A DNA stretch of 62,112 bases, the filler included. It is 15 parts of 15 records of this genome, joined end to end, with 100 filler letters (N's around TTAATTAATTAA, not from the genome) between each part and the next. Parts side by side here need not be neighbours in the genome. Positions count along the whole stretch, not along the records: positions 1 to 4,324 come from SRR15195285_11372; 14 more parts are not named here. One strand, 5' to 3'. A program made the position numbers and the translations under genes. Each line of letters opens with the position of its first letter. The first letter of the stretch is position 1. Of this stretch, positions 1 to 62,112 are shown one piece after another. The notes beneath the pieces were generated by a model that saw only the letters and a list, made by a program, of their open reading frames with translations, had not been told where the DNA came from and ran no database searches.

Positions 1-307
1 TAACAATCATAATAGACAATAGAACAAGTTTCTTGATCAGTGACGAGTGAGTTCTCCATTTTCCAAGCGAATCAAGATGATGAATTGATGAAGCATTATT
101 GATATGTGATAATACCGTACAGCCGTAGATCTTTGGCGACCGACGCCAACGCGATCGAAACGAGGCAGGACTGACGCCAGACCCCGCGCGCGCGCGTGAT
201 TTGTACACACTACCGGTACACTGCGCCGACAACTTACTGCAGCATCAGTGTGTACACACGTACCTGGGCGAGTGCTCCGGCGTGTGCTCCTCGCCCTGGG
301 TGATACG

Positions 308-2261
308 ATGGCCGCGCTCGACGCCGATGCACGTCCAGCAGATGTGAGCGCGGCTGCTGGTGGCTTTGTCGCCGCAAGCACGCTGCTGCCGACATCGTCC
401 AGGGTCGTCGTCACGACGCCGCTACGCCCTTCCGGCGAGGTCGCTGCGACATCCGGCGAGCTGAGCGATGAGCAGCAGCAGCGCATCGCCGCGAACCGGG
501 CGGCCGCCATGGAGCGCCGGCGCCGGCGCCTTGCCGAGAGGGGCGCAGGGTCGCCCAGTAGCCCGACAAAGAAGGCGCGCATAGCGCAGCTGGTGCCGGT
601 GTCGCTTCAGGACCAGGCGGAGCTACACTCGAGCCTCAAGCGGCGCGAGGTTTGCCATCTGCTGCACTTTTGTCTTTGCCAGCTGCGCGCGCAGTGTCAG
701 CGAGTACTAGGCAGAGAATTTCTAGCTGGTTTCGACAAGGAGATAGGACGCATTGACCCGCGTGGCGCCGACGATGTCGTCGCGCAGTCCCAGCTGATGG
801 GGCAGTTCTTCGCCGGCCCCGCGAGAGGCGACAAGGTAACGCGAGCGCGCGGAGCCCCAGGATGTGTACAGTTTGGCTGGTGTAGACTAACTGTCCCGAC
901 GCACGTGCGTGTGTGTGTGCTGGCTTGCAGTGGGTGCCGTGGCACACGGTATTGGGCAGCCACGAGCTGTATCTCCATGCACGCGTGTACTCGCACAATA
1001 ATCTCACGGACGACGACCGCATACTGCTGATGATGGCATTCTCCGGCTCACGAGAGATTCCGCTGTTTGATGCTCTGTACCAGCCCCTACTGTGGCGAGT
1101 CAGCCATGGCGACGAGTCTGCCTACGCTGAGCTCGCAGAGCTGCTGTGGCGTCCTGGCATCGCACTTCGTCGCGGCGGGTCGTGGCACCATCGCTACCGG
1201 CAATACCAGCAATCAGGACAGCGGCTACACACAACCTGCTACCGGTGCTTTTCTCCCGGCGTGTCGCCGACTAGTGGAGAAGAGTTCACGTTTTTCATCG
1301 TCGATCAGACAAAGCGATTCATTGAACTCGGGCACAAACTGCTCGCCCGGATCAACCAGCCCGTTGCCCCATCCCTACTCGAGGTGGAGGCAGTCCTGCA
1401 GACAGTGCGTACTACCACACAGTTCCGCACTACCTTCAGAGAGTGAGCACAGGCGGATCATTGCCCTCAATCTGAACTTGCAAATGACAGGAGCACGGAG
1501 TCGGGCCGACGCTCACCAAAATGTTCGTCGTGAGCACTCATTTGAAGTTTCCGCACCTCGGGCTGGTGAAGGATGATTGTCCAGTTGGTGATGGCGCTAA
1601 GTCTGCATTCAAGTTCTTATACGCACCACAAAGGCAGCATGACGACCCGCAGGAGCTGCTACAGCGGTGGGTGACGCAAGAATATACGCGCATGCGCGCG
1701 CACGCATACACACACAGTGTTCACACAAGCACGCAGTATTTGTCGTGCCACGAGGTGGTCAAGGACGCGGCATTTTGTTTTTGCAGCAAGTGTGCTGCAG
1801 ACCTGACCCGATCTTGCCTTGGTGTTGTGACACGACAGGTTGCACGGGGAGATCTGCGGAACTGTCGGTCAGGCGCTCGAGCCTCGCTTGCTGCCGATGA
1901 TTCGTTGGTGCGCGCAGGCGGTGTCGGTGTGGGCGCAACAGCACAGCATCATGATTCCACCAGCTTCGATCTCGAAGCAGCTCTCAGTTTCGGACCTGCA
2001 AGTCAATTTGTGCGAGTGGAGTAAGTCCAGTGGTCTGCACACTGCGGTTCCACTGCAAGTATCCTCCCCTCACTGCAAGTATCCTCGCCTCTCTACATAC
2101 ATCAATTTGCAGCTCCCAAAGTTTCGAATCTGATAAACAATTGACTGAGAAATCTACTTAATGTCGCGTGCACTGTTTGCATCAATGCAAACGTCGGGGC
2201 AGGGAAGTTTCGCTCTGACCTTGGCCTGGTAGCAACCTTTCGCGCCGACCCTATAGACTGA
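308..2261 (+). CDS. Spliced gene: N-terminal RPA32C-binding motif plus a helical HhH-glycosylase-like domain of the aGPT-Pplase / amino acid:DNA transferase superfamily
   Basis: Spliced by hand: ATG at 308; GT-AG introns 836-930, 1405-1490, 1667-1838 and 2021-2202, plus a possible in-frame intron at ~650-694; stop TGA 2259-2261. The joined protein contains LSDEQQQRIAANRAAAMERRRR, EHGVGPTLTKMF...DCPVGDGAKSAFKFLY and LSVSDLQVNLCEWRKFR. Confidence 0.65.
2051..2091. repeat. 20-bp tandem duplication (CACTGCAAGTATCCTCxCCT x2) inside the last predicted intron
   Basis: Read directly from the sequence. Confidence 0.85.
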
Positions 2262-2366
2262 ATGGAAAGGTAGTGCAGACAGCAAAAAAATCAAGATTCT
2301 GCAGAATAAACTACGAGCTGCATGACATTGCAGGCCTCGGGATGACAGTGCTGTACAGTACATGCG

Positions 2367-3775
2367 CTACTCTGAACTTTTCCCAGCAGCCAAAGCCTTG
2401 CGTCGTTGCCTGCGCGCTTTCTTCTGCGCCGTGCGGCTCATCGGACGCTCCGTTGAGAGACCGTTGCCGGCTTCTGGATCGTCGATGAGTGCCTGCAATC
2501 GCTCTGCCTGTGGCTCTGGCTCAGGATGTCCCGAAGCGCCGGAATCTGATTCCGCGGAGACCGAAGCTATGACCTCCTTACATGCCTGCTTATGAGACTC
2601 CTGGGTCATGGGTCGTAGCTGCTCTACTGGATCAACGCTGCCATCGTGTTGCTCATCCACTGATGCTTCCAGTTGCTCATCTTTGGAGCCTTGCCTGGCA
2701 GCAACAGCTGTACATCGTGCCATCGATTCGTGTGAGGTTGCAGCACCATTGGTGTTGCGCCTCGCTTGCGCCCGGCGCGCTCCCCTGGCTCGTTAAGAAC
2801 GTACAAAGTCAGTTGTTTTCCAGTACAAAGTCAGACTGGACAAGAATGGATTCAAACCAAGGTTCGATGGACAATGTTGATGATTGTAGACATACCGCGA
2901 GAGCTTCGAGCTTTGCTTGACTTGGCGGACGGTCTCAGCATACCTTGTGGGCGTTAGCTCTGCAACTATATCACACGTTCCATTGCCATCTATACTCGAC
3001 TCCACGTTGTCCTGCTCATCTGCCACCTGTTCATGAGGGTCGACCTGTGCCGCGAGATCACCTCGAATGTGACTGCTGGGACTGCCTGTCCGCTTGCGCT
3101 CGCGCTTCTCTCGCAGCAGGCGCTTTTTGAGCTTGCCACTAATCGGCGTTCGCCGTGGGCCATAGAATGCGTTAGATCTCTGTTGTACCCGTGCATAGCC
3201 CACTGGTGGATCTGTATCGTCGCTTTCGGCGTCGCGATCGGCAGTACGGCAAGCCTCGGCCACCATAGCTCGCACAGCCGCGCCCTTGGTTTGCGAGAGC
3301 CGAACATTCTCTAGTTGCGCTCCGGCGCGAACGAGCAGGCTGACTGCAGCAGCATGCCCGTTCCGGCAAGCCTCGATGAGTGGTGTATTTCCACCGCGGT
3401 CGCGTACGCCGACATCTGCGTCGGCGCGGAGGAGACAGCTGATGACTTTCGTGTGGCCTCCAGCTGCAGCAGCGTGTAGGCTACTCCATCCGGCTGTGTT
3501 CGGCAGGTTCACGTCTACGCCACGTTGCAGCGCAGCCTTGACGCCAGTGAGGTCACCCTACAGAGCAGACGGACGTACCAAGCCATCGTGTCAGCCTTCG
3601 ACAGCCTTCTTTTGCACACGATCATTGGCTCAGCTTGGCGAGCATGGATTGCTGGCAGCGCCAGGACGATGAGCGAGGCCGGCTGCTGTCCATCGGGTGG
3701 CCGGGACCGTACCCGGTGCGCGTAGCCCCAAATGTTCCCGGTTTCGACCTCGTACCTTGCACCCGCCTTGGCCAT
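2367..3775 (-). CDS. Ankyrin-repeat protein (spliced; exon borders approximate)
   Basis: Ankyrin consensus in GDLTGVKAALQRGVDVNLPNTAGWSSLHAAAAGGHTKVISCLLRADADVGVRDRGGNTPLIEACRNGHAAAVSLLVRAGA. Probable ATG at 3775 (MAKAGARYEV). Basic C-terminal exon ends at 2367. Confidence 0.8.
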
Positions 3776-4324
3776 TGCAGCAGCAGCTTTAGGCCGATGG
3801 CGACCAACAATTGCAACGACGTGGCGTCGGTCAGCGAGAGGAGCTTGTGCTGCGGCGGCCAGACTCAGACGACGACGGCGCACCAGCGACAAGGCAGCGC
3901 TCTGGAAGGCTTTCCACTGCGGCAGGGGCACAGAGAGAAGGACTAGATGAGAACCACCGTGAGACGCGCCCGCCGGCACTCGCTGTGTGTGTGTGTCGAG
4001 GTGTGGCTCCAGCAGCGAGCGACGGACGGAAGACGGAGCGCCCGAACGAATCCCGTCCGACGACCGGACGGCTCCGTCCGCGCGCGCGGTGCGTGCGCCA
4101 CGCGCGGCCGCGCGCGTGAACTTCGCCAGCTGGCATCGAGCCAGTCGTCGTCAGCTTGGGGCTTGATGAATTTCACGCCGACACGCCCCTCCCTCTCGCT
4201 CTGCGGCTGAGAGCCGACCTATCCTCCAAACCGACATTTATAGTACATTCTACATGTGTACACCGGTCTCTTTACCGTAACCGCACTAATGATTGGAAAC
4301 TATTCCGCCTCCACCTATGTGACC

Positions 4325-4424
4325 NNNNNNNNNNNNNNNNNNNNNNNNNNNNNNNNNNNNNNNNNNNNTTAATTAATTAANNNNNNNNNNNNNNNNNNNN
4401 NNNNNNNNNNNNNNNNNNNNNNNN
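4325..4424. other. Artificial contig linker N44-TTAATTAATTAA-N44 (stops in all six frames)
   Basis: The same 100-nt block recurs at 8868, 13055, 17446, 20577, 25397, 28562, 33766, 38564, 41798, 47250, 50994, 54557 and 58012. Adjacency across these linkers has no biological meaning. Confidence 0.98.
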
Positions 4425-4660
4425 ACGAGTTTAAATGCGGAGTACGGTAGAATTCCTTACTAATCTCAAAAAGTTTTCCGAGAAAACGATTTCGGAGGTC
4501 CTTCCCGCCTTGTGGCAGGGTCGCGGCGGGGTGCCGGGGTCCTGGGCGCGGTGCGTCTACGGCGATACACGCACTCATCTGATCAACATGTGCGTCGCGC
4601 ACGCGCGCGCGTGCGTCGCCGGCCGCCGATCGCGACGCTGAGCTGTTGAGACAGGATCCG

Positions 4661-7096
4661 ATGGCAGCTGTAACGCTGGGCTTGTGGATAGCAGCAGCTG
4701 TTTGCCTCCCGCCCGAGAGTTCCGTGGGCTTGCCACAGCAGCCGCTGTTTTCGTTTGGTCAATTGGGCGTGGGTCCAGCCCCAGCCCCCACGCCAGGTCC
4801 ACGATGTGTTCCTCGGAACGTCACGCTAGACCAGGCGTTGACCATCACGCTCAACGGCTGTGTGCACAGTCATCCGCCCACAAACCCCGTCAACAAGTCG
4901 ATAGACCCCACGGGGTGCTCCTCCACAAACCCTAGCTGGGCACACAATGCGTCCCTGGGGTTCGAAACCTGCGTGGCGACGTGCTGCGCGAACCCCGGCT
5001 GCGCAGGGGCCACGTATGAGCACAACAGCCAATGGGATGGCTTTGGTTACTGTGTCGTGGGGCAGCCGTGTTGCTGGCTCTTCAGATCTTCAGGTGGAAA
5101 ATGGGACCCCCGCTCCAAAGACGAAGGCACGAAGACGGCAATAATTCGTGATAATGTCTCACCCAGCCCACCCTGGCCGCCGACAACGCCGGCAGACCTG
5201 TCCAAGTGGAGCCTTCATACCAACTCGACGGGCGACTCTACCTCATTCGTTTGGCGTGATGGGACTGGGTTGGAAGCTGTGGTATATCAGGTCGACCACA
5301 CGGCTGCGTTGGCCGCCATGGTGAAAGCTCGGTTTGACACTCACCCAGCCAAGCTCCGCACGACGTTGGCTGCAATGGAGTACACGTTGAGCTTCCGGAA
5401 TACTGCAAGCAAGGCGTCGCATCCCTTGTGCGCCGTGAACCCGTTGGATGTCGTATTTGCCCCAGGCGAACGATCAAGCACACTATATCACTTCGAGGGC
5501 GGCGATGACATCCGCAATGCATTCAACGCTCACGTCACCACCTTCAACTCCACGAGTGGCGCACCAGTACAGTTGGTATCGAAGCTTGGGCGGTCTTCAA
5601 ACGGCGTGCTGCCATACTTTGCAATCCAAAGCCCTTCCGGCAAAGTGCTGCTAGTTTCAGTCGGTTGGACCGGGCAATGGGGACTGTCGATCACCTCAAC
5701 GGCTGCTGGGTCGCGCGTGCTGTTGAAGCATCCGGAGTTGTGCGCCGCACTGAATCCACAAGAATCACTGCGTTCATTCAGAGTATTTGCCATGTGGGCT
5801 GACAAGCTCGACGTGCAAGACCTCTTCAACCTGCACCGCCGCTTCATCCTTGGCGCAGGCGCGACGCATGGTGGCAAGCTACTAGCTCCAGTAGCAGGTT
5901 ATCTTGGTGGTGGTGCTGGAAGCATGGGAGGGTGGCAGACGCAGTCAGCATTTCTGTCGCTCCTTAACTCAACAGATGCTGGGGTCGAGGCTTTTTGGCT
6001 GGACGCGGGCTGGTTCAAAGGCGGGTTCCCAAACGGTGTTGGGAACTGGGAGATACCAATCAACCAAACGGTGGATACTCAGAAATGGCCACAAGACACA
6101 CTGCTGCCGATTTCCACCATGGCAAAGAGCATGGGACTGGAATTCATCGTCTGGTTTGAGCCGGAACGAGTGGCTACTGGGACCTACATTGCAAAGGCAC
6201 ACCCAGAGTTTGTCCTTGCTGGTGGAGGGGATGGTCTACTCGATCTAGGCAGCCCCACAGCATGGAGCTTCATCTATGACTATCTGTCGACATGCATCGC
6301 TGACTATCAGATCGACGTACTGAGGATTGATTACAACATTGACCCACTCACGATTTGGCAGGCACATGACAAGCTGATGGGAGGCTCCAATCGCAGCGGG
6401 ACCACCGAGGTCAAGTACATCGAGGGATTGTATAGCCTATGGGACGAGCTGCTTGCCCATCCGAACGGACCTCAGTTCATTGACGACTGTTCGAGCGGAG
6501 GGCGCCGAATCGACTTCGAGACGCTGCACCGATCCATTCCCCTATGGCCAACGGACTTTGATGAAGCCTCAGATCCAGAAGCGTTTCAGTCACATCAGAT
6601 GGGCCTCAGCCAGTTGACTTCCATCTTTGGCGCTGCAGCGCACGGTTTTGATCCTTACAGCTGGCGCAGCGCCGGAATGAATGGCAAAATGCTCTGGTGG
6701 ACCTCTGCGTGGGACGCAGCCATGAAGGTGCCCGCACAGGTGGCGCAGCTCAGGCAGGCAGTTCAAGAGACTGTGATGCTGCGACCGTTCTCGATCTGGG
6801 GCGACTACTACCCACTTACGCCGATCGACGTCCTTGAGCCGTGGGCCGCGTACCAGCTCCACCGCCACACCTCAGCAGACGGCTATATCATGGCCTTCCG
6901 CCGGAGCAAATCAACAAGCGCATCTCTCGCTGTGAGTCTAGTGGACATCGACCCGTTGAAACATTACGAGGTCGAGTGGATGCACGAGTTTTCGGTCAAT
7001 CATACGCAAATCATTGGTGGGAGTGCTTTCGTCAACCTCACGATCACGCTGAAAGCAGTATCGAAGAGCGTGCTGATTATGTACAAGGCCCAATGA
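4661..7096 (+). CDS. Secreted alpha-galactosidase, glycoside hydrolase family 36, with an N-terminal PAN/Apple-like Cys-rich module
   Basis: Signal peptide MAAVTLGLWIAAAVC; CVATCCANPGCAGATY module; GH36 motifs FWLDAGWF, GNWE, FIVWFEPERV, LRIDYNIDP (nucleophile Asp region) and DDCSSGGRRID. No introns. Confidence 0.9.
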   Translation: MAAVTLGLWIAAAVCLPPESSVGLPQQPLFSFGQLGVGPAPAPTPGPRCVPRNVTLDQALTITLNGCVHSHPPTNPVNKSIDPTGCSSTNPSWAHNASLGFETCVATCCANPGCAGATYEHNSQWDGFGYCVVGQPCCWLFRSSGGKWDPRSKDEGTKTAIIRDNVSPSPPWPPTTPADLSKWSLHTNSTGDSTSFVWRDGTGLEAVVYQVDHTAALAAMVKARFDTHPAKLRTTLAAMEYTLSFRNTASKASHPLCAVNPLDVVFAPGERSSTLYHFEGGDDIRNAFNAHVTTFNSTSGAPVQLVSKLGRSSNGVLPYFAIQSPSGKVLLVSVGWTGQWGLSITSTAAGSRVLLKHPELCAALNPQESLRSFRVFAMWADKLDVQDLFNLHRRFILGAGATHGGKLLAPVAGYLGGGAGSMGGWQTQSAFLSLLNSTDAGVEAFWLDAGWFKGGFPNGVGNWEIPINQTVDTQKWPQDTLLPISTMAKSMGLEFIVWFEPERVATGTYIAKAHPEFVLAGGGDGLLDLGSPTAWSFIYDYLSTCIADYQIDVLRIDYNIDPLTIWQAHDKLMGGSNRSGTTEVKYIEGLYSLWDELLAHPNGPQFIDDCSSGGRRIDFETLHRSIPLWPTDFDEASDPEAFQSHQMGLSQLTSIFGAAAHGFDPYSWRSAGMNGKMLWWTSAWDAAMKVPAQVAQLRQAVQETVMLRPFSIWGDYYPLTPIDVLEPWAAYQLHRHTSADGYIMAFRRSKSTSASLAVSLVDIDPLKHYEVEWMHEFSVNHTQIIGGSAFVNLTITLKAVSKSVLIMYKAQ

Positions 7097-7657
7097 CGCA
7101 ATGACCCCGTTGTATCGGTAATGAACGCAATTGTTTTGACGTACACAGGTTCCCATCTTGCGAAATGGCAATACTATCTCACGCACTGCGCCCTCGCCGT
7201 GGTGGTGTCGGGTCGACAGGCGCCTCGCACGAGAGTGTTTTCGCGCAAACATCGCATAAGCGTGTTTCCAAGCGTTGCGGTGATCGCGATCCGTGCAAAG
7301 TGATTGAAACGTTCAAGCACGATGACAAGAACCTTCGGGCGAGCAGCAGCTTCACCGCTGGCTCAACGAGCATGTGGCCCACCTTACCAGTATGCCTGTT
7401 GCCACCGCGACCTTCATTTTCAAGTTCCACTTGCTTGACGTGACCTCGGAGCCGAGTGCGAGTTTTCCTAGCCGCGATGGTGAGACAAAACCCGTGTCCG
7501 TGACACATGCATGACCGACGGCATAATTGTGATTGTGTGATGCCACGCGGATGGTACAGTGCGTTTTCAAGTGTGGTCACTGATCACCACATTTGCTGAA
7601 TAGCCTAGACCACAGCTACACTATCTTGGTACTGTAGCTAACAACCCCGTCTCAGCC

Positions 7658-8729
7658 TCAGGGCCGGCTGGGCACGGCGGTAACCACATGGTGTGGCCGC
7701 GTCCATGCGCTACCGAAACTGTAACTGCCCGAGAGCACTCGGAGTGCAACATAGCTCACACCGTTCCGCTCCTCACGTCCCAAGACGGTCACGCCTGCCA
7801 CAGCCCCGCCGTCCAGTGCCTTGCCACTCTCACTCACTCCACCACTCGTCGACGACGCATCATTGGTCGGAATCAGAACCTTTGCCACAGAATTGCCCGG
7901 AATACTGACGTTGTGTACAAGTCCAGCCCCTCCGTTCTGTTGCACACCTGCCTCATCGAGAATTGCCCAAGAGCTTGATGCTTGGCCATGGAGCGCGGCA
8001 CGTTCCCCCTGGGCCGAGGTTATGTCACCTGCATCGACTCCAGCACGGATCGTTAGGGGCGGGTCCTCGGATGCTTGGACGCGGATCCCTGCGTACGCGA
8101 AAACATCACCACAATTGAGGCGGTCCGTGGTGGTCTCAGAAACTTGCGGTTTCACTGCTCTGGACAGGGAGCGGGTTTGTGTACATCCGGGTTCCAAAAA
8201 TTTCCCACGAACGGGGGTACGTACCTGCAACACCTTCGATGAACCAGAGGCCAATCCCGTTGAAACATCCGTGCATTTTCGACAGATCCTTCTTTGTGAC
8301 GTCCCACTGTTCGGGCCAAGTCGTGTAACCTTCCGCCAAAAAGTGACCGTAACTTGGAAACGTCGTCTGGTTCGCAATCACAAAAGCCAGATCATTCCGC
8401 CCCGACTCCATGAGGTACTTGAAAAGAAAGTAGGTACCCGTCAAACCGGTGTCCAGGTGCCCCTTGTCCGTTACGGTGATTTGGTGAGCGAGATTGCTGA
8501 TGGTTTTGTTTGTAAGATTCGGGGGGACTAGACCCGAGGCAAGAGGCATCAGCGAGTGCGTTTGCAGCATATCAAGATAGACGCCAGTCTGTGTGTCTGC
8601 AAACTGGGCTGTGACTGCCGCTGCCAACTTTGTTGCTGCAGCATGGTACTTCTCGGCCTTGTCCAGATAGCCTAGGATAGATGATATTTCTGCTGTGAGC
8701 TTGGTGATATAGTGGAGGTAGCAGTTGTT
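7658..8729 (-). CDS. Alpha-L-rhamnosidase GH78, C-terminal part (5' truncated by contig end)
   Basis: GHLDTGLTGTYFLF...GRNDLAF...FPSYGHFLAEGYTTWPEQWD...SKMHGCFNG; intron 8089-8224; C-terminal beta-domain VSIPGNSVAKVLIP...SGSYSF. Confidence 0.88.
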
Positions 8730-8779
8730 CTGCATTGCGATGTTAGAGAGTTCGTTAGTCGCACAGCACGCGGCGCGCG

Positions 8780-8867
8780 CGAGAGAAGGAGAGAGAGAGA
8801 GGGACGGAGGGAGGAAGGCAGGGAGGGCGGCGCGGGGGGGGGAGGAGAGAGAGAGAGAGAGAGAGAG
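8780..8867. repeat. (GA)n / purine-rich microsatellite at the contig end
   Basis: GAGAGAGA runs and G/A-rich sequence up to the linker. Confidence 0.85.
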
Positions 8868-9396
8868 NNNNNNNNNNNNNNNNNNNNNNNNNNNNNNNNN
8901 NNNNNNNNNNNTTAATTAATTAANNNNNNNNNNNNNNNNNNNNNNNNNNNNNNNNNNNNNNNNNNNNATCCCAGTACTGATTCGGCAACCGCCAAATTTG
9001 GCCGGGGCGCCTGTAGGACCCCCTTTGGGCGACTGGGTCCGCCTGGGTCAGGATTCAATCCACAGCCGCGGTCAGAACCACAATCTTCGATGAGGAGTAG
9101 GAATTCCTAATGTCAATGCTGGGAAGTGGTATCGAAACAAACAGTGTCTCGCGGCGGTCAGCGGAGTGTGCTGAATCTATCAGTGAGTGAGTTCGGAACC
9201 ACCGGCGGAAACGCTCCGAATTCGCAGGCCGGTGGTACCGCGGCCGGCAGACGCACACGCACGCAGAGAGAGGAGCGCCGCTCGGCGTGGGTATCAGACA
9301 CTGTGAGGACGCGCTGCGAAACAGTACAGGATCTCAACACTGGAGCCGGTTGCAGAGCAGACGAACAGGGGCGGTCACGCAGAGCGCAGCGTTGCG

Positions 9397-10205
9397 ATGG
9401 CGTCGCCGCGGCTGATGCAGCTGGCGCAGGCGAAGCATGTGGAGGACCCCTCGACGAGCGCGTTGCGTTTCGTGAACGTGGATACCGAGAGCAGCAAGCC
9501 GCTGTGGCGCTCGACGCGACCGCTCATGGGGAAGAACGGGTTGCCGACGGTGTACAAGCGCTCCGAGACCAAGGACTACCACGAGTCTCGCTTCGGGTGG
9601 AACAGTGGCTTCTGGACAATGTGGGACACGGAGCCAAATGGCACCCAAAACTCCATCCGTCTGGCCCCAGAGAGTGTTCAGCAGACCGTGGCCTTCCACA
9701 AGATCCGCCCACGCCCGCACGACGATCCATGCAGGATGCAGCGTAAGTTGTCGAGCCACATTGCGTCCCATTCTAGCTGCGAGAGGCTGTGCTGGACCGT
9801 TTAGACAGTGCTTCTAAAGTCTGAGTCCAACGACCATCGTCGCTGTTCGCAGTGTTCCCGACTGCGCATACCTCGAGCGCACGATTGGGGTCGGCACATG
9901 AGGCGTGGGACGCAAGGTCATCTAAAGCATGGCAAGAAATTTGTGCCAAAGAGAAGACCACGAGCTTCTCGGCGCGTCCGTCAACAGTGCCTACTCAGGG
10001 GCCGGTGCTACCTGGAAAAACGACGTGCCACACTGGACGGCTGGCCAGGCTCGCTGTGCCAGGGCATAGACCGCTTCCCATGCCGCCGAAGCAGCGACCT
10101 CGCTCAGTGAGGGGGCGCTTCCCTCACCAGCGAGCGTGGCAACCAGGCAGCACGAGCCCGAGGTCGAAAGCGTTTGGGGCATATGTTGCGTCAGCTGTGC
10201 ATTAG
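9397..10205 (+). CDS. Hypothetical basic protein, two exons
   Basis: ATG 9397; intron GTAAGT ~9743 to TTCGCAG 9852 joins the 9397 ORF in frame to the 9852-10205 ORF. No domain recognised. Confidence 0.6.
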
Positions 10206-10265
10206 TTGAACGTCAGTGAATTGCATTGTACCATGAGAGTCATTTCAGTCCGGCCACTCTGGCTG

Positions 10266-12954
10266 CTACGACACCGGCAGCACGGGCAACGGGAGTGGGG
10301 CCATGTCGGTCAACGCCACTCCAATCGCGCTGCTGACTAGCGTGCGATCGTCGTGTTTCTGGCCGTCGTCAAGCAGCAATGTCGGGCTGCGACCCGGCGC
10401 GGCAATTCGCCACAGGTCACTCAGCGCCTTCGAGGCGCTTCCGTGCAATGCGGTAATCTCCTTAGCGAGTAGATCGCGGTGCTCTGAAGTCGCAAGAAAC
10501 AGGACGCAGCGACAGCATCAGCACAAAGTCAGCCAGGATCACACATATGTATAGCAAGCAGCCCACTCTGCGCAGCCGAATGCATAGCCAGGCTGCTTAA
10601 ATGCCCGCACCAAAAGTGTCGTAGTTCACATCGTCGCCCGCAACCCAGAAGCCCAATTTCTCACCAATCTTCGTCACGATCGCCGACTCAGTGTTTGCTG
10701 GCAGCGAGAAGAACAGACTATCTCGCAGCTGCGGGCTCTTCTCCTGACTGGTCGAAGAATCCATAGCAACACCTGCTTCTGCACTTTCCGACGGCGATTC
10801 CGCTTGGAGTAGCGCACCACCGCCCCCTCCTGTGTCTCCGGTTGCCTCCCCTGCATCCTCAGTGGGTGCTGAAGCCATTGGGCCTCCGCGGAAAGTATCA
10901 GAAGCTCGCGAATGTGTTGCGATCGCGTAGAGCTCTAGACCAGAGTCCCAGCGCTTCGCCAGCTGTATCTCGAAGGTTGCGGCTCTGCTGCGCTGGCCCG
11001 TGCTGATCCCTACTGCAGGAATCAAGCTGACTGGCAGGTCCGGGCTCCCTCCCGGCGTATTGGGGCCAAAGCTGTGGCTCATGGCCTCGCGCAGCTGCAC
11101 AGCAGCGAGATAAAAGTCGGTTGTTGACTGCAATTCTGCACCGGTAAGGTGGCCATCCACCGGCTGAGCGAACTTGTTAAAAGCGGTGTACTCCACTGTC
11201 ACGCACATGTCCTCTGGACCGAGTGACCAGTAAAGCGGGTGTACACGCACACCGCCGCCACAACCTCCTGTTTCGTAGAATAGTCGCTCCTCGCGTTGTT
11301 TCTTTTTCTTCTTCACGCCACCGAACTCTTCTCTAAGCAAAGGACGAACGACAGTTCGCCATCGCTCTGGTGTCGCGAGGTGAAGCTGCACGTGCTCGTC
11401 TCCGCTGTTTACTGCCTCATCAAGCAGACCAATTATCGCAGCGGAACGAGACATCACCATACCGCCGTTGGCTGCATCTGCACAGAGCTGTCCGTTTATC
11501 GCAACCACGACCTGCTCTGGCACAATCCCTGCTATGGCAGCAAAGCTCCGCGGATGCACTGCAGCGATTCCACAGACGGCCTCTGTCCGCGGATCTTCGA
11601 TCGCCTCTTCTTCATCGTACAAGCCCACCAGGTCGTCAGCAATCGTGAACACGGCGCCGAGCCCAGCGTTGGGTCCAAGCGCGTGCACTTTGAACGCGCC
11701 ATCTTTCGGCGGCACAACCCCAGCGGCGGCCGCGGTGCCTTGCACAGTACCTTCGACTGCTGCAATCTCTTTCCACCCTTTCTCAGCCCAGCCGCCATCG
11801 GGCCGGCGCAGCGAGACGCACATGCAGGCGCCACGCCAACCAGATTCGTCTTGCTGCATGGGGGCGGTTAGCTCACTCATGCTTATGTGCCCGGTAATGT
11901 CGATGCTGCTGCCGCCTAACCCACGCCCAGGTGCTTTCGGGGAGCACGGATGAAATTTGGGCTGCGCCAGTTTGTCCTGGCGTTGCTTTCGCGCAAGACT
12001 GGTTTGTCCTCTTTCTTTGGACTGGCGCAGCTTCGTCGTGCTCTCGGGCAGCGGCGTGACGATTTCGACGTAGTTCCCGGGGAAAATTCCAACTTTCGTC
12101 TCGCCCGTCGCTTCATCGTAAATTGAGCCAGTAAGCCACCCTTGCCCGGGATCTGCACTCACCACTGTGAACTCCTCGTTGGCGCTAAATTGCAGATCGT
12201 CAGCCGCAGCGCCTGCTGCGACATTCCAGTCGTGCAGGGCCCGTGCTTTACCCACGGGCGGGGCGGCCTGTGCCGTAGCGTGTAAGCTATTGTCTGCGCC
12301 ACTACGACTCTGTGTGCCCGACACCGTGGAGGGATGCTCTTTATTGTGTTGTGCAATCCAAGCCCCAATGGCGCTGTCCTTCGGCGAGATGCGCTGCATG
12401 GCGGCCACGTCCAGTCCAGCCAGCCACTCCGACTGCAACGCTGCTATGTCGACCCTTTCAAGGCTGAGAGAAGCCAACTCGTCGCGCTTGGATGCCTGGC
12501 GCCGTGCCCGGAGCTTGCGCGCTCGCCGCCCGCCCGCCCGCCTGGTGGAATCTTCTGGGAAGGTCCCACTATGAGCTTCAATCTTCGGGCAGCTGTACCA
12601 CGGAGCTGGGGCGGCGGCGGCCTGCACACGCTTGAGCTTGCTCGTCAGCCTGTTCACCTTCCACTGGTGAGTGGTACCGCCTGCAGCAGGCTCAAGATTC
12701 AGCAGCCTCCGCTCCAGCCGCTGGAGCTCGGCCCGCGCCTCCTCGACCGTCAACTCGGCTGCGCCACGGCGACGCTGACGTCGCCGCCGGACGGGCGCCT
12801 CAGCAGCCTGCTCCGTCGTGGACTCTTCAACCTCGTCCACCACGGCCCCGCCATCCCACAGCGTCGTACAAGTACTGACATTGGGCGCCTCCAGCCCCAG
12901 CTCCGGTACGGAGCGCCTGAGCTCCGTGTTGCGCCGCGAGGTCCGCCGCCCCAT
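10266..12954 (-). CDS. SH3 and PDZ domain protein with a possible C-terminal Rdx/SelW-like fold
   Basis: SH3: KARALHDWNV...DDLQFSANEEFTVV...GWLTG...GIFPGNYVEIV (~12055-12255). PDZ-like: GLGAVF...IAAVHPRSFAAIAGIVPEQVVVAINGQ. A probable intron at ~10484-10610 adds a last exon ending at 10266. Confidence 0.75.
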
Positions 12955-13360
12955 CGCCTACGCAGCGGAAGCTGCTCGGCGAACCGTTGACAACGGCGGA
13001 CCGTCGCATCATGCTCACTTGCTCAGGGCCAGTGTCTAAAATGCAATTTCACATNNNNNNNNNNNNNNNNNNNNNNNNNNNNNNNNNNNNNNNNNNNNTT
13101 AATTAATTAANNNNNNNNNNNNNNNNNNNNNNNNNNNNNNNNNNNNNNNNNNNNCAACTTCGCCACTTCAAGAAGGGTAATTACAGTACCCCTCTTGGAA
13201 AATTCTCGCTCATGATGCACCGCTGAAAATCACGGAGTAATCACAAAATGCCCGGTATCGGGCATGCCCCCGATATCGATCATGCCGCGGCGACGTCGGA
13301 CGTGCCACCGGCGGTCCAGACGCCCTCTGGACAGGTGTCGCCCTGGGACGGACCGTCAGG

Positions 13361-15562
13361 ATGGCGACGGCGGTGCAGGCCGCGGACATTGAGCTGCACG
13401 AGTACCAGCTGGAGTTCCTTGATTCGAACAGCGCGGGGCAGCCGATCTCGCAAGCGATTGACGGGCTGGTGGTGCAGCACGCGGAGAACTACGCGAGGTG
13501 GGGGGAGATCTACCGCACGGTGCACTGTCACCGGTGCGACACGGCGGACGGGCTCAAGGAGAACGCCTGGCGGAAGAGCCTGCACCCAGTCACTCTGAAC
13601 CTCCCCGCATCGAGCTGGAGCTTCCTGGAGGACCGAGTCGCGAACGTGGAAGGCGTTGCCCTTGAGGAGGCCGGCCCCGTCAACAGGGCGCTCAAGTCTC
13701 TTGACAAGGCCGTGCGCGCTTCGATTGATTACGTGGTCTCGCTAGCGGAGCAGGGGGAGGACGTCGCGCCACTGTTTGCGTCACCGATGCCCGTGGACCT
13801 TGAGATGCACGACTACCAGGAAGAATTCCTAGCGGACAAAGCCCAGCGACACGGCTTGCGCGATCGCGCGGCGCCACTACGCTGCTTACTGAACTACGCG
13901 GCCGCAAATCCCGACCAGTGGGACGCGATGTTCCGCACGGTACACTGCCACCGATGCGATACGGAGGATGGCTTGAAGGAGAACGAGTGGAAGAAAAGCA
14001 AGAAGCCCGTAAGCCTGAGCTTGCGCTCAGCCCACGTCGAATTCCTAGAGCACCGAGTGGCGAACGTGGAAGGTGTGGAAATCGAAGACACGGGCCCCGT
14101 CAACCGGGCACTGAAAGATACGGCCAAAGCAGTGCGTGCGGTAATCGACTGGGCGATCGAGGAGGAAGACAGTGGTGTGAGCGTTGCACACATCTTTGGT
14201 GGGTTCGCAGAGTCTGGCGCGGACGCAGATGAAGTGACTGCCGCTCTCGCAGGCATTCCACCCCTGGAGGCTTGCCTGAACACATTTGACTACGAGCTCG
14301 TAGCCCAGAAACTTATGCCCTTGGTTGGAAAGCAGAACGGTTGGGACTACTTCGCATCCGGTGCCGACGACGAAGAGACCTTGCGCAACAACGCGAACGC
14401 ATTCCACAAAATATGGATGGAGCCACGTGTACTGCGCAACGTCGAATCGATCGACATGAGCTGCGACATCGTTGGTAACACATGCCCTTTCCCGCTTTAC
14501 CTCTCTTCTGTAGCGATGCAAAAGCTCGGTCACGACGATGGAGAGCTTGCGTGGATCCGTGCCGCAAATAACACAGGGCTCATTCACATGCTTCCGACAA
14601 TGTCTTCAATCAGTGCGGACGACTGCTTTGCTGAGTGCAACGCGCTGGATCAGCCCTTCTGGTACCAGCTCTACGTCCACCCAGACCGTGAGATTGCTAA
14701 GGAGATGATTCTAAAGGCACAAAACGCAGGTTGCAGTGTTCTGTTCGTCACATGCGATACGCCAACACTTGGCCGTCGCGACCGCGATAGACGCAACAAG
14801 GTGGGTGCAGCATCTTCCTCCGCTGGCTCGGGTGCGATTGGCACCGGCAGCCCGAAAGACTCAAGCTTAAACTGGGAGGACATTCCCTGGTTTAGAAGCG
14901 TGACGACCATGAAGCTCTTCCTCAAGGGGATTGGAACCGGTGAAGATGCAGTGAGTGCATTTGAGGCTGGTGTCGACGGCATCGTCTGCTCCAACCACGG
15001 GGGGCGCCAACTCAACACAGCGCGCTCAGGGATCGAGATTCTTGCTGAAGTCACGGAAGCTCTCGAGTCGCGGTTCTCAGCGGAAGAACGTGCTAATTTT
15101 ACTGTGTTGATGGACGGCGGTGTGCGCCGCGGAACTGATATCTTCAAGGCGCTCGCGCTGGGCGCGACAGCTGTTGGACTCGGCAAACCTGTATCGTTTG
15201 CGATGTCAGCGTACGGCCAGCCAGGCATCGAGCAGATGCTCGGTCAGCTAATGGCGGAGTTCCGCAACACGATGCAGCTGATGGGTTGCAACACTGTTCA
15301 GCAGATTCGCGACGAGGGCCGCCATATGATCAACACAAAGAACCTGCACACACACCTGGATACCAATCCGTCTGACTCGCACTACGAGCCGGTCAACGTG
15401 TTCACACACGGCAAGCTGCACCCGCTGCTCGATCCCGGTGCTGGGCAGGGGCAAGCGATGGTCACAGAAACAGTTACGGAGACCGTGCAGCATCCTGACG
15501 GGCGGATCATCACAACTTCTACGACCGAAATGCGTCCAGCAACTGCTCTTTCACGTCTATAG
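13361..15562 (+). CDS. FMN-dependent alpha-hydroxy acid oxidase/dehydrogenase (glycolate oxidase / flavocytochrome b2 family) with a duplicated N-terminal domain; C-terminal PTS1 (SRL)
   Basis: DYFASGADDE, WYQLY, DTPTLGRRDRD, SNHGGRQL (catalytic His) and DGGVRRGTDIFKALALGA are all intact. Ends ...ALSRL*. No introns. Confidence 0.93.
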   Translation: MATAVQAADIELHEYQLEFLDSNSAGQPISQAIDGLVVQHAENYARWGEIYRTVHCHRCDTADGLKENAWRKSLHPVTLNLPASSWSFLEDRVANVEGVALEEAGPVNRALKSLDKAVRASIDYVVSLAEQGEDVAPLFASPMPVDLEMHDYQEEFLADKAQRHGLRDRAAPLRCLLNYAAANPDQWDAMFRTVHCHRCDTEDGLKENEWKKSKKPVSLSLRSAHVEFLEHRVANVEGVEIEDTGPVNRALKDTAKAVRAVIDWAIEEEDSGVSVAHIFGGFAESGADADEVTAALAGIPPLEACLNTFDYELVAQKLMPLVGKQNGWDYFASGADDEETLRNNANAFHKIWMEPRVLRNVESIDMSCDIVGNTCPFPLYLSSVAMQKLGHDDGELAWIRAANNTGLIHMLPTMSSISADDCFAECNALDQPFWYQLYVHPDREIAKEMILKAQNAGCSVLFVTCDTPTLGRRDRDRRNKVGAASSSAGSGAIGTGSPKDSSLNWEDIPWFRSVTTMKLFLKGIGTGEDAVSAFEAGVDGIVCSNHGGRQLNTARSGIEILAEVTEALESRFSAEERANFTVLMDGGVRRGTDIFKALALGATAVGLGKPVSFAMSAYGQPGIEQMLGQLMAEFRNTMQLMGCNTVQQIRDEGRHMINTKNLHTHLDTNPSDSHYEPVNVFTHGKLHPLLDPGAGQGQAMVTETVTETVQHPDGRIITTSTTEMRPATALSRL

Positions 15563-16463
15563 ATCGCACTACATCTGTACTAATTAGATCCTCGGCATTT
15601 TGTCAATGCGGGGTGTTCCAGCGGAGACAGAACCGACAAATAACACCATTGTTTTGCACATATCCGAGCTATCTGCAACACATCCTCGGTAGCCATGGTT
15701 CTTCTCGCATTTTACAACTAACTAGTCACATGCTGCGACCATACCAGCTGTAGTGTTGCGCACAACTCCGTGTTCCTTAACCGAGCAAGCCCTCGCTCGA
15801 ACCAGATTGATCCGTCGAATTGGGCACGCCGTGGCCAGACACTCTGCATGCGCTTCGGAACCCTGTGCAAGGCAGTTGCATGCGGGGAAGAGCTTCGTGA
15901 GCAGTGTGGCAAGCGCGGCGTCGGGTGTCCGGGGCTGGTGTGGCTGCTTGGGCTGGGTGACGCGGCGCCGCTCTGGGCGCGAGGATGGGATGGCCCGACC
16001 TATGCGCAAAGCTCAGAGCACCGGTATTACACCGAACGGTGGAAACACAGTGGGGTTGTAAGAGCAGCGATACTTATTCATCTTCATTCATGTAGCTTGT
16101 GCTACGCCACTGCAGAGTTACAACGTTTGATTCGGCCCATGCAGCATACATTGTGGATAAAACGACATCCTGAATCATATGCGGATAGCCCGCTCACTTC
16201 CACAGCGTTTCATATGGATGCACTGCGGTTCAGAGTGGCAGAGTGCAGCCTCCTGTGGCCGCGCATATCGATACTTGTCTGTATGACCACGAACGTGTCA
16301 TAAACGAGATTTGAAATCTCGTACGGAAAGTGCCGTGGGTGCGTTTGCGAGTGTCGTGGCCAGGCAGCGGACGATCTCATCGCGCTTCACCCGGCGACTG
16401 AGGCGACTAAGCCGATCAACCACTGAGTGCTGTGAGCGTCGCTGCAGACAGGTCACGCTATTG

Positions 16464-17359
16464 TCACGATAGCACAAGCCCCGGGGTCGGCGCGTGCGTG
16501 AAGGATGCCTGCATCGCCGCAAGGCTAGCGGTAGACATATGGCGCCGCCTGTGGGACCTCTTGCCAGGCCGGCGAATCGCGCCCGCACATGCTGGAATCA
16601 GCTGCACGCGTGGGCTGGAGGAGCTGAACTGCACGCGGCGGCCAGACCTGCCGAAGTTTTCGTGATCTTCCGGCGGTGCTGGGCTAAGGAGTGCCGAGAG
16701 GGATTTTGACAGCGGCGTGGCGGCTATGCCGTCAGCTTTGCTCGCGAAACGCGCGGGTGGCGACGAGCAGCAGTCGTCGTCCGACGAGTCGGTACAGCTC
16801 TGGTGCCCTGCCGCCATCGCGCGCCACTCCCCCAGGTCCTGACTGCTGGCCTGCGCTCGGGCCAGGTGTGGATACAGCTCAATCAGGTCGCTCACATGCC
16901 GCGCAGGCTCCAGCCGCACGCCACCAGTCGGTGTCGTGACCGGCGACGGCAAGCCGTCCGCCGCGGCCTCTTCGGCGGCGCACACGAGCTCACGCAAGGT
17001 CCGTCCATCCTGTGGCAATAGGCCAGCAGCGCAGCAACCCAGTGAGTGGCTGGAGCGCGCAACGGCGGTCAGAGAGCAATATAGGGTAGGTGGTGTCAAC
17101 GTACGAGTCGTTGCGGCGCGTTGGCGCCCAGCAAAGCGGGGTCTAGCGCCTCGTACTCCGTCATGAGTGTGTCGGTCGAGTCAGCCAGTAGCTGCGCGCA
17201 GCAGCTGCTGCACGACGTCTCCGGCGAGACAGCCATCGAGCCCAGCGAGTTGCTAAGCGTGTCCGTGGCGGTGCTGGTGTTCCCGGGGTTTGCGACAGGA
17301 GCGGCGGCGGCCGTGAGCTGCAGCTCCTGCAGGCCAGCCGGACAGCGTCGCAGCGACAT
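16464..17359 (-). CDS. Hypothetical Ser/Pro-rich protein (spliced; 3' end uncertain) with an RVxF motif
   Basis: Consecutive minus-strand ORFs 17096-17419 and 16464-17099 with a GTACGT donor near 17103. GRRVQF resembles a PP1-docking motif. Confidence 0.4.
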
Positions 17360-17903
17360 CCCTCTGGGCTCGGTCCAGTCTACACAGCAAGCCTCTACCG
17401 CAGAGCCGTGCGTACACACTGCAGTCTACACAGCCCTCAAACCCCNNNNNNNNNNNNNNNNNNNNNNNNNNNNNNNNNNNNNNNNNNNNTTAATTAATTA
17501 ANNNNNNNNNNNNNNNNNNNNNNNNNNNNNNNNNNNNNNNNNNNNGCCGGGCAAGGCGCGCCCTGACCCTGAAAAGCCTTGTATAACGGTACCGGTAGGA
17601 TCCTACACGTAGTGAGTAGGTGGTGTACGCCGGAGTGCCCACGGAGGTTGAGGACCTGCATGTGTGTGTAATTGTGAATGAAAAAGTGTACCGCGGTGTA
17701 CATGAGTGCATGCATGTAGGGATCCCTATACGTATGTGACGGACGCGCGCGGCGCCGCGGGAGCGCTGCCAGCTAGTGTCCCGGCGACGTGCGTCGGTTC
17801 GTTACGCGCGTCGACGTGAGGTCCGTGCGTCTTCGACCTAGGCATATACCGGCTTGTGGGTGCTGTCGCGGCCTTCTCGACGGCCCACAAGACAACGTCC
17901 GCG

Positions 17904-19595
17904 ATGAACGACGAAGAAAGGTACGAGTTTGACCTGAACGGAGGTGCGCGAGACACGCATCTACCTTGCTGCTTGGTCAGACTGCGTGCATACGTATCGA
18001 CGCGGTGGAATGCCACGTCCTCGGGTTGCAAGCGCTACACGTCAAGGTGGCGGTTGAGTCTGAAGCAGCTGAGTGCACCGTGACTGGAAATGCACTGTGT
18101 ACTGCCTGCGGCAGTGATCGTGTTGAAAGACTTCTTGGATCTCTCTACAATTGCACACATGAACAGCGTTATCGACACAATTGACTCGCAGCAACCGTTT
18201 GATTCGACAATGTCCGCGAACCCGCCGTCAGCCGCCAAGGGCGGGCAGGCAGTGTCACGCAAAGACAGATTCAGTTTCCTGGAAACGGACCCGATCTTTT
18301 TGGAAGTTATGGCGCACCCGCGACTCCTCGAAATCATCCGGGAGATGTGTGGAGGTAAGACAAGGAAGGCAGCGCGCGTGGAGTGTTCGGGCCTGCACAC
18401 AGTGGCGACGTCAATCTCAGTACTGCACTGCGTATGCTCTGTTGTTTGCCCATGCGAACCCGCAGATTGGTTGCGACTGGATCACGCGTACGGGATTGCT
18501 ATGGACCAGCACTGGGCTGGTCGGCAAAATCTTCATGGTGGGGCGCGTACAGATCAGGGAGAGTAAGATAGCCTCAAACGCGTAGCGTCCGTTAGTGGGT
18601 CGCCCGGCTAGTTTCCGTGACAATGTTGCTGATTGCGTCTTACTCAAGCTCACACTCTCTCTAACAAATACTAGGCACCAGTACCAATGGCATCAAGGCC
18701 GCATGTACAATGGACTGATTGTGGTCATGTACGCTTTACAGCCAGTCAAGCAAGGGGATGGAGTGAGTGAGACTCGTGTTGCCAGAGCTGCGCCCAAGAA
18801 AGTAGACCTGTTCAGTGCAGCATTTTCGGAGGGTTAATTTATGTCTGGTCTGTGTGTGCGTGTCTCGTTCGCATTAGGGCTTTATCTGTGTTCCGGTGAG
18901 TAAACGTAACGTTGACGAATACCTGTAGTTTGTGTGCGCAGCTGCTGGCTTCGGTGAAATTGCGTTTTGCGTGATTTTCAGGGATCACACCGTGCAAATG
19001 TGCCATTCAGCCCAAGCTGGGACAGCAAGCTCGTGGTCAATCCAACGATGGACGCAGGAGATTGCTTAATTTTTACCGAGGCCCTCGTTCACGGCACCAA
19101 AAATTGGAACAGTTCTGGAGAACGCCGCAGCAGTACGGCAGCATCATCACCAGTCAATCTGTGCCTGCCACATTGAGTGCTTTGCTCACATGGTATTTGG
19201 GCAACGTCTCGCCACTTCAAAAAGTTTCATCACGAGAGTCCTGCATACCTGTGTCGTGCAGTTTTGTATAAGTACAGTCCAGGATATTCTACTTGGGGAG
19301 ATCCAGAGAATTTGGCGACGGCACGCGAGTTGGCCACCACGGATTTGCAGCGACAACTCCTCCGACCGCCGTGAGCAGCTGCCTTGTTTTACGTATCGTT
19401 CTCGACTTGCCTGTATCGTAATATTGTGTGACTCGGCAGAGCACTTTTCAAACTGAGCGGCATGAGGCTAAATTGTTGTGTTTGGAACGCAACGCAATTT
19501 CCAGGGGTGTAGGAGGGAAGAAGCCTCTGGAGTTGGCAAATGCAGGCATGTACGGCGACGCTAATCTAGCAAGGCAGTATCCTGCTCGCATGTAG
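17904..19595 (+). CDS. Phytanoyl-CoA dioxygenase (PhyH) family Fe(II)/2-oxoglutarate enzyme, about 8 exons, PTS1-like C-terminus (ARM)
   Basis: Spliced product: MNDEERYEFDLNG-VIVLKDFL...AHPRLLEII...LRLDHAY...NLHGG...NGLIVVMYAL...GDGGFICVPGSHRAN...AGDCLIFTEALVHGT...ERR...YKYSPG...YPARM*. Confidence 0.88.
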
Positions 19596-19751
19596 TTGCT
19601 CCGCTACTAGTACTGTGTTTTGAGTCAGTTGCACAGGTGTACGGCTTCATTCAAATGTCACCGCGTAATCTACGGCGCAAATTGGCATGTTTCAAAAACG
19701 CTTCAAAGCGTAACCAATCCTTCGTGCAGAAGCAACAGCTTAAGCTTCTCC

Positions 19752-20576
19752 CTACGTGTAGTACGCCCGCGGTACATGCGATGGTGCAAGAGAACACCTC
19801 TGCCCTGCCTTTGCGCGAAATGTGAGCAAACCTTTCCTAACAGGCACGTTGTCAGAGCCATTACCACATGCAACTGTGACCGTTGTGACACGCGAGAGTT
19901 CCCAAGGACACTTGACCACGCAGTCCTCTTGCTGTGCACTATCGACTGCTGCTGGCTCAATTTCCAAGAGCGTGACTGCTTTGACTGTTGCTGACCAGTT
20001 TGCAGACACTCGAAACGCCCCCTTAACTCGGAGGTTGCGGAAGGACGCATTGGCTGTGCGAGGCCACATAGGGAACAACTCAATGTACTGGCCACCTGGG
20101 CTGCTAACCAACATTTCCTCGATCGCACGTGACATCCCCATTCCCATCCTGTTCCCACCCTGCAGCAAGTGCAAGTCGACCCCCTTGGAACTTGAACTAT
20201 TTGCCAGTGTATAACCTTCTACAGTCTCCATCGCTTCTACAATTTCCTCAGCAGTCCACGCTGTTGGCGAGACAGAAGGCTGAGTTCCTGCTAGCACCGC
20301 TGCAATGAATCCGACGCTGTCGCGACCGTACGCTAGTGTCCGTGGTAGACTGTATGCTCGTGCTGTTGCCTGAGCCGTGGCCACCAGATGCGGAGAATCA
20401 GCCCGGCTTACAATTTCCCCAGGCCATACGGGATATTTGGCGAGATGATCAGATGGTAGACCACCGAGGCGGCCCCCTGTCAAGTTCCAGCAGTGAACCG
20501 CATACTGCCATCCTTTGTTGCCTGGCAAGCATGGCTCAATTGAAACGTTCCATACTTTTCCTTGATAAGATGCAGG
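19752..20576 (-). CDS. GH95-like (alpha-L-fucosidase/galactosidase-like) glycoside hydrolase, C-terminal fragment
   Basis: YPVWPGE...RAIEEMLVSSPGGQYIELFPMWPRTANASFRNLRVKGAFRVSA matches the GH95 C-terminal pattern. 5' end is missing. Confidence 0.7.
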   Translation of the reverse strand, partial: PASYQGKVWNVSIEPCLPGNKGWQYAVHCWNLTGGRLGGLPSDHLAKYPVWPGEIVSRADSPHLVATAQATARAYSLPRTLAYGRDSVGFIAAVLAGTQPSVSPTAWTAEEIVEAMETVEGYTLANSSSSKGVDLHLLQGGNRMGMGMSRAIEEMLVSSPGGQYIELFPMWPRTANASFRNLRVKGAFRVSANWSATVKAVTLLEIEPAAVDSAQQEDCVVKCPWELSRVTTVTVACGNGSDNVPVRKGLLTFRAKAGQRCSLAPSHVPRAYYT

Positions 20577-20903
20577 NNNNNNNNNNNNNNNNNNNNNNNN
20601 NNNNNNNNNNNNNNNNNNNNTTAATTAATTAANNNNNNNNNNNNNNNNNNNNNNNNNNNNNNNNNNNNNNNNNNNNCGGCCGGTGATTCTGAAATCCCGG
20701 GACCTTGCATGCACTTAAAGATTTGCTGTGGCCGCCGCCGCCGGCGGCGGCGCGCGGGATCGCGGATTTGCATCACGGCGCCACCGCCAGGCCGCGGCGG
20801 CGACTCGCGCGGACGGAGCCCTTCCTTGAGGAATCGAATGCGCGCGCCGCTGCGGCGGTGCGTTCACGCCAAACGCGAAGGGAGTCCCTGAGACCTCTCC
20901 CCA

Positions 20904-23900
20904 ATGTTTCTCGCTGCCGTCTTGCAGCTCGCCATCGCAGCAGCGGCAGCAGGCGCAGCAGCAGCCACGGCCGTTGCTGCGGCCACCGGCGCTGTGCCGG
21001 GAGTGCTGACTGTCGACGTCGCTGCGGACTTCGGCTACACTGTGCGTCTGGGCGGTGAGGTATGGCTGTACTCGTCGCCAATCCGCGCCTACTTCGACTA
21101 CACAGAGCACTCAAACCCAGCGAAGGATGGTACTGTGGTGATTTCCAGTGGATCTGATGAGATCGGTAGTTTCACCTCCACTACGCAGCACTATACTGCG
21201 GGCTCGACCCAGTTCAGTACGGCCGTTAAATCATACGCTGCACTGGACGTGGCCATTTTCGAGGTTCGCGTTCCTGGCGGGGCGATCGGTACCAACGCAT
21301 CGGTTCCGGTCGTGCCTGGTGGCTGGCCAGGACCGCGGGGCAACGTGAAGCCAATCGTGGCCTTCCCTGCTTTCGCTACTGACGCAGCCGCCACTGGCAA
21401 CGGCACAGGTCCTGGGCTGGCCTCACTGAAGCTTCAACGGTGGGAGTCTAACTTTTGCTACAGCTCGCACGGACCCGCGTTGTCATGGCAAGGCAACACA
21501 TCTAAGTCGCAGCTCGGGCAGGGCATGTTCGGTGGACCGCTGGTGCTGCACGACACAAAGAACCTCACAGCCGACGCATCGCTCTCGCTTACCACGCTGG
21601 TCGTCGCACCCTTGGACAATCTCAAGCACCATGGATCTTTTCGCAACGACACCACATCGTCTAGTTGGGAACTCGGTGTCTACTCCCATATTACATCACT
21701 ACCCACGAATTTCACCCACCGCACGCTTCTAGTTGGCGGTGCCGGGGTCACTGCCACGGTTGAGAAGTACGGAGCGCTTGCGCAGCGGCTTGCACACACG
21801 AACAAGACTGAAGCGATGAGCAAGGATTTGGTTGTCAACAAGCTGGGCTACTGGACGGACTCTGGTGCTTTCTATTATGGGGACATTCCCTTTAAGCACA
21901 ACCTCTCTGCAATGGCGGCAACCTACAAGGTACGATCTGCTGCTGCTGTTCGTGCGATGAGCTGGCAGTCCACCTGCCTGGTCAGGTGGCAGCGGGAACC
22001 GCCTCTGACCTGTCTTGTGTCAATCGTGGTAGCCGGGGGCTAATATGGAGGAAGTTTCTGTGGCGGTAAAGGCGGCACTGGACCAGCAGAAAGTTCCGAT
22101 CAAATATTGGCAGTGGGATGGTAACTACATGCCAGACCCCACCGAGTTCGGTCTGATCGCGTGTGCTGTGTATTCCTCCACAGTCATTGTCATGCCTGTT
22201 TGCATTACTTCTATCTGGTTTGCGCAGACTGGTGGTATCCCGGCCATGCGGTCTATGTTTACTGCGTTGAATCCTGGGAAATGTTACCCGAACAGTTTCC
22301 TAGTGGACTGGTGCGCTCGGAAACATTCCTCGGCTTGCCTGAAAGTCAACAGGGTTGACACGATATCGTTTTTGGATGGTATGACAGGCTGGGATGTACA
22401 AAAAGCTTGACGTTCCATTTCTCTACTACATGCCGTACTGGTGCATGGACAACAATACTGCGCGCACGGCACAGTGGGAATTTCTGACGCAAGACGACTG
22501 TGGGTGGCAGTGCAAGTACACGTTTGTGCGCGGTGCACAGTCGGAGGCATTCCATACCCAACTTTTTGAAAAGTAAGCACTACTCCTGGGTAGACACAAG
22601 ACAACTTGTTTATACCAGTTGTATGTTTCACAAACCTATCGATATAGTCACACATTTTGTGACTATATGTTGTGTGTTGAGCAGGTATAAGCCTCTTGGA
22701 ATGAGCAACTACGAACAGGTGCGTTGCAGTACAGCATTTGCGTTGTTCGGTCAGAGGTGTACAAAAGGCTGATAGATTCGGTGGCGGCAGGACTTCATGG
22801 TGACCAACTTTGTCAAAACGAATTTGTACTCCACCTCACTGACTGAGTACTTAATCCGCTCAACAAAGGCAGTGTTGTTTCCGTTAGTGATGGCTTATGT
22901 GCGTGTTGGAAGACACTTGTGCTGAGGGCGGACTTGGTACTGATCAGGTACCAGGATTGGGCTGTGGGACTAAACAACGCTGGTCGCAAGACTGAGGTTG
23001 CTATCCAGTTCTGCATGGCCATGCCTAGCGACATTATGTTGAGTGTGCACTTGGACTGGGTGACAAATGCGAGAGCTTCGGATGATTACGCTGGCGGAGT
23101 TGATAACTTGATCAATGTGCCACATGCAAGCCTGCTGATGTGGTCTCTCGGTATGCGTCCAAGGTGCGCTTAGCATGCAACCGACAAGCAATCCACGTTG
23201 TTTCTCCATCGTAGAAATTTTACGCAAAGAGTGTTGCGTTCGCATGTCCCATTCGTATATTATTGCTGATAGTGGTGATGCATGAATTTTCAAATTTTGC
23301 AGCAAAGACAATTTTTGGACACAGAATGTTACCGACAATCCTTATCAGATGCCACACGATAGCTCGCCACGCAACCCCGGCAGCAATCCCGAACTAAACA
23401 CCATCGCAGCGATACTCAGCACTGGGTGCGACTGACTACACAGTGGAGTCGTGGATCGTGATTCGGTCTATGCTGCATCTACGACCTGGATTCATGAATC
23501 TGACTTAGCGCCACCCTGTGTGTCGGTACTTTGTCCTGCCGTGTCTACTGGCCTTTTGCTGGCAGGCCCGTTGGCATTTCCGACAAGGTTGGGCATACGA
23601 ATGCGACGCTCATCATGCGGTGCGCCACCCAAGTGTCTTTGGCATTTTACAACGAATCTCCGCAAAATCAACTGAGAAATACTCCAATCTGTTGCAGAAC
23701 CTGTGACGAAGATGGTGGGCTTTTGCAACCGTCTAAGCCACTCACACCATCGGAGCGGATGTTCAGCGGCATGATTGGCCAGGCTGGTGATTGCGACGGC
23801 TGCCGCGGCGAGCTCCCTCAGGACGGTTCGAACGCCCAAATCTGGAGTATGAAGATTTTGAAAAAGCGTTCTTTGGAACAGAAACCTATCTAGTTGTCTT

Positions 23901-24683
23901 ACCCTGTGACTGACTGCTGCTGTCTCATCCAAGCTCCACTCTGGCGCAGGTACCTACTCTGCAGTTGACGACGTCACGGTGTGGTTCACTGTGGGTGTAT
24001 CCATCGGCAGCAATCCACACGGTCACCATGTACCTGCAGATATTCCGCTGCTACTGAGCACGGTTGATCTTTACCCACCACCTGCAGATGTGGTGACAGG
24101 TCTGATCCATCGCCACTGGCACAGCGAGTGCAAGGATGGGGCAGATGCAGTGGCCTCGGGATGCATTGCTGCCACTGCACCTGATCTTCGATCAACGAAT
24201 CGTAGCACAGGCATGGGCGACCTTCCCTTTGATCTGATTACATCGCAGGCCGTGACTGCTCCTGGCTGGGTCTTACTAGGCGAGCTAGATAAGTAAGGCA
24301 TTCAGTTGCAGCTGGTATCTGCATTGCGTTGGTGCCAGTTGGACCACTTTGCTAGTTCTCTATGTTTAAATAGAGCTGGTGGTTCGAGTCAAGTGTGTAG
24401 GTGTCAGCTAACAGCCGTCGGATTTATGTGACTCTATTCGTGAATGTTGAGTAGGTACACGACAATTTCAGCTAGGCGGTTTACTTCGATTAGTTCAGCT
24501 GCCTCAGGGCTGAAGCTTTATCTCGCAGGCGCGCCGGGTGAGGAGGTAATCATCACTGCGTTGCGAGAGGAGGCGGAGCTGGAGAAAACTGGAGGCAGCC
24601 AGGAGCACGGCAAAGGATACAGGGTTGTGGTCAAGGCGGTGACAATTGGCACTGATGGCACGGCCAAGCTAGCGATAAATTGA
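20904..24683 (+). CDS. Secreted, multi-exon, uncharacterised TIM-barrel glycoside hydrolase related to clan GH-D (GH27/31/36, raffinose-synthase-like)
   Basis: Signal peptide. Spliced motifs LGYWTDSGAFYY, YWQWDDWWY, FPSGL, YEQDF, IQFCM, ARASDDY, PSKDNFWT and LSTGPVGISDKVGHTNATLIMRTCDEDGGLLQP. About 11 GT-AG introns. Confidence 0.75.
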
Positions 24684-25146
24684 TACATGGAGTGCCTACC
24701 ACATAATTATCCGAACAGCGAGTTGCGTCAGATGATTGTCTTTACGCAAAGATAGTATGTTAGCTTGCTTTGAAGACCTAAACGCTGACGAAACATGGAG
24801 ACTCCGAACTCGGAGTCAATTCTAGAATCGACTCGAGCGTATTCAAACACAACCAGCTCAAAGAGTTTTGTTATGCAACCACATTACTGCAAGTGTGCAC
24901 CACGTTGTGACTCTCTAGGCTGGCATTCGAATACCCGAAGGCTGTAGCAGAGCATCCAAAATCTGATTCGGTCGTGGATCGCCATGCAGGCAAAGTCTTC
25001 ACCATCTCCGTCACCATCGATACTCCAGAGAAAGCATGGAGGTGGCTGTGATGGATGGCTAGGAGTGGTACAGGCCGCGGTGTGAGGCGCTTGAGATTGG
25101 CTTTGAGGGCGTCAATCCGCTGCACCCCGCGGCGGTTACCCTGGTT

Positions 25147-25324
25147 CTAGGGCGTCACACCGCTGATCGGTGCCGCGTTGAGCTTCCATACATCCAGATC
25201 GCTCACAGCTCCGCCAACACCAGGGACGATACCGACGCAAGTACCGTTGAGAATCGGGAAGAGGTTGGTAGTGATCGCCACCCTCTCGTCAGCAAAGACT
25301 TCCAGATTGTAGCCATCCAGGAAC
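25147..25324 (-). CDS. Last exon of a probable GH32-type C-terminal beta-sandwich (partial)
   Basis: FLDGYNLEVFADERVAITTNLFP...LDVWKL resembles the GH32 C-terminal pattern (FxDxSxxEVF...TxRxYP...WxL). Preceded by a TGCAG acceptor. Confidence 0.55.
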
Positions 25325-25366
25325 TGCACACACATTATGCACCCAACCAATCAGTTTAGGTCAGAC

Positions 25367-25396
25367 GCAGATGCAGATGCAGATGCAGATGCAGAT
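25367..25396. repeat. (GCAGAT)5 microsatellite at the contig end
   Basis: Read directly from the sequence. Confidence 0.9.
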
Positions 25397-25499
25397 NNNN
25401 NNNNNNNNNNNNNNNNNNNNNNNNNNNNNNNNNNNNNNNNTTAATTAATTAANNNNNNNNNNNNNNNNNNNNNNNNNNNNNNNNNNNNNNNNNNNNCAG

Positions 25500-25898
25500 A
25501 TGGCAAAGGATGCTGCCGCTGATCCAAATGGCGACAGTGACAAGGGTGAAGAAGTGGAGGTGGACGAAGCTCCGAACGAGGTCAAGGTGCGTGTCGCGGT
25601 CGCGTTCAACGAGGTTGGAATGCAGCTATACCAGCGCCATCAGTACGCGGAATCCTTTGACTACTTTTCGAAGAGCATCGAGCACCTACCAGAAGTGTTA
25701 GAGTACCGCTTGAACCGCTTCCATGCGGCAGACGCGTGTGGACAGCTGCAGGCGGCTAAAGAAGACCTGCAAACGGCAGTTCGTTTAGAGCCAGACAACA
25801 CGTATGTGCGCAGCAGGCTGCGGGATCTAGAGACTGCAAGCAGCAAGGATGCAAATTCAACAGGGAGAAGAACCCCGCAGGGGCAAAGCTTTCGATAG
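25500..25898 (+). CDS. TPR-repeat protein, probably a C-terminal fragment
   Basis: FNEVGMQLYQRHQYAESFDYFSKSIEHLPE..YRLNRFHAADACGQLQAAKEDLQTAVRLEPDN gives two TPR units. Confidence 0.75.
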   Translation: MAKDAAADPNGDSDKGEEVEVDEAPNEVKVRVAVAFNEVGMQLYQRHQYAESFDYFSKSIEHLPEVLEYRLNRFHAADACGQLQAAKEDLQTAVRLEPDNTYVRSRLRDLETASSKDANSTGRRTPQGQSFR

Positions 25899-26054
25899 CA
25901 ACTTGGTTTGATTGAAAGTGTTCGTATCCGGTTTCTGTGCCAGTGACACATTCCGTTGCCCACGCGTCAGTTGCTTGCCTCGTGTGCAGCAGCATATCCA
26001 TTCGAATATATCACTAGGCGCGCGAGGTATATATACCGGTATGCTTTCATGGCG

Positions 26055-27835
26055 TCACGAATCGTCCTGAAGTTCCGCCGATCTAGGTGCATACAAGTCG
26101 GCTCGGGATTTGGCTATCAGAAATGCCGTGTTGCTGTAATCCTCTAGCATGGGATTATACCCTGTCCGCGTCTCCGTGCGTCTCGGATTCACATTCCGCG
26201 AAAGAAACACATCTGAGGACATCACCATCGCGCGCGCGCTCGGACCCATTACCTCGGAGTAAGCCGATGCTAACCATCGAAAGTCCGTGGCAAAGAAAAT
26301 GTCTGCGTTGCCCGCATTCTCCAAGTAGCTCCCATGGTCAACTTTCCCACCCGCGGACGAGACGATTGGAGCGTTCAATGCAGTGTCCCGCTGCCCTGAT
26401 ATCTGAGAGGGCCAAGGTAGATGGTCGAAATCAGCCGCCACCAGGACATGGTTAGGTACTGCGAGCTTCAGTGACTCGAGTAGCTGCAGGGAGCCCGTAG
26501 GTATGAAGCGCGGTGTCGGCACCACACCATGCGTGCGCGTCATCCACTCCTCGCCACGCGTACGTAAGACACCGAGGACGCCACGCTGTCATGCCCGACA
26601 GGATGGCATACACATGTCCACACCCAGACCCAGACTTCAGCAGTAGCACTTCAATGAGCATGGCGCGATGTCGGAATGTCACACGGTACGAACACATCTC
26701 CAAACACCAAGGTGAGTTCACTAAATATGCGAGGGTGTCCAACGCACCAACAAAGATCCCAGGATACCTTCGCCTGACGCTCGACCTGGCGTGTAGTCTG
26801 GATGCCGGACCACCTGCTGTACGGAGTCGTCGACCTCACACTGCTGGTGCATACGGTCTATCTCGAGTGCACGGCACAGCAGTGAATCACTTAAAGGCTC
26901 AGCCAGCTCTACAGGTACCCGAGTCTTTTCATCTACCCCTATGACTATTTGATGCGCCTCAATCCCATCGGTCTGTCTTCTCCCGGTCGCGTGGCTGAAT
27001 CTGACCTTGTCGTGTGGCAAGTTGTCAAGCACTTCCATCAAGATGACATAGCACAGCTCCTCGCCACCCACTCCTGCTGCAGTAGCCCAGCAGGAGCGCG
27101 TGTCGGTGATATCCCCTGCAACCACGGCAAAATTTCGGTGCCCCGCCTGCTCTACTGTCTCGGTTGCGCGCTGGCCCATGGCTGCCGAGAGCTCCACGTC
27201 AGTGTAGCTGGCTGCGGCGTACACGTCGGGCGCTTGATCGCGCAGATAATCCAGAACGTGACGAGCGTGTGTACCAGCACCGCCCCCAGCTTCGACAATG
27301 CGTAGTGTTGGTGCTGTGGTGGGGGAGCAAGCCGTCGCGCGGCGGAAGTCAGTCAGAATCCATTGTGCAACAGCGTATGAGTACCACGGCTGCGAAACAG
27401 CACAGTCGCACACGCTGAGACGACCAGCAGCGGCAACGAACTGGTTGCACATATCGAGAGAGCAATGGGACGCACCGCGAAGATTTCGACCGGTGTGAGC
27501 CATGCGTCATCCTCGGCGGCATACAGCTCCCCCAGCTTCTTGGTGTACTCGGACTTGCCGCGCAGCTTCGTGAAGTCCAACGGTTCCACGGGAGCGTGCA
27601 AGCAGGTAGTGGTGGCGAAATAGCCGGACTGAGAGTCGTACAGCGCCCGCCATATGAAGTCCCGCACCAGCTCTCGCGATGGTTGCGTGCTGCTGCCAGA
27701 ATGGGTCGCAACCGAGCATGCTGGGCAGAACCCTTGCCATGGCCGGCGTGCCAATGGCTGGTGCAGCGCCCTGTTCGCGACTGCGGATCGTCGCAGGGCG
27801 CTGACTCCTCTGCACTGGCGAGCCGCCAGGTGCAT
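26055..27835 (-). CDS. Mitochondrial SAM-dependent methyltransferase, MidA/NDUFAF7 family
   Basis: Arg-rich presequence; LVRDFIWRALYDSQSGYF, WLTPVEIF, IVEAGGGAGT, EVLDNLPHD, FIPTG, AADFDHLP and ADIFFATDF across at least 3 exons. Confidence 0.88.
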
Positions 27836-28236
27836 TCGGAGGCTACTAGGTATTGTGCAAGTGGCCCCCTGGCTCGTGGGTGTGCCAGTCGGTGACGCCA
27901 GCGTTGATCAACCGCCCCCCGTCATCACAGCAGCCCGCTGCGCCGGAACCGGCACTCCGTCAGCGACTGCTTATCGTCACGGATTCTCTCGAGGGCTACG
28001 TACGCAGGTATACCAGCGACCGCGCACAGACGACACTCGACGACAGGCAGCGCGCCGCGCGCGCACCGGCGGCACGGCCGCGCAGCCGGCCCGGTGGAGT
28101 GGAAGAAGAAACCAAGCAATTGGCAATGCTATTGGGGCCTCGCGTTCTCGAGGCCTGCGAGCCAGCGATGTGCACCGCCAGGCCGGCGCTGATGCCCAGG
28201 TCCGAGTCCGGGCCTGATGTGGCTTGTGTTGCGCCC

Positions 28237-28561
28237 CTATGTGCGGGTGGCAGCTTGGGCATGGTCGCTAGCGAAGATGACTTTTGAAGCAATATACGCT
28301 TGTACCATGTAGTCGAGGTTGGCCTTTAAGAGGAGAGCGTGTGGGCCGAGGATTGCGAGCGCGTCGGCGTAGCGCTGCATTGTTGGAAGCACAGTTTTGT
28401 ACTCGTCCATGTTTATTGAGCCATTGAGGCTCACACCGTCCTCGTCTTCCCCGTCTTCCCCTGATGCGTCCAGCACATCAACGTCGGGCCCTACGTTTTC
28501 GTACGTGGACTCGTCAAAATAGTTGACCGTGTCGAGCTGACGCACACCTTGCTCACCCGGA
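28237..28561 (-). CDS. Hypothetical protein fragment (acidic; 5' truncated)
   Basis: Frame is open from the contig end and has coding-like composition. No domain recognised. Confidence 0.35.
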
Positions 28562-28882
28562 NNNNNNNNNNNNNNNNNNNNNNNNNNNNNNNNNNNNNNN
28601 NNNNNTTAATTAATTAANNNNNNNNNNNNNNNNNNNNNNNNNNNNNNNNNNNNNNNNNNNNTCGTATTGATATAGCTCGGGGCAGGCCTAGCATGATTGA
28701 TGATTGGAAACGCTCCTCCTCCGTCCCGACGAACGACCGTCCGCGGTACCGTAGGATCCAGTCGGTTTGTGAGCCCCGGAAATGGGTCGGGCGGGATGAA
28801 GAACGGGTGCCGCTCATGGTGCCGCTGAGTTTAGCTAGCGATTCCTACCGGAATTCTGCGTTTATACTGGCTATTATACTCA

Positions 28883-30502
28883 ATGCTGTTCATCAGGCTA
28901 TTCGATCTACAAAGGGACGTCACGCGTCACGCACAGCTGGGCGGCAGGGATATGGTCGCCCCAAGCCGCTCGCGCTCCCGGCTGCCTCCGCTCTCTGCGC
29001 GGTCCCATGGCTCTGAGCTTAGGGCGCAGAGCTCGCGGTTTGCGTTGCCTGGAGGTGGGGGTGGGGAGCGTGGCTGGCGTGAGGCGTTGACGGCGCGAGC
29101 AGCCACCGGTGGTCCGCGGAGCGAGACGGTTGGGCTTGGGTCGGACAGCCGGCAGGAAGCGATGGAGACCATCAGGCAGCTACGCGAGGGAGCGAGGCGT
29201 GCAAAGACACATGACCGTCAGGAGTGGCGGAAACGGACAGACTTGATCAGGAATCTGTGGGCGAGTCGGTTGGAGGAGAGCACGGCCGCGCAGTCGCCAC
29301 GGATGAAGGGTGGTGACCACAGAATCGCGGCCGGCCAGAACAGACCATGGTACACGGCGGTGAGCTTGACGCAGGGCGAAAAGTTGAAGCAGTCCCGAGA
29401 GCTGCAGTGGGTGGCAAGTCGCGTCTCAGCCGCGCAGAAGAAACAGCTCCCCGCAAACGTCGAGAGCCAGCGTCGCCGAAAAGGTCACGGCCAGACACTC
29501 CAGCCACACCCGCCTCCGCCGAAAGAAGACGAGAGCGAAGACTCCGTGTGGACGTGCTGTAGCTGGAGCCCCGATGGCCGTCATGCTGTTCTTGGTACCG
29601 AAGATTCGAGTGCGGTGCTTGTCGACGCCAGCACGTTTGATGTGCTGTATAAGGTGCAAGATGGCTGGCAGGGAACTAGCAAGTGCTGCAGCTGGAGCCC
29701 AGACGGTCGGCATTACGCCATAGGCGCCGGAGACTGCAGCGCGGCGGTGGTGGAAGCAGCGACAGGCAACATAATTCAGCGAATCCACAGGGTACACACC
29801 AAGCCGATCCAGTGCTGTTGCTTCAGTCCTGACGGGAGCCTGATTTGCCTAGGTGCTTCGGACGGCACAGCTTCGCTAATCAACAGCTCGGACGGATATC
29901 TCATCCACAAGATCAAGATGACAGACGGTGAGGCCGTTCCAGTTTGTGGATTCAGCCCAGATGGCCTAGTCCTGTGCCTCGGCTCAGATGTCAGCACAGC
30001 TCTGCTTGTTGACGTGTCGACTGGGCGCCCGCTGCGGCGTATCACCAACGTGAACGGTGAACGATTCGGACCAAGTATGGTGACGAGTCTTTTCCATGAT
30101 TCCCGTCTGCCAAAGCAGATGGATTTCTTAGAGTCTCTGACGCCCCCAGGCACCGCTAATTCTTCGGCGGTGCGACAACGGATTCGCCCACGGCCCGCGC
30201 CAATGTGGGAGGACGATAAGAAAGAATCCTCTGCACGGAAGATCGAGGCTTACGTCCGCCCCGAGACCCCGGACGAATTCATACCACAAGTGGGAGACCT
30301 GGTACAGTTGAAGGAGGATCCATCAGCTGTTATGACCGTGGTGAGGATCTCTGACGACGGCGCATATATGATGTTTCGTTATGCAACCACTGGTAATCCC
30401 ACACCTGCGGCAGTCAAGTACAAGACGCTCGAGAGACTACAGAAAGAATGCGTTGCACATGTACTTGAGCAGTCGAGTGGCGAGGCTCGCGCGGAAAGAT
30501 GA
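28883..30502 (+). CDS. WD40-repeat protein (start may be the ATG at 28952)
   Basis: Four repeats of the CCSWSPDGRH / CCFSPDG...GASDGTASL type (~29545-30030). Confidence 0.85.
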   Translation: MLFIRLFDLQRDVTRHAQLGGRDMVAPSRSRSRLPPLSARSHGSELRAQSSRFALPGGGGGERGWREALTARAATGGPRSETVGLGSDSRQEAMETIRQLREGARRAKTHDRQEWRKRTDLIRNLWASRLEESTAAQSPRMKGGDHRIAAGQNRPWYTAVSLTQGEKLKQSRELQWVASRVSAAQKKQLPANVESQRRRKGHGQTLQPHPPPPKEDESEDSVWTCCSWSPDGRHAVLGTEDSSAVLVDASTFDVLYKVQDGWQGTSKCCSWSPDGRHYAIGAGDCSAAVVEAATGNIIQRIHRVHTKPIQCCCFSPDGSLICLGASDGTASLINSSDGYLIHKIKMTDGEAVPVCGFSPDGLVLCLGSDVSTALLVDVSTGRPLRRITNVNGERFGPSMVTSLFHDSRLPKQMDFLESLTPPGTANSSAVRQRIRPRPAPMWEDDKKESSARKIEAYVRPETPDEFIPQVGDLVQLKEDPSAVMTVVRISDDGAYMMFRYATTGNPTPAAVKYKTLERLQKECVAHVLEQSSGEARAER

Positions 30503-30526
30503 CACAATTCATTGAACGATTTGTGA

Positions 30527-33401
30527 CTACTCGCCGCACTCAATCATCACGCACGCATCGCACGCGTCACCTGGTAGATAGTCGCGGCAGCAGGGCTCAC
30601 AAGTGTTGCAAGGTGGTGTGCTGGCTGCGCACACCCATTCTGGTGCGGGGGTTGGTGGGGGAGGAGGAAGCGGCGGCGTCCCGCCTGTCCCGGAGGTGTA
30701 CTGCCAGCCCTTCCCGTGTGGCCCATCCAGTAGAAACGTGTCGCCGCCGTCCTCGGACGTGATGCGCAACTCACTGCCGAGCACCTCAGCCGCACCATAG
30801 TCGACATCAGTGTTGCAGTGGTGGTGCAGGTACACATCCGCAACCGCAAGCAGTCTATCTAGCGTCTCTTGGGCAGGTGCGCTGCCTGCGTTTGGAAGCC
30901 CACAGTTGAGCAGCGCCACCTGTGGCAGGAGGCCGTTCAGGTAAGTCTCGGTGTTAGCTGTCGCAGCGCCGTAATTGTTCGCGTGCATCACGTCAACCCG
31001 TCCTACCCGCGGGACAACCGTTGCTTCCACGTCGTTGATACCCCCGTTCGCATACACGCCATTGATGTCGCCTGCAGTGATGTAGGTAAACTGCCCATAC
31101 TTGATCCGAAGTGCCAAAGAATAATCCTGCTCTACCGGTGGAGCCCCGAAGCCGTAGCGTCTATCCCCTGACAGTGGCGTGACTCCATCGGCAAGCAGCA
31201 CGCCATCACCGTCCACGTACGCTATGAGAACCTCCGCTCCTGCGTCCGGCGGCCGAATCTGTTCGGTTGAACCGGCGATGGCTACCTCCCGCAACGAGAA
31301 CATGCGAGAACCAGAGTGTGGATCTGTGGCCCAGCACGCCCAACGCTCGGCGGTCGTCAGTGTGGCCCCAGCATTAAGCCACCTGACAAGTTCCATCTGC
31401 TCTTCACTAGGGGCTCCTGTCTCTGGAAGAATGCATGCCGTTTCGCCGAGCCACTGTGCCCCAGCGCGGTCAACGACTTTGTCAAATGTCACCCCGCCTC
31501 CCTCGATCAGCCGAAAGAGACCGCCGAACCCAGGGTAGCCGACATGGTCAGTCCGCCAGTTGGTGACGACCGCGACGTTGACGTGCGTGTGCCCAAGGAT
31601 TTGTCGCACGGCCTGCGTGACGCGTGTCGCGCCGATCTGAGAATTCCAACTGTTTTCAGGGACATCGATGAGGATCGAGAACCCGGACGGGAAGACGATA
31701 AGCTGTGCATCTCCACGCCCAACATCAAGCACCCGAATCTCGAAAGTTCCCTGTGCCCACTTTGCGTGAGGCGAAGGCCGGTGAACCTCATCCTGCAACT
31801 GCTGCTGTGCGCTTTGGCTCTCGGTGCCGTTGAAACCTGGTTCGCAGTTCTCATCCGCGCATCTGTCGCACATTTCGCCGGCAGGAATGTAGCTGTGACA
31901 GCATGCAGCACATGTGTCACAGGGCGGGATGCTTGTTGTGCATATGTGTCGACCGTCGGGAAGTCCTCCTCGGGACGTGTACTCAGTATCGTCAACTAGG
32001 AACGTGGCACCGCCATCGCTGGAGGCGATGAAAATATCACTCCCAACGAACCGCGAGGACCCGTAATCCCTGCTGGAGTCGCAAACATGATGGAGATACA
32101 CATCTCCGGCAGCCAGCACCCGGTTGAGCACAACCTGTGCTGGATGTCCGTGCGAATTGTCCACGCCACACGAAATCAGCGAGGCCTGCGGGCGGAGCAC
32201 GTCAACGAAGAACTGGTTCGTCGAGTGGCTCGAACCGTGGTGGTTGACCTGGAATAGATCGACCTGCCCGACCAGGTCAGCAATCGGTGTCTCTACGTCG
32301 TTGTACGAGTAACCGAATCGGCTCACGTTGTACTGCCCATCCAGATCGCCACCTGTGAAATACGAGAAGTTCCCATGCCGGATCACCAGTGCGATGCAGT
32401 AGTCGTTCTCACTTGGCGGCAGGAGTGCTCCAGATGCATTGCGAAAGAAGCGTTGGTCACCGCTCACTGGCGTCTCTCCATCGACCATTTTCACCCCTTT
32501 CGCGTCTGTGATGATGACCTCGACGCTGCTGTCTGCATCGGGTGGGTTGAACTGGTCTGAGCCCTCGACTGCTACCTCGCGCAGGCTGTAGATTTGCTCG
32601 TTCCGCGGGTCGGTAGCCCAGCACACCCAGCGTTCGCCGGTGCCACCGGAGGTTCCCATGTTTCGCCAATCAAACTGCTCGAGGACCTCGGGATCCAGTG
32701 GGCCGCTGTCGGGCAGGTCGCACGGTCCTTCGCCCGCCCAACGAGCACCGTCCCGGTCGATGATCTTGTCGAACGTCAGCCGCCCAGTGGTGATCAGGTA
32801 CCAGAAGCCACCGTATCCAACGTAGCCCAGGTGGTCGAGATGCCAGTGAGACGGCGAGCCGATGTTGACGTGCGTGTGCCCGAGGACCGCCTCGACCTTC
32901 GCCGCCACCAGCTGCGCCCCCCGGGCCGTGTTCCAGCTGTTCTCCGCGACGTCGATCAGAATCGTAAACCCGGACGGAAAGATGACGAGTTGCGAGTTGC
33001 CCTGGCCCACCTCGAACATGTGGATCTCGAAGTGCCCTTCCGTCCAGCGTGTCGTGTTCTCCCGCACGTCCGCCAGCCGCGCCGCGAACTCCGCGTCGCT
33101 CATCGGCTCTGCGCTCGGATCCAGCCCATCGTCCTCCCCGGCAGTCCACCGCGCTCCGAGTTGATCCGTCCCGTTCTCTCTGCGGCATCAAACGACAGTG
33201 TAAGAAACAGCATAGGCGAACGGCACACAACAGCATCCTTTCGTTACGGAAGCGACCGCCGGGGATTACATTGGCTGCAGCGACGGGAGACGCTGTCCAC
33301 AGAGAGTCCACTAGACAGTCCACTCACGGTTGACGAGCTGACCGCAGCGGGGCGGCGTCGAGCGTTGTGAGCAGCAGGAACAGCGCCGTCCAGCCCCACA
33401 T
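30527..33401 (-). CDS. Secreted tandem ComEC/Rec2-type metallo-beta-lactamase-fold hydrolase with two Cys-rich modules
   Basis: Exon 1 starts at ATG 33401 (MWGWTALFLLLTTLDA, signal peptide). Intron GTGAGT..CCGCAG (~33180-33327) joins it in frame to the 858-aa ORF. Motifs VGQGNS, ILID, SHWHLDHLG, ENDYC, FTGGDL, NHHGSSHS and NSHGHP. Confidence 0.85.
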
Positions 33402-33416
33402 GATCTACGGGGATGG

Positions 33417-33514
33417 GACCACTTGTCACAGTCAACTGTACGGGGCGGAAAAGGAGCGACCACTTGTCACAGTCAACTGTATGGGGCGTAAAACGGAGCG
33501 ACCACTTGTCACAG
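33417..33514. repeat. 41/42-bp tandem repeat, about 2.4 copies (GACCACTTGTCACAGTCAACTGTA...GGAGC)
   Basis: Units start at 33417, 33458 and 33500, immediately upstream of the ATG at 33401 on the minus strand. Confidence 0.9.
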
Positions 33515-33865
33515 GCTGGGTTGGAACCGTGGAGTACCGGTATGTAAAACTCACTGATGAATACCGTGTAGAGTACAGTGTACACAGTACTCCTCTGATC
33601 TCTGATCACCTCGAATCGCTGCTTTGTTCTCGCGGGTTGAGTTGGGATTTAGAATTGTTTTGACGCGCTGATGATTGAACCCTGACCCCTCAGCCTCAAG
33701 CCTGTTCGTGACCCGTGACATCAGAGTACGGTACTGAGTAGCGAACTCTCCAGCCTGAATTCATCNNNNNNNNNNNNNNNNNNNNNNNNNNNNNNNNNNN
33801 NNNNNNNNNTTAATTAATTAANNNNNNNNNNNNNNNNNNNNNNNNNNNNNNNNNNNNNNNNNNNN

Positions 33866-36502
33866 AACTCAACCTGAAGCTACGGTATCGTCGTCTGGTC
33901 GCGAGATTTTTGGGGCTTGGAGCGCTGTGTCCATAGTCTCTACTATCAGCGATGCACCTCCGAAGCACGATGCATTCGAAGAGCAGTCGGAGGGGCGGCA
34001 GTACGATGCGAAAGGTTGGTGGATGAAAGAGAGTGTGAGAGACATCCAAATTGTCAAGGGGATGGGCTTGCCACGACGTTGGTTTCGTGTGCGAAAATTG
34101 CCTGACTGGGAAGACGCCGAAGTTTTGTGGCGGTGCAAGCCGTCGAATGAACTACAATCCTGGACGAGCACTGTTAGCGTTGAGATGATGTCAGAAACGG
34201 AACGAGAAGGCAAGAGGCCTTACTCAGACCCGTTCACACAGAGCAACGTCGGCATCTGTGGTCGAGTGAGAATCGGTGCGGGAGAGAATGCCGTCATTGA
34301 GTGCAAGCCTGCGGATGAGGCAATAGCGGATGCAGCGATGAGCTATTCCTACATGTGTCTGAAGCGTCACGAAACGGTCCTAGAATCGACACCGCCTGTG
34401 GGTAGGTACGTGCGGATTGAGCACGCATTCGAGCCATTGTCAGTAATCGACATCAGCGTGTTCGATGCGTCTGGACAGCGTGTAATGGTCGAAGAAGCTG
34501 CAATGAGCTCGAGCTTTTGCACGTCTGATGGCCTGACCTTTCCCGCCTCGCGCATGTTCGATGGATCCATCGCAACGTATTGCTGCACGCAGGGCTTGGA
34601 CGAAAGCAGACGACTTGCATGGCTTCGCGTTGATCTCGGCAAGCCAATTGCCATCGGGCGGGTAGAGATCTTAGGCCGCATTGACGAGGGTGAGTCTTCC
34701 GACTACAAGCAGAAGAACGGCCTGACAGGTGCAATTGTCTCGATCACTAGAGATCGAGCGGGGGCTGCGGGTGTGCGGGTGTGGGAGTCACCACCAGTAC
34801 CAGACGGACCGAAGCTGCTCAGCTACAGGTGGGAGCAGGAGCACAGTTGCCCAACTGCTCCCAAGACTAGCTCGCCGACGTCAGGGAGGGCTCGCGAAAA
34901 GTCTGTTTACTCAAGCGCTCTCGAGGGCGAGGGGCAAGCTGGACTCGAGTATCCCGAAGCTGAGTTTCATATCCTTGAGAGCCTTCGAGACGAGCTCTTT
35001 CCTACAGACGACACGCGACTGCCATCCGATTGGGTAGACCTGGAAGGAGACGGTGTGTTGATGCCGTTCTCGACGACGGGGGAGCGTGCCACGAAGTTCA
35101 GAGTGCGCAAACAGTTTACGAGCAAAGCGAAGCCATGCTGGGTACAACTTAAAGGCGCACCCCCTGGAAAGATTGTGGACGTGGTCATGAAGGAGGGCGA
35201 TGACTTGCGGCAAGACCAGGTAGTGCTTTCAATGCTGGAAGTTTTCAACGGCCTCTGGGAGCAGGCGGGTGTGATGCACAATTGGGATGGGGGTCGTGTC
35301 CCCGTCTGTGCACCTATCTACCCTGTGGCCACGGTCGGCACCTCGAACGGCTTCGTGGGGATGCTTGAAAATTCTGTGCCTTGCGACGATATCGTTGAGA
35401 AAAACAGCCGAGGAGAGAACGGGTGGAAAGCCAGTCCTACCATCGTTCCGTCTTCTGTCGCTGCATTCATCGTCATTTTTGCTCTCAATATCAGGGATAG
35501 GCACAAGGGTAACCACAGTTTCGCACTTTCCCACTCATGCATCGCGTTTGGCAATTACCAATTGCACATTGTTCTGTCTGCTGGCGCTCACCTGCTTTAC
35601 CTCTGTGGCCGCTGCATCTGCTACTTCATTCAGGCAACATGGTGGTCACCAACGACAGACTTGCAAACATCGACTTTGGGTGGTTAGAAGAGGCACCATT
35701 CCTCGACACGGGGTTATTTCCGATCCCCGCTGGCCTGCAGCACCTCCTAGGATACACCAACAAGTGGGCAGAGTTTCACGACCTGGCTTGGGACGCGGTG
35801 AAGATCCTGCACGAGAATGAGGACGTAATTTGTGATCGCTGGCGCCAAATCCTGGTGCATCGCGGTATCAATGACGACTTTATGGCGGATGAAATGCCGA
35901 CACGCATCAAAACCCGTGTCAGCATCCGGCGTTCGGACCTCGATGATCGCCTGCGACAGAAGAGTTTGGGGACCTGGGCAAAGAATACAGCACACGCTGC
36001 AAAGATCATGGTCGAGGAGCTCCGCAAATCTACGCAGCAGAAGCCGCCAAGCCCTGTCCCCAGTACGCGGAGAAGCGAGCAGCAACAAGAGCCGTTGCCG
36101 GGGGACAAAGGAACGGTACTCGTGGAGCCGGAGCCGGAGTCGGAGCTGGAGCTGGAGCCAGTGAATACACCAGTGCTGCATGGCCCGGCGCCACTGGGAG
36201 GAACAGCGCCAGTAGCACCATCACAGCCCGAGTCAGTTGTAGAGTGGCTGTCAAGCGTGAAGCTTCAGATGTGCCACGCCGCGCTCGCTGCAGCTGGATA
36301 TCGCGACGACCTTGACATGTTGATCGAGGGGGACGACGAAGAAGTGAATGACATGATTGCTGCTGTGGCGGGGATCGAAGGAATTCAAAAGCCGACGATG
36401 AAGAAATTCCTGAGGGAGCTTGCCAAGCTTCGCAAAAAAGGTGAAACATTTCCTCTGCCACCCACGATGAATAGTAGCTTCAGCTCACCGAGCGCCAGAT
36501 AG
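33866..36502 (+). CDS. PI3/PI4-kinase catalytic-domain protein with an upstream discoidin/galactose-binding-like domain and a C-terminal SAM-like domain (5' truncated)
   Basis: MKEGDDLRQD, IRDRHKG[intron ~35509-35633]NMVV...IDFG; ASRMFDGSIATYCCT...AWLRVDLGKPIAIGRVEILGR; VVEWLSSVKL...GYRDDLDML. Confidence 0.85.
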
Positions 36503-37238
36503 ATACCGGTACGTGAATGATGGGATGTTTCTACGGTATCAATGCAAATCGGTTGCAAGTAGAGGCCAGGCACTCTAGGCAGCCGATCACAGGTCACAGC
36601 ACTGACCACAACTCAGCCTGTTTCAGCAGTTGGGCTTTGAATCAATCAGTCGTGTCAGAAAACTGGCAATGCTCTACCACTCAAATTCGAACGTTGGTAC
36701 AGACGGGTGTAGCTGATGATTAGTCGCGCGCGTAGCTGCTTTTAGACAGTCCTTTGACGTCCTCTGCAGAGTTCTGCCACAACGTGCTCTCCGATCATGA
36801 GTCCGACGCGGCACGTCGGCCCAATCCCAACCAAATCCAAGTTTGGCTGGTACTCAGGTGGCTACGTTCTGACCTCGAGACGACACAGCCTTTTGCGTTG
36901 CTATGACACAGAGACACGAGGCTAGTCCTCTTCTATGCGGACCGTTGTAGCACTGCACTGCAGCGTAGTTTCATCGACTGTTCATTGGCATGTCACGATC
37001 GTTGCACACACATAGCAGCTGTGCCTTTGACTAAGACGATTGGCGTTGCACACGCCTGTAAACATTATCCCCAAACGCTAATTTCTCTACCGTGCTGACA
37101 ATATGATGATGCGCCATTGGCCCAAGGCCACCGCAACAACGCTGAGTCTTGTGGTGGATCCAAAAAGTTGGTCGCAACTCTGTGCATGTGCATGCATCAG
37201 GCCACATTGAACAAGGTGAAGTATACTGGGAGGTTGTT

Positions 37239-37865
37239 TTACCTGTCCCACGGGTCAGCAGCCGGGGGTGGCTGCGTCAACCCCCAGCACGCACACGTGC
37301 AGCCATTTGCAAGGCGGCCGTATTCTGAGAGCTGACTGCACCAGTCTAGCATGTCAAGGCATCGAACATCATTTCCGAAAAGTTCCAACGTTTCAGTTTC
37401 GGGATCGCACGCTACTTCGTTTGTTTCCGACTCGACTTCGTTGATGGCAACGTCGCCGCTGCCAACGAGCTCGACGCTCCTAAAAAACGAGGGTATGTCT
37501 GCGGGCGGCGTGCCTAGAACTGCAGACGACTTGCTGGTTCTGTATCGAGAGGTTGCGTCGGGGTTGTGCTCCGACATTGCTGTCGTTGCACTACCGCGGT
37601 AGCTGCTGGTGCTGTCTATGTGCTCATACGTCAGCACAAATCTGGTACCGTCCCATTCATAATGGAGTTGTGGCTCCTCTTCCGGAAGAGCTGGAGGCTC
37701 CGGCATCGGCGCCAGCAACAGCAGCCCGAGCACGACCCACACAAGCAGCCCGAGCACGACCAGTGCAAGGCAATTCACTCGTCTAAACCGTCGGCAGGGC
37801 TTGTTCCCTACGTCCTTTTGAGCTGCACCGGTGTTGCCCTTGATCTCCACTGTCCCGATCATCAT
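37239..37865 (-). CDS. Hypothetical single-pass (type II) membrane protein with a Cys-rich C-terminus
   Basis: A basic stretch followed by the hydrophobic segment LALVVLGLLVWVVLGLLLL; C-terminal CDP...CLDMLDWC...GCTCAC. Confidence 0.55.
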   Translation of the reverse strand: MMIGTVEIKGNTGAAQKDVGNKPCRRFRRVNCLALVVLGLLVWVVLGLLLLAPMPEPPALPEEEPQLHYEWDGTRFVLTYEHIDSTSSYRGSATTAMSEHNPDATSRYRTSKSSAVLGTPPADIPSFFRSVELVGSGDVAINEVESETNEVACDPETETLELFGNDVRCLDMLDWCSQLSEYGRLANGCTCACWGLTQPPPAADPWDR

Positions 37866-38663
37866 CCTGACCGATGTTTTTTTCCGTACTTTGGTCCAAG
37901 TTGGGCGAGGTTGCTGTTGTGGACCTTAAGCTGCCACAACACTAGAACGACCGTGTGCGTGGCGGCGTGCTTCCTCGCGTGCTCCTGCGTGGCCCACTGT
38001 TCTGGGCCCAGCTGGGTGCCAGGGCCGTAGTGCCACTGGTACCTGTACCTACTAGTAGGTAGTGTCGTACACCAACAACACTGAGTCTGTAGAATGATGT
38101 AGTGGTTGCACGCGCTCTGACCGACGGCACGCGCTTCCTGTACTCGACTCGGAATTTACTGTCCACTCGCGCGCGATGGTGGTGCTCGCTCTCGCGTCGC
38201 TTGCTTGTGTGTGCCTGAAAAATTCTAAAATGGACGCCGTGCTCACCCGCCGGTGAATGCGTCGCGAATTACATTATACATTGTATTGTATTCATCCGGT
38301 ATCCGATGGACAGTACTACCTGGTAGTATGAATGTACTAGTAGGTCACCATTGATAGCCCGGCCACTGCTACAAACTCGTAATCATAAAATTGGCCAAAC
38401 CCAACAAACCGCACCTCTACGCGATGCAGAAAGTTGCTGAAATTCACGTGGTACGGTCCATTTTTGCCACTGTACATGTACCGTGAAAATAGCTGAAAAC
38501 CCCCATTTCCCGGCGTGACGCCAGTCATTTACATGGATTTGTGCGGTGAGCTCTACGCACCGCNNNNNNNNNNNNNNNNNNNNNNNNNNNNNNNNNNNNN
38601 NNNNNNNTTAATTAATTAANNNNNNNNNNNNNNNNNNNNNNNNNNNNNNNNNNNNNNNNNNNN

Positions 38664-40351
38664 AGGCGTCCAGTCGAGAGCATTCGCCTGGGCAAGAGCA
38701 GTGCCCGGACCCGCTGTGGGAGATCGAGGTCCAGCGGGCGTTCGAGAGCGCGCTCCGGACACTCGGCAAGGAAGCAAAGGGAGACGCGAAGTGGGCCGCG
38801 GTGTCGGCGCAGCTGGCGAGGGCAGGAGTCGACAGGTCGCCGGGGGCGTGCAAGGCGTACTTCAAGCAGTGTAAGAGGCACCGTCAGAGCAATCAGCCCG
38901 GTGGAGGCGAGGACCGTCGGTCCCGAAGCACGCGGAAGTGGACGAAGGTCAAGCGCGAGATCCGGTCGGAGCTGCCGGACCAGTGGGCGTGGCAGAGCCG
39001 CTCGTACCAGAGCAGCCTGCAGCTTCCGAGCACGCTGGACAACATGGAGCGCGTTCACGCCAACGACGTGAGCGTGCAAGAGTTCATCCGGCGCTGGGAA
39101 GCGCCATGCACGCCTGTGGTGATCGATGGCTTGGCTGATGAACAGATGCAGAAGTGGCAGCCGATGCTGCTGCTGCATCGGTTTGCAAACGTGAAGCTCA
39201 AGTGCGGCGACGACGACGAAGGGCGCGCAGTACGGATCAAGATGCGGCACTATCGGCGTTATGTTCAGACTGAGGCGAAGGCGGACGACTCACCCCTCTA
39301 CGTTTTTGATTCGGCCTTCGGTGAGAGAGCACCGGCGATGCTGCAGGACTACGAGGTGCCAGCGTACTTCCGGGAGGACCTCTTCCAGCTTGTTGGGAGC
39401 CGCCGCCCACCATTCCGTTGGATCATCCTTGGGCCGCGCTTTTCAGGGTCTGGCATCCATATCGATCCGCTGGGCACTTCTGCATGGAACATGTTGATGT
39501 GTGGCCACAAGCGATGGGTTCTGTTCACGCCAGACGTCTCGGCAGACGTGGTCAAGCCGCCTCGTGGCATGGGCCGAGAGGCAGTCACCTGGTTCGCCAA
39601 GATGCTCCCGCAACTGAAGCGTCAAGGTGTCCCGTGTATTGACTTCGTACAGAAGCCGGGAGAGACTATCTTCGTGCCGAGTGGTTGGTGGCACGTTATT
39701 CTCAACCTTGACTTCACCGTCGCGGTCACGCAGAACTTCGCTTCCGCAGCCAACTTCAAGCAAGTGTGGGCGGCCACTGCCAAGGGGCGGCCACGTTTGG
39801 CAAGCTTCTGGCTGAGTGCACTGGAGCAGCGAGGGCACACAGCTCTCGTCGCCCAGGCGCATGAACTGCTGCGCCTGTGGGATCCGGAAGGGTTTGAGCG
39901 CTTGCCGCCACAGCCGACACATGCAGGTGGGAAACTGGTGCTCAGTCGGCGGCGTGACGGGCTCCGTGACCTGATGCTCGACGTACGGTGGAAACGGCGC
40001 ACCAGGCGAGAGGAGCGACAACGGCAGCGAGAACGTGACGAATGGATCGGATCGTGTTGGTGTTGGCCAAGTTGGGCGTCCAGTGCTCAGGCGGGCTGGG
40101 AGGAGAAAGACTATTGGGTCTGCGATGATGATCACTCAACAACATCGTCCGACTCGTCGACGTCGGACGAGGAGGAGCAACGACAACAGCAAGGTGAGCA
40201 ACACATTGAGACGGAATGGGGGCCGCGGGCCAGTCAAGGCCTGGCGGCGGCGGCGGCTGATGGCGGCTTGGCGTACGGCTCGATCGTTGTTGCAAAAGCT
40301 GCGCCGGCTGGAGGTGAAAGCGAAGGCAGGGGCGGCCTCACTGTAGTTTAA
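38664..40351 (+). CDS. JMJD6: JMJD6/PSR-type JmjC hydroxylase with an N-terminal Myb/SANT-like domain (5' truncated)
   Basis: KLKCGDDDEGRAVRIKM, DDSPLYVFDSAF, YFREDLF, RRPPFRW, SGSGIHIDPLGTSAWN (HxD) and ETIFVPSGWWHVILNL. The frame is open upstream: WEIEVQRAFESAL...KWAAVSAQL...RSPGACKAYF. Confidence 0.9.
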
Positions 40352-40364
40352 TGTACCAAATCCA

Positions 40365-41768
40365 TTAGGTCCCCTCTGTACCGCCGCCAAGCGTCATATC
40401 ACTCATCTCAACGGATAGCGGCCCGCTGTCGTCAACGGGTCCACCCGGTCGCGTGTCAACCCGGGGCGGGGTCTTCGGCATTGGCGGCGTTTCTCGCCCA
40501 CCAACGCTGTCGGAGCCGGCCATCATGCCGCAGGATGGCGGGCCCACACCGAAAAGGCTCGCGTCGTCCGAATCCATCATTCCTAGTGAGTCGATCGATT
40601 CTAACGGTCCGTAATCAGAATCTGAAAAAGGCTCATGAAAAGAATTGTATGCCCCGCCAGCATCGTTAGCGGCGTCGCCGTCAGTGGCTAAAGCGTCACG
40701 GGGGTACGGTTCCCGGCGCAGTCCCTCGTCGATTGGTGTCCAGACCACAGTTAGACTTTGCTCTAGAGCATCAGCGCCCTGCGGTGCATCCACTACCAGA
40801 GCCGGTTGGGCATCCTGGGCTGATGCAGCCTGTATAGCCCCGAGTACCGGCTGCATCCACGGGTGAGCCTGTATCTCAGCGAAACCAAAGCGGCTCGCCG
40901 GATCCACCGTGAGCATCCCTTGTATCAAGCTCTGCAGATCTGCGCTACACATCTCTCGAAACTGCGCCGGGTTCTTGAACGTCCCGGCTTTGATCCGCTT
41001 GAAGATCTGCACAGCCGTCTCTGCACCGGGTGCCTGCCCGTCGTGACCGAAAGGGTAAGAGCAGCATCTCATGACATAGAGGATCACACCCATCGACCAT
41101 ATGTCGACCCCTGGCCCGTCATACGGGCCCTGAACGTCGGCTACGGCTACCTCGGGAGCCATGTAGCACAAGGTGCCGCACTGTGTTCTACAGTTGCTCG
41201 TGAGCGAGTCCTTGCTCAATCCGAAGTCCGTGATTTTGATCGTATCGTCGAAACCGTCCGTCCCGTCGCCTTCCTCGCCATTCATAAGCAGCAAATTCTC
41301 TAGTTTGAGGTCTCGGTGCGAAACCCCTTGCTGGTGGCAGTAGTCGATGCCCGAGAATATCTGGAACGCTATTCTGCGGGCGCGATCCTCGTCCAGACCG
41401 CCTTCCTTTTGGACGATGTCGAACAGTGCACGCCCACTGGCCAGCTCGAGCACCAGGAACGTGTGCGTCGGCGACAGCTGCACATCCAGCAGCCGGATCA
41501 CGTTCGGGTGGTTCAGCTTGTTCGCGATGACCCACTCCCGCTCCGCCTTTTTGTGATCCATGTGCGGGCTGCGAGCCATCACCTTGATCGCAACCGGCTG
41601 TCCGTTTAAAACGTCCCGCCCCTCGTATACCTTGCCGTACTTCCCCGAGCCAATGCCATGCATCAGATAGTACCGGTCGGCAAGAACATCCTCCGTCATC
41701 TCGTAGTATTCAGGCACGTGCCTTGGATCGGGCGCGCAGCAGGGCCGCGCCATCGCATCGATATCCAT
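40365..41768 (-). CDS. Ser/Thr protein kinase, CAMK group (SnRK/AMPK-like)
   Basis: IGSGKYGKV, VAIK, HRDLKLENLLL, DFGLSK, CGTLCYMAPE and DIWSMGVILY. Confidence 0.93.
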   Translation of the reverse strand: MDIDAMARPCCAPDPRHVPEYYEMTEDVLADRYYLMHGIGSGKYGKVYEGRDVLNGQPVAIKVMARSPHMDHKKAEREWVIANKLNHPNVIRLLDVQLSPTHTFLVLELASGRALFDIVQKEGGLDEDRARRIAFQIFSGIDYCHQQGVSHRDLKLENLLLMNGEEGDGTDGFDDTIKITDFGLSKDSLTSNCRTQCGTLCYMAPEVAVADVQGPYDGPGVDIWSMGVILYVMRCCSYPFGHDGQAPGAETAVQIFKRIKAGTFKNPAQFREMCSADLQSLIQGMLTVDPASRFGFAEIQAHPWMQPVLGAIQAASAQDAQPALVVDAPQGADALEQSLTVVWTPIDEGLRREPYPRDALATDGDAANDAGGAYNSFHEPFSDSDYGPLESIDSLGMMDSDDASLFGVGPPSCGMMAGSDSVGGRETPPMPKTPPRVDTRPGGPVDDSGPLSVEMSDMTLGGGTEGT

Positions 41769-41797
41769 GCCGCCGCCGCCGCCGCCGCCGCCGCCGC
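41769..41797. repeat. (GCC)n trinucleotide repeat at the contig end, directly 5' of the kinase ATG
   Basis: Read directly from the sequence. Confidence 0.9.
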
Positions 41798-42301
41798 NNN
41801 NNNNNNNNNNNNNNNNNNNNNNNNNNNNNNNNNNNNNNNNNTTAATTAATTAANNNNNNNNNNNNNNNNNNNNNNNNNNNNNNNNNNNNNNNNNNNNCCG
41901 TTTGACTGGCAAAATGAGTGGGGGCGGGTTGCGTTACGTCACCTGGGCCAGTGTTAGTCTAGTATGAGAACACTCGTAGATCACCCAAATCGCATGTACG
42001 TTTCAAGAAGCCTATGTGAATACAGAGCTCGGGTAGCGCTAAATGTTGGTGGCGATTGCTTTACATAGTAATTCCAGGACTAATGATGCAGGATGCGTGA
42101 GGGAATTGGAACCTCCATGGGGGTTCGTGTCGACAGCCTAGCCGGTCCGGTGCGCTGCTAGTGGGTTTGACAGACGTACGCTTGGGCACGTCCAGCCATG
42201 TCACACCCATTGCGTGGCCTGTTACAATAATTATTGATGCTCATACGGTATACAGGTATGGCCACCGACCAACCTGCAATCATCTAGTCGAGGGACCTTT
42301 G

Positions 42302-45300
42302 TTACGCTTCCTCCTCGTCGTCGGCACTAGTCACCTCTTCGCCTACCAAGCAGCGCGCACGCAACATGCTCCGCAGGTCTCGATCGACCCACTTCTCAGA
42401 TGTGTAGTAGTGCAGCTGCAGCAGGCCTTCACTCGGTACTTCGTGCTCCCAAGTAGCAGGGAGCTCGAACGGTCTAGGCTCGCGAACTATCTTGCCGCCG
42501 TTATTGACGACAACGTCACCAAAGCGCTCATCCCGCCAGTTCTCGCCGGGTTCACCGACTGCAAGCAGCACCAACATTGTGGCAACCTCGCGATCGTCCG
42601 GGTATGAAAGGTTGAGCTCCCAGTACCCGTCGGGCATCAGTGGATTAATCATGTTAAGTGGCCCCAGACGCTGCTGCAACTGGTGGCGCTCGCGGTCGTC
42701 GAAAAACCAAGCGATGGCATCCGTGCACAGTCCCCCAAGGTCGACGCAACGCGAGTAGCACGTGATGACAAACTCGATCGCCACGTCGCGGTCACCGCCG
42801 TCCTTCCACCCCGGCCCGCGATCAATCAGTGTTGCCTCGTCATCCTCGTCTTCGCAGGCCGCCTCCAGCGCCTCCTCGTCCCCCCGCAAGGTAAACGGGG
42901 TCGTCTCAATGGTTTGATGAAGTGAGTCAATTATCGCAGACGCGGTGTGCAAGCCTGCACGTGGTGTTCCAGCCACCACGCTGCTCAGAGTCGTCGTTTT
43001 ATCTGACCACTTCGAGCAGATCGGGCAGCAGATTGGCAGCCCAAGCTCCTGCATCCCTCTGGCACAGCCCTCGCACAGCGCCGGGTGCCGGCACGGTAGC
43101 GGAGCGTGTGAAACTGGCCGCGGCGGGCCAGCCGGGTGGCCGTTGTGTGCGCCCAGGCCCACAGTACCTTCGTCTCGGCCGTCCTTACTGCAGAGCTTGC
43201 ACATCACAAACATTGGCAGAATACCCAGCGTGTGTAGACCAGCCACGATGTCGCTCGAACGTATATATGCCTCAGAGCGCATTAGCCATCTCCGGATCAT
43301 GCTGACAAGCTGCACCCTGTCTACTGACGCTGCTCCACTTGCATGGCTCTGTTCGACAGCCAGCTTGAGCTTTCTACACTCCTGCACAAACTCGTCCGCC
43401 TGTTCGGCAGATATCGAAGCTGGTAAACTGTCAGCCATCGCACGCGGCCGACCAGCGACCCCACGGCCCACAAAGTCGAACTCGAGGAATCCAGACTTTG
43501 GCAGCGGGTTCGCACGTCCGAACATGAGCTTGAGCTTCCGGGAATTGTAGGTCACGTTTCGGAAGCAGCTCTGGTCCTCCATCCCATACTGGGACGTGTC
43601 GATCAGGCCCATGTCTTCGCGCTGTTTCTTCTCCTCGTTGCTGATGTTGATGAGCTGAGTCACCACATTCCTATCGTCTTCCTCGTCCAGCTTCGCACGG
43701 TAATGCCCAGTTGGGTTCCTACGGTCGAAGGAATACTCCATTCCCACCCCAATGATAATTTTCTCGAGCTCCTCTTCGGTAAAATTCCGCTCGCAGTAAT
43801 CCCGCAGCGCATCCTTATCAACTGTTGCAGGAAAAAGCTCCACAATGATGTCAATCCGAGTCGCTCGATCGGCGCCGCCGAACTCGTCTGCCATTTCGAT
43901 GACCTGGACTGTGGAGAAATTGAGCTCACGGCTCGCAAGATCAAGTAGTCGGCGGAGCTGCTGATTGCTTTTTGCGCCTACTGAGGCGATGGCTATCTTC
44001 TCCTTCTGTGCACCTAGCGCTGAGACTATGCGGAGCTTTGTCCGCGTACCTTTCCATAGCGCTCGCGCTGCTCTCCGAGTGTCCGTATCTGCCTCATCGT
44101 CCCCATCGTCTTCATTTTGCTGCTTGGCGTTGTTCGTTAGACCCATCATACTCTTGAGCCTGGACAGCGCAAGGTCGGACACTACCTCACACTGGTCAGC
44201 TGGCCTCGGCTCGTGGAAGTATCTGAACTCGAGTATGCGCGACCTCTCACCAATTTCCGTCGCAGGCTCACCGAATATGTCGACAACTGTCTGGAACATC
44301 ACTTCGTTTAGTAGAGCGTCTGCCATCGAGTAGGGTGCTTGTGGTTCAAACATCTTCTGGTTCACACGCACATCTTTCCACTCGTCGTAACCCCCTGAAG
44401 CCCGCACCAGGCGCAGCAGCTCGTTTGCAATGGCACGATCGTAGGGTTTGCCGAGGTCCAAAGCATAGGCGCCACCCGGATCAGCTGGATCGAACTCAGG
44501 AAGTCCTATCGTATCAAGATCGACTGCCATCATGTTGCACTCCTGAACAGATATATGTCGTTCTTCCTCCAGCGACCGCATCGCTGCAAGAATCGCTCGG
44601 CTCCCGAGGCTGCCAATTGGATTGCTGTCCAAGATCAGGTCCCTGACTGTAGAATTCTCCCGCATGCCGTCGCCCAGCACAACCGCTCCAATGGTAGCGA
44701 CGTCGTTGTGGGCTAAGTTAACTTCGCGCAGATGGTTGTTGGTCAGCAGGGCGTTGCCAATTGCACCAGCGCCCGCATTGCCAATGCAATTCCAGCTCAT
44801 ATTGAGGCTCGTAAGTGGTGAGCAGTACGACGTTCCCCCTTGTTCATCGCCCTCATTGTGAGGGTGTTCGTCAAGATCCAAATCATCAGGTGTGTGCCGA
44901 TCAATCCCTCTCAATTCAGGCTGAGCGTGTGCAACGCTTGCATATATGCTCCGCAGCATTACTTGCATCTCGTCTGCAACATCCCTTGGGGCATAGGTAG
45001 AGGTTGCCGTACTTCCCAGCGTTCGCACCCCAATTTGACGCTGCGCGAGAAGAGCGATGCTGTCCCGAAACTCTTCAAATACTAGCTGATCTGCCCTGTT
45101 GTGCCTGTCCTCTTGCTCATACAAGTCGTCATCTAGGTTCAGAGCGACAAAAATCGTCCGTGCATCGCCGTGAGGAAGCACGTCTGGGCAGATCGAAGAG
45201 TCTACACAGAAAGTTTCAAATTCATCCACGCTCATGGTCCGAGGGTTCGCGCTTGCCGCACGCTGCACATCCCCGGATGCCTTGTCTCCTTTTCTGAAGC

Positions 45301-47249
45301 AGTCGAATAGTTTCCTGAGGTGGTTGTCGTGATGAGTCAGCACGACTCGTACAGGCCTCGTCAAGGGCAGGCTATCAGCATTGTCAACTAAACCGTGCAA
45401 GTGATGTAATGCCTCGCCATAGAAAGCTTTCAACTTTCCAGCCAGCCCTTGGGCTAGCAATTCTGAATAGCGACGGTCTGCGAGTCGAATCACAGCGCCG
45501 ACAAACTCATACAGGCCAAGCGCACGCTCCAACCCGGAACTACCAATTGTCGTGGCAGTGCATTTATCCTGCCTCGTCTCCAGGTCATGTAAGGTTGCAT
45601 CTGCAGCTGAGTCAGCAGAATGGCCGCCTTGCTGCTCTGAGGCGTCTTTTACAGCGCGGGAGCGGTTGAACATCGCTCGTAGGAAGATCTGGTCTACCGC
45701 GTTCTTGTCGACTGACCGATCGCCGCAATTGTGCATCCCACAGTCGCGCGCAAACTGTTTGAACTGTTCGGCTGACACGACTTCGGGATCAACGTTCTCC
45801 CCTGACCTCGAGCTAGTGACGGTGTAGCAGTACTGACGAAAGAGCGCGATAAGCTTTGCCTCCATCTGTTGCAGCGCAATTGTGACGTAACCCTTGTTCT
45901 TCTTGCTATCTGGCGGAGCATGGGAAAGCAAGAACTCTCGATCCTTCAAGTCAACCTCGCCGTCATCAACCAGCTGCTTGATCTGCGCTATCACGCGAGG
46001 AGATACGCGCTGTGCCTTGAGATTGCGAAAAAGGCTCTTGCGCTCTTGCTCGTCCAATCCATCGACATCATGTGCCGCCAGGTGAAGCACTTGGCGCAGC
46101 ACTTCTTGCTCTTTGACCAGATCAGTCGTGTCCACTATGGACCAGTCATAGTGCCGGCGGATCTGTGGGGGCTTGGGGATGACTTCCGGTGGCTCTGGGC
46201 CGTGCCAGTGCGGCTTGCGATATGCAGGCCCACGCCCGGCCAGCCGCTCTCCTATATGCACACCGTGCGTCGATCGAATGTTGTTCCAGCTCAGGTCCAG
46301 CGACAGTAATGAGTTGCCTGGCTTCCCGAGAACACTGGCAGCGATCGCTGAAGCCGCAGAATCGATGTGATTATCAGACAGGTCAAGCGTCTCCAACGAG
46401 CATCCTGACGCACCAATCGCCATAGCGATGGTGCGCACCGCTCGGTCTCCTAGCTTGCAGCCAGCCAGCGTCAGGTGCTTAAGAGCGCACGTTTTGGCCA
46501 GCAGCAGGTCTTTGAATGACTTTGCAACACCTGCCTTGCCTACCATTGCCTCCTCGAACACATTCTTGCTCAAATCGACGCGCGTGAGCAGTTTCATGCC
46601 TCGCATCACTTGCAAGAGCTGCGACGCCGTCGAGCCGTCCAGGCCGTTCGCACTCAAGTCCAGCGAGGTGACACGGTTCCCGACTTCTGTCATCATCCTG
46701 AGGGTCGTAGCGATTACCGCTCCCCTTGGGTTTGTTAGCGCAGCCTGCATGTTCCAGTGCGTGCCATATTCGCCAGCATGCAGCTCGCCAACTGGTGCTC
46801 CTGCCAGCTCACGCGGGCTGGGCGCGTCCACATCGTCGCGATTGCTGCTGGGCTTGAACAGCACGTCTTTGACCACAGGAGTAGGGAGCAACTTGCTGCT
46901 TTCACATGCTCTGATGTAGCCACGTCGTGGCGTGGCCCCCAGTCGAGGACTGGCAAGGTCTGGTGATGACGGCCTGGAGCGTACCCGCGAGATTGCAGGT
47001 GGCAGTGGCCGAGCCGACGCATCTTCATCGGAATCGTCCTCCTCCGACAGCTCCGGCAGCTCCTCCTCCTCTGTGCTCGACTCAGAACCGTCGAGATGAC
47101 AGCGGGCCAGCGATTGCCTGCGCTGCCCTGCGAGAGCCTGTCGGCGCTCGAGCTCCTTCACCTCCTGCACCGTCAGCCCGACACTGGGACGGACCACAGT
47201 GGACTTGTAGACCTGAAAGTAGGTGTGGCGTGGGTCCAGTGCGCTGCGG
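42302..47249 (-). CDS. Large ribonuclease-inhibitor-type LRR protein with EF-hand-like helices and an inserted RING-like finger (probably 5' truncated)
   Basis: LRRs VTSLDLSANGL, LETLDLSDNHI, LLSLDLSWNNI, LTSLNMSWNCIG and LREVNLAHND; a thrice-repeated DP/NPxGxYxLxL motif; CKLC...LPCRHPALCEGC...CPIC. Confidence 0.85.
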
Positions 47250-47349
47250 NNNNNNNNNNNNNNNNNNNNNNNNNNNNNNNNNNNNNNNNNNNNTTAATTA
47301 ATTAANNNNNNNNNNNNNNNNNNNNNNNNNNNNNNNNNNNNNNNNNNNN

Positions 47350-49179
47350 GCGCACAAAGAACTCGTGCAACCGATCGCTAAGTCCGAACGTACATACAAC
47401 CATGGCATGACTGTGACATGGTGGGCCCCACCAGAAGGTCCAGCGATGCCTCGGCCACGCAAGCCGGCTCTAAAACCGTGGGATATCGAGGCGCGGAAGC
47501 TGGCTCACAAGCCCGTCGCAAATGACGACGCTGCGTCTCCGTGGGATGGACTGTTGCGAGGCTTTACATCGGATTCAGCAGGAAAGATTGCAAAACAGTT
47601 TGGTGGGAAAGCAGCAATCACATGCATGCAAATCAACGCCACTGGCAACTTGATTTGTGTTGGTCGGGCAAACGGGGAGATTATGGTGTTCAGCTGCCCG
47701 TCGGTGTCGGCGCAGGGTCAGGTTGAACCAGTGCTGCTTCGTAAATACTCACCCGTGGCCAGTGCAGATGGAGATCTTATCGTAGAGATTGGCTGGTGCA
47801 TTGACTCTACACAGCTCTACACCATTAGCCACAAAGGCGTTGTTGTGCTCTGGTCGATGCAGGTCTACCCAGAGACGAAGGGATCGAAGGTCAGAAAGCT
47901 TTCGCGTGTTGCGCAGCTTGATGAGTCTGCGTTGCAGGCTCCTCGCACGGGGCTAGACCCGACAGAGCACAACACCGTGCCGAGCACAGCTTGCTTTCAC
48001 CCAGGCCTGACTTTTATTGGCTCACAGCCTGGCATCGTGCTTGGAACGGACGGTGGCGATGTGATGAAGTGCACCGCGGCTCAGAGTTCTGGGGGGAAAC
48101 TTGTCAACTGTGAAGATTTGAGTGCGGATTGCGGCGAGGACCTTAGCAGCGCTGCTCTTGCGGGGAACGAAAGCAAAGATCGGAGCGGAAGTAGACCGCG
48201 CCCTCACTACACAGTCAAAGAGACTTTCTCGGCACACAAAAGCAAGGTGATTGCAGTGGAGTTTGGTCCCGGCGACACCATGATTACCTTGGACAGCACT
48301 GGCAAGATACTGCGCTGGCCGTACCGGCGCGACAACTTTACGGGGTTCGGATGGTTTCGTCCAGACCAAAGCTGTCTTCTTGGTTTGGATTATGCATTCT
48401 CCCCAATCGGTGAGCCGCAGAACATTTTCCCTCCTACGAGTTCCTCAGGATCGATTAACTCAGTCTTGGATCCGCGCTACTTGCAAGAGACTAAAGCTGC
48501 GTCAGAGGCAGTTGCAAAGTTGAAACACCTTGCAGTCGCTCCATTCTCGCACAGCATTACACCAACCGGTACATTAGAGCTGAAATATCCTCCGAAGGAC
48601 ACTGCCGGGAGCTTCGTGGACTGCACTGTCCTGGAATATGGTGTGGCTGGCGCCGGAGCAGGTCTTCTGCTGCGCCATGCCTCACAACGATGTGAAGTCA
48701 GTGCGGCGTCTCGCGGAGCAATTGCACCAAAGTCGCGGAATCATGTAAGCTTTTCGTCCTGCCGCAAGAAGCTGTACTTCCTTGTGTCCGAGGAAACTTC
48801 AGTTGGGTCAACACTAGTTGTCGTAGGCTTGCGGACAGATCGAATGTCTTGGTTGCCCATCAGGGTGGAGGCGGGCACTGCGCAGAAGGGCACGATGCCT
48901 ATGCTGTGTGTTCACTCAGTCACAGGGCTGCGAGCTTCCAACTTCGCGTACGTGCTCAACGGGGGCTCGGTTGGGATGTACTGCTTGCAGAGTGGACAAA
49001 AGCTCCAGACGGTTCAGAATGCAAGCTGGGACAGCATGACGGTCGCGGCAGGGGGAGCACATATGGCCCTGTCGCGCAGCGATGGCCCGCCCGAAATATG
49101 GTTTGTGGAGCTCAAATCAGAGGGCCTTCAAGCGGCAGAGGCCGTGATCGACACTTTGCTGTCTGCGATGAAGGTGTGA
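47350..49179 (+). CDS. Divergent WD40 / beta-propeller protein (5' truncated)
   Basis: AITCMQINATGNLICVGRANGEIMVFS, IVEIGWCIDSTQLYTISHKGVVVLWS and AHKSKVIAVEF...TLDSTGKILRW. Confidence 0.75.
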   Translation, partial: AHKELVQPIAKSERTYNHGMTVTWWAPPEGPAMPRPRKPALKPWDIEARKLAHKPVANDDAASPWDGLLRGFTSDSAGKIAKQFGGKAAITCMQINATGNLICVGRANGEIMVFSCPSVSAQGQVEPVLLRKYSPVASADGDLIVEIGWCIDSTQLYTISHKGVVVLWSMQVYPETKGSKVRKLSRVAQLDESALQAPRTGLDPTEHNTVPSTACFHPGLTFIGSQPGIVLGTDGGDVMKCTAAQSSGGKLVNCEDLSADCGEDLSSAALAGNESKDRSGSRPRPHYTVKETFSAHKSKVIAVEFGPGDTMITLDSTGKILRWPYRRDNFTGFGWFRPDQSCLLGLDYAFSPIGEPQNIFPPTSSSGSINSVLDPRYLQETKAASEAVAKLKHLAVAPFSHSITPTGTLELKYPPKDTAGSFVDCTVLEYGVAGAGAGLLLRHASQRCEVSAASRGAIAPKSRNHVSFSSCRKKLYFLVSEETSVGSTLVVVGLRTDRMSWLPIRVEAGTAQKGTMPMLCVHSVTGLRASNFAYVLNGGSVGMYCLQSGQKLQTVQNASWDSMTVAAGGAHMALSRSDGPPEIWFVELKSEGLQAAEAVIDTLLSAMKV

Positions 49180-49326
49180 TACGACAGGGGCATCTATTCA
49201 TGCGTCGGTCCTAGGTGTGGACTGGGCACGGCGCAGTCTGGCAGCGACGGCAGCATGCAGACACGGAGGCATGTACACACATTCGTAGAAACACACAGGG
49301 TTTATTCATGTTCGCCCTCTCCTAAT

Positions 49327-50583
49327 CTATAGTGACAAGCTGACCTGCTGCTCTGGACCCTGCTCGTGGCTCAGAAGTTGGCTAGCACTCAACGCCGCCA
49401 GTGGCGATGCGGCGCCTGTCCGTCTCCTCTTTTCCCTAAGACCATCCTCCATACACACACCACCCAGATCATCTAGGGTACTTGACGACACACGTGGGGA
49501 CGCCAGCGCTGTTAGCATCTGACCCAGTTCAGACTCGATAGTCATCGGCATCGAGCTCGCCGGCGTTTGGGATTGCTCCACAGCCGACAGGTCCAGTCTT
49601 GGACGTGAGCCTCGTGGCGAGTGCGAAGATTTGCGTGCCGGCGAAGACGTCAGTGACTTTGTTCGTGACTGCGGCGGTGTTCCGTGAAGCTCCGGGGTAC
49701 GCACGATCCCATGCGATGCAATGCGGACCGCGCAAGGGGAGTTGTCCGACTTCTTCGTGTAGCGGCGCTTGTCGTGTACGCACAGCAGCTTCACTCCGGT
49801 GAACTTCCTCTCCACGCTGCTAATGCCATCACCGGTAGGGTCGTACGTGTAGATTTTGGCTCGCTTGCTGTAGCCCATTTGCGAAGGTGTTGTGACAACG
49901 CCGATGTCTCGTACCAGCAGCGAGTTGATTTGTTCGTCGCGCTTTTCGCGGCCAGACTGACCGCTCCACGAGCACTCAGCGAGGCCGTCGAGCGACTGCT
50001 GTCCCAGGCCGTGGCTGCTATCCGGTGGGTCGACAAGATACCAACCATCTACGAGCGAGCGAGCGAGCAGCATGATCGTCAGACTCCTGTTCTGATTAGC
50101 GCGGTACACGCTAGGTTGGGGATACATGGTGGCACGGCAGGTGTGGGGACGTCACGCACTTCGCAGTTGGTGCTTCGGGCGCCAGCTCGCGGACGACACT
50201 AGGCCGTTCCTGCTCAGAGTAGTGACCCGTGGGTCCCGCAGCACTGAAACGTGGTGCGGGCCGTCCTCACAGTATGCCTCGACCCGACCCGCTATGAGAT
50301 CTTGGAAGAACCGCTGCGCGAACCCACTTCGGTGGCGCGACGCAGCCAGCTTCGCCAAGCTCAGCGAGTGGCCACGTCGCGCTTGGCCGCGACCGCCTGC
50401 ATGAGAACGCGATTCGAGAGGTGGAGTCGGGCTCATGTCATCGCCGTTGCTGTTGGCGTTGCTGCGCGAGCGGGCCAGCCCCGAGGGTGTCGGCGTCGGC
50501 GTCGGAAAGCTCTCGCTCTCGCTGCCGCTTCCGCTGTCGCACGCCGCCCGCACCAGCAGCTCGATACTCACACTGTCCATCAC
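49327..50583 (-). CDS. Hypothetical protein, probably two exons
   Basis: Consecutive ORFs 50152-50583 and 49327-50127 with a CTAAT..ACAG acceptor at ~50087. The donor site is uncertain. Confidence 0.55.
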
Positions 50584-51121
50584 CTCCAGGTTGATTCGCG
50601 CCCGAACCGATTTTCACCCACAGCCACTCCTCCCAGCACACACCCTCCCCCACCCTCCCGCCCCGCACCCTCCCTCCCTCCCTCCTCACAGCCCGCCTCG
50701 ATCCCCTCCAAAACCGCCCTGGTAACCGTGCCCCAGCCCCAGCAGGGCGGTAACGGTAACGACGCTTCCGCGTGGCGCAGCGTAGCGCTTCGCAATTTGG
50801 TGGGCTCAACTGACACCTCAGAGTTCTCAACCGACTTTCCACCCGCCCAGTCAAGAGTCATTCGCACAGTCAATCCCGCGCGATCTGTCCTGTCCGGTTC
50901 CTCCTGTTGATCGCACATGTATAAACTCGTATTAATTTCGTTGAGTATAAGTACAATAACAATGCCACGTTCCGTAAATAATTACGAGATTGANNNNNNN
51001 NNNNNNNNNNNNNNNNNNNNNNNNNNNNNNNNNNNNNTTAATTAATTAANNNNNNNNNNNNNNNNNNNNNNNNNNNNNNNNNNNNNNNNNNNNCAAGGGC
51101 AAAGCCAAAGACCAAGTAGGC

Positions 51122-51186
51122 GTACTAATTACAGTTATCATTACAAAATTGCAAATTACAAATGTACTAATTACAAAATTGCAAAG
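51122..51186. repeat. AT-rich imperfect direct repeats (GTACTAATTACA, ATTACAAAATTGCAAA)
   Basis: Each motif occurs twice near the contig start. Confidence 0.7.
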
Positions 51187-51408
51187 TTTTAAAAACCTAC
51201 AAGCTACATGCACCTAAGTCGCCCCCGGGTACATGTACACACACGTCCATATATATACGATACCGCGCGCGCGCGCCGCGCCGGTCGGTGACGTCAGCAC
51301 TGGCGAGCACGTCTGCGAACTGCCGGCGTGGCCGGGGAACGAACTTGAAGGGCTCGCCGAGCAAGGAGGGGGGAGGAGGAAGGGGGCGTGCCGACGCAGA
51401 CAGCCATA

Positions 51409-52384
51409 ATGGATCGTCAATCTTCAATAGTTGCTGCTGGGGGCGTTGCTGCATTTGCTGCTTGTGAGCTCTGCTGTTCTATTTCTCTGCACGCGATCAT
51501 ACGCGACGGGCGCGACGCCGCCACCACCCACCAGGCGGTCGAGATGCCAGTCTGACCTCTGCCGGTTGCGTTCTACGTAGCTGGAGCTGTCGCCGCTGCA
51601 ATGCTTCGCAAGTAGTGATAGTATAGACAGCAAGCCGCTCGACGTTGCTTGTGTAATCGTACGTGTGTCCTGCATAGGTGCACTCCTCTGCGCACGGCGC
51701 CGGGTTGTTAAGCGAGTCTACTTCGTGCGTCATGGCCACGCGCAGCACAATGACGCCACAGAAAGAGCCCTGTCCGCCGGCAAGACCTTGATGGAAGCTG
51801 CGCTCATTGGAGGCGTCATTCGTGACCCGGCCCTAACACCAAAGGGTGAGGAGCAGGCGAAGGGCCTCATTGCAGACACAGTGCTACAGAAATGCCTTCG
51901 GGCAGGGGATTCTTCAGCTGAGGCTGTGGTCGTGTCGCCATGTCGCCGCACGCTGCAGACAGCAGTCATCGGCCTGGAGTCAGCGGGTCTTCCTTTCGTT
52001 GCACATGACTCTTGTCAAGAATGTGCGGACGTTCCAAGCGACACCGGCCGGCCGGTGCGTGAGTTGATAAGCGAGTTCTCGTCTGTGGATTTTTCGCAAA
52101 TCGATCAGCCAGACGACTGGTTCAATAAGGTGGGCCCCTGGGATTTCGCGAAGAATGAGGCAAAGCCAGAAGGGTTGATGGCGTTGCAGAAACGATGCGA
52201 GCGTTTCACAACTTTCATCGCTGGCCGATCCGAGGAGTGTTTGATCGTGGTTGCGCACCACACTTTTCTGGCGTTCCTGCTGGCGCTAGAGTTTGCCAAT
52301 TGCGAGGTGATAGAGTGCGGACTCCGGGCAGATGGCACCTGGACAGTACTGAGTGCGAGGTGCGAAAAAGCCGCGATCTTCTGA
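51409..52384 (+). CDS. Histidine phosphatase (phosphoglycerate-mutase-like) family protein with a hydrophobic N-terminus
   Basis: ATG 51409; an intron at ~51464-51677 joins to VYFVRHGHAQHN, DPALTPKGEEQA, VVSPCRRTLQTA, IVVAHHTF and FANCE. Confidence 0.9.
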
Positions 52385-52696
52385 GCATCATGCAATGTGC
52401 CAAGTGACTGAGCACAGACCATGGGAACAGGGCTGAAGTGAAACCGTTGAAAACGAAGACAGGTGAGCCACTGACACTATGTGGCTGCCCCCCACTCAGT
52501 GGCACGGCAGAGAAAGCCCTGTGGGCATGAAGATGCCCTGCGCGCTCACAGTAGCGGATGACACCGGACACAAGGGCTACTGCTCGGTGGGGTAAAGCAT
52601 CAGAACGCTGACACGAATCGAAAGTAGTACCCACGCTCTGTCATTGCGCATAGTATGCCCTCTCCGAACGAGGCAGGTACAGGGGGCGAACGTCCA

Positions 52697-54132
52697 TTAT
52701 TGCAGCCCGCCAGTGTTTACATCAGAGTGTTGTGCAGTGCTGCTCGTTTTCTCCTGCCAGAAAGGGCATAGCACTTCCTCGCCCTTCTGCCATCTTTCCC
52801 ATCGTTGACACACAGCTGTGCGATTGGAGATAGATTTGGGATAGCCGTCTGCTTTCATCCCAGTTAATGCTATCTCGTAATTCAATCCACCTAGGCCAGT
52901 GCGATTCCCACCCCATTTCGTGTCCGGATCTGGCCAACCAATTTCACAAGGCACACAGCTTGCCTTGCCAGAGACATTGACCTGGGCCTGGGCATGGTCA
53001 GCTCCATACACACTCAGCACGCCATCAATGGTCGAGTCGTTGCTGTAGTATCCCGGGGCCTCAGAGGGGTGGCGAAATGGGTCATAGTAGCCAGCACCAA
53101 TGTTGACGGTCATCAAACAACCATATGATCGAAAATCCGTTAGCTTCAAGAGGCCATTTTTTTGCTGGTGGGGCAGAATGTACGCTGCGTTCCAGCCATC
53201 GCGGCAGATAACCGTCTTCGCAGTGATGTTGCCCACGAACGCCCCAGCGTAGCCGACCCCGGTCTCCAAACGAAGAGTCGACCCGCCCTGTCCATCGAGG
53301 TTCTCGAAGTGTGTATCTTGCACTGATTGTGTTTGGATCATTCCATACCCGATCGAACCACCGGTCGAAGTGATGTTAACAACCAGACCACCTCGCGGGT
53401 TGCCTGCCCCTCGATTCACAAACTCGATTCCTGACTTCTCAGCTACGATCGATATGGATGGATCTTGTAGCGGGTCGGCCATCTTGATCAAGCAGTTCGC
53501 CAGTACAAAGTGAGATATATCGCCAACGTAAATGAACCCACGTACGTTCCACGGTGCCTGTGGTGTCTCGACCATTCACATGCAAGCGTGGCGGAAGTTA
53601 GCAAATGTTTTTTGATGAGGAGGCACAGCAGATGAAGCAACCAGACAGGATTGGCATCACCGACCAGCTGAGGCTTGGAGATGTCGACAGTAAACTTGGA
53701 GCCAGCTGGCGCTGCAATGGAAAGGTTGGTGACCGGCGAGGGTGTGGCCCCGTCCATCTCCCCGAGCATGAACATGCTCTGGGCCGTCTTCATGCCCGGG
53801 GCAGGGACGAATGTGGCTGCCGGGCTCATGCGCCATTGAGTGTGCGACGTGTTCATCGCTACAGCGATGCAGGCAAATCGTCCAGCCGGGACCGTGATGC
53901 ACCCATCTGCTGCCTGTGCCTTGCGCTGGCAGCGCGCGAAAGCAGCGGTGTCATCGGTCACTCCATCGCCGACGGCGGCGCAGTCGGCCACGAGGTCTAC
54001 GCAGCGCACGTTGCCATCACCACGACCACCAGCACCAGCACCAGCAGGCCACAGTCCATCTAGGTGAGGCAGTGGCGTGGGCGTGGAGGCTGCTGCTGCG
54101 CTGTGGCCAACGAACGCGAGAGCTGCCAACAT
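52697..54132 (-). CDS. Secreted GH82 iota-carrageenase-like beta-helix glycoside hydrolase (one intron)
   Basis: Signal peptide MLAALAFVGHSAAA; GDGVTDDTAAF start; intron 53558-53664 with a CTAAC branch site; GYGMIQTQSVQDTHFENLDGQGGSTLRLETG...NITAKTVICRDG...LPHQQKNG...SYGC. Confidence 0.8.
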
Positions 54133-54656
54133 CCGTCAGGGCGGAAGCGCCACCTATGCTAGATCTAGTACCGCCGCGGACCGTCGCTGCGTTCTCGAAT
54201 TTGCTCCGGATGAGATTGTCGGCGTTTGCGGCCTTCCGCAGCGCAGCGAGGCGGATGCTTTCGCCGCCGGGGTTCTGCCGTTCTCGCTCGCTAATCTGCG
54301 GATGAGGTCGCTGCACTACCTCGTACCTGGTGACAGTGGTGTACTGTAGCGATCTAGCCAGCCATATGACCGGGCGGACGCCGTCCGTCGCCGACCGCGC
54401 GCGCGCGCGCGCGCCCGCGCGCGTGGCGCAACGCCTCCAGCGTCGCCACTCCGCGCGCCGCGGTCGGCGCCATGCAGTCCAGAATTCAACACTCCGCAGA
54501 GTGAAAACACCACTAATTTCACGAGGAATGCGCAGCAAAAAGCAGCGACTCGAGGTNNNNNNNNNNNNNNNNNNNNNNNNNNNNNNNNNNNNNNNNNNNN
54601 TTAATTAATTAANNNNNNNNNNNNNNNNNNNNNNNNNNNNNNNNNNNNNNNNNNNN

Positions 54657-57330
54657 CTTTTTGCGCCTGTGCCGGATTGGCTGCCCGGACTGGATGATCG
54701 CAAAAATGATTAGCCTTGCCACCTTGATTGGTGTGCAGACACTTGTTGAAGATTACACGTTTCAGCTGCAGGGTTCGATGCTCGGAGCACTGATGGCGAT
54801 GGACAAAGCGTTGATGCTACGTTTAGTCTGTAATGCCACTGTGGCAGCTCTTGCGCAGGGCGTGATTTGGGAGTCGATGCTCTTCATCCAACGGGAGGCG
54901 GGCGCTGACATGGCACAGAAGATTGAAAATAACCTGTTCGATCGCTACTGTGCTAACAATAACTTCTACATAATGACACAACTCGATGGTAGAATCAAGG
55001 ATGGCGAGCACCGAATCACTGACGACATCCACGGCCTGTTCCACTGGGCGCTGTCTGACGTGATCATAGGCGGTCTGCGTCCCCTGTCGAAGCTCATCTG
55101 GTTTACTTATCGCATCGGTGGCATCCTTGGCTTCCGATGGCCGCTAGGCATCTGGGCCTACATGCTGTTCAGCGTATTCTGCCTCAAGCAGGTGCGATCC
55201 AATTTGGTGCAGAAGTCTATACTTGTTTCTGTTGGACCACAGCTCAACCTCAGATCTCTGTGCTCAGCATTTGCAAACCATGTAACAATGTAACGTACTG
55301 GTCAGGTGATGCCCGATTACAGCTTCCTGAGCCGTGAGGGCAGTCGTCTAGATGCTCGGTTCAAGTTCGTTCACGCTCGCGTCAAAACCTGTGCAGAATC
55401 AATTGCCTTCTTTGGTGGCGGCGAACGCGAGCACCAGATTGTCAATAAGCGATTTGATCGGCTGATGGCGCACGACTGGCTGCGGCTCAAGGCGAACTGC
55501 AAATTCCAAATTGTCGAAGACGTATTCCGAAACCGCATCCCCGACCTGCTCCAGGTGAGCTCAGACGCCCACAAGCGGCACGGCCTTGGTGGATAGCGCT
55601 GCCACACAGTTTGCACTCGTGGAGCAATACAGCATAGTTGCCGATGCTCGTGCATAGATGACCTCCTAACTTTTTCGTTGTTGTTTTCGTTTGCGTGGCA
55701 ATCTTTTGCCGTGGGGGCAGTGGGTGCTTCGTTTTTCATACGGCTATCTGAAAGGAGGCACTGATGCTGAGATTTTGGCGGATAATGGAGCGCAGCTTAA
55801 CGCCAACCAGCAGCAGCTGGTGCTGATGAATGGAATGATCTTTGGTGAGCTCGGTGTTCTGATAGGTTTGACTGAAAAGTTCGCCACTGTCGGCGGCAAA
55901 ACGCAACGGGTAAGTTCTGTTGTTTCCAAGTGCAGCACTTGACAATGCTGCACGTGGAAAAACAGAATCGATAGCAGAACGACAGAATTGATAGCAGCCT
56001 CAGCCACCACCAAATGTCAATCAACTATCCTGTTGCTGGCAACGTGGGCGGTCGTCTCACTCACTCTCACTGTGCCGACATGCTGCGATGTTTTTTAGAT
56101 CGCGGAATTCCAAGAGGTGCTTGACGAGATCGAGGCTGAGCACCCTCATCCCTCGGCTGCTGGCCCAGTTGGCGATAAGCTTGTCACAAAGCTGCCTCCT
56201 ATCAACGCTCAACGCCAGTGCACATCAAACGACTTCTATCTACACGAAGCGTGGCCTGAATGCGCAGGAGCGCACGTGAACGGCGATGCTGACACCGAGT
56301 CGGATCAAAAGCCCCGAAGTAAGATTGAGATGCGTGGAGTCGACCTTGTGACACCCCGTGGGGCGGCCATAGCTACTAACGTCTCTTGCGAAGTCACTAC
56401 CGACTCGCCACTGATGATTTCTGGCCGCAACGCAAGTGGCAAGACAAGCTTCGTTCGTGTGCTTGCTGGGCTGTGGCCACATAGCACCGGTGAACTCACT
56501 GCACCAGCCCCTCGTGGTTCGACAGTGCCAGGACTCAAAGACATTTTCATCGTGCCCCAAAGAATCCACATGTGCCTGGGCTCGCTTGCCGACCAGCTCA
56601 CTTATCCTGGTCGCATCCCACCAGAGCAGCGCACTGCCGATCAGGAGGCGCGCTTGATGAAGCTCCTTGATCTTGTCGGGATTGCGTACCTCGTGAAGCG
56701 CTGGGCTGGCGACAGCGATGACGTGGTGAAAGACGCGATGGGCTTGGACCATATCACCCGCTGGGAGGATGTTCTTAGTCTGGTGAGATTGCCCCGCGCC
56801 CACACCCCCGCCCGGGCGCGCCCTCTTGCCCTTGATCACTTTTCTCCTTGCACTATAGGTTTAGCATGTGTCGGTGCGCTGTTCACTACCAAGCATGTGC
56901 CTGTCCTTCTGCGAGAATCTGACAGCACTTGATTCATTTTGTGCGGGGACACCCGCCTTGCATCGTGTACCGTTTGCCACGGCGTTGATAGGGTGAACAA
57001 CAGCGGCTGAGCCTTGCCAGAATGTTCTACCACGCACCAACCTTTGGGGTCCTAGACGAGTGCACGAGCGCAGTCTCCGTGGATGTAGAGGAAACGCTGT
57101 ACAAATCGGCGATTGCCCAGGGCATCACCTGCATCACTGTCTCGCAGCGACTCAGCCTGCCTGAGTTTCACTCACATGAGTTGAAGATGGGCGAGAACAA
57201 TGAGCACGGCCATACGCTTCGCTTGATCAGCGCCAACGATGCTGCGGAGGCCAACTTGCGTGATGGACGACATGCGGCTGCCGAAATTGCTAGCATGTAC
57301 CAGGCTTCTGGCAACGAGCGCACTGGCTAG
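54657..57330 (+). CDS. ABCD-family (peroxisomal fatty acyl-CoA) ABC transporter, 5' truncated, multi-exon
   Basis: DGEHRITDD, FKFVHARVKTCAESIAFFGGGERE (EAA motif), Walker A GRNASGKTS, signature LSLGEQQRL and Walker B GVLDECTSAVS. Confidence 0.92.
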
Positions 57331-57621
57331 CCTGGTGTGCATCGAAATTCGAACTACCTTATTGTGTACGTAGGACTACCATCACATGATTATAGCACTA
57401 CTAAAGTAGCACTATGGTACCAAGCTCGTACCGGGGTGCCCTGTACACCGTGTGTACACGGGTACCGAGCCTCATTAGGAATATGGCTCAGGTAGGTTAC
57501 GGCGCCTGCCTGTGTGACCGCGTGTGTCACGGCACCATTGATATTCATAGTAGGACCCCACGAATGACAGCTGCGATGTACTCAGAGATTAGAAGATCTA
57601 TCCTAGATATGAATGGTACTC

Positions 57622-57950
57622 TGACATAGGGCATAAGGGACATAGGGCATAAGGCGGGCCTTATGCCCTATGTCACGCCAAGCAGATCCGGGCATACTAT
57701 GGCTAATGCTCGAGGGCATACTAGTCGTAGTGGTTAGGGCATACTATGTAAATAGATCAAATCAATAATGATGATTATGCAACCCTGCTAACAAATGCTT
57801 TGTTATATAGCGGTCCGGCTATATAAGGACCTTATGCCCGGTGTCACGCCTGCGTGATAAAGACAGAAATCCATCGCGCCGTAGGCGCGCTCTATCCCTA
57901 ATGAAGCCTAGTATACTACTAGTAGTATGTACCAGGTATACGCGGCTTCA
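57622..57950. repeat. Cluster of direct and inverted repeats (16-bp GACATAGGGCATAAGG x2 followed by its perfect reverse complement)
   Basis: Direct copies at 57623-57638 and 57639-57654, a 4-nt loop, then the inverted copy at 57659-57674. GGGCATACTA occurs three times (~57689-57747). A variant copy lies at ~57824-57850. Confidence 0.85.
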
Positions 57951-58314
57951 TTGGTGAAGTCGTCTCGCGCGACACTCCGGCGCGTTTAACACTGCAGTCC
58001 TTCTGACCACGNNNNNNNNNNNNNNNNNNNNNNNNNNNNNNNNNNNNNNNNNNNNTTAATTAATTAANNNNNNNNNNNNNNNNNNNNNNNNNNNNNNNNN
58101 NNNNNNNNNNNTGACCAAAAATCATGTTTGGACCCACACTACGTATGAAAATTCTTGAATTGTACAAGCGGTCGGGAGACAAAACACCTCCGGACACGAA
58201 TCGTGGAATGCGCGGTTCGTGATTTGAGTGATTTTGAATGTCGCGGGACGGACCCACGCAGCGAGCACGGAGCGAGGTCGCTCAAGCTCGCGGTAACGCT
58301 CGTGGAGCTGCTGG

Positions 58315-60683
58315 ATGCCGTCGGTGGCGGGCGGTGCAGCCGCGGAGAGTGACAGCGACCTCTCTGATAGTGACGACGCGGTCGCAGCGGAGGACGGGCG
58401 GGACGAGCGCGATCTGGAACCCAGCCTTCGGCGCGGTGCTGCTGCTGGGACCATCACGGCCTCAGTATGGGAACAGCCTGCCGCAGAAGCGGAGGCGCAG
58501 CTGCGGCAGAAGGAACGGCAGCTGGCGTTGCTGCAGCGGGAGGTGTCGCAGCTCAAGCAGCGGCTCCCACAGCTGCTTGCGGAGGAGCGGGCGCCGTCCT
58601 TTGACGCAGCGTCCGCGACGGGCCCCAACCCGCCAGTAGCAGCGGCCCTGGCGGCTTCTCTCCGCGCGGGGGATTTGCGATGCGTTCTTTGCCAGAAGGC
58701 TCTAGACAGCAAGCCGCAGCCCGTCAACATCATGCGAGTGCCCTCGCCTGCACCGACAGGTCCAACTCAGTGCCAGAAGTGCAGCGCAGTGTGCTGTGCT
58801 GTGTATTGTAGCTTCGCTCACCAGCGCGAGGACGACAAACGACACGCCACAGAGTGCCAGGCCGTCATGGGTGATAGCGAAACACGTGCATGCGTCGAGC
58901 GCGCGAAACGTGTGCGACCGCCACCGAGTGTGGAGCGCTACCACTGTGGTTTGAGCGACGATCACCCTTTCGAGGTGCGCCGCACGGTCGCATCGGCAGA
59001 GAGGGCAACAGCAACAGCACCCGGAGATGGCAGCTGTGGTGATCCACTGGCTAAGTACATCGATCGCATTGATCGCAGCGCAGTGCTGGGACCTGGTCTG
59101 GACAAGGTATGGGCAGTACTTCGCGGCCAAACGAAGCTACCGTCTGACTCGGCAGCAGTGGCTGCATCTGCGTCAAAAGCGCCTCCACTGGCCGTTGCGA
59201 AACCCTGGGTCAGCTTTGGCTCGTCCACCAGCATCGTGCTCAACTGGCTTCCGCCTGGACTTCGCTTTGATCCACGTGTAGCTCCACAATCCTACTTGAT
59301 CGAGCAGAGGGAAGCCTGCCTTGGCGGACAGCGAGACGGTGGCGTCGGTCCCTGGGAGGCCCTGAAGGAAGTACACGCAGGCTCTGTACCTGCGCACACT
59401 GTGCGCCATCTGACCTGTGGTACTTGGTATCAGTTCCGCATCTTGCCAAGCGGGTTCTCACAGGAAGATGAATGTGTCTGGTCCGACCCCTCCGATCCCT
59501 TTCGCGTTGGGTTCGCCGATTTTTCGGATGTAAGACGTCCCGTGCAGCAACAATGCCGTTGTGCCGTCTCGCTGCTTGCAGTATTGATGGCGGACATTGT
59601 CTCAATATCCCAAGACGCATGAATTATTGTAGTCTCTCACGCAATGCACTGGATGGATCGTGTGGCAGGTTGAACCTGGCGGAGAGGTTGACGCAGCCGG
59701 TGCAGACTGTTTCACAACGTCAGAAATTGCGTTCTACTTGAGGTTGATCACGCCTGCACTTGTGCAAGACTTCCTTGACACGCTGCCCATGAACCACGAG
59801 ACAGAGGACGATACGTGTCTGTCGGCACTGGAGGCCACGCGCCAGAATTGTGGGCATTGCATTGAGGGAGCAATGCTTGGCGCGTTCATACTCAGCCTGC
59901 ATGGTCACCCGCCGTACCTTTGCGACGTAAGTCTCTCGCTCAGCTAGGCCAGCAGAACTTTCTGAAGGGCATTTGTTGTTTTCAGCTGGGATCGCTTGGC
60001 CCGAGGTTGCTCAACTCCGCCTGCTCCGGTAAACCTTGCAGATGCGCGCTTGTTCGCGTGACGACGATCACAATGTCGCTGTATTTCAACAGCATGGCAG
60101 GTGGGGATGCCTCTCTGTGTCCAATCATGCAAGCCTTCGCTGGCGGAACCCAATCTATAAAACACTAAGGGAGCTCATGATGAGCTTTTTCGATGATGTA
60201 AGTACTGTGGTTCCTATGCTGCCAATTGCTACTCGGCACTACACAATGCTTAGTACAGGACGTTTCGTTGCAGTACATGAACAATGATGGCGAGCGCACA
60301 CTTCGGTCGTACTCTCGTCCAGTCAACTTAGCTGCTGTGTTCGGCCCGAAGTGGGCGACAATTCGCGGCGACGTATTTCACGTCGCTGAGTTCATGGTAA
60401 GTGTTGCTACGCGTCGTTGTGCACGTTGCTCGGGTGCCAAATTAGTATCTGTGGCCAAGAGATCTTTGTCCAGCGAACAACTGACACGACCGACGGTTAT
60501 GCGTGCTGACGGTGCTGGCACGAGCAGGACTGCGTACCACACTACAAGCTGTGCGAGCGTGCTCAGCTCGCCAACTTGCGACCCGCAGACCCGTTCATGA
60601 TGCAGACCACCGTGTCTGCTCGTGAATGGCCTCCACCGGAAAATTTCGATGAGGACCAGTGGGAAAGGAACGTGAACAAATGA
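58315..60683 (+). CDS. Coiled-coil + MYND-like Zn finger + fibronectin type III + vasohibin/transglutaminase-like cysteine peptidase domain (5 exons)
   Basis: CQKC...YCSFAHQREDDKRHATEC; SSTSIVLNWLPP...LTCGTWYQFRI; spliced C-terminus GHCIEGAMLGAFIL...DDDHNVAVFQQHGRWGCLSVSNHASLRWRNPIYKTLRELMMSFFDDY. First intron 59530-59668; stop 60681-60683. Confidence 0.8.
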
Positions 60684-61841
60684 AGAAACAGGGTCGCGCA
60701 AGTGAGCAGTGGTGCAGCTCATGCTTGATTCGTAATATTGCAGCTCTATATTAAGACACTATACGAGCACAAATCATCAGTCGAGCCCATACTCACGCTC
60801 GAGGCGCACTCAAGAGCGAGGGGTCGGAGCGTGGGGCCCAACGCGTGCAGAGCACGTTGGATCCTTAGAGCTCATAAACGAATAGAATAAAATGCAAAAG
60901 GAAAGTAGCCACATGCAATGGAGAGCAAAAGGAAAGTGGTCACATACAAATTGGCTATGTATTTACATACCTTTTTTTCCATTTGCTCCCAGGTACAGCA
61001 GCAGACGAATAGAGAGCACATTGCTGACCAGATTGATCACATGCGCGGTATATTGGGCGCGTAGATATGGTAAATGTTGACGTGGAAATTCAGCCTTTGC
61101 CTAGCTAGCAAGTCGAGGCCACTTCGCACCCCGCGAACTGACCTTCAGCATCGAGCTTATTTTCATCAGCCTTGACGTCAAAATGAGTGTCGGCCCGAGA
61201 ATGGCGGTATGGTGAACGGGACGTGTGTCCTGTGGGCGCGATGCGAATGTAGCCGCCGCGCGAAGGCGCGCAATGTAGCGTGCTGTGCATCCCGCGGTTT
61301 AGACAGCCAGCACCCCTTCTGACTGCTTAACAGATCAGACGTCCCCTGAATTCCGACAAGAGTAGAGTACAGATGCAGGCAAACACGGATCGATGGACAA
61401 GTCTGCAATACGAGAGTGGGAGTGAGTGCGAAAACTCGCGCAATGGAGCGTCGCAGTCACCGTGCGCACGGCCGGCACACCGGCCACGCCAGCCATCGCA
61501 CAGCCGCCAAGTGACCTCGTTCAACATGACTAGCGACCACGTCAAGTCGTACAGCTGTACAAGGAGCTTGCCGACTGGGTTCAGGGTGCTCACGCAGGCA
61601 AAGAGATGGTCACTCTCTTCTTGCGTGATCAGAATATGGTGGACCGAATTTGTGTGCGAGGCCGGAGATGCGGCGCGTATTGTCGCGCACCTGGACCGTT
61701 GCCCTAGTTGGCTCTCTAATACACCTAGTAGGCTCCACATCAGACAGTAGATGATCAGTGGAACTGGGGTTACGACAGCGGCATACCCGGTTTCCTATCT
61801 ATCAATGAAAGAATGATTATATAGTTCTGAAATTACAATAA

Positions 61842-62112
61842 TCAAGCGCGTTCTTTTGCAAGCGTCAATCCAACGTCTTCCGCCTGTGTAATCAGTTGAA
61901 TTAGAGAGGCTCTCTGACCTGCAGACTCCATGGCAAGCTCCATGGCATCCTCGGCAACGCCAGCAGCCGTGGCCCGCCTCTGTAGAGCCAACAGCTTCAT
62001 CTGCCAGAGCTCGGACGAATATTCAGTGGTTTCCACATCAGCTGTGCCGCGGCCGCTGACACCAACAACGCTGTGGTCAACTACATCAGCACGACCGCGA
62101 TCACCCAGCTCA
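61842..62112 (-). CDS. 3' fragment of a protein ending in a short helical (HeH/SAP-like) motif
   Basis: Frame is open from the window end: ELWQMKLLALQRRATAAGVAEDAMELAMESAGQRASLIQLI. Confidence 0.45.
   Translation of the reverse strand, partial: ELGDRGRADVVDHSVVGVSGRGTADVETTEYSSELWQMKLLALQRRATAAGVAEDAMELAMESAGQRASLIQLITQAEDVGLTLAKERA

Follow-up and report, generated by a model that had tools for sequence, protein, structure and literature searches.

A predicted five-exon nuclear gene from an unannotated marine protist family with remote homology to phage HMUDK_hel proteins

Post-replicative thymidine hypermodification is described, in the portions of the literature drawn on here, for phages only, as a shield against host endonuclease defenses, and the elaborated 5-substituted pyrimidines of eukaryotes amount there to a few cases: base J, dinoflagellate 5hmU and Chlamydomonas 5gmC. 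The characterized branch of the superfamily in question is that of the amino-acid:DNA transferases (AADT, or aGPT-Pplase clade 2), such as M6 gp51 and PaMx11 gp46, which modify thymine derivatives in DNA. In the sections of the two reports cited here, Cys247 of PaMx11 gp46 is the proposed C6 nucleophile, while Glu243 and Thr244 of the same enzyme coordinate a metal at O4 (PMC11472151), and a Cys-to-Ala change in M6 gp51 and ViI gp247 abolished activity (PMC8989533). Phage HMUDK_hel proteins (PF18723, "5-hmdU DNA kinase, helical domain") occur in gene clusters together with a kinase. In M6, the HMUDK_hel-type protein (323 aa) adjoins a separate P-loop kinase; we take this protein, from its position in the gene order, to be gp55, which the cited section describes as dispensable for the reaction in vitro (PMC8989533). 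Among the matches listed in the aGPT-Pplase, HMUDK and thymidine-hypermodification literature, titles and abstracts describe no eukaryotic homologue. Iyer et al. (2013, NAR 41:7635) may already have listed homologues from eukaryotes.

Here, we report a locus in a window of 62,112 nucleotides (the whole stretch of DNA that was analyzed, filler included) that appears, by comparison with its relatives, to be an intact five-exon nuclear gene. Its spliced coding sequence, on the + strand, is 1419 nt long and encodes a predicted protein of 472 aa. Exon 1 (308..835, 176 codons, ending in phase 0) opens at ATG 308, the first in-frame ATG past a stop located before position 200, and encodes a low-complexity N-terminus and, after it, the opening helices of the conserved core (HLLHFCLCQLRAQC...). 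Intron 1 (836..930, 95 nt, GTAACG...CAG) falls at a point where relatives read unbroken from ...ARGDK into WVPWH.... Exon 2 (931..1404, 158 codons) bears columns that hardly vary in the family (W-x-P-x-H...E, R...L-x-T and R) and is followed by intron 2 (1405..1490, 86 nt, GTGCGT...CAG), where read-through meets a stop after 13 codons. Exon 3 (1491..1666, ending in phase 2) carries a motif resembling an HhH hairpin, GVGPTLTKMF, at 1497-1526 and the motif CPVGDGA at 1578-1598. Intron 3 (1667..1838, 172 nt, GTGGGT...CAG) splits an Arg codon (CG/G) at a point through which relatives continue uninterrupted. Exon 4 (1839..2020, ending in phase 1) encodes the C-terminal helix, with D-L-Q-V-N-L-C-E-W at 1993-2019 and the Cys codon at 2011-2013. 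Reading on into intron 4 (2021..2202, 182 nt, GTAAGT...CAG) meets a stop after 37 codons, while splicing to exon 5 (2203..2261) completes the motif (A/GG, encoding Arg, then KF) ahead of the TGA stop at 2259-2261; at this junction relatives show LCEWRAF or LCEWRKF.

All four introns start with GT and end with CAG. Their lengths are all indivisible by three, so that the frame shifts whenever one of them is removed. The joined protein matches a profile of 55 relatives, from which the window sequence was excluded, as one domain with an E value of 3.9e-109, far beyond chance, and on this comparison the gene model stands. Exons 1 to 4 also match successive segments of the profile singly: 12-82 (E 5.6e-13), 83-215 (E 2.7e-43), 234-293 (E 2.3e-24) and 305-352 (E 3.3e-10), respectively. 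The full-length relatives P0006 and P0008 are unbroken across all four junctions, and at many metagenome loci the same protein is a single unbroken ORF. A gene split over several frames by four GT-AG introns, as the sequence-only reading had proposed, is thus borne out by the exon model and the profile match; the strings it quoted, GVGPTLTKMF, DCPVGDGAKSAFKFL and LSVSDLQVNLCEWRKF, are all present, although the first and second are 16 residues apart and not 15.

The protein is a member of an unannotated marine protist family, of which 205 representatives were recovered at E<=1e-3, 132 at E<=1e-10 and 44 at E<=1e-30. The family has no Pfam model of its own, and none of its 21 proteins in the named collection carries a precomputed Pfam domain. 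An organism name is attached to three of these 21, all hypothetical proteins of Aureococcus anophagefferens. Aureococcus is a pelagophyte. Conservation was counted across 55 members. In exon 3, T342 is found in all 55, K345, G368, G370 and A371 each in 54, and G340 and C365 each in 53. In the C-terminal helix, Q463, V464, L466 and E468 are found in all 55 and C467 in 54, so that a Gln four residues before the Cys and a Glu directly after it are invariant, within the conserved family motif ...Q-V-x-L-C-E-W-R-x-F. The gene had been proposed to be domesticated from phage, and this part of the proposal found no backing: no relative was recovered from the viral contigs of IMG/VR (six pattern matches, none related) or from prokaryote genomes (four pattern matches, none related), an absence that is weak evidence because these scans use one or two peptide patterns.

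Several lines of comparison support remote homology between the family and the phage HMUDK_hel / aGPT-Pplase superfamily, together with an HhH-glycosylase-like fold, and its nearest family is HMUDK_hel ("clade 1"-type) rather than the characterized amino-acid:DNA transferases: HMUDK_hel is the best match by Pfam, hhalign, Foldseek against BFVD and the ESM Atlas. Even at E<=10, scans with Pfam and PHROG models match neither the window exons nor the three closest relatives, P0006, P0007 and P0008, and both the window protein and the relatives close to it stay below the 25-bit gathering threshold of Pfam HMUDK_hel. The same model matches 3 of the 55 relatives at E<=0.01 (best E 5.2e-5) and one of ten divergent members scanned separately (E 0.12); P0143 scores 12.2 bits against it. 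With hhalign, the family aligns to a canonical eukaryotic HMUDK_hel protein with a probability of 77.9% (E 1.8e-5, 113 columns) and to the M6-type phage HMUDK_hel alignment with an E value of 0.0029 over 194 columns; comparisons with phage sequences give low probabilities (4.8%, 10.7% and 0.9%), and the strong value comes from the eukaryotic bridge sequence only. In the ESM Atlas, HMUDK_hel clusters make up 28 of the 30 language-model neighbors, with a score of 0.96. Searches of PDB sequences by phmmer and hmmsearch gave chance-level rows only.

HMUDK_hel and the family appear to have three motifs in common, in the same order: G-x-G-P / G-x-T, (A/V)-G-x-G-A and D-x-x-x-x-L-C-E-x-x-K-[YF]; hhalign sets the exon 3 motifs opposite GWGPF and AGPGA in phage HMUDK_hel and pairs the family Cys with the Cys of its LCE. 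When checked against the phage alignment (GWGPF, AGPGAxxG and D-x-E-H-x-LCE-x-x-KY), the family reads G-x-G-P-T, V-G-x-G-A and D-x-Q-V-x-LCE-x-x-K-F, with the Phe of the first motif replaced by Thr and the Glu at position -4 from the Cys replaced by Gln. The canonical eukaryotic HMUDK_hel protein also has Gln at this position, whereas phage HMUDK_hel has Glu. The motifs named at the outset for the superfamily (GxGxF, xGPGAxxG and DxxxxLCExxKY) are indeed those of the M6 HMUDK_hel protein. The family differs from HMUDK_hel by some 60 additional N-terminal core residues, by invariant columns of its own (W-x-P-x-H and C-x-V-G), and by its residence in nuclear genomes, with introns, where phage HMUDK_hel sits in clusters with a kinase.

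Comparison with the amino-acid:DNA transferases (M6 gp51, ViI gp247 and PaMx11 gp46, also called PUGT) gives a more distant picture. The Pfam ADDT model (PF18724), which scores 159.6 bits on M6 gp51 as a positive control, matches neither the exons nor three close relatives at E<=10, nor any of the 55 members at E<=0.01. An hhalign comparison with M6 gp51 places the family Cys opposite Cys247 of the C-terminal helix with low confidence (E 0.06, 47 columns), and on this alignment the Cys equivalent to the transferase nucleophile appears to be kept in 54 of 55 members. At the positions that hhalign sets against the metal-holding Glu243 and Thr244, by contrast, the family has Gln and Val, each in 55 of 55. 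The window protein is also about 180 residues longer than the transferases, and we know of no 5-HMUDK kinase partner for the family, unlike for the AADT.

Structural comparison points to the same superfamily. The AlphaFold2 model of the relative P0008 is all helical (pLDDT 83.5, pTM 0.79), with 337 residues at a pLDDT of at least 90, and predicts that the approximately 370 residues following the N-terminus form a two-lobed, HhH-DNA-glycosylase-like domain. When this model was compared with 48,161 chains by VIA-align, the best 14 rows were all members of the HhH superfamily as judged by entry titles, with Z scores of 6.1-9.5, a range below the value of ~13 up to which helical proteins can score through a common arrangement. 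The top row is human QNG1 (7ugk; Z 9.5, rmsd 5.7, 240 residues), which ties with the PaMx11 gp46 5-PmdU glycinyltransferase (8z2m; Z 8.7, rmsd 4.3, 218 of 287 residues); the alignment to the latter pairs residues 111-478 of the model with 8-258 of the chain and extends to the C-terminal helix. DNA glycosylases follow at Z 6.1-7.6. With Foldseek against BFVD, the best 15 rows include 8 that bear the names HMUDK_hel, Pplase1, 5-hmdU DNA kinase or AADT, and the top three rows reach a probability of 1.00; no row reaches E<=0.001 in either the PDB or BFVD, and in the PDB a terpene synthase is the top row, with glycosylases at probabilities of 0.12-0.23. Taken together, hhalign, the three Pfam matches, BFVD, VIA-align and the ESM Atlas agree with the earlier proposal of a divergent, intron-bearing eukaryotic member of the aGPT-Pplase/HhH superfamily. 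Within the superfamily, HMUDK_hel is nearer than the amino-acid:DNA transferases, and where these have the metal-binding Glu the family has a Gln.

How might such a protein act? We give about an even chance to the reading in which this five-exon nuclear gene encodes an HhH-like remote homologue of HMUDK_hel that acts on a 5-substituted pyrimidine in DNA. The protein, whose N-terminal ~100 residues are predicted to be disordered and basic and hold a TIPIN-like motif (see below) through which RPA may be bound, would bind nuclear DNA through its HhH-like hairpin (G-x-T-x-x-K) and flip out a pyrimidine carrying a 5-substituent, which may be 5hmU, 5hmC or an activated derivative. Attack on C6 by the conserved Cys would follow, enabling chemistry at the C5 substituent, either the transfer or the removal of a group through an exocyclic methylene, and the invariant Gln that stands where phage enzymes have the metal-binding Glu may make direct contact with the O4/N4 edge of the base and so recognize it. 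Should the enzyme act directly on 5hmU or 5hmC, with no kinase involved, it might serve as a labeling tool for those bases.

A protein with this ancestry could also make no new base at all, binding and flipping a modified pyrimidine so as to present it to another enzyme or to mark chromatin. We regard such a non-transferase partner or reader as possible but clearly less likely. It would fit a family whose nearest neighbor by every method is HMUDK_hel and not AADT, in which the metal-binding Glu of the transferase is missing, and whose putative phage counterpart, gp55 of M6, could be left out in vitro as noted above. It would also fit the reader-like N-terminal extensions of some relatives, which give sub-threshold matches to MBD (E 0.014 and 0.019) and Agenet (E 3.3e-4). 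The Cys and Glu of the transferase-helix motif are nevertheless kept in 54 and 55 of the 55 members, a degree of conservation more typical of catalysis than of mere binding.

The fold also resembles that of HhH DNA glycosylases, and a further alternative, which we consider unlikely, is a repair enzyme that cuts a modified or damaged pyrimidine such as 5hmU or 5fU out of nuclear DNA and may be brought to replication forks. The model matches OGG, AGOG, EndoIII, NTHL1, AlkA, Mag1 and MagIII over 175-213 residues at the Z scores given above, sharing their two-lobed helical architecture and a hairpin-like G-x-G/T...K, and some weak Foldseek rows are 3-methyladenine glycosylases. Fork recruitment could involve a TIPIN-like motif (SDEQQQRIAANRAAAMERRRRRL) encoded at 449..541 on the + strand (residues 48-78): the best phmmer match to these residues in the PDB is TIPIN 191-221, a weak one (E 0.18), and the relative P0054 has a comparable motif. 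This TIPIN segment is, as we take it, the RPA32-binding motif. Against a glycosylase, no Pfam HhH-GPD model matches at E<=10, and affinity at the sequence level is to HMUDK_hel instead. Glycosylases have a catalytic Asp about 20 residues past the HhH hairpin; the Asp of CPVGDGA, the sole one at roughly that place, is kept in just 21 of 55 members, and the family has an invariant Cys-Glu pair in place of a conserved Asp. A canonical Nth, MutY or AlkA orthologue, which had been set as the outcome that would overturn the initial proposal, was not found and is ruled out by the same two observations, the lack of a sequence match and the unconserved Asp.

The top structural row raises the question of a salvage-type hydrolase like QNG1 (DUF2419), a queuosine-5'-monophosphate glycosylase that shares the superfamily fold and acts on a free nucleotide, so that the window protein would work on free nucleotides or nucleosides rather than on DNA. 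QNG1 structures have the highest Z scores (9.5 for 7ugk and 8.4 for 7u07), but with rmsd values of 5.7-6.0, and the DNA transferase lies within one Z unit at a better rmsd (4.3). No Pfam Q-salvage model matches at E<=10, nor was any other sequence relationship to the family detected; sequence, language-model and viral-fold neighbors are all HMUDK_hel, and the basic N-termini and reader-like extensions suggest chromatin. We hold this assignment to be very improbable.

The least probable of the alternatives is an artefactual gene model or a pseudogene, with the pieces unjoined in vivo and no functional protein made in this organism, since collinearity with relatives is restored at all four junctions, every nearly invariant residue of the family is kept and the exons are free of stops. 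Two observations are in its favor. The public collection holds only P0038, a prokaryote-style call of 248 aa that runs from exon 1 into intron 1. The splice junctions, for which RNA had been named as the check, did not appear as spliced joints in any of 12 contig pieces (short Logan contigs) from four RNA-labeled runs, contigs that are 151-306 nt long, of low depth, and that may be pre-mRNA or DNA carry-over. One of them spans intron 2 unspliced (X2 record 6, 1394-1544), and intron 4 is unspliced in four others (X3 records 10 and 11, X2 record 8 and X1 record 4); RNA contig cover is absent over introns 1 and 3 and from 200-509, 816-1052 and 1545-1863.

With regard to genomic context, the 20 longest ORFs in the window include neither a kinase nor a TET/JBP or dUMP hydroxymethylase gene, in agreement with the initial remark that no partner kinase or 5hmU-forming enzyme is on this contig. 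The protein itself is no kinase: it has no P-loop, and the Walker-A kinase of M6 is a separate ORF of 187 aa. A metagenome contig, L004, holds a member of the family, an intronless ORF of 424 aa, at 7809-9083, directly downstream of and on the same strand as a canonical HMUDK_hel gene at 6435-7661, which passes the Pfam threshold (99.7 bits, E 2.4e-28). This tandem pair echoes the paralogous pairs that the cited section describes for phages (PMC8989533).

What these results add is a nuclear family with introns, conserved among marine protists, that keeps a Cys corresponding to the transferase nucleophile in an active-site variant of its own, together with the tandem arrangement, on one contig, of a member and a canonical HMUDK_hel gene, and the sub-threshold extensions in some members that resemble chromatin readers. 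These findings hint at a so far undescribed chemical modification that some marine protists may make to their own DNA. The family offers a gene handle in the search for novel DNA bases in algae of ecological importance, Aureococcus for example, and it could help to reveal the role of the uncharacterized HMUDK_hel branch. A bolder proposal, which we put forward as speculation with a rather low chance of being right, is that some marine protists, pelagophytes among them, have a nuclear pathway of their own for pyrimidine hypermodification or editing. Its two paralogous HhH-like enzymes, canonical HMUDK_hel and the Gln-Cys-Glu family, would introduce into chromosomal DNA, or alter there, a 5-substituted thymine or cytosine that has escaped detection so far. 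The RPA-binding-type motif would couple the pathway to replication, and the MBD/Agenet-like extensions would couple it to chromatin in some lineages. On contig L004, a compact eukaryotic contig, the two paralogues of such a pathway would still stand in tandem.

We report that the interval 308-2261 on the + strand carries a real, conserved protist gene. The pieces of its single reading frame are scattered over three frames, and the sequence-only reading had explained this by four GT-AG introns. Removing these introns (95, 86, 172 and 182 nt, all starting with GT and ending with CAG, with no length a multiple of three) joins exons at 308-835, 931-1404, 1491-1666, 1839-2020 and 2203-2261 (all +) into an open coding sequence of 1419 nt and 472 codons that ends with a TGA at 2259-2261. 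The peptide strings quoted in that reading are all present, with one correction: the spacer from GVGPTLTKMF to DCPVGDGA is 16 residues long, not 15. Exon 2 as sole query retrieved four proteins, and two of these, P0006 (443 aa) and P0008 (478 aa), are uninterrupted across all four junction positions. The joined protein matches a profile of 55 relatives, built with no window sequence inside, as one domain (E 3.9e-109), and exons 1 to 4 taken singly fall on consecutive profile positions 12-82, 83-215, 234-293 and 305-352. Relatives are encoded at 40 metagenome loci, at many of them as one uninterrupted ORF spanning the whole profile and at others as an ORF split by introns. Judged by these alignments, the five-exon model is not a product of chance. 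A public protein collection also holds a 248-aa prokaryote-style call (P0038, window 284-1030) that agrees letter for letter with exon 1 over its N-terminal motif stretch; its length suggests that it runs on into intron 1, and public data would then carry a wrong model of the gene.

Parts of the gene are present as 12 short contig pieces in four RNA-labelled marine runs. None of these pieces (151-306 nt, depth 2.5-19) contains an exon joint; introns 2 and 4 are retained in them and introns 1 and 3 are without cover. The pieces may be pre-mRNA or DNA carry-over and so leave the joints neither confirmed nor refuted. In a single RNA-library contig (X3 record 9, depth 3.2), 16 letters before position 1053, in exon 2, do not match the window; this contig may be chimeric, stem from a variant or record an alternative joint.

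Searching 1.84 billion representative proteins with the profile yielded 205 matches with E of 1e-3 or below, of which 132 reach 1e-10 and 44 reach 1e-30; the family comes from marine metagenomes, metatranscriptomes, MMETSP and EukProt. A named collection holds 21 family proteins, none with a precomputed Pfam domain and three with an organism name, all of them Aureococcus anophagefferens "hypothetical protein". Scans by one or two peptide patterns found no relatives in IMG/VR viral contigs or in prokaryote species genomes. Across the 55 members, near-invariant residues comprise W-x-P-x-H and a Glu, followed by Arg, Thr and Arg, in exon 2; G-x-T-x-x-K and C-x-V-G-x-G-A in exon 3; and a C-terminal Q-V-x-L-C-E-W-R-x-F in which Gln, Val, Leu and Glu are each found in 55/55 and Cys in 54/55. 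The window protein retains every near-invariant column.

No Pfam model matches the family above threshold, and it is without annotation anywhere. Single-sequence Pfam scans of the window exons and the three closest relatives were empty at E<=10, while HMUDK_hel (PF18723) was reached at E<=0.01 by 3 of the 55 relatives (best 5.2e-5); when 10 divergent members were scanned separately, a single one gave an HMUDK_hel match, at E 0.12. With hhalign, the family aligned to the single HMUDK_hel sequence of phage M6 with E 0.0082 over 200 columns (probability 4.8%), to an alignment of 16 M6-type HMUDK_hel sequences with E 0.0029 over 194 columns (10.7%), the G-x-G-P, G-x-G-A and LCE motifs being in register, and to a canonical eukaryotic HMUDK_hel with E 1.8e-5 over 113 columns (77.9%). 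The signal to the transferase branch, represented by M6 gp51, is faint (E 0.06 over 47 columns), which leaves HMUDK_hel as the nearest known family. The best three BFVD rows are two HMUDK_hel and one "Pplase1" (E 2.6e-3 to 1.1e-2, probability 1.00, TM 0.45-0.47 on target), and 8 of the top 15 are named HMUDK_hel, Pplase1, 5-hmdU DNA kinase or amino-acid:DNA transferase. In the ESM-Atlas, 28 of the nearest 30 clusters are HMUDK_hel (score 0.96).

In an AlphaFold2 model of P0008 (149 aligned sequences, pLDDT 83.5, pTM 0.79), the first 77 or so residues are disordered and an all-helical core extends from about residue 95 to 478. Foldseek gave no PDB row for this model at E<=0.001. VIA-align against 48,161 representative chains placed proteins of the HhH superfamily, as read from entry titles, in all top 14 ranks: human QNG1 (Z 9.5, rmsd 5.7, 240 residues), the 5-phosphomethyl-dU glycinyltransferase PaMx11 gp46 (Z 8.7, rmsd 4.3, 218/287 residues), a second QNG1-type protein (Z 8.4), and OGG, EndoIII, NTHL1, AGOG, AlkA, Mag1 and MagIII (Z 6.1-7.6); cytochrome P450s first appear at rank 15. 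Helical proteins can reach Z below ~13 by common arrangement, and we therefore place weight on the uniformity of the top 14 and not on single scores. The modelled core thus has an HhH-glycosylase-like fold. Five lines agree (Pfam, hhalign, BFVD, the structural match to a solved transferase, and ESM-Atlas), so that the proposed place in the phage HMUDK_hel/aGPT-Pplase superfamily stands, as remote homology. Both the superfamily and the part it plays in phages are known already, and Iyer et al. reportedly described in 2013 how such systems spread to some algae and fungi; titles, abstracts and passages of the literature yielded no description of eukaryotic members. The active-site signature and the domain fusions are the family's own.

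The window begins 307 nt upstream of the ATG, which places any upstream neighbour outside its view. Downstream, at 2793-3557 (-), is a convergent gene with ankyrin repeats (Ank_2, E 8.5e-14), with some 530 nt between its 3' end and the stop codon of the gene described here. Among the window's ORFs, the 20 longest encode domains of ordinary eukaryotic kinds (LRR, melibiase, FMN dehydrogenase, PI3/4-kinase, JmjC, WD40, protein kinase, histidine phosphatase and methyltransferase). None of these 20 is of TET/JBP, thymidylate-synthase-like or P-loop 5-HMUDK type. A JmjC/cupin hydroxylase ORF at 38612-40351 (+) and a Methyltransf_28 ORF at 26721-27506 (-) are ordinary eukaryotic genes, and by Pfam neither is a TET/JBP-type DNA dioxygenase. 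On a compact, eukaryote-like 10.1-kb stretch (L004) of a 23.8-kb metagenome contig, with windowed GC of 53-76% and ORFs that read as unbroken, including tubulin-tyrosine-ligase (TTL) and UBX genes, a canonical HMUDK_hel gene at 6435-7661 (408 aa, Pfam 99.7 bits, E 2.4e-28, above threshold) has a family member at 7809-9083 (424 aa) as its immediate downstream neighbour, in the same orientation and separated from it by 147 nt. The two have a C-terminal motif in common (BLASTP E 9e-5) and could form a two-gene module; this tandem pair on a eukaryote-like contig indicates that eukaryotes carry both clades. No other canonical HMUDK_hel turned up in the window or at the 40 loci, most of which are ~2 kb without flank.

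In the M6 record, the ADDT gene (gp51) is followed by genes for a PLP enzyme, a radical-SAM enzyme, a 187-aa Walker-A kinase, a 323-aa HMUDK_hel protein and a thymidylate-synthase-like protein. The kinase is a separate ORF and HMUDK_hel a stand-alone gene without a P-loop (L001:16686-18232); some database names label HMUDK_hel-type proteins "nucleotide kinase domain-containing" though the M6 protein lacks a P-loop. From its position after the kinase, we take the HMUDK_hel protein to be gp55. Lee et al. 2021 (PMC8989533) report that gp54 and gp51 are enough for in vitro glycinylation of 5hmU DNA, that gp55 is dispensable in that reaction, and that clade 2 enzymes cannot do without a conserved Cys and a Glu close to it. 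The paper on the PaMx11 gp46 structure proposes that Cys247 attacks C6 and places a Ca2+, held by Glu243 and Thr244, at O4 of the flipped thymine (PMC11472151).

In hhalign, the family Cys falls on M6 gp51 Cys247, which we take from equal length and homology to be Cys247 of PaMx11 gp46, and on the Cys of the HMUDK_hel LCE motif. By alignment, the family retains a Cys equivalent to the transferases' nucleophile. Four residues before it, the transferases and phage HMUDK_hel have Glu, whereas the family has an invariant Gln, as does the canonical eukaryotic HMUDK_hel on L004; the residue after it is Glu in the family and HMUDK_hel and Lys in M6 gp51. This pattern marks the family as an active-site variant of its own. 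We give roughly even odds to an enzyme acting on nuclear DNA, in which a 5-substituted pyrimidine would be flipped out, the conserved Cys would attack its C6, and a group would be transferred to, or removed from, the C5 substituent. The main rival, a distinct though lesser prospect, is a non-catalytic or accessory role, as suspected for phage HMUDK_hel proteins. A glycosylase role, which would suit the fold, is rather improbable: the Asp of CPVGDGA, which we take to lie roughly at the place of the glycosylase catalytic Asp, is kept in 21/55 members, and the residue pattern fits Cys-based chemistry at pyrimidine C5/C6 better than base excision. Nucleotide salvage seems very unlikely, and slimmer still is the chance of a dead locus or a wrong gene model, given an open joined frame with its conserved columns intact, even with no exon joint among the RNA pieces.

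Some longer relatives carry extra modules, seen at the N-termini of P0101 and P0138, at 189-219 of P0012 and in P0068. Sub-threshold MBD matches (E 0.014 and 0.019) and an Agenet match (E 3.3e-4) fall in N-terminal extensions, P0068 has a GDSL-lipase domain, and one member has an IBR domain. In the window protein, residues 48-78 (449-541, SDEQQQRIAANRAAAMERRRRRL...) have as best PDB match TIPIN 191-221, a weak one (E 0.18), which we take to be the RPA32C-binding motif of SMARCAL1/UNG2/TIPIN type; the relative P0054 also has this TIPIN-like motif.
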